This document shows positions 1-64,000 of a stretch of 64,000 bases of DNA, piece after piece. Made by a program: the position numbers and the translations under genes. How positions within the stretch are numbered: position 1 is the stretch's first letter; each line of letters begins with the position of its first letter. The stretch is from Lingula anatina (lineage: Eukaryota; Animalia; Brachiopoda), in NCBI GenBank assembly GCA_051362555.1, contig CM120641.1, positions 38,322,401 to 38,386,400 on the forward strand, given 5' to 3'. Under the pieces are notes generated by a model. That model saw only the letters and a list, made by a program, of their open reading frames with translations, made no database searches and had not been told where the DNA came from.

Positions 1-309
1 AAAAAGTCGTTATTCTGACTGATCTTACATAAAATACAGTACTTTCTTCATGTCCGATCTCTGGTGTATCTCTCTCGAATTATGCGCCAAAACTTTTTTT
101 AGTATAGGGTCACATGACCCATGTGACACAAAAAGGGCGCTAACACCAGCTATACATATGCATTACATCTATTTATATACTTTAGCTACTTATGTTAAGG
201 CACAATGCGCTATTACATACTTATATATACATGTGAATACATGTACCCTATTACATGCATTTACTATGTATCATAAACAACTTCTTCCTCATATTTTTTA
301 AAACCTCAG

Positions 310-6909
<6,600 letters not shown>

Positions 6910-7194
6910 AAAAAAAAAATCTACAAATTTTAGGTTTTGTTGCCTGTACATTACAGACCATCTATGCAAGTATTATTTAACCACTTAGAAAATTAAATCT
7001 TCAGTGATTGATGTTTTGTTTTCAGAGAGTTTTCTTTGTACTTCTGAGATTATCTTACAGTGTTCTCTTTTTTATGTACAGACACAGATATGTCTGTACA
7101 TAGAGCCGTCACCTGCGTCACCATTGCTGTGTATTTTCACCGATAACATGATAAGTGGAAAACCATGCTACCTTTGGTCTTCAAACTTATGGAA

Positions 7195-7600
7195 CTGATG
7201 AATATTCATAATACACAGGTCAAGTTCAAAAATCAGCATGATCAGGCCATTTTCTCAAAGTTATGATGTTTTTTGGCTTTTTTCGACATATATGCAATAC
7301 TGATAATGCATTTCAATGAAAACCAATAAGCCTTTTGACTTAAAACCTACAGGAGTGATCAATCTTACTAAAATACAGATTGAGTTTGAAAAGCAGTTTG
7401 ATTGGACCCTTTTTACAAAGGTTATGCCTTTTTTTTCACTTTTGTTTGGATATGTACAACACAGATAACATGTTTCAAGGAAAACTGATCGGCCTATTGT
7501 CTTGCAACTCACAGGAGTGATCAATTTTTCATATATACAGATCAAGTTAAAAAATAAGCTTGATCAGTTAACTTTTGATGAAATAATACCTTTTTTTAAT
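7195..7600. repeat. Degenerate ~160-bp tandem repeat (three copies)
   Basis: Recurring motif TACA..(C)AAGTT..AAA..CAG..TGAT..G....TTTT....AA..GTTATG..TTTTT at ~7212, ~7375 and ~7536; ACAGGAGTGATCAAT occurs twice. Confidence 0.55.
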
Positions 7601-7989
7601 ATAAGAGGTTTTTCCTCAGATTTAATTCTTAGGCTTGTTAACAGTCTCATTATTGAACTAATTAGATACATAAAAGTGTTCTTTTAACATTTTCTGCATC
7701 TTTACAATATTGTTAGTTGATTATATAAAATGTGTGAATGGCAGCTTTATTGGAATATTTTTTGTTATGTTTTCTTTTAATTTCTTTTTTTTTTATTTTA
7801 CAATCACAGGCATTTTCAAGAGGTGACTTGTAACTCCCATCTACCTGAAGCTCTGTATATTTCCTGTATTTTTTGTGAAATTTTCATTTTCTATTTCTGG
7901 TATTTTCAAAGTGTGAACTTTCATGGGCCTGGGGCCTGTTTCACAAAGCCTTTTGTTAGTTACACATTTTATTTACATCCATTCTTCCT

Positions 7990-8022
<33 letters not shown>

Positions 8023-8239
8023 AATTGACAGTTAGGGAGAAATGAAAAATTTTTATTATGGTATTTTTACTAGCTTCACTTTCCACTTTGACAAGATCAC
8101 TTCGAACAAAGCCATTTTTTATTGTCAAAAATAAAAACAATTACTTTTTTACCAGACAAAATAATGGTGTCTCTTAGACATAGTCACATTTGTTCAAGAT
8201 TGAAAAAACTAGTAACACCACTTTACACAAAGGTAGATA

Positions 8240-9283
8240 GGGGAGACCGGGGCTAGTTGGACCCCGGGATAAGTTGCCCCCCCCACCCCCACCCCCCATC
8301 AATTTATGAAAAAGTAACTATGGGGTAAAAAAATTGGTCACATCATTTAGTAAAGTGACCGTATCCAATAGTGCTAAGAAAGCATCGTGACGCCACAGGG
8401 CAAGTTGGCCCCAGGGTCAGGGCAAGTTGTACAGAAGTTTTATTTAGGTCCACATGAAAGAATTTAGTATCTTAAAGTAACTTTATTAAAAAGACTTTAA
8501 AATCTATTTTCATAAGCTTTTGATCGAATATAGTATATGTATAGGGCATCAAACTGAAGCTCATTGTTTCAAGTTTCACAGTAATGTATCATCGTTCTTC
8601 ATTCTAACACCATAAATGGCTACAATCCTTTAAAATTAAAAATGTGCACCTGGGGCTAGTTGACCCTCTTGACTCGGGGCAAGTTGGACCCTCAAATTGA
8701 CCACAATCCTTTGCACACAACAGAGCTACAGACCATCGTTGAAACAAACTCAATGGTTTGTTGAATAATTACCAGTTTAAAACTGAATTTATTAGTTTCT
8801 TTTTTTAACAAAAATTTATTATACGTTTTCATTCTTTAAAAACCTGCTTTATACCATTATTAATTTATTCTTAATTAAAACAAAACAACACATATACATG
8901 ACGCACGGAAATCTCAATGAATCTGCCTCATTCGAACTATTTATTAATCAAAGACTCTCAAAAATCAATTTAATAAATTAAAAATTTATAAAAATGTATT
9001 TCAAGGCATTTACATGGGATACTTCATTTTCGTATAGGGTGCCAACTTGCCCGACCCTGGGGCCAACTTGCCCTGTGATGGGGCAAGTTGGCCCCCCTGA
9101 CGTTACTTGTGTTTCTTGTCAAATTGTGAGCCCTCTGGCATTATATTTGGAAAATAATGACGTTGCATACGTAGCTTAGTTCATGGTGCTTACTTTGAAA
9201 CCGGTTTTGTTACTCTAACTCATTCCTAGCTGGCTCTACAAAGCTAAAAGTGTCTAACTGGGCCAACTAGCCCCGGTCTCCCC
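8240..9283. mobile_element. Non-autonomous DNA transposon (1044 bp), TA target-site duplication, probably Tc1/mariner/pogo superfamily
   Basis: Perfect 21-bp TIR GGGGAGACCGGGGCTAGTTGG, flanked by TA at 8238-8239 and 9284-9285. Many internal copies of GGG(C/T)(A/T)AGTTG in both orientations. No transposase ORF. The element is absent at the paralogous site (~15010-15028). Confidence 0.9.
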
Positions 9284-9477
9284 TAAAGGCATCCAAATGT
9301 ACATTTCAGTTAATAAGAATGAAATGAATTGATAAGGCATATAAAGAAAAAAAACTGCACATGCCCTCTATTGATTTGAATCTTTCCTGGTAAGTGTGAA
9401 AATCATTATTCTTTTCATTATAAAATCATTCTGTCTTCTTCTTTCTTCAAAAAGGTTGTCTTTTTATCAGTCTGTCT

Positions 9478-11133
9478 TTAGGTAGCACGTGATGACTTCA
9501 AACACTTGGCTTTTACTGTAGATTCGGCCACATCATCCATTGAGTTGGCTTGAATGGTCTTGCCAATTCCTTCCAACTTTGCAAGGAAGTCTTTCACACT
9601 GGCTGTATACAACATCTTCTGTTTAATTGTAGCATTCTCAGGGCTCCTACAAAATAAAACAATTCACTTGAGTTACATGATAATCTTCCCCAACCCCAAA
9701 AAGGAAGTTAACAAATGAATACAGCATATGCCTTTAAGTGTCAGAAACCAACATTTCTCTTAGCTGATATTTGTTCATTTTTCTGATCAGTATGAACAAA
9801 TATCTCCCCCTGCACCATGAAACACTTCTTGTCAAACCAGTAAACAAAAATTGGCTCAATAAAGGCATGGGCGTGAATTAAAAAAAGCTACACAAATGTA
9901 AAATAATAATAGAAAAAATGGTTAAGTACATCTTACGAGTTCTTAAATAAGAAAACTACAAATATTGAAATAGCATTTATCATTATAACTAGTATAGTCA
10001 CAGAACTGCATAGCTCATTGTAGGAGAACAGTGCTGCAGGACGAGATTTTAACAATGAGGATAAATAAAAATTAATAATTATAATTTATTTTAACAAGTA
10101 AACAATGACACATTTAATGTAGCTTTCCAATTGAACTATTAATTTGAATATTGACTAGAATACATGATTTAAATAAAAAAGTTGATTAAGTATTATATGG
10201 CATTTATATCTTTTTAGCATAAGAAGCACATATTAATTGAAGCTCATTAAGATTCATTTTTCTCATAAATGTATTAAGGTATGATTACTTACCAGCTGAA
10301 AAAAATGACAGAATTCTTCCATGTTGAATTTTCTTGTGTGTACCCATAGTCAAAAAGAGCATAACAGCACTCTCTTTTTTCTTCTGTATCTCTCAAGTAA
10401 TCAAGGAATTCTTGATAGGCCTTACCTGCAATACAATTTAAACATATGAATTAGTGAATCCAATAAACAACAAAGTTTAATTGTTAACAACAAAGAGCAT
10501 GTTTAGAATTAAATACATTCGCGAGTTTGACCTTGTCAGAGACTACGAGTACATGAAATGTACAAGACGCACTACACTGTATGCACGTTTAAATCTCCTC
10601 GCTTTGTTACCCATGCCAGAAGTTATCATCCCCAATACAGACCTTAAAATTAGTAAACGGGTACTTATTTGTCATATTTTAAAAGTTGCTTAGTAGTTTC
10701 AACAAACCTTGTTCTTCCTGATCTTTTTGGCCAGTACTGCAGCTAGTACGATCTACACTAATAGCGGAGACCGCCTTGCCATTATGGTCAACGATTTTAA
10801 AGATGACATAGACATATTTCTTATTCTTTTTGATGTCATTATAGGCTGTCAGGCATTCCTCTAGTACTTTAACTCCAGAAGACTGAAAAAATCAAGGCAT
10901 GGTTGAAGAGTCGAATAGTCCACAAACTAACTGAAACCTTAGGCCACAAGGACGGTAATAAGAAGCAAGCTTCACAATTAAATGTATCTGTCCATAACTA
11001 TCGTTAGTAGATCGTGGTAGATAAGAAGCCCATTAACACAAAAAGATCTTATTTCCACATTAGTATATTTTAAAACAATAAGCGTTAACTTAACATGACG
11101 TTAACTTAACATGAAAAGCAAATACCTTACCAT
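9478..11133 (-). CDS. CFL: ADF/cofilin family actin-depolymerising factor, copy 1 (159 aa)
   Basis: Exons 11133-11131 (ATG only, the classic ADF/cofilin first intron), 10882-10708, 10425-10293, 9646-9478. Translation MSSGVKVLEECLTAYNDIKKNKKYVYVIFKI...KRECCYALFDY...VIFFSWSPENATIKQKMLYTAS...GIGKTIQANSMDDV...SRAT* has the MxSGV, YALFD, FxxWxP, KMLY and IQA motifs. Confidence 0.93.
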
Positions 11134-11242
11134 TTTGACTTTTGCGGTAAACTTGCACGTGTAGTTTAATTAATTTGAAACGTTTTCCCTCTCTCTATTC
11201 GCTTTTCGGTCCAATATAACTTTTAGCGATGTATTTCAGGAC

Positions 11243-11851
11243 TATTTATACTCAGTCGCAAATACAAGTCTCTTTAAAGAGGAAATTTGTCACAGGTGTG
11301 CTAAAAAATTGCCCTGTATGAATCAACCAGCATTTAACGTTACGAATCAATAATAATTCGGCACCTTTTTTGGTAATCAAATCGGTTATCAAACGCCGTG
11401 TTTGGGACTAACTGCGTTTTCATTATCCATATTAGGTGTAGAGACTACATGATTGATTTTATGTCATCAAACTACCAATGATTTGAAGTGTTTGAATAGC
11501 GTACGCAGAATTACACCAAGATGTTTATGCCCTTGTATGTGCTGCAGGTTGCGCTCTCACTTTGAAAAGCACTTGCTATAAATAACGCTGTGTAATCCGC
11601 CACAGCGAGCAGTGACTGATGTATCGATCAGCTTTCAAAAATAAGTATAATATTCAGCACCACTTCATAGAGAGACACTGTGTCTGTAAATTAATCAAAA
11701 TACTATTTTTTGACCAATTTTTTCACCAGCTCCGTCTAATACACTATATTTGGTAAAGTTGTGAAGCGCTGCAATGTATGAAGTGGCGTCAGCAAAATTA
11801 CCGACCCGACCTGACTGGCATTTGTTTGTAGAGGTCAACTTCCTTATAAGG
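11243..11851 (-). promoter_or_regulatory. Cofilin copy 1 promoter: TATA box and two CArG (SRF) boxes
   Basis: TATAAATA (minus strand, 11250-11243) ~110 bp upstream of the ATG. CCATATTAGG at 11427-11436 and CCTTATAAGG at 11842-11851 both fit CC(A/T)6GG. Confidence 0.6.
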
Positions 11852-13635
11852 AAAAGTAGGTCTACACGTGCAGGTCGAGTACAAATATGGAAGATGCTAG
11901 ATCGTATCCGCATGCGCGAGGTTGACAAGTTTATTTTGATAAATAAATGTTAAAACTTCCTAAACGCACAAGGCATAGATCTATAGGTGTAAATAAGAAT
12001 GAATAAAGAACAAAGTTTTAAATTTACAATTACATATATGTAGATGTTGTAGGGGCCTATAAGTATAAATAAGATTCAGTGTTAATAATAATATATTAGT
12101 GTGTGTGAGTGTGTGTGTGTGTGTGTGAATGTGTGATATAGGCAGCTTATACAGGTACCGACGCTATTCACACTTGTCCACTCGATTGGCAACGGGAAAT
12201 TCAACTGTGGACGATGATTTATATAATGTTAAATATTAGAGGGGTACTATCCATTTTATTTAATTCTTCAGCATTTTATTCTATTTTTAATGCTCTTCAG
12301 CAAGTTTTATTCCTTAATCAGCTCATCTATTTTTTAAATTTTAGATTCCTCAATTAAATGAGGGACCTTTCTCGTTTTTAATTGATCGTGGAAGTGAGGC
12401 GTTGAGTAAAATTCTAGAATTTGGTAAGAACTGATTTACAACTAGAAATTCAACAATGAATTTGTTTTAAGGGAGGCATTGTTGTTTGGTAGCGATTTTT
12501 AAATTTTGTCATGAAAGCGGTGCATCATGGGGATATGAGACTACTACTTGGTAGACGCACGTGTAATTTTTCTGGAATAAATGTGTGTATTTCAACAACA
12601 AGTGAACTTCAGTCATACTTCTATGTGTTTTGAGCGTAAACATTCGTGAACAATTTCAGTAAAACTGCAGAGGGTCCCGTGGGGGGGGGGGGGGGGTAGT
12701 GATCACGGCTTACGTGGAATAAATTATCGATTCACAAATCACACTAAATAATATTTTATTTATATCAAACTCATTATGTGCGTCGAAAATCCCGAAAATC
12801 ACAAGTCAAAGCGTATTATGACTCCGTTTCGCGAAGGGCGGAGAAGAAAAGGTCGCATTCACGAGTCACGGGAATAGGGTGCTTCAGGAATCACGATAAA
12901 TGAAATGAAATGAAATGAACATTTCACGCTTTTTGGGAAATATAAAGTGGCTTTCATGGGTAATGAAAAAAATACAAAGGGACCCTTACTGCAGTAATAC
13001 TCTCTGAGGCATACCTGTTGTAATTTTCATAAAAATACGTTGCTCGGCGTTGTGCGAACTGTTTTCTTGCAGGCTCATTTGGCAGTTGGACACAGTTGGG
13101 TGTTGTAGATGCAACAGTACTGGCGTATGTGTGGTGCAGTCGCAAGATCGAGCTTTTACTAATACAAGGCGTAGAAGCAAATGCATGTTTGAGAGTATCA
13201 CTATTTCTTCAATAACCACCGCCATAAAATACTAAAGGCGCAGACGAATGAAAGAATATTCACGACAAACATTTATAACATAAGTCATTGTACTACTATT
13301 CCCATTGCCTCTCAGTATATTTGAATTTATGTGTTACAATGCATTGAGACTCCCGAATGAACGGGATGGACAGCTCTCTCACCTAACACTTGATGATAAC
13401 CTAAGTTAGCTTGAAATCCTTTAGTTCTGCGCTTTTTTTTTAGCTCTAGATCTGTTTGAACTTCTTTTGTGTCCTTTGAAAATTGAGGTCGAACATTTTT
13501 GACCCAATTTAAAATGGTGTGTGCTGATTAATTAATGAAATTATGCTTGTTGCCTTGAAATTAAAACAATTCACATGTTCATCATAAACACCAAGCAATT
13601 ATCAACTTTTATTATCAACAATTATAACTTTAAAA

Positions 13636-13718
13636 CAATTTAAATTATTGTTTTTCTTTTTATCAAGAGCTTATATTTTATAAGCTCTTGATAAAAAGAA
13701 AAAGAATAATTTAAATTG
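13636..13718. repeat. AT-rich palindrome: 40-bp arms, 3-nt loop, one mismatch
   Basis: CAATTTAAATTATTGTTTTTCTTTTTATCAAGAGCTTATA-TTT-TATAAGCTCTTGATAAAAAGAAAAAGAATAATTTAAATTG. Confidence 0.9.
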
Positions 13719-14486
13719 ATACATACAGAGTTAATGAAACTCTTCTCTAACTTTTAAAAAACCCTTTTTATCGTTTTTATTAAAGTTTGTTAAAGTTTTA
13801 ATGACTATTTTTAATATTACCGGAAGCAATGAATACTAGAACATGCTGGTATACACTGTATTCAGTATAATTTATTTAAGATTTTCATCATTTCGGTTAT
13901 TTTGGGTACGTACCGATAATCGGAAGGTTGGCTCCAGTTGCCGACTAATCCTAACCCCAATTTGTAATAAGCTGCTCCCCTCTGATATCAGGGCCCACTA
14001 AAATACTGTACAAAACCACACTGTGCGTTTTAACTTTTTTGCAACAGACTACTACAGGCGCACCCTGTGGTCAGGTGTAGTTCAAACAGCGTAAGACGCA
14101 GGCTTGCAGCCCAAAGTGCCGACCGTGCCCGCCGACCACTCGGGACCACTTTTGACGTCGGTGCGATCACTGCTTGCATTTAAAGGACGTTCTTAACAAG
14201 ATTTTTAACAGATTTTTATTTGTGGGGATATCTCAAGGAAAATGCGTACCAGAACAACCCTCAAAGGAAGGCCAAATGATGGCAGCAATCACAGCCAATA
14301 TCAGAGAAATCCCAAGGGAGGAATGTGTTTGAGTATTTGACAATTTTGCGTGACGTTTGAAAGTGTCTCCAAAACCACAAAGGCAATTTAGAGCATATTT
14401 AAAAAAACAACATAATTTTTATGCTAAGCGACGAAGATAAATGAAACTTTGGGGAATTATCATGCACATATAGAAGTTATAAAGGC

Positions 14487-14735
14487 CATTCCACAGATAT
14501 TTGGATCGATCTATCTCCCTGGGGTGTCTCACTAAATTGCTGTCAACTTGACCAGCTTATATGTCTGTCACGCCTAGTAAAACTGTTAGGGGGTAATTAT
14601 CTTTACCCCTAACTGATTCAGTAGGAGTGACAGACATTTAAGAGACCATTAATTCCCACAGATATATAGATCGATATATATCCCCTTCGGGAGTCTCACT
14701 GTCAGCTGAACTGGCTTAAATGTGTTCTTCACGCT
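14487..14735. mobile_element. Rearranged foldback MITE related to the element at 35625-35869
   Basis: Shares GATC.ATCT..C..GGTGT.TC.CTAAA.TGC..CA.CTT, ATGTCTG.CAC.CCTA and CAGTAGG..G.CAGACAT motifs with 35625-35869. It has an internal inverted repeat and a restart of the left arm at ~14655. Confidence 0.5.
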
Positions 14736-15202
14736 AAAGACCAAACAATGCTAATGGTGAATTAAAATTTAATTTAATCTTGTTAGAGTTATCTGGATGT
14801 ATCTGTTTGTTATTTATATGGATATATTAGTATTTTCTGGAATATGACTGATTGTGATGAAATAAAGCAAATGTCATTACTTTTTTCCCATTAAGTGTCA
14901 GCATTTTTACTAGTATTACTGTCCACTTTGACAAGATCACTTCATACAAAGCCATCTTTTATTATCAGAAATAAAAAAAATACAAGAAATCAGTAACACC
15001 ACTTTACTCCAAGGCAAGACAAGGCATCCAACTGTACATTTTCAGTTAATAAGAATGTAATAAATTAATAAGGAATATAAAGAAAAAAACTGCACATGAT
15101 TTTAATCTTTCCTGGTAAGTGTAAAAATCATTATTCTTCTTTTCATTATAAAATCATTCTGTCTTCTTTCTTAAAAAGGGTTGTCTTTTTATCAGTCTGA
15201 CT

Positions 15203-16869
15203 TTATGTAGCACGTGACAACTTCAAACACTTGGCTTTTATTGTAGATTCGGCCACATCATCCATTGAGTTGGCTTGAATGGTCTTGCCAATTCCTTCCA
15301 ACTTTGCAAGGAAGTTTTTGACACTGGCTGTATACAACATCTTCTGTTTAATTGTAGCATTCTCAGGATTCCTATGAAATAAAATAATGGACTTGAATAA
15401 CATGATAATCTTCCCAAATCCCAAAAAGGAAGTTTACTATTAACAAATGAATACAGCATACACGTTTAAGTGTCAGAAACCAACATATCTCCTTAGCTGA
15501 TATTGTTCATTTCTCTGATCAGTATGAACAAATACATCCCCCTGCACCATTAAAAAACTTCTTGTCAAACCAGTGAACAAAAATTGGCTCAATAAAGGCA
15601 TGGGCTTGAGTTAAAAAAGATATACAAATGTAAAATCATAAAAAAATGGTTAAGTACATCTTACAAATACATAAATATGAAAACTACAAAATTATTGAAA
15701 TAGCATTTATCATTATAACTAGTACAGTCAATGAACTGCATAGCTCATTGTAGGAGAACAGTGCTGCAGGATGAGATTTTAACAACAACAGGATAATTAA
15801 ATATTAATTATTATAATTTATTTTAATAAGTAAACAATGATAAATTTAATGAACCTTTCCAATTAAACTATTAATTTGAATATTGACTAGAATACATGAT
15901 TTAAATCAAAAAGTTGGCTAAGTATTATATGGCATATATATCTTTTTAGCATAAGAAGCACATATTAATTGAAGCTCATTAAGATTCATTTTTCTCATAA
16001 ATGTATTAAGGTATGATTACTTACCAGCTGAAAAAAATGACAGAATTCTTCCATGTTGAATTTTCTTGTGTGTACCCATAGTCAAAAAGAGCATAACAGC
16101 ACTCTCTTTTTTCTTCTGTATCTCTCAAGTAATCAAGGAATTCTTGATAGGCCTTACCTGCAATACAATTTAAACATATGAAATTTTGAATCCAATAAAC
16201 AACAAAGTTATGAAGGTTTTTTTATTGTTAATAACTAAGAGCATGTTCAGAATTAAAAGATTGAACTTTGTTAGAGACTACGAGTACATAAAATGTAGGC
16301 CTACAAAAAGCACTACACTGTATGCACGTTTAAGTTACCCATGCCAGTAGTTATCACTCCCAATACAGACCTTAAAATTAGTAAACGGGTACTTATTTGT
16401 CATATTTTAAAAGTTGCTTAGTAGTTTCAACAAACCTTGTTCTTCCTGATCTTTTTGGCCAGTACTGCAGCTAGTACGATCTACACTAATAGCGGAGAGC
16501 GCCTTGCCATTATGGTCAACGATTTTAAAGATGACATAGACATATTTCTTATTCTTTTTGATGTCATTATAGGCTGTCAGGCATTCCTCTAGTACTTGAA
16601 CTCCAGAAGACTGAAAAAATCAAGGCATAGTTGAAGAGTCGAACAGTCCACAAACTAACTGAAACCTTAGGCCACGAGGACGGTAATAAGAAGCAGGCTT
16701 CACAATTATGATTTACAATGTATCTGTCCATACCTCTCGTTAGTAGATCGTGGTAGATAAGAAGCCCATTAACACAAAAAGATCTTATTTCCACATTAGT
16801 ATATTTTAAAACAATAAGCGTGAACTTAACATGACGTTAACTTAACATGAAAAGCAAATACCTTACCAT
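15203..16869 (-). CDS. CFL: ADF/cofilin family actin-depolymerising factor, copy 2 (159 aa)
   Basis: Exons 16869-16867 (ATG), 16610-16436, 16157-16025, 15371-15203. Same exon sizes as copy 1 (3+175+133+169), intact frame, six amino-acid differences from copy 1. Confidence 0.93.
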
Positions 16870-16978
16870 TTTGACTTTTGCTGTAAACTTGCACGCGTAG
16901 TTTAATTAATTTGAAACGTTTTCCCTCTCTCTATTCGCTTTTCGGTCCAGTATAACTCTTAGCGATGTATTTCAGGAC

Positions 16979-17172
16979 TATTTATACGCAGTCACAAATA
17001 CAAGTCTCTTTAAAGAGGAAATTTGTCACAGGTGTGCTAAAAAATACCCCTGTATGAATCAACCACTATTTAACGTTACGAATCAATAATAATTCGGCAC
17101 CTTTTTTGGTAATCAAATCGGTTATCAAATGCCGTATTTGGGACTAACTGCGTTTTCATTATCCATATTAGG
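16979..17172 (-). promoter_or_regulatory. Cofilin copy 2 promoter: TATA box and CArG box
   Basis: TATAAATA on the minus strand at ~16979-16986. CCATATTAGG at 17163-17172. The distal CArG is degenerate here (CCTGATAAGG, ~17575-17585). Confidence 0.55.
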
Positions 17173-18325
17173 AATAGAGACTGCATGATTGATTTTATGT
17201 CATCAAACTACCAATGATTTGAAGTGTTTGAATAGCGTACGCAGAATTACACCAAGATGTTTATGCCCTTGTATGTGCTGTAGGTTGCGCTCACTTTGAA
17301 AAGCACTTGCTATAAATAACGCTGTGTAATCCGCAGCGAGCAGTGACTTTGTATCGATCAGCTTTCAAAATAAGTAGAATATTCAGCATCCTTTTATAGA
17401 CAGATACTGTATCTGTGCATTTATTCAACAACTAAATTTTATTTGACTAATTATTTCACCACCCCCGTTTCATTGTCTATATTTGGTAAAGGAAATTTAA
17501 CGGTGCATTATAAGAAGTGGCGTCAGCAAAAATACAGACCCGACCTGACCGGCGTTTGTTTGTGGAGGTCAACTTCCTGATAAGGAAAAGTAGGTCTACA
17601 TGTTGAGGTCGAGTACAAATATGAAAAATGCTAGATCGTATCCGTTTATATGCGCGGTTTACAAGTTTATTTTAATAAATAAATGTTAAGACATTCAAAA
17701 CGCATTATATAGTGTACTTGTACAGTACTATTCCAAGTGATTGGCAACGGGAAAAGCAACTGTGTACTGGTATATATGTTGGCCGAGGGGTGCCATCCCC
17801 TTTATTTCTGTAATGTTTTATGTCCATATTTAATTACTTATTTGCAACTTTAAATTTTAGCATTTTATTCTTTTGTGTGTGTGTGTGTGTGTGTGTGTTC
17901 TTTGGAAAGTTTTATTCCTTAATCAATTCATCTATTTTTTATTTTATTTTTATTTATTTAATATTATTTTTTGTTTAAATTTATTTGTTTATTTATTTAT
18001 TTATTTATTTGAAGGTTTTAGATTCTCCACTCAAATGAAGGACGTTCCTCGTTTGTAATTGATCCTTATTGTGTCATAGATGAATTAATAGGCCTGTAGG
18101 CCTACCTCTCGGGCCTACCTCTCGGGACTTCATAAATGCTCAGTATTTAATATCGCTCGACTGTAGAACAGAAAAATATTCACTCTCCTTTTATGTCTTT
18201 TGTAAAGACTAGGCATAATGTTGTACACTGACAATGTAGCATTCATAACACTTGCTATTTCAGATTATATTAATAACACTTGCTATTTCAGGTAATTGCA
18301 AATTACAATAATAAGTAGGGTCAAA

Positions 18326-18465
18326 ACAACCAATCGTGCCACACTTTTCACGAGACTTGTACTGGGCATGCGCAAATGACAACAGGAAATAAAGACCAAC
18401 ATTTCCCTTTCGTCAACAAAATTTCAATAGTGATTTTTCAACGCGGATTTTTCGGGTTAAGCCCG
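18326..18465 (+). promoter_or_regulatory. Probable RNF41 promoter and non-coding first exon
   Basis: CCAAT (~18330), NRF1-like GCATGCGCA (~18366) and ETS-like CAGGAAAT (~18383), then a strong donor CG|GTAAGT at 18465/18466. The next acceptor is at 19314, just before the RNF41 ATG. Confidence 0.6.
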
Positions 18466-19321
18466 GTAAGTATGATTAAATTATATTTTTGTGCTTAATC
18501 CTCAAGGTGAAGGTTTTGGTGATAAAAGTATTCTTACTATGTGGGTTTTATAAGTCATTAATTCACCAACTTTGTGTCACTGAGTCTGAGCAAGTCGAGC
18601 AAAAAGCAGCGCTCTTCCACTTTCAGTGCACACCAGGAATCTTAATTCAGTAACAACATCCTATGTAGATTCATCATATGAAATATACAATTCGTGTGGG
18701 AAATTTCCATCATTTAAGTGAACTGTTAGTTTGCCCATGATTGATTGAAGGTTGCCACAATGTCAATAACCAGACAACAATCGCTAGTAATGGCATTCCA
18801 CAAAGACAGTATCGGATCCCCTTTCACCATACAACTATTATTAAAATAATTTTACTTGGATACTCATTAACCCAAGCTTAATCCTCTGCCGTGCATTAAT
18901 TAAATATTAAGATGAACATATTTACGTTTTTTTCTGACACCCAGTTTTGCTTTACAACACAATCCTTCAGCCCTGTAATTTATATTATAATGCAGCTATT
19001 AGTATTAAAAAGACAATTATGAACCTATTGGAAATGATATTTAGCCTGTTTTATTATTATGTTATTTATATATCTGTTATTTATATTTCTGTTTGTACAT
19101 AAAAACATACTTATTTAAATGATTATTTTATACATGTTTACGAGTTTTTAAAATATAATCCTATTTAATCAAGTTTAACTCAAGACCAGATGACACTATC
19201 CATTTAAATCATTTGGATCAGCCAAAACATTTCGTGCATTGCAGTACTTATTAGTTATCAAGTAACATTTTAGTTTGTATCAGTATTACATACCTAATTC
19301 AATAATGGTTTTAGATTGAAG

Positions 19322-21819
19322 ATGGGCTATGACATAAATCGGTTTGAAGGTGATGTTGACGAAGAGCTGATCTGTGCCATATGTAGTGGAGTACTAGAGG
19401 AGCCTTTACAGGTAAATTTTATTAGCTTTACAACAGCAATTTGCAAGTATTACATTTATTTTGTTGTGTTGAAGATTGGTGTCACTGCATTTTACATGGC
19501 ATTAAATCTTTCAAGGAAAACCCTGCGCCATACATTAAGCTGTCATTGCATTACATTAAGTTTTGACATGTTGTTAGTACATACTGATATAGGGACATAG
19601 TAAAGTAAAAGATTAATGAAAGACTCTGTCAATTTATTTTATGGTGATATAGATATTATGTTGGGCTTAGTGAAGATACGTATAATATCACACAATTGTA
19701 TTGAATCAAATGTGGATGTTATTACCTTAAAGTTTCTCTGTTTTCTAGGCTCCTCAGTGTGAGCATGCCTTTTGTTCAGGCTGTATTCACGAGTGGCTAA
19801 CCCGTCAGCCGACTTGTCCAGTAGATCGCAATTCTATCACTCCAAACCAGCTGAAACCTGTGCCTCGCATACTTAGGAATCTGTTAGCAAGACTGAGTAT
19901 TGCTTGTGACAATGCTGGATTTGGCTGCACAACTATTGTGAAATTGGACATGTTACAGACACACCTTCAAGAGTGTGAGCACAACCCAAAGAAACCTGTT
20001 CATTGTGAGCAGGGATGTGGACTGATTATCCCCAAAGATGAACTGAAGGTTAGATATGTAAATCATTGCATGTGATGGTATCAGACCATTGTTCCTGCCA
20101 GTGTCTTAGCAGCAACATTTTTGAAAAAATACACTCAATTGTTTTTTATTCTTGTGAAGAAGAATGGAGGTGGGAACAAAAACAATCTACAATTTTGCCT
20201 AAGTTTGTAATAATGCAAAAATAAAAAAAAAATCTAAATAAAATCATTATTCTAAGAATTTCTATACTGGATTTTTTTGTAGGATCACAATTGTGTGCGT
20301 GAATTGAGGCAACTTGTTCAGCAGCAGCAATGTAAAATGGCAGACATGCAAACAGAGCTGTCAGAAAATAAATTGCAAATGGGAGAAATGAAAAGAGAGA
20401 TACAGCTTTTGAAGGTGAGAAGAATAAACATACTGTAAAATTTCTGACTGATACAGTTTTTTTTAAGTCAAAGGAATTGAAAAAATTATTTTTGCTTTTT
20501 TTTTCTTCAGCAAAATAATTCTAAATTATATTCAATGTGATCAATCAATATTGTAATTTAAGTAGATTTAAAGACTGATGCATGACATGTTATTGTAGTG
20601 TTCACTAGTTAAACTTGTTACAGCAAAAGTATACTTAACTGTCCATTATTCATATCTATAAACATCCAGTTTGCTGTTGTAATGCAACACACTTGATAAT
20701 AGGGTATCTAATGTAGTTCTGAAGGATCGTATTGAATATTTATTGTTGAAGTATTATGTAAAATCGCTTTACATGCAGGAGTACATGCGGAACATGAGGG
20801 CGCCAGGTGCCAGCTCCAGAATTCGAGAGATTCAGTCAGAGATAGAAAGTGATGATGTCCATAGGTAAATCACGTAATCTGGATTGTTGGTTTTATTGGG
20901 CTTATAGTGGCAAATGATAAAGGGTTCTTGTGTTCAGAAATATTTTAAAATATGATTACCTAATATCCAAGACTAGAATTTTTTCTGAATTCAGGATTGA
21001 AAATCAAAATCCCCACCTAACTAGCAGACCTGGACATCATAAATACACATGATTGTAGCATCTCTTTGCATGAATCAAAAATCCCTCATAGGGTGTTTAT
21101 GAGTCACTTTGGTTTGGTATATTGGACTTTAAAATACATATACTTGCCACTTTTAGCCATCTGACCCTCTTAAGCACTGGAATATTTTCAGTGAAAACTA
21201 CTGAACATTTAAAACAATGTTTGTCCTTTTAATTTCAGGTGGGTGTCCTCATTGACCTCAGCCAGGGTAACACGTTGGGGTGGTATGATTTCCACTCCAG
21301 ATACAGTCTTACAAGCAGTGATAAAAAGAGCGCTTATAGACAGCGGTTGTCCAACACACATTGTAAATGAACTCATGGAAAATGCTCATGAAAGAAGGTG
21401 GCCACCGGGACTAAGTACTCTAGAAACGAGACAGCTAAATAGAAGACAGTATGAACAGTATGTCACCAAAAGAATTCCAGGTAAAGCAACTCCTTATTGT
21501 AGCACCTGTTGTGAAAATAAAATCTTTGACATGTGTAAGATTTTAAGTGGATCTAGAAGATTTACTTTTGAACCATTTGCTTATCACCTACTACCCTTCT
21601 CACTTGCAATGAATTGGAATAGTTGGTTTTTACTTGCAGCTTTTATGTTTGTAATAATCTATATTTTTATTTTTTATGTATTTGGTCACTTATATGTGCC
21701 ATTTAATATTTGCAGGCAAACAGGCAGTTGTAGTTATGTCTTGTGAAAATCAGCACATGCCAGAAGATTTATTACTGGAACCTGGATTAGTAATGATTTT
21801 TGCACATGGAGTAGAGTAA
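19322..21819 (+). CDS. RNF41: E3 ubiquitin-protein ligase NRDP1 (RING finger protein 41), 317 aa
   Basis: Exons 19322-19411, 19749-20048, 20283-20414, 20779-20864, 21239-21480, 21716-21819 (954 nt). MGYDINRFEGDVDEELICAICSGVLEEP..CEHAFC RING, TRAF/SIAH-type zinc finger, coiled coil, and a USP8-interacting domain VTRWGGMISTPD...PGLVMIFAHGVE*. Confidence 0.97.
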
Positions 21820-23717
21820 AGGTAGACCACCAATCTGTTTACTAGAACTAAACATATTTTAGAACATAAGTATTTATTATTATTATTATTATTTTTTTTT
21901 TTTTTGAGGCGTACTTCGCATTGTTATTATCTTCTCAACCCTCCCTGGTAGCCATGTCAGCTCCCAATGGTTGTATTATGCACAGAACAGAGCCTTGATT
22001 CAAAACACTCACCTTTTTCTTGTGCTGTGAAATGAAAACTAAGTCATGCTTGGTGGAGGACTTGTGTCCTATGTCATTCTAAAAGATTGGCAAGTTATTT
22101 AGAAGAGAATTATTAAATTAAAAATGTAGTAAAACATTAAGTCCAAGTGCAGGGATGGGTTGAGCAGTGATAAAGGAGTAAGAGAAAATTGCCTCCTCCT
22201 CCCCCTCCCCTCCCCTCCCCTCCCTCCCCCAGGAAAATCCATTTTGGCAGGAATATCTCGTGCAGTGTCTTTACAAAGACTAATAAGTAAAATCTTAATA
22301 TCATTAAATTTACTTGAAGTTGGTATTAAACATTATAGCTGGTTATTCAGGTGATATTGTGCTAACCCATTAAAATGTTTTTTTTTTCAGATGTGACATT
22401 ACCAGTTGTGCCTCATCCTTGTCTGCAAGGTCATTGTTTCTATCTCTGCTAAAGTAACTGGTTTGTTTCACACAGGATATCAAGATTATAAACCAGTGGA
22501 TATACAGAATAACAGGAAAGTTGGTCAAGTTTTGGCAAGAAGATGGATGCATCTCTTCACGATTTCCAAATGCCTTATTGTGTCAGCTCTGTGACTTGTT
22601 TTATTAATTCCTTGAGAAAACCTCATGGCGCAGTCAGATTGAACTTAGATTGAACCCTCAATTTAAGGTCTGGGGACATCTTATTTGAGATTATCACTTT
22701 AACATAAAATAGGGTAGAAAAAAAAATATATATATATATATATGGCTAAAGAAAGGTTAACAGTTTGTTTGAAAGATACATAAGATTGAAAATAATGCTT
22801 GCCTGTTCTTACGATAATTTGAGAGCATCAGTAGCATTTATTCTTCTATTGTAAAAGGTATATATATTTTACAAATGTGTCATAATTGTAAATATGGTTT
22901 ATGTATATATATATGTCACTGATATCATTTTGATGTCAGAGGGACCATAGGCGTAGGTTTTCATTGTTTTTATATCTATAAGATGTGCTAACCATAAAGC
23001 TGTTTTTATGTATCTTTGGGGTTTTGTAGATAACTGAGCAATTCTTCCCTTGAGATTTGATTTAAATGTTTTTATGTTATTGAGGATTGTATGAAAAATT
23101 ATCTAGAGTTAATTTTTTTAATCTAAAAGCCATGATACAAAATTGGTTTATTTGTTAAATGAATAAAATTCAAAACAAAATGTAAATGCTTTTATGCCTT
23201 TATTGATGACTTTTCTGAGAAAAAGTGAATAAAGCTATCAGCATGAGGGTTAAATACAAAGCGCAGAATCAATTGCAAACAGTTTTTATATCATTTTTCC
23301 TCAAACATTTTGTCTCCTATTTCCTGCTGAAAAAAATCAAATATTATTATAAACTTTTGTGTTAATAGAGTGTTTCTTCAACACGTAAATATACAAAACC
23401 GCGTTTAAAGAAAAAAGAATTTGGGTTGTCAAACGGCCAACCGCTTTAATATATGCACCTGCAGCAGATTGTACTTCCAATTTTCAGATGTAGGTCAAAT
23501 ATGCGTTTATGGAAACTGAATAATTTAAATACGTCTGCTACCGTGTGCTCTAACGCATAATGCTTAAGATGACAGCATCATAGTTTCTCTGCGGTACTGG
23601 AAGCAACTATAGCCAGCTCCTCCTTGGGTTTAGCTGAGCACGAGCAACCTGTTACGATCACTCCACCCGCAGCGCCCCCACACGATCCGCGGCATGTTTT
23701 GTTTACCTGCCAGGCGC

Positions 23718-24003
23718 ATGGCTGCCTCCTTCCGATTCCGACGTTACATCGTCGGGTTCGTGTGCGCACAGACAATTTTCATACTCTTCCAGGTTTTTGT
23801 GTTTTATCCATGTGTAGTCAGGGCACCATTAGACTTGGACTTGTTGAAGAGAGGAGCTGACACCACGAAATTGGATGCACAATTTGATCAAACGGTAGGG
23901 TGTTCAGGGACGTTCAGGTCATCCGAATGTGGTTTCTGAATTAATATGTAGTGATTTCAAACCACACTTACTCTGTTTTCTGTGCAAGCTCAACCGTGAA
24001 TAT

Positions 24004-24038
<35 letters not shown>

Positions 24039-27000
24039 TATAATAACGTACATGTAGACTATAAAGTTACGATAGTTAGACCGATTAGTATATAGTCTTT
24101 TGATATTGTGATGACAGAGTACGTGATGTCTGCTCGATCTTTGCTACTCGGGTTTCGGGCCCGTAGATCTATATTACTAAATTACAAAGAGTCGTTTGCG
24201 TCGAGCTGTGTACATACCAGACAAAGCATTGCCTCATGTAGATAAAATACATTAGTATTCAGAATGGACATGAAGTAAATTTTGTTGGTTTAATGCCTCT
24301 CTTCTCAAAATGGATATCAACATGGACCGGTTGCCCATATACATGTATAATGTGCACTTGAAGTTGTAGGGACCTATATAACTTGGAAGACATTGGGCAC
24401 ATTTTATTGTACATGAACCTGCGTCTCAGTCTGTGGTATTTTGACGCAGTTTTATGAAGGGGTTAAAGAGTAAAACGTGCAGATTATAATTTATATGACA
24501 TTTGATATCTGCGTGTACATGTATCAACAGAAACACAATGAATCATATATAAGATAAAGGTTTTTAAAGGATTTTTGAATATATTAAGTAAATTAATTAT
24601 TAAAAAAAACTAAAAAAAAAAAAAAAAAAAAGATTGCTCCAGCTGTGTGGATTTACACTGGAAGTTGAATCAGTCACACTCATTTTTAGAAAGATTTGCT
24701 AGAAAATATTCCAACCTCAACAATTTTTCAGGTACCCTATCCATATGCTGCACACTGGGAATCACTTGACAACAGACCCATTCCTTCATGGTATGAAAAT
24801 GCCAAGTTGGGGATTTTTATACATTGGGGGGTATATGCTGTCCCAGGGTATGCAGTCAATGGGCCATCTGAGTGGTTCTGGTACTGGTGGAAGATTGACC
24901 AGGATTTTTTACAGAGACGGAGGAAAGCAAAAGTCATAACTGGGGAAAGTGTTAAGAAGTTTGTTGCAGATAAATTTTCCTCTGACTGGCAGTATTCTGA
25001 CTTCGCACCACAATTTTTAGGAGAGTTTTTTAATCCAGAGAAGTGGGTAGACATCTTTAAGGCATCTGGGGCAAGGTAAATATGATTATGTGATGGGCTG
25101 CAATGGTTCTTTTCTCTTTCTTTTAAGTGTTTTTAATTTTTATTATTAGGGTTGGTACAAGGCAACATGGGATTCTTTAGATAAGCGTCCAATTCCCAAA
25201 TGGTATGAAGAAGCAAAGCTTGGGGTTTTCATACATTGGGGGGTGTATGCAGTACCTGGCTTTGCTGCAACTTCATCAGAATGGTTCTGGTACTGGTGGA
25301 AGACACCTCAGAAATACTTTGAACAAAATAAAGAATACAGGGTTGATGTTGGTAAAGGTGTGAAGAAGTTTGTTGCAGAGAAACTAGCACCTGGATGGGA
25401 ATACACAGATTTTGCTCCAGAGTTTTTAGGAGAGTTTTTTGATGCTGGGAAATGGGCCAATATCTTCAAGGCATCTGGTGCAAGGTACTTAACTTTTCTT
25501 ATTTAATGATAATGTTAATAATAATGATAATAGCATTTATTTCTTGCAATGAAAACAGTTGGATATTGCACCTGATAATAAGGGATTTATAAAATATGAA
25601 AAATGATGTATACGTAAGAAAAATAAATTCGTTCTCAGCCACACAGCCATTGTATGCTCAGTGTGTAGCATTATTTTATTTATTTTTTTTCAAAATAAAT
25701 GTTGAATATATAAATTATATTTCTGGTATTTGTGTAATTTAACATATGGTAACTCCATGGTGGAGTGTGTTGTGTGGTATTTGTTGGGAGTTGGTAATTG
25801 TTGTTTTTCAAATAAACTGGAGATGGGTTGCATAGTTTTGGTACAACATTTTGTAATATACTTAGTTACTATATTGCTCTGCATATATGAATTATAAGTA
25901 CTAATGGTACCAGTATATATTATTGCTGCATGTATTCCTAATTTTGTTCATAGATATGATTCATATATAACGGAATTTTATGGATAAATTGTTAGCAAAT
26001 TTGAGGACAGTTTCACACTACTCAGTCACTTCAAATGACATTTATGATCTATTTTGCTGTATCATATGATTCATATTTTAAAAACTCAGCACTGTGAATG
26101 CTCAAACGTGCATGTTGATGATTGATCCATGATTTAGAAATTATATGTGACATTGTCATAGATATGCAGAATTATGCAAAACACAAAACCTCTGTGATTG
26201 AAATTTGTGCTTCATTAATACTTATTGTGATCAATATTGTAGATATGTGGTCCTGACCAGCAAGCACCATGATGGTTTTGCTCTGTGGCCTTCCAAATAT
26301 TCCTGGAACTGGAACTCTGTAGACAATGGTCCACATATTGATATCATAGGTAAACAGCCTATTCACGATCAACAGGGACAGATCCAGATATATTTTCTGA
26401 CAGTTTTCCAAATTATCTGTCTTGATCCATACTCCATTTTTGGTCGTCTTCTGAAAGAAAAAATCAGATGCCCGTCAATGTAAACTTGAAAAGTTCTGAC
26501 GGCCTTCCAGAAGACACAGAAGACAGCTTCCATCCACCCCTGGATTCCTTTTTCTAGTGAATATTATAGCATTGCTCTTACTGGTGGTTATTAATTAGTA
26601 CAATGTCCCTTTAATTTTCCTATGTTTACAACTGGAAAAGAATATTTAAATCTTTTTTTTACACTTCATCATGTTTTTATAAAATAAATATTTTAGGTAA
26701 TCTGTCTGCTGCTATCAGGAAGAATACAGACTTGAGGTTTGGGTTGTATCACTCCCTTTATGAGTGGTATAACCCACTTTACATGAGAGATAAAGCTAAT
26801 GGCTACTGGACACAAGACTATGTAAAGGTTGTACCTCTTCATATAAAGTCATTTAGACTATCAGGGACAGAATAGAACACAAGTATTGCATTTATTGTGT
26901 TGATTTTGAGGATTTGATTTTGAATTTTGATTGTTATTGGTTAATTTCCTAATTGCATAATGCTGGTAAAACAATTTTGAGAACCTAGTGTTTTCTTACA

Positions 27001-28990
27001 ATAAATCATCTATCTTCTCCATATACTGTATCATCCAAGTATTACTACATTCTTCATTTCAGGCCAAACTTATGCCAGAGCTTCATGATATAGTGGAGAC
27101 CTACAAACCTGACATTGTGTGGGCAGATGGACAGTGGGAAGCTTCAGCCAACTACTGGAATAGTACACAGTTCTTGGCATGGCTGTACAATCAGAGGTAG
27201 GTTCTCCAGCTTAACCGTTGCTGTTTTATACTATTTATCTAATGAATAATGCAGTTGTCAATATTGAAACTTGTACCAGTGTTCTTGTTGTTTATGGTCT
27301 ACTGTCTTTTAGAAGAATTGAATTTTACCGCTTACACTTGAAGACTTGAAAATAAAAGCTTGCATGACACTGGAATCCTCAAAGTATTTTTTTTTTTTTT
27401 GTGATATTAAAACCTTTGATATCATTTTAGCTAAATTACTCAATCAATGATGGACTGATAAAGTCATTTCATTAACTGAAGTTAATTTTTTAAACAGGTG
27501 AAAAGTGTAGGCTAACTTGAGCCTAGATATCCCATGTGAATATACTAAACTTTATATCACAATTATGTTGTCTTTTCTAGTCCTGTGAAGGATTATGTGG
27601 TGACCAATGACAGGTGGGGCAATGAAACAAATTGCAAACATGGTGGTTTTTTAACCTGCTCTGACAGATATACACCAGGTATTTCATTCTTTGTGCTGGT
27701 AGAGGGCATGTAGCTCTGCATACTTGAATAAATAATTTCCAGTTGTTATAGGTCTGTTATATGTCTTTTCCATGCAAGGGCATAACAGATAATCTGCATA
27801 CATCATTTCAATTTTATGCTTGTCTAACGTACTGTATAGAAATTTTATAAAACTGGTGTAACATTTGTTTTAATACTAGTAACAGAGGAAATTAAAAAGT
27901 GTAAGCAGATTTCACAAGATTGAATATGCACATATGAACAAAATTTTATTTTTGTGATGTCCACCTGAACTCAAGTATGCTATTTTTCACTTTTTAGACT
28001 CAGTGTTGCACAGAAAATGGGAAAACTGCATGACCATTGACCGCAATTCTTGGGGCTACAGAAGACATGCTGACTTAGCAGATTACTTTACCATTGAACA
28101 ACTGGTGCATCTACTGATCAAGACTGTAAGGTGAAGATTTCAAATCATTCTCTACATTTAAATTTCTTCCTCCCAATTTTTTAAAAAAATAGTTGAAGAT
28201 AATTTTCACAGTTTATAAGATCTTAAAGCATGAAAATTTCATAGTAATTGGTCCAAGGACAGATCCAAATTTTTCAAAAGTTACTTGTCTGTCTCTTTAT
28301 ATCTTTATTTTCAGTAAGGGTGGGAATCTGTTGATGAATGTAGGACCAACAGCAGATGGCATGATTCCTCCTGTGTTTGAAGAAAGGTTCAGGCAGATGG
28401 GAGAGTGGATGGGGGTGAATGGAGAAGCTATTTATGGCACCAGGGCTTGGAGAGTACAGAATGAAGGAGATACAATTTGGTAAAGAAAAAAGTCAGAAAT
28501 TTGATACATTAGTTGCCTCTTGGATAAAACACAACTTTGCAATTAAATTGTTCTTTATTAAAGGAAATTTTTATTGAGACATGACACCCCAAGTTTATAA
28601 GAAAAACATATTGTCATTGAGAAGTTGTAAAACTGGTATACTTTTTAGATTATAAAATTTCTCTGCAACATACTAGTAGTTGCTTTTTCAATTTTCTTTT
28701 TCTGTACTATGTTCTAATCAGTTTTCATTAAATTTTGCAGGTATACTTCAAAGCAGACAACAAGTGGTCTAGTGATTTATGTACATCTCTTGAAGTGGCC
28801 ACAATCAGAAACATTGTTGCTAAAAACACCCAAAGCCAAAGCTACCACAAAGGTGACTTGGCTGGGCTTTAGCAAGCCAATACAACACAAGACTGACCCC
28901 AGTGCTGTCACTGTTGTCATGCCCAGGGTATTTTTGCATGAAATACCTTGTCAGTGGGCATGGGTTTTTAAGCTAGAGGGATTTGAGTAA
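23718..28990 (+). CDS. FUCA: Alpha-L-fucosidase (GH29, FUCA1/FUCA2-like); 512 aa with exon 2A or 509 aa with exon 2B
   Basis: Exons 23718-23894, [24732-25075 or 25150-25484], 26243-26349, 26697-26827, 27063-27196, 27581-27678, 27998-28130, 28315-28479, 28741-28990. Motifs [31 protein letters not shown] (nucleophile), [34 protein letters not shown]. Confidence 0.95.
24732..25075 (+). CDS. FUCA: Fucosidase alternative exon 2A (344 nt, phase 0 to 2)
   Basis: Acceptor TTTTTCAG at 24731, donor AG|GTAAAT; encodes [16 protein letters not shown]...IFKASGAR. Confidence 0.9.
25150..25484 (+). CDS. FUCA: Fucosidase alternative exon 2B (335 nt, phase 0 to 2), paralogous to 2A
   Basis: Acceptor TATTATTAG at 25149, donor AG|GTACTT; encodes [14 protein letters not shown]...IFKASGAR with no stops. 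Confidence 0.88.
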
Positions 28991-29764
28991 CATTCTCCTC
29001 CTTACTGGAAAGTTCATAATTTTGTTGGTGTTTATTTTTATCAACATTTTTAAAAATATGTTTGACATATTTTTCTCTTTACTTTTACTCATTGAAATGT
29101 TAATGCTTAAAGCATTCCTTATTTTTTTATGATGATTTTACATTTTTGTTCAGTTTTGTAAAACTTTTATGAAAAAAACTGAAAACTTTTATTTTGACAT
29201 GATTGTATTTTGGTTGTGAAATCTCCAACTTTGTTAAAGTATTGCTGCTACTTGTAAAGTCACTGATTTGCTTCTTAATTTACATGTGTTATAAAGTAGT
29301 TTCAGTGCACATATTGCTTGATTTAATAGCTGAAGATGGCTATTGTGTCATATTTATGAAACTAATGTGGACAATATACAAAGGCGATCTAAATGTTATA
29401 TTGTTATTGTGAGAGTGCCCTTGCTTAGTGAAACATAGCATACCAAAATATGTGGAGTGTGGGTTCCCAAACAAAAATAAAAATTCATTATCAATAACTT
29501 TGGGGGAAATTTACAAGGAGAGTTTACTGATAAGGTAGCAATTTATACTTGGACTTAACATATTACTTTGTTCAATATTAGTGGGAGTTTTATAAATTTA
29601 TGGAAAAGGCAGTTGATATTCTTTAGTTGAGAAGCTTTAAGAAGGTAATTTAGAAGTCGTAGAAGCCTCTTTATATATAAAAATAAACATTTAAAAAACA
29701 TCTTTTGTCTCTTTGTATTGAATTTGCCATAATTTGCATTTCATAAATTATCTTCTGATTGTGT

Positions 29765-30045
29765 CCCAGAATAGTAATTACTGAGATCTTTTCAATGGTG
29801 GGAAAATAGTGAATTTTACAGAAGCTCCTACTGTATTTTTATAATTTCTTAAAATTAAAACATTCCTATTTAATTAGTGCATGGTAGCAACAAATTTTAA
29901 AAGGCTACTATATAGATCTATTCTTTGCAGTAAAAGCACCACAAATGCTAAAAAGAAATATAATTTTAGTGATTATAAAATTGTGTATCTGAAAGTTTGG
30001 TAATTTTGGCCCATTGAAAAGACTCCAGCAATTTACCATACTGTA
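29765..30045. repeat. Dispersed MITE-like repeat, with an inverted relative at ~38520-38670
   Basis: GTAATTACT...TCTTTTCAAT...GAATTTTACAGAA...AATTTCTTAAAATTA.AACATTCCTA...TAATTTTG.CCCATTGAAAAG matches the reverse complement of 38520-38670. Confidence 0.55.
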
Positions 30046-30652
30046 CTTCTCAACAAAACCGATTTTTTCTCTCATTTGTAGAAAATGCTTTTTAGATATA
30101 AGATATATTTAAGATTCTTAAAATATACAAACTAAAGGAAATTAATTGACTTATATGTCAAAATAAGCAAATGAAATCAAGTCTTATATATGGAATTTAT
30201 ATGGCCTAACAGTCCTCAAAAACTTGTTTAGTTTGATAATATCTGCTATGTAGCAATACACATACTAAAGAAACTTATTCTAAAGAAAACCCTTTTGCTG
30301 GGCCTGTCGTTAACCTCAAAATGATTTTGTTTTAAAAATATATAGTCTTGCTGCCAAAACCAAACTTCGCGGTCTAGCTACAACCTGTGCTTAAGATGTA
30401 CTAGCTGTTGTAATTATAGGTGGATACGTATCACTGGGTGGGCATCATCATTATAATTACCTAGCTGTTTTAGTCTCCACTCCACTTTACGTTTATTTCA
30501 ATGAAAAGCCAAGTTCAAGTGATACAGAAGTGTATTTTTTCATGTGACTTCCACTCAAGATACTTTGATTTGCTTTCAGTGATGCACAGGGCTCCTACGG
30601 GCCACCGTACAGCAAACAACGCGATAAGTCTTTTGCGTTGGAGACCCAAAGT

Positions 30653-30659
30653 TGCACTC
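30653..30659 (+). promoter_or_regulatory. Candidate metal-response element (MRE core TGCRCNC) upstream of ZIP11
   Basis: TGCACTC begins 38 bp upstream of the SLC39A11 ATG. It is a single 7-mer and could occur by chance. Confidence 0.35.
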
Positions 30660-30690
30660 CTGTGTCGTCACACATGTGAACATCTTCAAA

Positions 30691-33600
30691 ATGATAGAAG
30701 GGCACAGTCCCGTATTTCAGGCCTTTATTGGCACCTTATTTACATGGGGACTTACCGCTGCTGGTGCTGGATTGGTGTTTATCTTCAGCAGTGGACAGGT
30801 GAGATAGACCAGAGGCCAAATTGTCCTTTGCAAGTCAAGTAGTTTCCGCTCTCCAGCCAGTTTCATGTGTTTTTACTGTACACGTTGAAATTAACAGGTG
30901 TTTGATATCCACTGGAAACGCTGTGACGGCCTGCGTCCCTATCCCAGACAGCCTCAGTGATTTGGCCCACGTCTGGCCCAGATCTGGCAACGTCTGGCAA
31001 TGTCTGGCAAAAGGTATGGCCCACGTATGGCTTGCCACATGTGGGCCAGATGTGGCAATGTTTGGGCCAGATCTGGCCCAGACATTGCCACATCTGGCCC
31101 AGTCCACATTTGCTCATATGGCCAGATGTCGGCCCAGATCTGGCAATATCTGGCAAATGTATGGCATGCCAGATGTGGGCCAGATCATATTCAAATGGGC
31201 CAGATTAGGGCCAGACATGGACCACATATGGCCCAGAATGTTTTTTTTTCTTTTTTTTTAATTATTTTTAATTATTCAATAAGATTACTATAAAAAAGAC
31301 ATACAAGATTCAAGATTCAAGTATTTATTCTGTGCTAAAACCCTAAACAAAATTATTACACATTATATAACCTTGCTGGCAACTAACATGTAACAAATTA
31401 AGGGTCACACCTGGTCTTTTTGTACAAAACAATGTATATTTGAAAAAAAAAAAAAAAAAAACTACACTGCAGAAAGGTAAATATACAGACACTTAACAGG
31501 AGGAAATGTCACCTACATACATGTAAAGAAAACAGTTATAACAACAATTTTTTTTCAACACAAAGCTGCTCATCGAATCTGAATTAACACAAATTACAAA
31601 AATTGTAATTAATTATGCATGTACATGGGGGAGGGGTTTGAGGGGGAAATATTTTTGCACACATTGTCATTTTTAAACTAATTCAAACATATCATTAATA
31701 ATAATAATCACTAATGAATAAAGTTTTGTAATGAATAAATCTTGAATAATGAATGAAAAAACATTGTTTTTTTAGATGATGGTGAGTTATAACAAAATTA
31801 TAAATAACCATGCAGTAACTGTTTCAATTCAATTTGCATGCTGGCTACAGTACTGTACATACATGTAAATTCTGAAAAAAAAAATATGTATACTCCAGCA
31901 CAGATATAGATGTACAATTAAAAGAGAATTACATTGCACAAAAACAAACCCCAGTATCAATGCTTTTGAATTAAATCACATCATGAATCAAATCACTCAA
32001 TGAATTGAACCAGTTTGCAATGTTTGCGCTTTTTTCAAATCCATAACACTAAGAAATGATACATCCGGCGCCTTGACAAGCTTATAATTATTAATGGAAT
32101 CAACAATATGGAACAAGTAACTCTACCAAGTTAACAACAGTTCATTCAAATGTCAAGTCAAAACACAACATCCCTTCCTTTCTTGGACAGAAACGGTCCT
32201 TTCAAAACATGTTTATTGACAGTTCAGTCTTTAAAATGTCCTTTCAAACATTTGCAGAATAGCATATGAACTCCAACTTTTATTCCTTAAACCACACTGA
32301 AAATTCTCAAAACTTATCAACTCATATCAAATCCCATGTCCTTTACCTACTACTGGTCTCTTCCTTTACGTCACATTCAAATGTTCCCTTCACTTTTAAA
32401 GGTTTCTCAGACGTGTATGAATAATACTGTTTGTTTTCTAGTCCTCCACAAGAGCCACATTTATTTTTCTTGGATTTCGGCATTCTCCATGTATTTTCAT
32501 CAATGATATTACAATATGCACCTGAATCTGGTAATACACTGAGATTAACACCGCCTCTATTTCCTCCATGTCTTCTGTGTATATTGCATTGGTTCCCACA
32601 CCAAATGTATATGCACTCCTGGATTATCATGTTCAAAGCTGTCATTTACATGAATAATAGTTTCAGTTTTGCAGACTTTTGCAAAGTGATCCAACGTTCC
32701 ATGTTTTCTCAGTCAGGGAGTTTCTACTTCGTTTTTCATGTCTAAACTCATAATGTTTAGACTGGCTTGGTTTGTCAAATGACTTCGGTTTCATCATACT
32801 CACAGTTTCTGGTGTTCCAATTTCATTCAAAGCGTTAACTGTCTAATGTATATTCATGTTTCTAACCTGTGTTTGGGAGAGTCCTGAAAATATCTTGTAC
32901 ACCTGTCCCTGCTGAATACAACATAAGCGCGCGTCTCCTCTGTCATGTATTTTTAATTTTCTATCTTTGTTCATTATTCATGCCGTCCGTTGGTTTTGAA
33001 AAGATCAATCTTTTCCGTCAGCGAAGAGGTTAAAACTTTTTAGCCATCGCGTCGAGCGTGACCCTATTGTCTCCGGACTTCTGTACGGTTCGAATTCCGT
33101 AATTTCACATTTTTCCTCCATTTTTTCAAAGAAAGTTGGCTCACAGTTTTGCACTAGTGTTAATCCTCGTCACCAGTGTTGATGCCTTCGAAATAAATCG
33201 CATCACGAATCAAATCACTCAACGAATTGTATCAGTTTGACACGCTTGTGCTTTTTTCATATCCATAACTCTATGAAACGCTACATCCGGGTCTTTGATC
33301 GGCTTAGCATAAAAAGCGGAATCTTACAACAGCGGAACGAGTAGTTCAAAAAAGTTTTAGAACAGTGAATTCATTCAAATGTCAAGTCAAATTAAACAAA
33401 TAGCACACTTATGAGGGGACTTTGAAGAAAAGAGAGAGAGATAAATTAAATCAAAATTTATCAAATGACGTCAGTTCAATGCATTCAGCTCACTGGTCAA
33501 TAAAAAATAAATAAATAGAAAATAAAAATTGAAAATGAAAGTACCATATCTGGCCCAAGTCTGGGCAGCATCTGGCAAAATGTGGCATAAATGCCAGACT

Positions 33601-36600
33601 TTGCCAGACTTGGCCCAGATCTGGCAAGTGTCTGGCAAAATGTGGCATAAATGCCAGACTTTGCCAGACTTGGCCCAGATCTGGCAAGTGTCTGGCAAAA
33701 TCTGGCCCAGATATTGCCAGACGTTGCCAGATCTGGGCCAGACGTGGGCCAGATTACTGAGGCTGTCTGGGATGGCACTTAGAACAAAATGGACAGTAGC
33801 TTTGAAGAGGCTGGCATAACTTGATCAAGTATACGACAACATATAGATATATAATTACAAAAGGGTCCACACATGATTTTTTTTCTAATTAAGCTAGAGA
33901 TTGGAAATTTCACACAGAGATAGCTGTACATCTGAGTAGGAATCAACCGTTTAAATTTTTGATCTATCTCATGTAGATCAAGAGGTATTCAAATTTTAGT
34001 GACGCCATGTCTGTCATTTTTTTTTTGCTATATTTTTAAAAATGAATCAAAAATTGCCCCACTTGATTTTCACCACCATGGGCATCCACAGAAAATTTTC
34101 CAAGGGGGAGGGGGGGAGGGGGGGGGTCAAAGTCATTGAAGGGGGAGATAATGATTGGCTGGGTACCTGTAATAAAAATGCAGTTCCAAAATTCCAGGGG
34201 GATTCAAGTGACCCCATTGACCCCCATGCAGACTCCCATGTTCACCAGCCCTAAATGATGTCATAGAAGCCTGAAATTTGCCACATAAGAAGTACAGGAG
34301 ATAGGCATGATAGCAGATTTTTAATTTTGATCTTAGTATTTTCCCAACCAGAGTAATGTATTTGTGAAGTGACAATTTGTGGCCATAGATGCTTGCAATG
34401 TGGGAAATACAAATTGATAAAGGTATCTTCCAAAGTGTAGGCAGAAGAGGTTGCCCTCCTGTCTAACATATTGGTTGAATTGTGAACCAGAGAAGGGGGA
34501 TAAAAAATTACCAAAAATATGTTGCCAAATTTAGCCATTTAAGAACTTGTTCTAATACATGGCATATATACTTCTGATATGATCTTGCTGCCCTTTCCAG
34601 ACTTTTAGAAAAATTCTCACAGGTCCCTGCATACCAAATGAAGCTTAAATATACTATCATCTTTTTTCAGATTGCCAGCCATAATATTACAAACTTGAAA
34701 GGCAATGTTGTTTGTTAAAAAAATGTTTTACAGATTAAGAAACCACTGAAAGTTATTAGACCTAGTCCTACTTATTTGCTTTTGATACATATTTTTAGAG
34801 AAAAGTTCTTGATGGAAGTTTGGGCTTCGCTGCTGGGGTAAGACAACATATCATCTGATCATAGATTTAGTCTTTACAGTATCTTTGTTTTCTCATTGTT
34901 TTGCACCTCTCTCTCTTTCTCTCTTTCTCTCTTTCTCTCTCTCTCTCTCTCATCACCTAATTGAATAATTTGTTATATTGTGGTCACGTTAAACAGCCTA
35001 TTTATTTCCCCCAAACATCTTGTCAAACACAGTTTGTATTATTATTATATCATTGTTGGATGCCCATTGTTATCATATATCAATAAGGATACTTTATTCA
35101 ATTACAGGTTATGACTGCAGCATCCTACTGGTCATTGTTGGCACCAGCTATTGAGATGGCTCAAGACTCTGGCCAGTATGGAGAGAAGGGAGAGTGGGCA
35201 TTTGTACCAGTGGCTATTGGCTTTATATTAGGAGCAGCTTTTGTATATTATGCAGATCTTCTTATGCCCTATTTGGTGAGAACAGGAGCTTTATGTTTTT
35301 TCTACCTTTTTTTAAATTTGAATCTTAATCAAATTTTAGTTTAATGTCCAATCAAATTAAATGTCTCTCTGAATGATAGCTTACACACCAGTTGAATACA
35401 ATAACATTGTGTTTTGTTTGTGTCTATTTTATTCTCTTTTTTTTCTCTCAGGGTGTGGAATCTCCTAACATAGCCCTAGCTCTTGCCAGTGGACCAAAGT
35501 TCAGGAAAGATGATGAAGAAGCTGTGGAACCAGAGCAAAATAACACTGAGCTTTATCAGTTTAAAGGTGATAAAATGTTCACTTCATTCATGTTAACATC
35601 CAGAGAATATGACACTAAGACTGGGTTTCCATACCTAGATTGATCTAACAGGATCAATCCATCTCCAAGGTGTTTCTCGCTAAAATGCTTTCAGCTTAAG
35701 TGGCTAAGATGTCTGGCACACCTACTGAAGCTGCTAAATGATAGTTAATTACCCCCTTACAGCTTCAGTAGGCATGCCAGACATCTATGCTGCTTAAGTT
35801 GATTGCAATTCAGCAAGAATCTCCTTGGAGATAGATCAATCCACAGTTAGTACAATAGGGTCTGGGAATGGTCCCTAAATTAGTTGTATATATTGTTACA
35901 TTTGTTTTGTTCAGAAAGGAAGTATTAGCAATGCTATTGATATTCTCAATGGTGTCTCAAGGACTGTCTGATTATCATATTCATATAATTAGTTTTATGG
36001 GCAAAAGAAATAATTACACTTCATTTCTACAAATCTTAAGTAATGACTGCTGGTTTAGACATTTTTAATCTGATAAAAGGTAATTTTTGATATTTTTACT
36101 GGTTATCGATGATGGTATAGGTATATTGATCTTTTTGGCCATTTGTTTTGTTTAAAGTAAACATTAAACACTCATAATCAACAGATGATAATTTTTGTTG
36201 AAATATTGATACTACTTTTCAATTACTACTATCCAAATAATTATAGATTTTTTATTGGGAAGTTTGTTGAGAATTAAAGCATAGCTTCAAAATTTACTTT
36301 TCTCAGCCTGCTTCTATCTGCAGAAAGATAAGATTATAACCAATACCATTTTTTCCATGAAAAGAAAAATGAATAAGAAATTAAAAAGGTAGTAGACAAA
36401 AAGACATATTTGAAAACTTTAACAATGCTGTAAGAATTATTTTATGGTCAAATTAGAATCACAGCTTTCAAAGAATATTTCTTTGGCAGAAATGGCCAAT
36501 GTGAAGTATTTTATATTTTGCCGTATCCAGATGGCGCTGGTGATCTCAGGAAGCCCACCCCATCTTACCAAAGACGAAAAAGACCAACTGAAGATGGCTT

Positions 36601-38908
36601 CACTAATAGTATAAGTGACAACAGCAGTAAAGAGGGCGATGTCCAACAGACCATCAACTGGAAGAGAATAATGCTGCTGATCATTGCAATTACTGTTCAC
36701 AACATTCCAGGTATCATATGTTTGGAGCCATCGACATTTGCCCAAGTAAAACAGTATTTGGTTGGATTGTTAAAATTTCGTTTTCATTAACAGTTTGTTA
36801 TTTAGGATCTATTAAATTGCCCAAGACTGCAAAATAAAGTATCTCGAATTTATTTGAAATATGTCTTGTTAAAAAAACTAACTTTAAAAAAGAGATGGTA
36901 GTTTGACTTTGGACATACGAAACAAAATAATAAACAGAGAACAACATCAAGCAGTTCACAAATTAATTAGCTTTTAAAGTTATTAAAAATATGTACATGT
37001 AGTTAATCCTGAGATTAATCATATTGTTTATATAATGTTAATTTATATTTTTTTGGGCATATACAACAGTCATTGGATTGGTTTTTCTTACAGAGGGTCT
37101 AGCCGTTGGGGTTGGATTTGGTGCAATAGGAAAAACTAAATCTGCTACTTTTGAAAATGCGAGGTGATTTGGATTGTTTTTATTACTCATCAGTCTGTTT
37201 TACCTATGCATGAAATCTGAACAGTTTTCTCATGCATTTTGGCATATCTGCTGTAGAAAAGACAATATGGATGAATTCTGACCATCTCAATTGATGCTTT
37301 TCTGTATATGCCTAACATTTAGTTTTCCATCAGACATACGATGGAAACACAGTTGTTTTCTTAATAATTTTAATGTTTTTAAGCTAATTTTCTAAGACTA
37401 TAATTCAGTTCTATTCAGTGCGCAATGTTACATTTTTGTGATTTTATGTTTTGACTACAAATGCAGTGGAATTTTTTGGCAATGTTTGCTTTTCATATTG
37501 AAATGTCTGTTATTATGTGCATATTTTGTATAATTAGATGAAGTTGTTACATAATATTTTTTAAATTAATATTTCCAGGAATCTTGCTATAGGCATTGGA
37601 ATACAGAATTTTCCAGAAGGACTGGCGGTCAGTCTTCCACTAAGAGGATCAGGGTTTTCAACATTTAAGAGTTTTTGGTAAAATTCAATTTTCAATTAGC
37701 CTTTACCAGAGAAAAATGTCAAAATTTTTTTTATTATTAGTGAGACAAAAAAGTAGCTCTTGGGCCTGAAAGAAGAATTTGGGTTTTAACATTAGTGTGA
37801 CATTTTTGATGTCAAAAAGACTTGTAAACCACATCAAGATAAACAATATTTGTATGTCTGTATCGTCATGAGTAGTGCAGACTTCAGATGAGCCTAGTAT
37901 ACACATGCATGTTGAACCATTAATATATTTTGTAGTTAGAAAATTAGGTTTACATCAAAGATTTATTCACTTAAGCAGTGACATAAAAAAAGAATCACAA
38001 AGTTTATGAAAGGCAAAGAATGAAAATTAAAGCCTTTGATGCTCTGAAAAAGAGACTCATTTCTCTGTCTTTTGGTTGATTCAGGTGGGGTCAGTTAAGT
38101 GGCATGGTGGAGCCTATAGCTGGGGTGTTAGGTGCTTTGGCTGTTGGAATAGCTGAACCAATCCTTCCTTACGCACTGGCGTTTGCTGCAGGGGCCATGA
38201 TTTATGTGGTGGCAGATGATATCATTCCAGAGGCACAAACATGGTGAGTATTTGGCCCTCTCCTCCACCCCTACACACACATATACATACACTCACACTA
38301 GAAAACTTACAGTTAATTTATCCTGATTTCAATTACTATATCTGGATTTTTTAAAACATTTAAGCAATTACGCAAATTGAATTTAATCTTGTGAGTATCA
38401 ATTCAAATATTCAATAATAGTTCATAAGCATTTTGTTTAATGGGCAGTTTTTCAGATTTTGTTGTATCTCATTATTTGTTTATTTTGAATTTTTGATCTC
38501 AGTTTACTTTATGATCTCAGTTTACTTTTCAATGGGCAAAATTATCAAATTTGCTACGACTCAGTAGGAATGTTCTAATTTTAAGAAATTATTACTTAAA
38601 AGATACAGATTCTGTAAAATTCGCAATTTTCCCCTATTGAAAAGAACCGAGTAATTACCGTACTCTGAGAGTGGGGTTAGAATCAGTGTGGTTCAAGTAT
38701 GTCCACTTAAAGATATTGTAACCCTTCATTATCATCCAGATACCGAAAATGAGGTTTTTCCTGCATCTAATTATTCAATTATACCTTTATCTTCGTGCTG
38801 ATTTAAAACAATAAAAAATATTATTGCAGTGGTAATGGGAAGCTGGCTTCCTGTGGAGTTATCATAGGCTTTGTAGTGATGATGGCATTGGATGTAGGAC
38901 TTGGGTAG
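30691..38908 (+). CDS. SLC39A11: Zinc transporter ZIP11 (GufA-type ZIP), 338 aa
   Basis: Exons 30691-30798, 34799-34837, 35108-35275, 35452-35566, 36531-36710, 37094-37163, 37579-37677, 38085-38243, 38830-38908 (1017 nt). [87 protein letters not shown]. Confidence 0.97.
30943..33771. mobile_element. CACTA/EnSpm-like non-autonomous DNA transposon (2.8 kb) in ZIP11 intron 1
   Basis: Ends CCCAGACAGC...GCTGTCTGGG, ~65-bp TIR with ~3 mismatches, AT on both flanks (2-bp TSD). Subterminal arrays of ~11-bp units (TCTGGCCCAGA / TCTGGCAA) at 30960-31235 and 33545-33760. No transposase. Confidence 0.85.
31955..33398 (-). mobile_element. Decayed, internally deleted Gypsy (Mag-like) LTR retrotransposon nested in the CACTA-like element
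   Basis: Two ~215-bp LTRs (31955-32170, 33177-33398). PBS TGGTGACGAGGAT (33175-33163) is complementary, with one mismatch, to the tRNA-Ser(GCU) 3' end. PPT GAAAGGAAGGGA abuts 32170. gag remnants [25 protein letters not shown] and [22 protein letters not shown]; protease-like [12 protein letters not shown]. No RT or integrase. Confidence 0.8.
34077..34240. mobile_element. Small hAT-like MITE
   Basis: Imperfect TIRs CATGGGCATCCACA / TGCAGACTCCCATG and an 8-bp TSD TTCACCAC / TTCACCAG. Confidence 0.6.
35625..35869. mobile_element. Foldback MITE (~245 bp, imperfect inverted arms ~110 bp) in ZIP11 intron 4
   Basis: Left arm ...ATCTCCAAGG...CTTAAG...AGATGTCTGGCACACCTACTGAAGCTG mirrors right arm CAGCTTCAGTAGGCATGCCAGACATCT...CTTAAG...CCTTGGAGAT. 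Confidence 0.7.
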
Positions 38909-41900
38909 CTTAGATCATAACACTATTAGGGTAGGTATAATGGATTTATTTATTTATTTATTTTTATTTATGTATTAATTTTAATTTACTTTATTTTATT
39001 TTTCATTAAAAATCTTTTAGAAATGAAAGTATCCAAAAGATATATATTCTTTGGAAAATGCTATTATTGATAGATTTTGATTTGTTTGTTTTGGTATTTG
39101 TATTCTTCCACATGATATGGATCCAATAATACTAATAGAAAACATAATTATAAGTCACCTGCATCGGTCAATATTATGATTATCTATGACATGTAAAACT
39201 TTTTATAAGGTCTTAGTTCAACTTTGTTTCAGTTAAACTTAATATGTGTAAACCATTAATATGTGTAAATATAAATTATTGATTGATTGAATTTTCATAG
39301 AATGACATGCAAAAGATAAAAACGCATCCTCTCAGAAATTTGAAAATCTACCCCTTTTAATTCCTGTTATGTGTTTCATTTGTGCAGTTCAAGTTGTAAA
39401 TTGGCATGGGAGGAAAAGGTGAATGAAGTCTACAATTTATTGTTTGAAATGAAAGAAATTTCATTATTGTAACAGTGGTGGCTTTTACTTTGACTTGTCT
39501 GTTAACCATTTTATTATATACTAGTATTCATTGATGGAAAACATGATAATAATGAAGTTTTTAAAAATAGCATTATATTTATAAACATTGATAAACAAAC
39601 AAGAAATGTCATAAATTCTTCTCCTTACACAATAGGATGGCGGTAGTTAACCCATCTTTTCATTGGTTGGGGATGGCTAATCTCTCCGTTTCGCCCCATT
39701 GCTTTGTAATAAGTTACATTGTAATGTTTGTTATCTCCCAAATTTATATTTTCCCCAATTCATTTGAACTTGAGCAATTATTATCCCAGAGCCTATCTTT
39801 TCTAACTCTAGCCAACTCAACACAGAATAAAATATCAGAAACCAAAATTAACTGAAGCCATTCATGTATTGTAATTCTACCAGCAAGCCAACATTTCAGC
39901 ATTGCTCTTGTAACAATTACCATGTTGATGTATGCACTTTAAAGCATTGGGGGTAAATCATTTATGGAAATATTCTTTGACACATATTTATGTTTATGTA
40001 TTCAAATGTTGTTCAAAAATTGTTCTCCTGAGGTCCCAACAGACAGAAGGAAAAGAAAAAAATGTTCTTTAAATTAATCCATAGTTCCTCAGATAACAAA
40101 AACTATTATGTGAGTGTTTAATTTATTGACTTAAGCTCTGCTTTAAGCATATTTGTGCAATAATAATGATGTATTTTTAATCTTTTACATGAACTTAAAC
40201 TACCTCCTTTTCTTTCTGGGTTTTAAGACTTTCTATTAAACAGAATACAATCAGTTAAGGTCGGATGTCTTGTTTTACAATATTTAAATACTGGCATAGA
40301 GGTGTTTTCTTTTACCCTGTCTTTACTTGTTCTTTACCTATAATTGTGCTATGATAGAAATTTGCAGATGACACAACCTTGTGGGGCAATCCACTAATAA
40401 TGATGAAAGGGCATACAGAAAATCTGTTGTATCTATGCAGTCATCTTAATGGTACTAAAACCAAGAAAATGATTGTAGAATTTAGAAGGAATCTATCAAT
40501 ATGTAAAAACGCCACTGATATTGAAAATGCTGGAATAAAAACTGTGAAGAGTGGAAACAAGTTACAGAAGACTTAACTTTTTAAAGGAATTAGACTGTAT
40601 CCAAATAGTTTTTATTTGCACGCAATAACCAATATTAATTTGGCTTTTGAAGCTAATTTGTGATTGATAAGATTACTTTTGCTATGCTAAACTATTAATT
40701 TATTGCTCTTAGCACAGTTCCAAAAAGGAAATGATTTTTCACACAAATATTTTATATATAACAATTTATTGAATAGATTCTTATTTTACCTTATCTAAAG
40801 TGATTGATATATAGCAAAAGGTACATCTCATTGTGTTAGTTGTTACCAGTGAAATATGGATGGTTTTGGATTGATTAAGCATACATTAGTTAAGGCATGT
40901 TGTTGCCTCATGGTTTCTAGGAAATCAGCATGATTTTTGTTGGCTTGCTCAAAGGGCTGCAGCTAAAAGTAAAACTTTGGTTTTGTAGTGGGTGTCAGCC
41001 TAAGTGTGGGTTAGCTGAACAATTTCTCCAGGAAATGCATGTGGTTTGAGTGGGAAGTGACCCACAAGTCATTACATCAATCTAATTTGTCCTAAAATTT
41101 CTAGGAAGGTACTGTGGTTTGAGTGGGATTGCCTTGAGGTCTGTAAACCTAGTATTTTTTTTCCTTCTAAAAGCACATATTTCTGAGTTATTATTTTGCT
41201 ATCTTGTGTGGTTGATGAATTTGATATCCATCTGAATAAACTGGGACATATCTGAAAGTGTTTTCTGTAGCTTTCGGTAAGTTAGTTTACAGTATAGGTG
41301 TACTGCAAATTTATAATCCATGTTAATATTATGTATGATGCAGCTTTTGTATATATGTGTAGGTTGAATAAATAGATAAGTTGTAGAATAGTAGCATTTA
41401 TGATAAAAAAAGCATAGTTGCTGGTGGTGTTGAAAAATAGATAAATTCAGAAAATACCATAAATATTGCAGGATATAATTGTCTTGTAGGTGCTAAAAAT
41501 AAGAAGTCAAAATTTAAACCCATCTAAATATTTTCTACAAATTCTTAGATTTTTTATATTATAGATAGAAACCCAAGCATTTAATTAACGTTAAATATTA
41601 ATTATATTAGTAATTGTATTTTTAATTTTGACTCTGTGATTGAGAAAATACTGAAACTTTCAGGGCTTATGCATATGCTGGTTAAAATTTTTTATTATAA
41701 TATACATTCAACATGAGACTAACTAATGTATTGTCTTGACCACCTTAAGTTATTGTCTTGGCAAGTTCATATTAAGGTACTCTGTTAGAATTGTAAATGA
41801 ATCACTTAAAATACAAGTGCAAGTTTTTTTACTGTCATTTTCATATTGTAATATTGTGTTTTATATTGATATATGGGTTACATCAATCAACTTGGTTATT

Positions 41901-42748
41901 AATGAAGGTACATAAGCATGTCATTATTAAAAAGCAGAGTTACAGATAAAAAAGATTATGCTGGCATTAAATATTTCCCACTGAACAATTTGAAATAAAG
42001 TCCTAGCTAAATAGACACTCTTATTACAAGTATAGATATTCATGTAGTTAACTAATGGTTCTCTAACAAGAAAATTGGATGAAAAGTAGAAACACTAACT
42101 TTGAAAATAAGAAGTGAATAATAGAATAACTCAAATAAAATATATACACTTTGAACTTTTGGCCCATATTCCCTGTTCTATATGCAGGTCACAAGGCAGC
42201 AATGATTTTTCTAAAGAGGTGTTCACAACGGGAAAAGCTTAGAACTGCAGTGCACCAATTATCCTATGATAACCACATTGCTAAAGATGGCACTGACTGA
42301 ACATTCTAAGGTGTGAGGGGATAACTGTGTGATTTGAGAGATGTTTTGTTAGTCCAAGCCAGTTCATTTGCAGCTAAAGAAATAGTTATGCCAATCGGTC
42401 TATTTTGGGTTTAAGTTAGTTCAGGTGTAAACATGCCTGAGTGCATGAAGCATGACCAGGCATAGCATTCCTGGCCTCCTTGTACCTGTTCAGTGACATA
42501 GATCAAAGCAGGCTCAAATGTCATTTGATCTTTATCTTCTTAGTTCAGCGTTGTGTAGAGAATGTTTTGGGTGAAGGATTTGGAGGGGTGGTCTAGTCTC
42601 TGTGAAGACCCTTCTTAATTTATCATTAATTACCAATTTTTTTCTTTTGTCAAAGAGCATAATAATAATAAAGAAATTTAGCATTGGTAGAGAGTAATAT
42701 GGTTTGAGGCTCATGTCCTAAGGAGGTGTGTGTGTGTGTGTGTGTATG

Positions 42749-42779
<31 letters not shown>

Positions 42780-45700
42780 GACTTAATTGTTAATACTTGG
42801 AGAGATACAAACATGTTTTAGTATTGCAGCAGAGTGGGGCTATCAGTGCACTGAACATTAGATTTAGGAAGACATGTTGAAGAAAGGGCTAAAATGTTGA
42901 CCTATACAGTATATACAAAATTGCTGTAAAACAATTTTCGGAATAAGAGAGAACTAATGTATCGGCTATAAGAGTCTTGGTGAGATTGCTAGTCATGGTG
43001 TCTTGCCTACCCCATCAAACTGATTGAACCGATATTATTACACACCTAAACAGGTGATGCCAAGAGGTTTCATTTTCCCCCTTGTCATGACTCCTGAAAT
43101 ATGCTGAATTTCAAGAGGTAAAGGTGGTTAAAGAGAATTCCCTGTGGTTGAAATTTTGAGGGAAAATGTGATGAAAAGGACACCTACTAATCTTGATACA
43201 AGATAGTTATTAATGGTAAAGGATTTATCAAGGCTGAAGAGAAAAAAAAAACATTTTTTGCAACCCCAGCATAAATGGTTAAAAAATAGGAAAGTCTGAA
43301 TAGTGTGTATTTGTCTGTTAATGTGTGTGTGTGTGTGCCCGTGCATTATGATATGGTCATATGTTTACTGACTTCATAAATTGTCAACAAACTGCATCAG
43401 GAATGATAAATTAGGAAATCAAAGTCTTAATTTTATTGAATCTTTACTTTCATTTTCTAATTATTTAGAATTTGGTATTCCTTTGTTTCAAGAACTATCT
43501 GATAACAAATGTTTTTGTAAAAATTGTTTTGATCTTTTTCAGTCACCATTTCGAAGATGCCACTTAAGGCAAGACTAGAGAGGGGACAGTGTACAGATTT
43601 TCTATAGGTGGAGGTGGTAATAGTAAGTATTATTTTAGTCAGATTCTCTCCATCAGGACATTGACCTCTTAAATGAGAGGGAAAACATATTCTGTGGGAT
43701 CATGTTCTGTTGTGAATAAGGACAGTTTTGCACATTCTGGAAGGGATGGAAAAGACTGTGATCATTTCTGACTATTGACATCAAATATGAGACTGGCTAT
43801 GTTTTAGTCTGTGGAATTATAAGTCATATGAACATTCTCTGAACATTCTTTGAAGTCAAAATGTTTTATACATTTTTCATATCATCTTCATTGCAAGATG
43901 AGTGGGCTACTTTTAATGCTCACCATGGTATCACCAAACTGATTCATTTGATGAACTGTCATTGATTGCTATATCAGACACAAATGTTGGGTTCAGTGTA
44001 CACAATTTCAGATACTAATAACTTTGACAGCAACATCTGAAAAGTCATATTTCTTAACTTTTGTAAATTGAATATGAAACAGGATTATGGTCTGGATATG
44101 CAGGTCAGTTGTAACCATGTCCAACCTTAATTCCTGTCTGCCACCTTGTATGGCCTTGAAGGTCAGAGACTTGCACTGATATTCCCACCCACCATTATTT
44201 CTTCACTGACAGCATTAGAGGTTCTAGATTTTGTAATTTTGGTTTGTTTGCCTTTTGGTGCCCAGACATCTGTCCTTGTGTTTCCTTACCAACTCAGAGA
44301 CTATAAAGTTAACATATCAGAAGTTGTTCCTGTGAATTGTGTGGATGAACTCTTTTAAAAAAAGTTTTGAGTTTCATTATGTGTTCAGAGCTTTGGGGTT
44401 ATAGATTTTTTTTCATGAAGGTGCAGGTTATGCAGAAAATGAAAATATTTTTGAAAACACCTATCCAGTCATTATTAGCCTATGTGGGCTGACAAGAATG
44501 TCATGTTACCGATAAGAAAAATTGAGGTTCCTTCAAATTTTTTCTTTTCTTTTTTGTTTACTTATTGTTTAATTATTAGGTACAATTAAATAACACTAAT
44601 TTTGAGCTAATCAGTGAAAGTGAACATATTTGCAGATGGCCCCAGAAAAGGTCTTAATACTGTTGTCTTTATACTCTAACATCACCCACACTGTAGTTTT
44701 GACATTTCCTCCTCCCTTAAATACATTTTTAAAAACACCGACCTACCTTAAAATTTAGATGCCATGCTCATTAAACATTATATATCTATAAAACAAAGAT
44801 AAATTCCATCTACTCCTGTTAAAGGAAAATTAATCAAGTTATCACTTAAGTATGGCCTCATGAAAAAATATTGATAGGTGTGATAGATCCCAGTCAAAGA
44901 TTGGTGAATCATTGTCATTCTTTGTCAGTGGGAGGAATGTGGTGAAAATGTTGATTCTAACAGTAGGCAGTGGCATTTAGTGCAAGACTCTGAAACCCTG
45001 GTTTCATTGGTACTGAGTGGGCTTCGAAGTGCCTGAGAATAGTCTTGTGATGGTTAAATTGGTTGCAGATATGTTTGTCTCAGAATTATGCTTAACCGCA
45101 CAAGAAAATGTTTTTCTGAAATATAGATACTTATTCGAAATGATATAATAATAAAAGATACCAGTTGAATAGTAAGATGCTAATTAAAATGGTTATACAG
45201 TCAAGAAAGATAATATTTGTACATTTGTCTATGTTCATGATTTGAATTTGGCATCTCTGGCAGTTCATGCGTTTATCTATAATTTTACCAATTTTACCAT
45301 TGTGAAATAAAAGATGCTGATTTTAGAAAAGCCACTGCATTTTTTTTTTATTCTTTTCAAAGAAATATATAAATATATATTTTATATGAAAAATGGCAAG
45401 TGTATTCAGTCTTTACAAAGTTTCAATACCACCGATAAGGCCTTTTTTCTCTACAATAATTCATGATGTTATGAACTTTGGTGATTTTAACTGCTGAGCA
45501 CATTTCCTAGGCTCCCATTTCAATATATGTATTAAACATCATACCTTGTGAGTGAAATATCTGTTATAACTCGCGTATTTTTATAACAAATTAGAGGTTC
45601 TGCATCCCCACTTTCTGTCCATGTAATATTTTATTGTTATGTATGAAAGTGGCAGTTTAGAATATTAGACTGGTGAGGATTGGCAGCCATTAGGCGAGTA

Positions 45701-45847
45701 TGCATACTTGTAGTCAGTTTAAGTACCTCATTAGAAATGGAATTGTCTTGTATGTATACATCAGTGTGAAGTCTTATAGAAGTTATTCTGGTTCTTTAAA
45801 GAACTCCTGGCTAAGAAGTCTGTAATTTTCCACTTTGAATTTTTTTA

Positions 45848-45848
<1 letters not shown>

Positions 45849-45899
<51 letters not shown>
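45849..45899. repeat. (ATT)n microsatellite
   Basis: About 16 uninterrupted ATT units. Confidence 0.95.
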
Positions 45900-48800
45900 C
45901 TATTTTATGAAATGCTAGAGACGTAAGATATATAGAGAATAGTAACATGTTTTACTGCATTAATTTTTTCCGGACAAATAGCTAATATTGACTAGAAAAA
46001 AAGTGACAAGTTAGCAAGCTTATTTTTATTTTTTAACTCAATTGAATTATCTGCAGCATTTGGTTTTACTTACATATGCTACTGTTAAGCCAGTGTCATA
46101 CCTTTGATTTCATTGGTAGTTAGAGCAGTTCATCTATAGTTTGAAACTCTTGTAGATAAATTCTGTATGATGTTTTAAATCTGTTTAATTTTTGGAAATA
46201 TGAAAAAAGCACATTTTTTACAATTTGTGTTCTCAGTTTAACCTTTTTGCTAGACCACAATCTTCTGGTATAATATGTCTAGACTGTCAAATATTGTCTG
46301 GTTCATTTCTGTAAGAAATGTGATATGTCAACTACACTTTTGAACCTATGAGACTAAAGAGAACATAGATTTTTCCAAAATCAACTAAAATCATCTATAG
46401 TTTGACTTTCAAACCAGATCTGAAATAGATTGCTTAAAATTCTTGTCAAAGGGGGAAAAAAAAGAAATAGGTAAAGAACTCTTGATTTCTGACAAATACA
46501 GGAAAAAAATATTTTCTTTAAGTGTAATTGATTAGAGTAATTTCTTATTAAACGCCAATGTAAAATCAATACAATAAGATTCACTAATAGTATAACATAA
46601 TACCAGGGCTAGTATCCTTTCCATTAATACTGAGAACTGATTTTTGCCCGATTATTTCAGTTGAAAGAGTATTTATCATAACAGTGAATTCATCCTCATG
46701 GGAACTTGTTTAAATATTAAATTGCACTTACAAGAGCCCTAAAGGAGAATGAAGAACGGGAGAAAGGATATGTAAACATGTAAACAAAAGAAATAAAATA
46801 AATAAATAAAAAAGAAGCAAAATCAAAAATAATATGTACATTGCATCATTATTATGACTTTATGTATAAAAGGTATTTATACAAATCCACCAAAAACCTG
46901 ACTTAGGTGTATACATATGAGGTATAATTTCAAATGTCCACAATTATTGTGCCATTACACAGAAGCTCCTCAGCGGTTTGCCATGGTAACAAACTGATAC
47001 TTATAAAAACTAAGGTGCTGGTTGTTTCCTGATCGCGAAGAATCATGAAAATACATAAAAGAGAAAGCAACTACTGAATTTGAAGATGAAACAGAACTTG
47101 CATGACTGTGACAAACTCAGTGCTATATCCTGTGCTTTGTGGCCAGAGTCACATCTGTATGATTAAAGGTGATTTTTTTTATAATGGATACTTCAAATGA
47201 TAAAACATCTTATATTCCAAGTAAGCATGTTCACAAATTTATCACCACTCATCAGTGCAAGATATTCAATTCAAGAGGGATAAACAATGTGATAGTGTTC
47301 ATTTAATGTTTAAAATTCAGTATTATTTTATTGCAATTGTATTTTGATAGTCATTGCTTAAATTGATTTTTCTCTGTAGACTATTGAGAAGAGTTTGAGG
47401 AGTTATCAACACTGGTTGTCAGTATGGAGAATATTGATATCCATGGAAGGAATTTTCTTCCATCCAGTTTATTTTTGTTCAAGTGAATGTTTCTTTTGGC
47501 GACTTATGTCCTCAAGTTGACCCGTTGTATTAAGTAGCGTGTATGTAGTTAAGGCAAGATGCTGGTAGTTTACTGCAGTCAGTGGTTCATATGTAAGAAA
47601 AAGTGATTATGTGAGCACTTCTGGAATGATGAATATGGAGGTAAAGTGTGCAGGATGTAGTATAATAGATCTTCACAGTGATGTAGATGGATGGATACAC
47701 AAATAGACAAGCGAAAGAATTGAGGAACACAGATGGACAGAGGAATGGACGGCCACTATACTAGTAGGTGGAAGCACAAATTGCACCCACAGAAGATGAG
47801 CAGAAAGTAAATGCCATTGCTGTCAACAGTTCCTTCAGATATCATGCCATATTTAAATGAGTCTATCTCAAAATTAATTATGTTTCTGTTTTGTTCAGTT
47901 ATTCAATGTTTTAGATTTATGGTATCTCGAGGGAGATGGGATGTCTAGGCATTATGCAACAACAGCATACTTTACAGTGAAAATCGATAACTGCAGGAAC
48001 TAAATATTGGGCAATACAAAAGCACTTGATAGTATATTGGCTCAGTAGACATCACAGATTCACTTGACTAAACAAACAAATCATATCTACATTCTGTTCT
48101 GTCAGAGAACATATTTAGCTCCAATGTCATGTAACTTTCAGTTAAAAGGAAAAAAGGTCTTGAGACATTTATTTTTTTACCCTTTTATTGATTAAACAGA
48201 ATTGTTAGGTGCCAGGAGCTCTGATTAGGTGCATCTATGTTGTGCACTTTGATGTTTTATTTTATGGAACTGATTTTTCTTAGATTTTCATGTGAACAGG
48301 ACAACAACCACAAGGACAATGGTGCTCCATAAATGTGTTGGATTCCTCAAAAACCTGTAAGTGACTGGTCTCTGCTTTTGTGTTTTGAAAGCAGAAACAA
48401 AAATCAGCAAATGTGAAAGATCTACATTGGAATGAATCTGAGATAAAAATGGAGAGCAGCTGGACTGTTGTTACTGTCTTGGTCTGCCTGAGGGGTATAA
48501 AGCATTATGCCTATGACAATGAGCATGAAGTATATATATAAGTTTATTGTTTCTCACACAAATGTTATGCACAGTGAGGCCACAGTTATGTTTTGCATTG
48601 TCCAAATTTCTGAACCCTTGATGGATCCAACTAATAAAGTTATTCACAGAGGGCACATTTCAAAATAGATATTGAAATGTCTCAAGGCCATTCATCAATT
48701 TCAGAAAAAATTGTAAAAATGTATTCTTAATTATTGGTAACTAATATTGAAGGTATGTAGGACATTTTAGTCTTCATTCATGAAGTGAAAGCTGCATTAC

Positions 48801-50094
48801 CAGTTTCCTGCATTTCTGTGATTTTCTCTCTTGTTGTGCTCATAGCTGTGCAAATAATATGAAATAGTTCCTCAGTTTTCCATATTATAGACAGTTAATT
48901 TAATGAGCGCCTAGATAGCTTTCTTCAATAACTCCAGAAAAGACAGCAATCATGTCTCCTAATATGTTTTTCTAAATTGATTGCTTTGCCATAAGGAACA
49001 ATTAAAACTGGTTGTAAATGAAATAAACTGATTTAGTTAAAGGTCAAAATGAAAAAGGGGTTATTTTGATGAATGTCAATACTGCTCAAAGAGCAAATTT
49101 TGCCAAGAAGATAGTCTTTGCTATTTACTGAAAACTGCTGTGCTGTATGTGTGACTAGGGAAGGTGGCAGCATAATGGGGATTTGGTCTTCACAGAAGAC
49201 CAGATATCTTCTATTACTCTTAAGGATCAAGAGACTGAAGCAAAGAAGCAGAAAACTGCCAGCTAGTGGTTTTAAACCAAGTAATTGATGGTCCAGTGAC
49301 CCCAAGCAGAAGGTAAGTTTGTCTGGGTTTCACATACCTGCTTGTGAATCTGTCTCACTTGTGGATGATATGTTAAAGGCATTAATATTCAATTGGCTTT
49401 TTAATATTTTACTGGCATTTGAGACATAACACGTATTTAGAAACTCCCACACACGCCCACATTCTTCCAAAATTGATATCTTGTATTTAAGCAGAACAAT
49501 CTTATAAAGGGAATGTTCTGAAATTATTTGGAAACTGAAATCAATTTTCAAATTTAAATCCACTTGTAGTGATATTAAGCATGCATTGTTGTACAGATAG
49601 ATTTACTTGAAGTACAATTGCAGAATAATTTTTATTTTAAGATAAATCATGGTTTACGCACTGACACCTATGTTGCATGTTTTCAGCACAAGGTAGGCAC
49701 ATATGTGCCAACTACGTCTGATTAGTTTTCTTATTTGTAGCAACCCAATTAGGTTTAGATGACCCAGTCAACTTGACGTGAACCAATCTTTCGATCCACT
49801 TCTTCAAATGCCACACTGAAGATCAAGCAAAAAGCACTGCACATGCATCAAAATTTACTTTTTGTAGACAGAAGTTACCAGCATCAGGTAAGAAATACCA
49901 GTGAATTTGTCTGTCTATTAACATAAACATATTATTGCAGCACAACTCACATGATAAATGTTGCTAGAAGTTTTAATTTTGATTTTTGAAAGTATGTGTT
50001 TCACTTGAAACAAATATTAAAATAGGGCCATGTTTAAGATAAATGTATACACTTAACATGTTTTACTTTCTTTAAATAAAGTTTATTATGTACC

Positions 50095-51830
50095 ACTAGC
50101 GTAGGTGCTGCCTGAACCCATGGTTTTAGTCCTAACCCGCCCCATCCACCGTTTCCACTGGCTCTGCTGTCAAGTCTCCGTTTCTGCTTCTCCTCCTAGA
50201 CTACACGAGCCTGTGTTCCCATCTCTTGGATTTAGGTCATAAATAATCTCAACTGAATCCACATAATTTTGGGCTGTGTTGGTGCATATATCTGGGATTT
50301 TGGGCTATGGCATTTGTCACAATGCACCTACTTTTTCCCATGATCTGCAAAAAACTTCTGGCTCTTATGTCTCCAAAACTGGCCATACCTACTGTTGAAC
50401 TTGAATAGCAAGTCATATATTGGCAATCTTACTGTGACCTTGAATTTGACCTTTGACCACCCCCATGAACTGCACAATCTTGATGCAATCTTGGATTTGA
50501 CCTTTCACTTTTCCCCACAATTTTGTTACTAATTGTAATTTTCTACACACAAAAAAGAACTCTTGTTTATTATATTTTACAGAGCTTGTCAATCTCAACA
50601 CAGGAGGTTGTGTCCCTTTTTTTTTGGCATACGAATGCGCTTACTCCAGCTGCTGGTACAATATCTGAAGGTGGTATCACCTCTCTGATCCTCTAGTTAT
50701 TGTTGTACGATCAGTGTAGGCGCTGGTATCACATGCTTTTAGTCCCGACCAGTCTCATCCACTGGCTCCATCGCCATGTCACCTTTACCCCTTCTCCTCT
50801 TAGACTACAAGAGCCTGCCTACCCATCTCTTGGATTTAGGTCACATATTATCTCAACTTGTTCCATGTAAATTTTGGGCTTTGTCAGTGCACAGGTCTAG
50901 GCATGGCGCTTGTCCCAATGCACCCTTGTCCAAAATTTGCAAAATTAAATGCTAAATATCTCCCAAAACGAAGGAATTATGGGAAAATTCCTATAGATGG
51001 CTGACCAAAAGTTAATTGTGCAGATTTCAAATATGCCCTTGGATGTGACCTTTGACCTTAAATTCAAGGTCAAACGGGCCAAAATTTTCAAAATATTTTA
51101 ATATATTAGAATAATTTAGTTGTGCCAATTTCAGAAACTACACAAACCTAACCTAAAATATTATGGATAGGTGTTACACTTAGGGTCATCTTTCATATTC
51201 ATGAATTTGGGGTCAATTGGTGCATTTTCACGAAAGAAGCAGCCATTAGGTGCGGAAACTGAAAACTCTCTCTAATTCTGGAACAGTAAATGCTAGAGAC
51301 CTCTTGTTTTTCATTTTATAGAGCTTGTCAAGCGCAACACTGGAGGTGGTGCAGTTTTTTTGTTTTTTATACAAGTTGCACTATATCAAAAAGTACAACG
51401 TCACAATATTCATTGGCGAAAATAAAATTAAAAAAACTCCAAAACTGGCAGAGATATGCCCAAAGTTACTATTAAACTTGAATAGGAAGTCATACACTGG
51501 CAATCTTACTGTGACTTGAAATTGACCTTTGACCTACCTTTCGCCATGCACCGCACTTCATAAATTTGGATATGACCTTTTACTTTTCCCCATGATTTTG
51601 TTATAAATTGTAATTTTCAACAAAAAAAATTGAGAACTCTTGTTAACTGCATTTTGTAAAGCTTGTCAAGCACAACACTGGAAGTGGTGTCCCTTTTTAT
51701 TTTTTTATTTTTTATTTTTATTTTATTTATTTATTTATTTATTTATTTATTTTTTGTTTTCCATATGAATGCGCTTACTCCAGCTGGTGGTATAATACGG
51801 TATTGCCTCTCTGATCCTCAAAATGAAATT
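50095..51830. mobile_element. Cluster of tandem, degenerate Helitron/Helentron-like repeat modules
   Basis: Module A at 50100-50330 repeats at 50717-50925; module B at 50371-50696 repeats at 51437-51820. TGACCTT(T)GA-rich interior. Module B ends in a short hairpin AGGTG-GTAT-CACCT, ~10 nt before CTAG|TT (50696). Confidence 0.5.
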
Positions 51831-52324
51831 ATTATTATAATGACTATTATTTTTTTTTTTTTTTAACATCCCACTCATATGTTGCATATAAATAAGGTCA
51901 ATATCAGCCATTATTTAAAGATTAGCAAGGTGGAAGACATTGATAAACATAAACCTGCTGGTGGTGTGGTAAAGAATCCATTTCCATTATATGTTCTAAA
52001 TTGCTGTATGCACCTGTCTCCTTAGTCTTTATATAATTATTGTATACACATCAGGAAGAACAATGGTCTTGGCAAACCAACAATATGTAAAAATAGACAA
52101 GATGGTTTTAGCCATATTACCTGTTTATTTCATTGGGTATGTATGTGAGAGAGTAATTCGTGATTATGGATGGGTAAGAATAATATCAAAGAAACTTTTT
52201 CCTGTTTATAAATGAGTTTTTTTTTAGTTAATTAAAATATTGGCATAGGATAAGAATTGTAGTAGTGTATATTGGCAGGAGAGAAGGAATGGAAAAAAGC
52301 AAGGCCTTTCATTTTCAAGGTTAA

Positions 52325-52640
52325 AGGGATAACAACTCTTTGTATGAAATCTATATTTCATACTAAATACATTGTAAACAACTCATAGAAATATATTCTA
52401 TTTTACTGCAAAAACGGCAGTTATAGTAATTATTCTGAAATTTGTGCTTGTCATCGGACCACATGACCTCAGTAGATGTAATTATCTCTTAAGAGATTTT
52501 ACGAAAATACAAATTAAAAAAAAAAAAACGGACTAACTTTGAATGTAGAAGTGGATTCATTAACTATTGGTTAATTTGGGAAAATTGTCATTTACCCCAG
52601 AAAAATTTATTTTTTGGCCAAAATGAACAGTTGTTATCCT
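52325..52640. mobile_element. Kolobok-like MITE with TTAA target duplication
   Basis: TTAA-AGGGATAACAACT ... AGTTGTTATCCT-TTAA (TIR with a 1-nt indel, purine-purine termini). Confidence 0.7.
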
Positions 52641-55600
52641 TTAAACAAAAACATTTTCACCAGTTTTTAATATTTTTATATTGAAATGGATAAGATAAGT
52701 CATTCCAGAAATAAGAATCATAGTTATTCTTACAATATTTAAATTAAGTTGTAAATATTTCAATATACCCAACCTCTATCAACTTGTGATATTGAAATAT
52801 AAATTTTTTTAGAGTAATGGTAAACTGAATTATTACATCAGGTGGCCTTTTAACCTAGTTTTTGAGAGGAGTGTTCTGGGGTCAGCTGCGGCAGGATTCT
52901 TATCAGTTACTGTGATGTTGACAAACATTGAACTGCACGTGTCAAGCTTATGCACAGGAAGCAGAGGGGGGACGGCTTATCCCACTACTGATATGTTGAA
53001 TTTGAAATAAAATTTTTAAATTGTGATCAGGCTCTCATAGCATATATCGCTGAAGACAGCGTTGAGTTTGGAATAATACTCTGTGAATTGCTTTGCATTG
53101 CAGCACGTGTGAGATGTAAATATGAACATTCTTTTTTTTTTTCCTCCACTTGTGTAATGGACTATTTATAGCCCTTTTAGCAAAGTACACCTAACAGTTT
53201 AGTTGAAGTCTATGGATAAGCTGTAAACTCAGAAAGCTAATGAAAACAACTTTGACATTAGCAGCAGTGACTGGAACTTGAACTTTTGAGATTGACACTG
53301 GGTAATATTGACTGCCGAGGTAAATAATACATAAGATTTGTGTCAGCTTAGGCCACTTTGGGTTGATTTTGTGTTTAATGACAAAGTTTCTTGGCACTGA
53401 AAGTTTTTCTTTGATTCCCTGATTGCTTAATTTGCACTCTGTTGTCAATATAAGCAGTGCTCATTACAAAAAAAAAAAAAAAAAAAAATGACTGAGAGAG
53501 ACTTATTACTAGTCTCCTCTGATGTCAGGGGATGACCAGTTTGCTTAGCATGGGATCTTTAATGTGTGATTCTCTGGGGATTCTGAAGTAATTTAGTTGT
53601 CTGGAGAAGTCAGTCGGACTAATTCTGGTGCAAAGTTTTTTTTTGATAGCTCAGTTGTGAACAGGGCCATGGTACACTCCACATTATTCAGCCTCTTTTG
53701 TTTGTGTTTCTTCTAAATTTTGTGTTTTATAGACATTTTTCTTGTGGCATGCACTTACTTTTTTTATTGTCAATAAAATACAAGTTCTTGTTTGTAACAA
53801 GCAAAGAGCATTCTTACATAAAGGGGACAGAGTGTACAGGTGTTTCTGCATCTTTAATCTTTCCATTTTGCAGTGTCCAAAGGCAGTAATGTTAACGCTA
53901 TTACTACCTCCTGCTCAAATATTGGGTTTTTACCTTTCACTTTGCTAAATGTGGTCTTATAAAGCAGACATTATTTTTTTTCGAAAATTACATTTTTTTT
54001 CTTGACAAATTTTGCCTTTAGCAGCCCCTGACCTGAAGCCATTTCTGCCTACCTTTTTTATTTTAACCTAAACTCTATTTGAAAAAGGTATTATTGAGTT
54101 TGGAATATAATATCTTATGGCCAGCAAGTGTCAGCAAATACTTGTTGACCCCTTAATGAATTCATTGATTGAATTTTTTCATGCCAAAATGATTATACAG
54201 TAACATGAATGCGATGTTATGCAATTGGCAGCTATCTTGAATCATATTCTTGGCATTTGCTGTATTTAGTTTCCACTTACATAGGTTTTGATGTGCAGAA
54301 CACTTCATTTTTGCTACATGTGTTCTTGTGTTTAAATAATGGTGTGATTACTTTTTTCCTGAAAATGATAATGCAGTCATGTTTAAAATGCTTTTAAGGT
54401 AATAAAGATTGGAGAATGGGTCTCTCATTGGAAGGATATAATTTATTAAGAAGGTAGAGAGCTGTGTAAAGAAATTAAACACTTGGAACTGGTAAATTGG
54501 TTAGTCGTTTTCACAAAGGGGTCTTTTGAATAATTATTCTACTTTAAAATTTTATTAAGTAGTGCAAGGTTATCAAATCTATTATTTATTGAATATTGTT
54601 TATTATTAATTAAGGAAAAGAAACCACATTTTGTGACAGAAGAATATTTAGTCTGGGGTAAATAGGCATAATTTGACTTATAACATTAAGAATAAATTGG
54701 AAAAAATTGAGATTTCCAATCAAGGGATCCCAATTAACATATGCTGTCTCCTTCACCTTTTAGATCTGAATTTTAACCAGTGAAAGGTCAATAGATAATG
54801 GCTGTTAGATTATCTAGTTTATTTTATATATTTTAGATTTAGATTTTGAAGGGTTTTTATTTTTCTTGAGAGAACTTATGTCCATAATAGAGGGCTTGGC
54901 TGAGAGTTTTCCATAATGAATTGTTTAGTCAAGGTGAAAGGATGAATTTTTTCGGAATTTAAATATTCATTTCATATATATATTGATTTACACTATTATG
55001 TCAATCTACATTTCAGTACAAGTTTTGCAGTCATAGGTGTTTTTTCCTTTGCAAATATCACCAGGATTTAATAAACAAGTTCTTTAAACTTGTCAACTTG
55101 TGGTGAAAAATATTTATTACCAAATTAAGTCTGAGTATCCCTTGATGTAGATTGTTCTTTATCAGTCAGAGAAAGATATTTGTTTCCTTTAGAAAAGTAT
55201 ACTTTTAAGCATGTCTGTGCTGCAACTTGTAGATATTTGCTGCCCCAATATACTTTATGTTTGAGGTATTACAGGTAATTATTTCTGTTTATCTGATCAT
55301 CTCATGCATCTTTGAGGAGATTATTCAAGTCAGTCATAAAAGTTTTATATAAAGTTTTTACATTTATGCTTGCAAAGCGACCTGTGTAGATTTACCCCAA
55401 ATCTTTTATTTTTCATCAGGAATTGATCATTGATTGAAAATTATTAATAAAGGAACATTGTTGTAGAGCCATGATATTTTTTCTTTATAAAACAATGTCA
55501 TAGGACATGTAGGCATGCTGTTATCAGTCAAGCATAATTTCAATTCTACGAATGAAGGAAATGATGAACATCTACATGTAGGCGGGCATTGATGACAATG

Positions 55601-55999
55601 ATGAATTAATCATGGTAGTTAAATAGGTTGCTGACATCAAGCTGTATCTATAGGCACCAAGCAGCATGCTGTTCATGCATGCCAGTTGTGGTATTATTAT
55701 GTGACCAACTTCCGATATGGAGTGTAAAACCACTTTGCATCAATGAAATTATGTGTACTACAAAATGCAGTGAAAGAAAAGAATGTTGTGGCCAAGACCA
55801 TCATTATCATCATATAGAGTAGCTATTGACAGGTTTAAGGATTGAGACAGTTCGTTATTATTTATCAGTTTCTTATTCTCTGCATTTTCTGCAACGTGCA
55901 GAGGGTGTACAGGTAGACTGTGGGAATGGCCCAGGTCAGTCACAAGTGCTTCATTCATCCTTTGCACTTCTAATGCCCCCTTGGTATGCCAGGAATCTG

Positions 56000-56452
56000 G
56001 GGCATGCCAATATTTACAAGGTTTGACCAATGAGAGGCTTACATATCCCTCCTCAAGGGGTCAGTAGGCGGAGCTTGCAGGGTTTATCTCAGCAGACAAG
56101 AGCAAGGGTGGGATGTGCAGAGTGGGCGTGGGCAGCAGCTTAAGATGAGGAGGACGAAGATGAGAAGATAGGAGGCAGTATTCCACCTCCTCACCCTTGT
56201 TCTACAGAGAGAACCCCACCCTGGCTGCCACTGTGGTAAAAGCCAATGGGACAGGAAGATACCAGGAGGAAAAGAAAGAGAGAGGTATGTAAACATTGCC
56301 GCACATTCCTGGCAGGCTGCCAAGTGCTTTTTATGTTCTACAGGGCTGCTGTATATTTGAATTGCCCCTAACAAGGTCATGTAGCTCTGTCCTGTGGGAA
56401 ATTTTTGCCAACAGAAGAGTCACTCTGTGTCAGCTGGTAGATTTCCACTACG
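56000..56452 (+). promoter_or_regulatory. Candidate promoter and first exon of an unidentified transcript
   Basis: Locally GC-rich. CCAAT at 56007, 56027 and 56243; GC boxes AGGCGGAGC (56066) and GGGCGTGG (56124); donor CG|GTAAGC at 56452/56453. Confidence 0.4.
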
Positions 56453-59400
56453 GTAAGCATGGAATAATTGTAGTTTTTACAGCAGTTCATAGCTGTGTGT
56501 ACTTTGTAGTAAATAGAAAATAAAGGGGAGTGGTGCGTGTGAGTATGTGTGTGCATGTTCTTATTTGTGTGAATATGTTGATATATGTCTTAGCTACACA
56601 CACTATAATTATCTTAAAGCTTTTATTTCATATGATAAAATGTGAATGGGTGGCATGCTCCTCTACTATGAATGAAAGAGTTCCTAAAAGGCCAATCTGT
56701 ATTTATTTCTTTATTCACATGGGCAGCCCCTCTATGGTTCCCATTCAAAATATTCACAAAAGGTTGTGATGAAGATCATATGTGTTTTACTGTAGCATAC
56801 ACAAGTCAGTACTATTAAAAAACAAGGTATCTGAATATTTCAGTGAGAGCTTTTAGAAAAGAAAGTTAAGGCCGGTGATATCAAGAAGATTAACTTACTA
56901 TTACTGTTTTTAAGCAAGGATCTAGGGAGAAAATTTAATGTGTAAGAGAAGCAGCTTACACTTCCAGCTTCTGTCTTAAGCTTGATTTGCTCATGGTAAT
57001 ATTAACCCAGCTTAACAGTGAGATGATATAATTTGAGCCTTTCATATTCTTCCTCAGATAAATGGATAAAAACCTTACATAATGTTTATTTGAGAGAGCC
57101 AAGCACTCCAAAGTTAATTATGTTCATCTACCAAGTATTGAACCATTCTTGTCAAACGGCCAAATCTTCTGTGATCTTTTGCATAAGGCAAATACATAAA
57201 TTATATATTATTAGTTAATACAATGATGGACAGGGAAGGAACCCATATTTGCGTCTTTTCTAAGGGCTTCTGTTGATACCACACTGATGGTTTCTCTTAG
57301 ATGTTTTAGTGACAGTTGTCTAAACTGTTCAGAAGAAAGGGAAAAAGCTTCACATTTATCTCTGGATAATTCAGGCAGGAGAATTTCTTGGCTGTGAACA
57401 CCAGTGAACAGAGGTGGGATTTTGTGTTAAGGTGGACCAAAGGAATTTTGGGGGGAAAGGCGTAGGAAAATTGGTTTTTAACAGCTTTGAGAAATTGGTT
57501 TTCAAGAGTGCTTTCGTTTTTATCCTTTTGATTGAATATCACAGGTATCTTGAATATATTATTGAATGAATTAAATATTTGATTTTGTTGGTAACTCTGG
57601 TATCAGAAGAAGAACTGTCCTATGTATGAAAGTTTTTTCTTCATGAAACTCCATTTCCTTAAGCACCAGAATTTCACAAGGAGAGGAAGGCCCAAAGGGT
57701 GTCAAATAACAGCTAGGGACTAAACTGTTTGCACACAACAGAAGTCTATTGTAGATGGAATGTCAGGCAGCAGGGTCCGGCATTCTCTCTTGGCCAAGCC
57801 CATCAAGACCTCGTCCTTAGCTGATTGAAAGATTATCTCAAGAGCAGAGGCCGTAGAGCACCTTGATCCTCACCAGGGGCTGGGCACCCCATTCAGAAGG
57901 ATCCCTCATCCCTTGAACTCCCCAAAATAAAAGTTTTTAATGATTATTTCATTATTTTCATTTGACTCCTGACTTCTTAACAAAGTGATTTAATTTTGAA
58001 TATTTTCCTCATATTTATCGTTGTTTAATTATTTGAATGCATGGGCTCAGATTGTTCTGTGTAAAGCCAGTTTTTTTCTATTATTTTAATGTTCTCTTTC
58101 AGTTTATTGCAAATGTTCAATTTTATATTTAAGAGCCAATTTCAAAATGGCATTCCTGGCACACCTGGAAAGGCGCCATTTATTATAAACTGGGTCATTT
58201 TTGCATTTCTAAACCCTGTATCATCGTTCACCATCTCTGTTCTGAAGCTCTGCCCGTTGGAGGAAATCAACGTTGATTTCTCTTACTGGATATCCAGTTT
58301 CTCAGAAGCCCAGAATTGATTTCCAGTGAAATATGTAAAGGAAATAGTCTAGTAAAATCTGTTGTCATCATTGATTAACAGTGTCCTACTAAAGACATAA
58401 GAGAGCAGTTTTGTCCACTGACAAAACTACAAGAAGCCCAATGTCAATTTTGTATCCAAATTGATGGTACAGCAATGATGTGAGTGAATAGTGTGTCACC
58501 ACAAGAAAAAAGTGATTTTGTAAGATGTAAAATCAGTTTCATTTTGTACAGTGTTGGAACATGGAATATAGAATAAAAAACTTAAAGAAAAGGATTCTTT
58601 AATGGATCCTGTATTTTTATCAGATATCTTCCAATTTCACTGTAGGCACATGGCCTTCTAGTCTCTGCATATATGTTTAAAGCATGTTAAGATAATGAAG
58701 TAAATACTCCTGCTCAAAAATTGCATTTTTACGCAAAGTGAAAATGCATGGAATGCAAGGGTAACCATTCACTCGTTTTGAGCCAAGTGGAGTTAAAGGG
58801 GACCATGAAGTGTGTAATTATAGGGCCCTTCTGAGTTTGGAATACCTTAGAATGAGTATAGACTAGTACAGAAGACACCAGGAAATATTGTTTGTTATAT
58901 CTTTTCATGCCTAACTCCAGCGAATGGTCATCTTAAGATTTCTTAGGTAATCTTTGTATGTACACAATAGTGATGAAATATGGTGAGAAAAGAATTATGT
59001 CCAAAAATATTTAAACAGGTTAAACAGGGGTTTAACAGTGGGGGTGCTCTGACAATAATATACCTTTATGTTTTTATTGTTGAGGTAAGATTGAGCAAAT
59101 GACAATAGAATATGAATAAGTGCTAATGAACTTCAACCATTGTTACCAGGTAAGAGTACTAATCTGCTAATGAACTCTAATTTTCTGATATACTTTTAAG
59201 GACCCAAAATAAGAGAGGGAGATGCTTTTTTCATGGCTTAGTCATACGTTTATGTGTGATGATGTGTGGTAGCTTTCATAAATGTAGTGGGAAGCAGGGC
59301 TCAGTCAGGGTATGCATGTTTCAGAGGTTTTACTTAGAAAACGTGGCACAGAATCAACCAGTGTACACTAAGACCTATGCGTGTGAAGGTGGTGTGCAAA

Positions 59401-62400
59401 AATAGAGCACTGCTTCCTACCATTAATGGATCGTTTAATAATGTGACCTATGAATGGTTGCCATCATGTGATTCTTCAAAAATCAGCAGTCATGTTTAAT
59501 TCCTAATACTGCCCACATAGCCAACTTATCCCTCGTCATTTTCAAGGAGATCCATTAACAGGGTCCTCTTATCCTGAGTACTGGGCATTTGTATATTGAT
59601 TTTATATTTTTTATGTTGAAGACCATGCTTACACATTTTGATAGATCTTCCTTCAATTTTAGGCCCTGAATTCCTGTACCAGCCCGGTTCCATGTACTGA
59701 CACCTGCTCTTTCACCCCCTCAACCCCAGTCACACTGGAGGGAACTAGCAGAGGGACCTGTGAAATGGTCAGTACTCTCAGTACACGCATTTTTTAATAG
59801 ATTAATACCAGAATTAAGCTGCATTATTTAAGGTCATTCATTCTGGGAAATCTACAGTTGTAGGTGTGAGTGGGAGTGCTTTTCAACAGAGGATGTGGAG
59901 TGCCTTAATAAAACCGTGATATGGTAGGTTGATTGTGTGGGTGGATTTGAACAGAACGATGGAGATTGAAAGATCGACAAGGCCTGAGCTATCATAGTGC
60001 CAGCATATGTACAGAGAGAAAGAGTATAACCTGAATAGTGCTGCTTCTTTATATATGACCTGCTGTTATATCTTGCCTGCTGTTGCTCGGAGAAGTGGAT
60101 TACACTGACAATTTATGGTTGATTTAAACCATATATTGTTTTTATATAAGACAAGGAAGAAATGATGGACCAGCTGTACAGGATAGAGTTGATACAGTAA
60201 GATTTGTACGTGGATATATATTTCTGTAAAATATTATCATAGATTACCATTTTAAAAGTTGTAACTAGAAGTAAAAAGAGTATGATATTAGGTGAGATGC
60301 AGACATAATGTTTTAAGTAATGATAGCTTCAGTAATAGTTCCCTTAGGGAGCTCTAGAGAAAGTTTGGCCATGCAGTAGCAATAGCAGTGAAGTGTGAGG
60401 CATCTATCCATTAGTCTCACTGAAGGGCATGTGTCCAGCCAAGGGTAGAAAGAGGCCATTAGTGATCATTTTATCACTGGTCAGCAAATCTCTCTCATTT
60501 GAAAAGGTGGATGTTGTTAATAGTTGGTTCCTATTGTAAGAGCCATTAGCATGCCTGGCATAGCGGGTATGCATGGATTAGGCAGTAAACCTTCTGAAAT
60601 TCAGCACACTGGGACAGGTGAACTGAAAAGTTAAAAATAAAATGACATGTTGAATGGTTTATATAATTTGAGTGCATAAGGTGCTGGCATAAGTTTATGC
60701 TAAGTTCATGGTAAGGGTTATAAGCTGACGTGTACAATGCCAAAGACTGGTACATTATCAATGTGAAAAAAATTAGGCGAAAAAGGGGATTTTCTGTATT
60801 GATGTGGCTTGGAAATCAATATGTGTAATTCAAGTAGCCCTATGTACATGGGAACCATGTTAATTGATAAAACAGGCTGACATTGTTCATTTATCTGTAC
60901 CACTATGGAGTATATGAATTATAGGCCTATTGACTGCAATATATCCCGGAAAATACAGTTATCTTCGGGAGATCAGGCCAAAGATTATCGTATTTCAAAT
61001 GTGGATATACCTTGATCTTCTCACTTGGTGACTGTGTAATGAAAATTGATACCGTGTTTATATCTATAACATAGATCAGGCCCTCGATTCACAGGATACC
61101 TCTTTCAGGCTTTACTATAGCAGAGTTCCCTCTGTTTCCCATTTTTATGTTATAATTTAGAGTCCTTATCATCTGAGCTCCTGTTGGGATGAAATAAGGG
61201 ACTCCCTATCCTACTCAGAATTGAGAGCAATTGGTATCCAGAGCCTACCCGTTAGTTCCCAGTTTCTGGGTAATCTAGCATGAGGCTTATATTGACGCTC
61301 TAATTTGTGACTGCTCATCAGTCTGCTGTTGAGGCAATCTTATGTTGGCAAAAGTTAAACAGCAAACATGGCAAAGATTATGTAAATGGAGATTTCCCAT
61401 TGATTTCTGAGTGGTACCCATGCCAGAGGCTTTGGTTGTACAAAGTGAGAATTTTCTCTGTCAGTGTTTTCATGGGCAGGCTTGCCAAGACTTCATTTCC
61501 TCATTGGTCCATGGACATACATGCTTGGTGAACATCAATAGGCATTAATCTGATAAGCATTAAAGGGCCCAAGACTTGACGGACCAACTGGACCGTAGCT
61601 GTTACCTCGCCAGTGCAGGCTCCTGTGTGCATATCAGATCAATTGCGAATACACCTTAAATATACCCTGCCAGTATTATAGATGTATTAGTTGCTCTTAA
61701 TTCCCATCAATGCTATTGAGTGAGATCACTGCAGGGGATAGGAAGAGAGCAAAGAAAACTGTATTTTAAAGGAATTCAAAGGAATGTAAGTGATTGTTGT
61801 TAGTTTATTGTCTAATATAGTATGCAGAGAAATGATAGAAAATTGCAAAATGGTAATCCTGCATAGAGGAATCTATGCATCTTTTCCTTTGCCTTGGTCA
61901 ATATTACTCTGTTTTACATCTTATGGTCCTAGTACTGTAGCTGTAGCTGTGCATCTATCTAGGCTGAAACACTCATAAGTGCACCGAAGTATGCAAATGG
62001 GAGTCATAAGTATGTGAACTGTCTTAAGGCTAGATAGAAAACTGAGCTTAATCTCTGCCTGTTGATTCAGAAGGTGACCTTGTTCCCAGGTTCAAAGAAT
62101 CCCATTATTATTACAATTTGGTGAGGACAATAGGAAAGAATGTCTCTCTGACCCTTAGGTTACATGAAACAGAACTGTGCGGGGTTTTTAATCTTTTTCA
62201 TATTTTGTCCAATATTTAGGATTCAAGCATGGAAGTCAAGAAGATGAAAAATTTGCAAAACAAGTGAATAAGATTTGATAGAGAAAGTGGATTCCTAATG
62301 ATAATTGGTGAGTGGTATTTTCATATGTTGATTATGATATTTTTTTAATGACCTTTGTAATGTATTATTTAAAATTAACAGAAAAATTGTAGCCCTTAGT

Positions 62401-62820
62401 GGAAGGGATGGCAATGCATTTTTTATGCTTTGGATTTTAATATTTACTTTTTGTTAAATATGTTTATTACAGCTGTTGTGAAAAATGAAATAAATAAAAG
62501 ATAAATTTGTTGTGCATCCAGTGAGATTTACAAAAGTAATATCAATTTGTTAGAAGTATTTAATAATTAAAGAAATATGAGTACAAACATATATTTAATA
62601 ACAGGCGTTCCAAACAAAACTTTAAAAAACATATACTTTAGAAATACGAGACATCATAAAAATTGAATTAATACCTAATGAATGTTTTAATGGAAAGAAA
62701 ATAGTAATTGGAAAATTTCAGAAAAGGGAAGTGTGGTACCAAAAATATATATATATGTCCATTCTAAGTAATGGTATCCCCTCATATTGAAAACCAGTAA
62801 AATTCTCATGATAGCTTTGA

Positions 62821-62823
<3 letters not shown>

Positions 62824-62879
<56 letters not shown>
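62824..62879. repeat. (TA)n microsatellite
   Basis: About 28 TA units. Other dinucleotide runs occur at ~12099 (GT), ~17874 (GT), ~24007 (CA), ~34908 (CT) and ~42726 (GT). Confidence 0.95.
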
Positions 62880-62882
<3 letters not shown>

Positions 62883-64000
62883 TCAGTATCACAACATTGC
62901 AAGATCATTTTTGTGTTTGAATAATTTGATCTATCTGAAAGGTTGCCCCATAGCAGGTTAATTCAAGTTTATCCAGGCATAGTTCACCAATATAATCCCT
63001 GAGCACATAAGTTGGAAGTGGTCATGGCTAAATATAATGGACTTCCAAAGATTTCCTAGAGTACTGTTAACATGGTACCCACACATTCAGTGTAATCCTG
63101 GTAAAAATGGTACAATTTTTTAGGTTACATATGTTGTCTCCTTCATAGGACACCTCCTCGCCTTCCCCACCCACCACACATCTTATCAATAGTACACCAA
63201 TCTATAACTACAAAATACACAGTGTATTGCTCACGTTCATCAAGTTACTTTAAGTCAGGAGTGCGGTCACTGTAAAGATTATCCTTAAGTGTGTTTGTTT
63301 CCATCACTGTAAAAAAAATGACTTTGTGGTTGACCAAATATTGTAGTTATTGTAGCAATTAAAGGTCACTAACATTACGTACTAAAAAACCTGGGTAAGT
63401 ATTCACTTAAGTTGAGGGGGAGTGTTATTGATGAAGAAATGACAATAAGAGTGTAAAAAAGTAAAACAGTCTGATAGCATATCAAATCACCCACTTGGAT
63501 TTTTTTCTGTACTGAACATACTTAACAGTTAAAATATAATTTCATTCATACTTATTTAATTTCACTCATACATATTGAAATTATAATGACATTAGGAATG
63601 ATGTTGAATATTCATGACCTTATCTGAAAGACACTTAACAGTTGATAAATGTTGATGTATGTATGGCTAAATATTGCCCAATTCCACAGAGCAGAAACTC
63701 ATAGCTTGATGTCAATAGCATTTTTTATTAATTCTACTTCTAGGTGTTGATTTAATCATTACTTTGCTTGCTTTCCTCATCACTAATGGGAAGTTATTTT
63801 GGTTTATTTTTTTCTCCTTCAAACACATGATATTCAGTCTGATAATCATGTTAAGGAAATTTAACTTTCAATTTTGTAGACAAACTTTTTGAAAACGTTA
63901 CTTCCATCAGAATGTAATATTGATAAGTATTAAGTTGATAAGTAAATTAATTATTCTTCACACATCTCTCTAAGCCCTTCAGAAACTAAATAAGTTCAGA

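Follow-up and report, generated by a model that had tools for sequence, protein, structure and literature searches.

The window, by which we mean the whole 64,000-nucleotide stretch of Lingula anatina DNA analysed here, carries a GH29 alpha-L-fucosidase gene whose counterparts are the L. anatina proteins XP_013409767.1 and XP_013409768.1. Its exons, and the short intron between the two copies of exon 2, are as follows, in window coordinates.

23694..23894, + strand: exon 1, coding part (aa 1-67); open reading frame of 201 nt from the ATG at 23694, phase 0 donor; read joints at 23894
24732..25075, + strand: exon 2A, mutually exclusive, 344 nt; 82 reads join exon 1 to 2A and 124 join 2A to exon 3; PF01120, E 1.1e-29
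25076..25149, + strand: intron between the copies, 74 nt; no splicing joint listed, few reads retain it
25150..25484, + strand: exon 2B, mutually exclusive, 335 nt; 96 reads join exon 1 to 2B and 109 join 2B to exon 3; PF01120, E 4.2e-27
26243..26349, + strand: exon 3, common to both isoforms; read joints; His-His pair H190/H191
26697..26827, + strand: exon 4, common to both isoforms; read joints; Y235
27063..27196, + strand: exon 5, common to both isoforms (aa 262-306); read joints; W281, nucleophile D283
27581..27678, + strand: exon 6, common to both isoforms (aa 306-339); read joints; R317, acid/base D334
27998..28130, + strand: exon 7, common to both isoforms; read joints; W357
28315..28479, + strand: exon 8, common to both isoforms; read joints
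28741..28990, + strand: exon 9, coding part up to the stop codon; read joints; C-terminal beta-sandwich

With the downstream joints taken from reads, the frame is open over 520 aa when 2A alone is used and over 517 aa when 2B alone is used. The protein built from exons 1, 2A and 3 to 9 is identical to XP_013409767.1 (isoform X1) at 514 of 520 residues, and that built from exons 1, 2B and 3 to 9 matches XP_013409768.1 (isoform X2) at 512 of 517; both isoforms are already present in the NCBI automated annotation. Exon 1 has the same start as XP_013409767 and encodes a basic N-terminus, a single long hydrophobic helix and a linker. The helix lies at aa 15-42 in the predicted model, with a hydropathy maximum of 2.33 at aa 19-37, and it is likely to be a membrane anchor or signal. 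An additional, partial locus in RefSeq (XP_013409770-72) contains exons 1, 2A and 2B; it has no counterpart in the window, and we infer it to be an assembly or haplotype duplicate.

An earlier note on this DNA had described the pair as tandem exons of 344 and 335 nt, equal in phase and separated by 74 nt, and its coordinates, lengths and phases were all correct. Both copies have AG..GT boundaries, both follow the phase-0 exon 1 and both are 3n+2 long, so that double and zero inclusion yield early stops. The two together run into a TAG at 25178-25180, at codon 192, which is the early stop in 2B that had been predicted, and joining exon 1 directly to exon 3 gives a stop at codon 77. The expectation that either exon alone gives a full-length enzyme agrees with the two open frames. 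Between the copies 69 of 111 aligned residues are identical (62%, estimated by eye beforehand at about 60%), as are 67% of the nucleotides, and a tandem pair of paralogues that match in phase and nearly in length is what characterizes homologous mutually exclusive exons. Each exon alone matches Pfam PF01120 with the E values given above, which indicates that the open frames did not arise by chance. When 23401-29300 was compared with the whole window by self-blast, the sole repeat was the 2A/2B pair, with no other duplicated exon of this gene within the window.

Of the nine RNA runs listed under the species label, eight were aligned, with 6-30% of each run sampled. Summed over the eight runs, 82 reads join exon 1 to 2A, 124 join 2A to exon 3, 96 join exon 1 to 2B and 109 join 2B to exon 3, and thus each copy is joined by reads to both exon 1 and exon 3. 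No joint from 2A to 2B and none from exon 1 to exon 3 appeared in the eight runs at a threshold of three reads per run, under which up to two reads per run would be hidden; the joint from 2A to exon 3, by comparison, has 124 reads in three runs. Double inclusion and double skipping are absent or rare on this evidence (eight runs, at most two reads per run undetected). These are the junction counts that the earlier note had proposed for its claim of mutual exclusivity, and with them we regard the mutually exclusive splicing of 2A and 2B as practically certain.

The share of 2A among junction reads differed between sample sets. In the three runs of study P3 it was 54/97, 80/115 and 68/94 (56-72%), and in the five runs of studies P1 and P2 it was 0/27, 4/29, 0/22, 0/14 and 0/13 (0-14%); P3 is a genetically divergent study, with more differences from the window and an unstranded library, so that tissue, stage, genotype and method are confounded in this comparison. 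The likeness cut-offs used in alignment also differed (95 versus 92), and the higher one probably reduced the count of joints from exon 1 to 2B in run X7. A variant at the last base of 2B, next to its donor, was considered as the cause of the shift towards 2A and found no support: it is carried by 29 of 35 reads joining 2B to exon 3 in X7 (56% 2A) versus 2 of 20 in X8 (70% 2A). In runs X8 and X9 two alleles are visible simultaneously in both exons, which argues against one exon per haplotype; in the same two runs, 3-6 reads fall within the 74-nt intron.

That intron is the shortest of the nine in the gene. Its longest pyrimidine run, 18 nt and pure, ends 25 nt before the 3' end, and candidate branch adenosines, guessed from the sequence only, lie 27-28, 50-51 and 60-61 nt from the 2A donor. 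Strict yUnAy matches are found just 13 and 7 nt from the acceptor, and there is an AG at intron position 51, downstream of the upstream candidate branch adenosines. A steric limit of about 50 nt between donor and branch point has been described (PMC5740500, in part), and the intron would be hard to splice with candidate branch adenosines (27-28 or 50-51 nt) at or under that limit. Double or skipped products would carry a premature stop and be removed by nonsense-mediated decay, on which 14 of 19 C. elegans clusters with exons not 3n long rely (PMC4165533, in part). We favour an exclusion by poor spliceability that is backed by nonsense-mediated decay, two components that steady-state reads do not separate.

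Two other models of exclusion were considered. The U12 donor consensus is GTATCCTT, and a U12 incompatibility does not fit the three introns, which are all GT-AG with donors GTAGGG, GTAAAT and GTACTT. A stretch of 25 nt within the 74-nt intron pairs with intron 1 at -23.1 kcal/mol (0 of 40 shuffles as good) and with the intron after 2B at -20.4 kcal/mol (1 of 40 shuffles). As 12 and 62 of 144 natural tiles pair as well, the competing RNA-pairing (docking-site/selector) model was not retained.

The Lingula enzyme consists of a PF01120 catalytic domain and a PF16757 C-terminal domain, as in GH29A animal alpha-L-fucosidase. Structure prediction, one of the checks suggested beforehand, gave the GH29 fold for both isoforms, with a mean pLDDT of 89.9 for isoform A and 91.8 for isoform B; the predicted fold is a (beta/alpha)8 barrel plus beta-sandwich like that of FucA1. 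Human FucA1 (7PLS) is the best match of the isoform A model (Z 53.6, rmsd 1.3 A, 428 residues), and the isoform B model matches FucA1 with an E of 1.4e-62. In the model, the exon 2 module runs from an N-terminal arm through barrel strand 1 and a long loop carrying inserted helices to barrel helix 1, and the next barrel strand begins in exon 3.

Twelve active-site residues have been tabulated for GH29A enzymes (PMC11796335, in part). By motif mapping, four of these lie in exon 2 (F96, H98, E114 and W115), at all of which 2A and 2B are the same, and the other eight lie in the common exons 3-7 (H190, H191, Y235, W281, D283, R317, D334 and W357). The fucose-pocket set of Phe, His, Glu-Trp, His-His, Tyr, Trp, Arg and Trp is complete by motif in isoform A. 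The nucleophile D283 in exon 5 and the acid/base D334 in exon 6, an Asp of the animal type, were likewise placed by motif, against parts of PMC9548408 and PMC11796335. On this mapping we classify the protein as a putative GH29A alpha-L-fucosidase, and hydrolysis with retention is predicted. The exon carries the HWG His and the E-W pair, as had been claimed. Its description as an active-site exon that is swapped goes too far: 4 of the 12 residues lie in it, but all four are identical between the copies and both catalytic aspartates are in common exons.

The motifs FIHWGVY and SEWFWYWW are present in both 2A and 2B, again as described before. The copies differ mainly in the loop just before E114 and in the stretch just after W115, and otherwise at poorly conserved positions. 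The first variable loop reads GYAVNGPS in 2A and GFAATSS in 2B, which makes it 8 or 7 residues long versus 4 in most relatives. The stretch after W115 is 13 residues longer than in FucA1 (two gaps, of 5 and 8 columns, in the alignment to 7PLS), in line with the figure of about 13 that the earlier note gave. In the long-loop subfamily both loop lengths are hypervariable, at 7-11 and 32-48 residues. The net charge of the second loop is close between the copies, at +3 versus +2, and 2A has a clustered basic RRRKAK patch. Within the barrel, the 2A model has its lowest confidence at the insertion (aa 121-140), with a pLDDT of 74-75 versus 88-94 in 2B. The equivalents of E114 and W115 hydrogen-bond fucose in solved relatives (PMC11796335, in part). 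Judged from the sequence, the fucose pocket stays the same and its surrounding loops are what is swapped.

The comparison of substitution rates between the copies, also among the checks proposed, speaks against neutral evolution: dN is 0.28 and dS 1.92, a dN/dS of about 0.15 that indicates purifying selection, with synonymous sites near saturation (pS 0.69). Among the variants listed from reads, synonymous ones make up 4 of 4 in 2A (P 0.002-0.004) and 7 of 10 in 2B (P 0.001-0.004), where neutrality would predict 20-25%; the counts come from 40 of 96 and 40 of 98 rows of the read tables. When the single amino-acid difference from RefSeq in 2A is added, 4 of 5 are synonymous (P 0.007-0.017). An extra non-synonymous variant, Arg to Lys at the last base of 2B, did not enter this test and would weaken the 2B result slightly. 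In the alignment with 109 relatives, 2A and 2B agree at 37 of the 41 columns that are 90% or more conserved, compared with 32 of 73 for the other columns. Purifying selection acts on both exons, and we are confident that both isoforms are functional.

The most likely explanation, to which we give a probability of about 0.6, is that either-or splicing of this gene produces a 520-aa and a 517-aa enzyme with the same catalytic and fucose-binding residues, whose differing loops would tune which fucosylated glycans gain access. Changes in the loop that precedes E114/W115, and in the helical insertion of 13 residues that follows, would reshape the rim on the aglycone side and leave the fucose pocket constant, much as in Drosophila PGANT9A/B. 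Loop swaps in GH29 enzymes change activity (PMC6600218, and in part PMC11796335). A charge switch like that of PGANT9 was considered a weak candidate, with second loops of +3 versus +2. From the sequences, we would expect, by a narrow preference, that the isoforms differ measurably in their substrate, pH or stability profile.

The loop differences could also reflect drift under relaxed constraint, as the four contacting residues are identical and the loops hypervariable. The splicing would then be real and both exons kept, with biochemically equivalent enzymes, a pair maintained by subfunctionalised expression and loops shaped by drift. The identical contacting residues, the concentration of differences at unconserved columns, the free variation of the loops among relatives, the similar loop charge and the 2A share that varies between sample sets would all agree with this. 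We nevertheless consider it unlikely, since the near-saturated synonymous sites mean that both copies have long been kept and since the swaps annotated in seven other genera, some of which replace fucose-binding residues, are hard to explain by drift alone. It is more doubtful still that the swap alters a trait other than the choice of glycan, be it oligomer contacts, stability, the pH optimum or cleavage by proteases at the RRRKAK cluster of 2A. FucA1 is tetrameric and GH29 interfaces are not conserved (PMC9548408, in part), the insertion is modelled with lower confidence in 2A than in 2B and the N-terminal helix suggests a membrane-bound enzyme of the secretory pathway, but both variable stretches directly adjoin E114/W115, the residues that bind fucose in solved relatives (PMC11796335, in part).

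A third reading, in which the two copies come from separate loci or haplotypes or one of them is dead, is largely refuted, and we see very little chance that it is correct. The extra partial RefSeq locus (XP_013409770-72) indicates that assemblies are unstable here, and 2A is near zero in five of the eight runs. Against this, both exons lie in cis in the window and join the same exons 1 and 3, the two RefSeq isoforms derive from a contig of equal length, X8 and X9 show two alleles in both exons at once, and the variants are mostly synonymous in each. The single locus that the earlier note assumed is upheld by these observations.

For an enzyme pair with exchanged loops around one fucose pocket, we propose an origin by an old tandem duplication of exon 2 inside the Lingula lineage. 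When 49 exon-2 segments were placed in a tree, 2A and 2B fell into a single clade with support of 100/99 and a long stem, which dates the duplication after the split from every relative sampled, none of them another named brachiopod. In a second tree, built from the shared part (41 rows), the Lingula gene clusters with 11 long-loop proteins (support 85-90, unstarred), a group that includes Solemya, Tegillarca, Octopus and Owenia entries and of which many members have the N-terminal hydrophobic helix. Among 150 representative matches, 35 stop at the G-A-[K/R] motif that marks the end of exon 2, which suggests that this end may be an old intron position common to other animals. The duplication may have been made possible by the intron between the anchor exon and a complete beta-alpha barrel module, a module that would end at this apparently common position. 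In 10 clusters of the long-loop subfamily, no second exon-2 variant was found; as the relatives reach just about 50% identity and include no further named brachiopod, this does not count against an orthologous pair elsewhere.

Related isoform sets are annotated in other animals. We scanned 151 proteins for pairs that are alike after exon 2 and unlike within it, and among 37 close pairs an Octopus pair stood out beside Lingula (1.00 and 0.72). Ten further clusters were chosen for isoform names or scan flags, and they are a biased sample. Homologous block swaps were found, in NCBI annotation only, in seven of the eight genera with at least two annotated isoforms: Octopus, Pecten, Mizuhopecten, Ruditapes, Mercenaria, Tubulanus and Branchiostoma. 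The eighth of the genera compared, Littorina, had no homologous block swap among its isoforms. We take the seven to be molluscs, a nemertean (Tubulanus) and amphioxus (Branchiostoma). When 19 isoform pairs were mapped on the Lingula exons, 17 differed in one block and 2 did not.

In the annotations of Octopus sinensis, Pecten, Mizuhopecten, Ruditapes, Mercenaria and Tubulanus, the module with the His and the Glu-Trp pair is swapped as one unit with the signal peptide, and it appears to act as an alternative first exon in molluscs and Tubulanus. In three Branchiostoma sets it is swapped internally, and the block starts where Lingula exon 2 starts. The nucleophile block is annotated as swapped in Pecten, Mizuhopecten, Ruditapes and Mercenaria (three variants); compared with isoform X1, it begins in all four genera at Lingula residue 262, the first of exon 5, whose equivalent appears to be duplicated in these bivalves. 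One nucleophile variant with a one-residue deletion is common to two scallops and a clam. The acid/base block, annotated as swapped in Ruditapes and Tubulanus, lies inside Lingula exon 6, the equivalent of which appears to be duplicated in both. Mizuhopecten X4 and Tubulanus X3 combine two swaps. At fucose-binding positions, the His becomes Val in the three Branchiostoma sets and Glu-Trp becomes Ala-Phe in Tubulanus, and such variants may cut a different sugar. It is possible that the annotated sets are chimeric models across tandem paralogues; a candidate paralogue of this kind is present in Octopus, on a contig of equal length, and in the tree the Ruditapes, Tubulanus and Branchiostoma sets sit among short-loop paralogues. 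We suggest tentatively, and with somewhat less than even confidence, that the His/Glu-Trp, nucleophile and acid/base exons have been repeatedly duplicated and swapped as combinatorial cassettes in animal GH29 genes of at least four phyla, by which one gene would become a small glycosidase panel. Lingula 2A/2B is the read-validated case among these exon swaps.

The earlier note knew of no mutually exclusive splicing in a GH29 gene. This is true of the literature as searched, mostly outside subscription journals, in which we found no paper on mutually exclusive splicing in GH29 or on a Lingula fucosidase. The word 'fucosidase' does not occur in the text and six supplements of PMC7954323, nor 'FUCA' in the text of PMC5740500. 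It is less true of databases, as NCBI annotates both Lingula isoforms and similar swaps in seven genera. The recurrent exon-swap pattern that these annotations suggest in animal fucosidases is apparently undescribed in the literature.

A single barrel module sets the two Lingula isoforms apart, the other approximately 400 residues being identical, which makes them a controlled pair for questions of how loops affect linkage, aglycone and pH preference. They are a natural loop-swap experiment on aglycone specificity in animal GH29A, in a family where loop engineering already tunes transfucosylation (PMC6600218 and PMC11796335, in part). If the swaps in molluscs, nemertean and amphioxus are true, active-site exon shuffling would be a recurrent route to diverse fucose catabolism in marine invertebrates, and many natural chimeras would be available for assay.

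A class of homologous mutually exclusive exons is known that alter residues on the protein surface close to functional sites (PMC7954323, in part), and the Lingula pair adds to its enzyme members. As a glyco-enzyme in which alternative exon use exchanges a loop close to the active site, it resembles Drosophila pgant9 with its exons 8A and 8B, the use of which is tissue-biased (PMC6115407, in part). That enzyme is a transferase; its swap lies in the lectin domain, the loops carry opposite charges and the substrate preference was shown by assay, whereas the Lingula enzyme is a putative hydrolase with the swap within the catalytic barrel and close charges. Internal exons that are homologous and mutually exclusive and that reshape the core of an enzyme are also known from coq-2, as exons 6a and 6e of nematodes, annelids and molluscs, possibly of repeated origin (PMC7434440, in part). 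The e-exon has invariant residues of its own and a demonstrated product switch; in Lingula, the contacting residues are the same in both copies and the pair is lineage-specific among the sampled taxa. The homologous mutually exclusive clusters of C. elegans, which include gly-5 and gly-6, are subject to exclusion by short introns and/or, where the exons are not 3n long, by nonsense-mediated decay, as is proposed for Lingula, but their steric cases combine introns of less than 40 nt with 3n exons, as opposed to 74 nt and 3n+2 here (PMC4165533, in part). Human FucA1 (GH29A, PDB 7PLS; PMC9548408, in part) has the same fold, 50% identity over 428 residues and all 12 active-site residues, including the Asp acid/base; the Lingula enzyme differs from it in its N-terminal hydrophobic helix, in loops longer by 3-4 and 13 residues, in grouping with a long-loop subfamily and in the duplicated exon. 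The annotated GH29 sets of the seven other genera are similar in that their isoforms are identical save for one homologous block that corresponds to a Lingula exon. They differ in falling among short-loop paralogues where placed, in apparently using the module as a first exon in molluscs and Tubulanus, in their additional nucleophile and acid/base swaps and in being known from annotation.

Leu/Ser variation occurs at one equivalent column of the two paralogous exons, at 25017-25019 in exon 2A and at 25426-25428 in exon 2B. In the window this column encodes Leu in 2A as well as in 2B; Ser is found in 2A of the RefSeq sequence and in 2B in the reads of P3, the genetically divergent, 2A-rich RNA-seq study. 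The column is contained in an 18-nt tract that shows no differences between 2A and 2B. It is possible that a short gene conversion took place between the two exons at this position, which is a single site only.

Another variant, present only in the P3 runs, is a G-to-A change at 25484, the final base of 2B (donor position -1), and it replaces Arg with Lys. Among the reads joining 2B to the shared exon 3, it was found in 29 of 35, 2 of 20, and 4 of 11 in the three runs, and its frequency across these runs did not track the 2A share of junction reads. The P3 reads also carry small indels at 25102-25131, within the 74-nt intron separating the two exons; the net change is only +2, and therefore the intron length is nearly kept in this divergent population. 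Further downstream, intron 3 contains a dispersed repeat (26381-26500), onto which many RNA reads originating elsewhere align over part of their length, on both strands.

The fucosidase gene is followed by this neighbor:

30691-38905, same strand as the fucosidase gene, downstream: zinc transporter ZIP11 gene (XP_013409766)

Database entries that fuse ZIP11 to the fucosidase look like annotation artefacts.

Among the database proteins compared, a spiralian GH29 subfamily has long loops (P0006, P0038-P0043, P0045-P0048, and P0143-P0152), and most of these proteins have an N-terminal hydrophobic helix. Block swaps are also annotated in other GH29 genes. In bivalves, the nucleophile-bearing exon, the counterpart of Lingula exon 5, is swapped among annotated isoforms (P0310/P0311, P0315/P0313, P0062/P0318, and P0323/P0322/P0320), and one variant of this exon, with a one-residue deletion, is common to annotated isoforms of scallops and a clam. 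In Branchiostoma (P0334, P0340, and P0341), an internal alternative block, kept in three annotated sets, replaces the fucose-binding His with Val, and these variants may be non-fucosidases.
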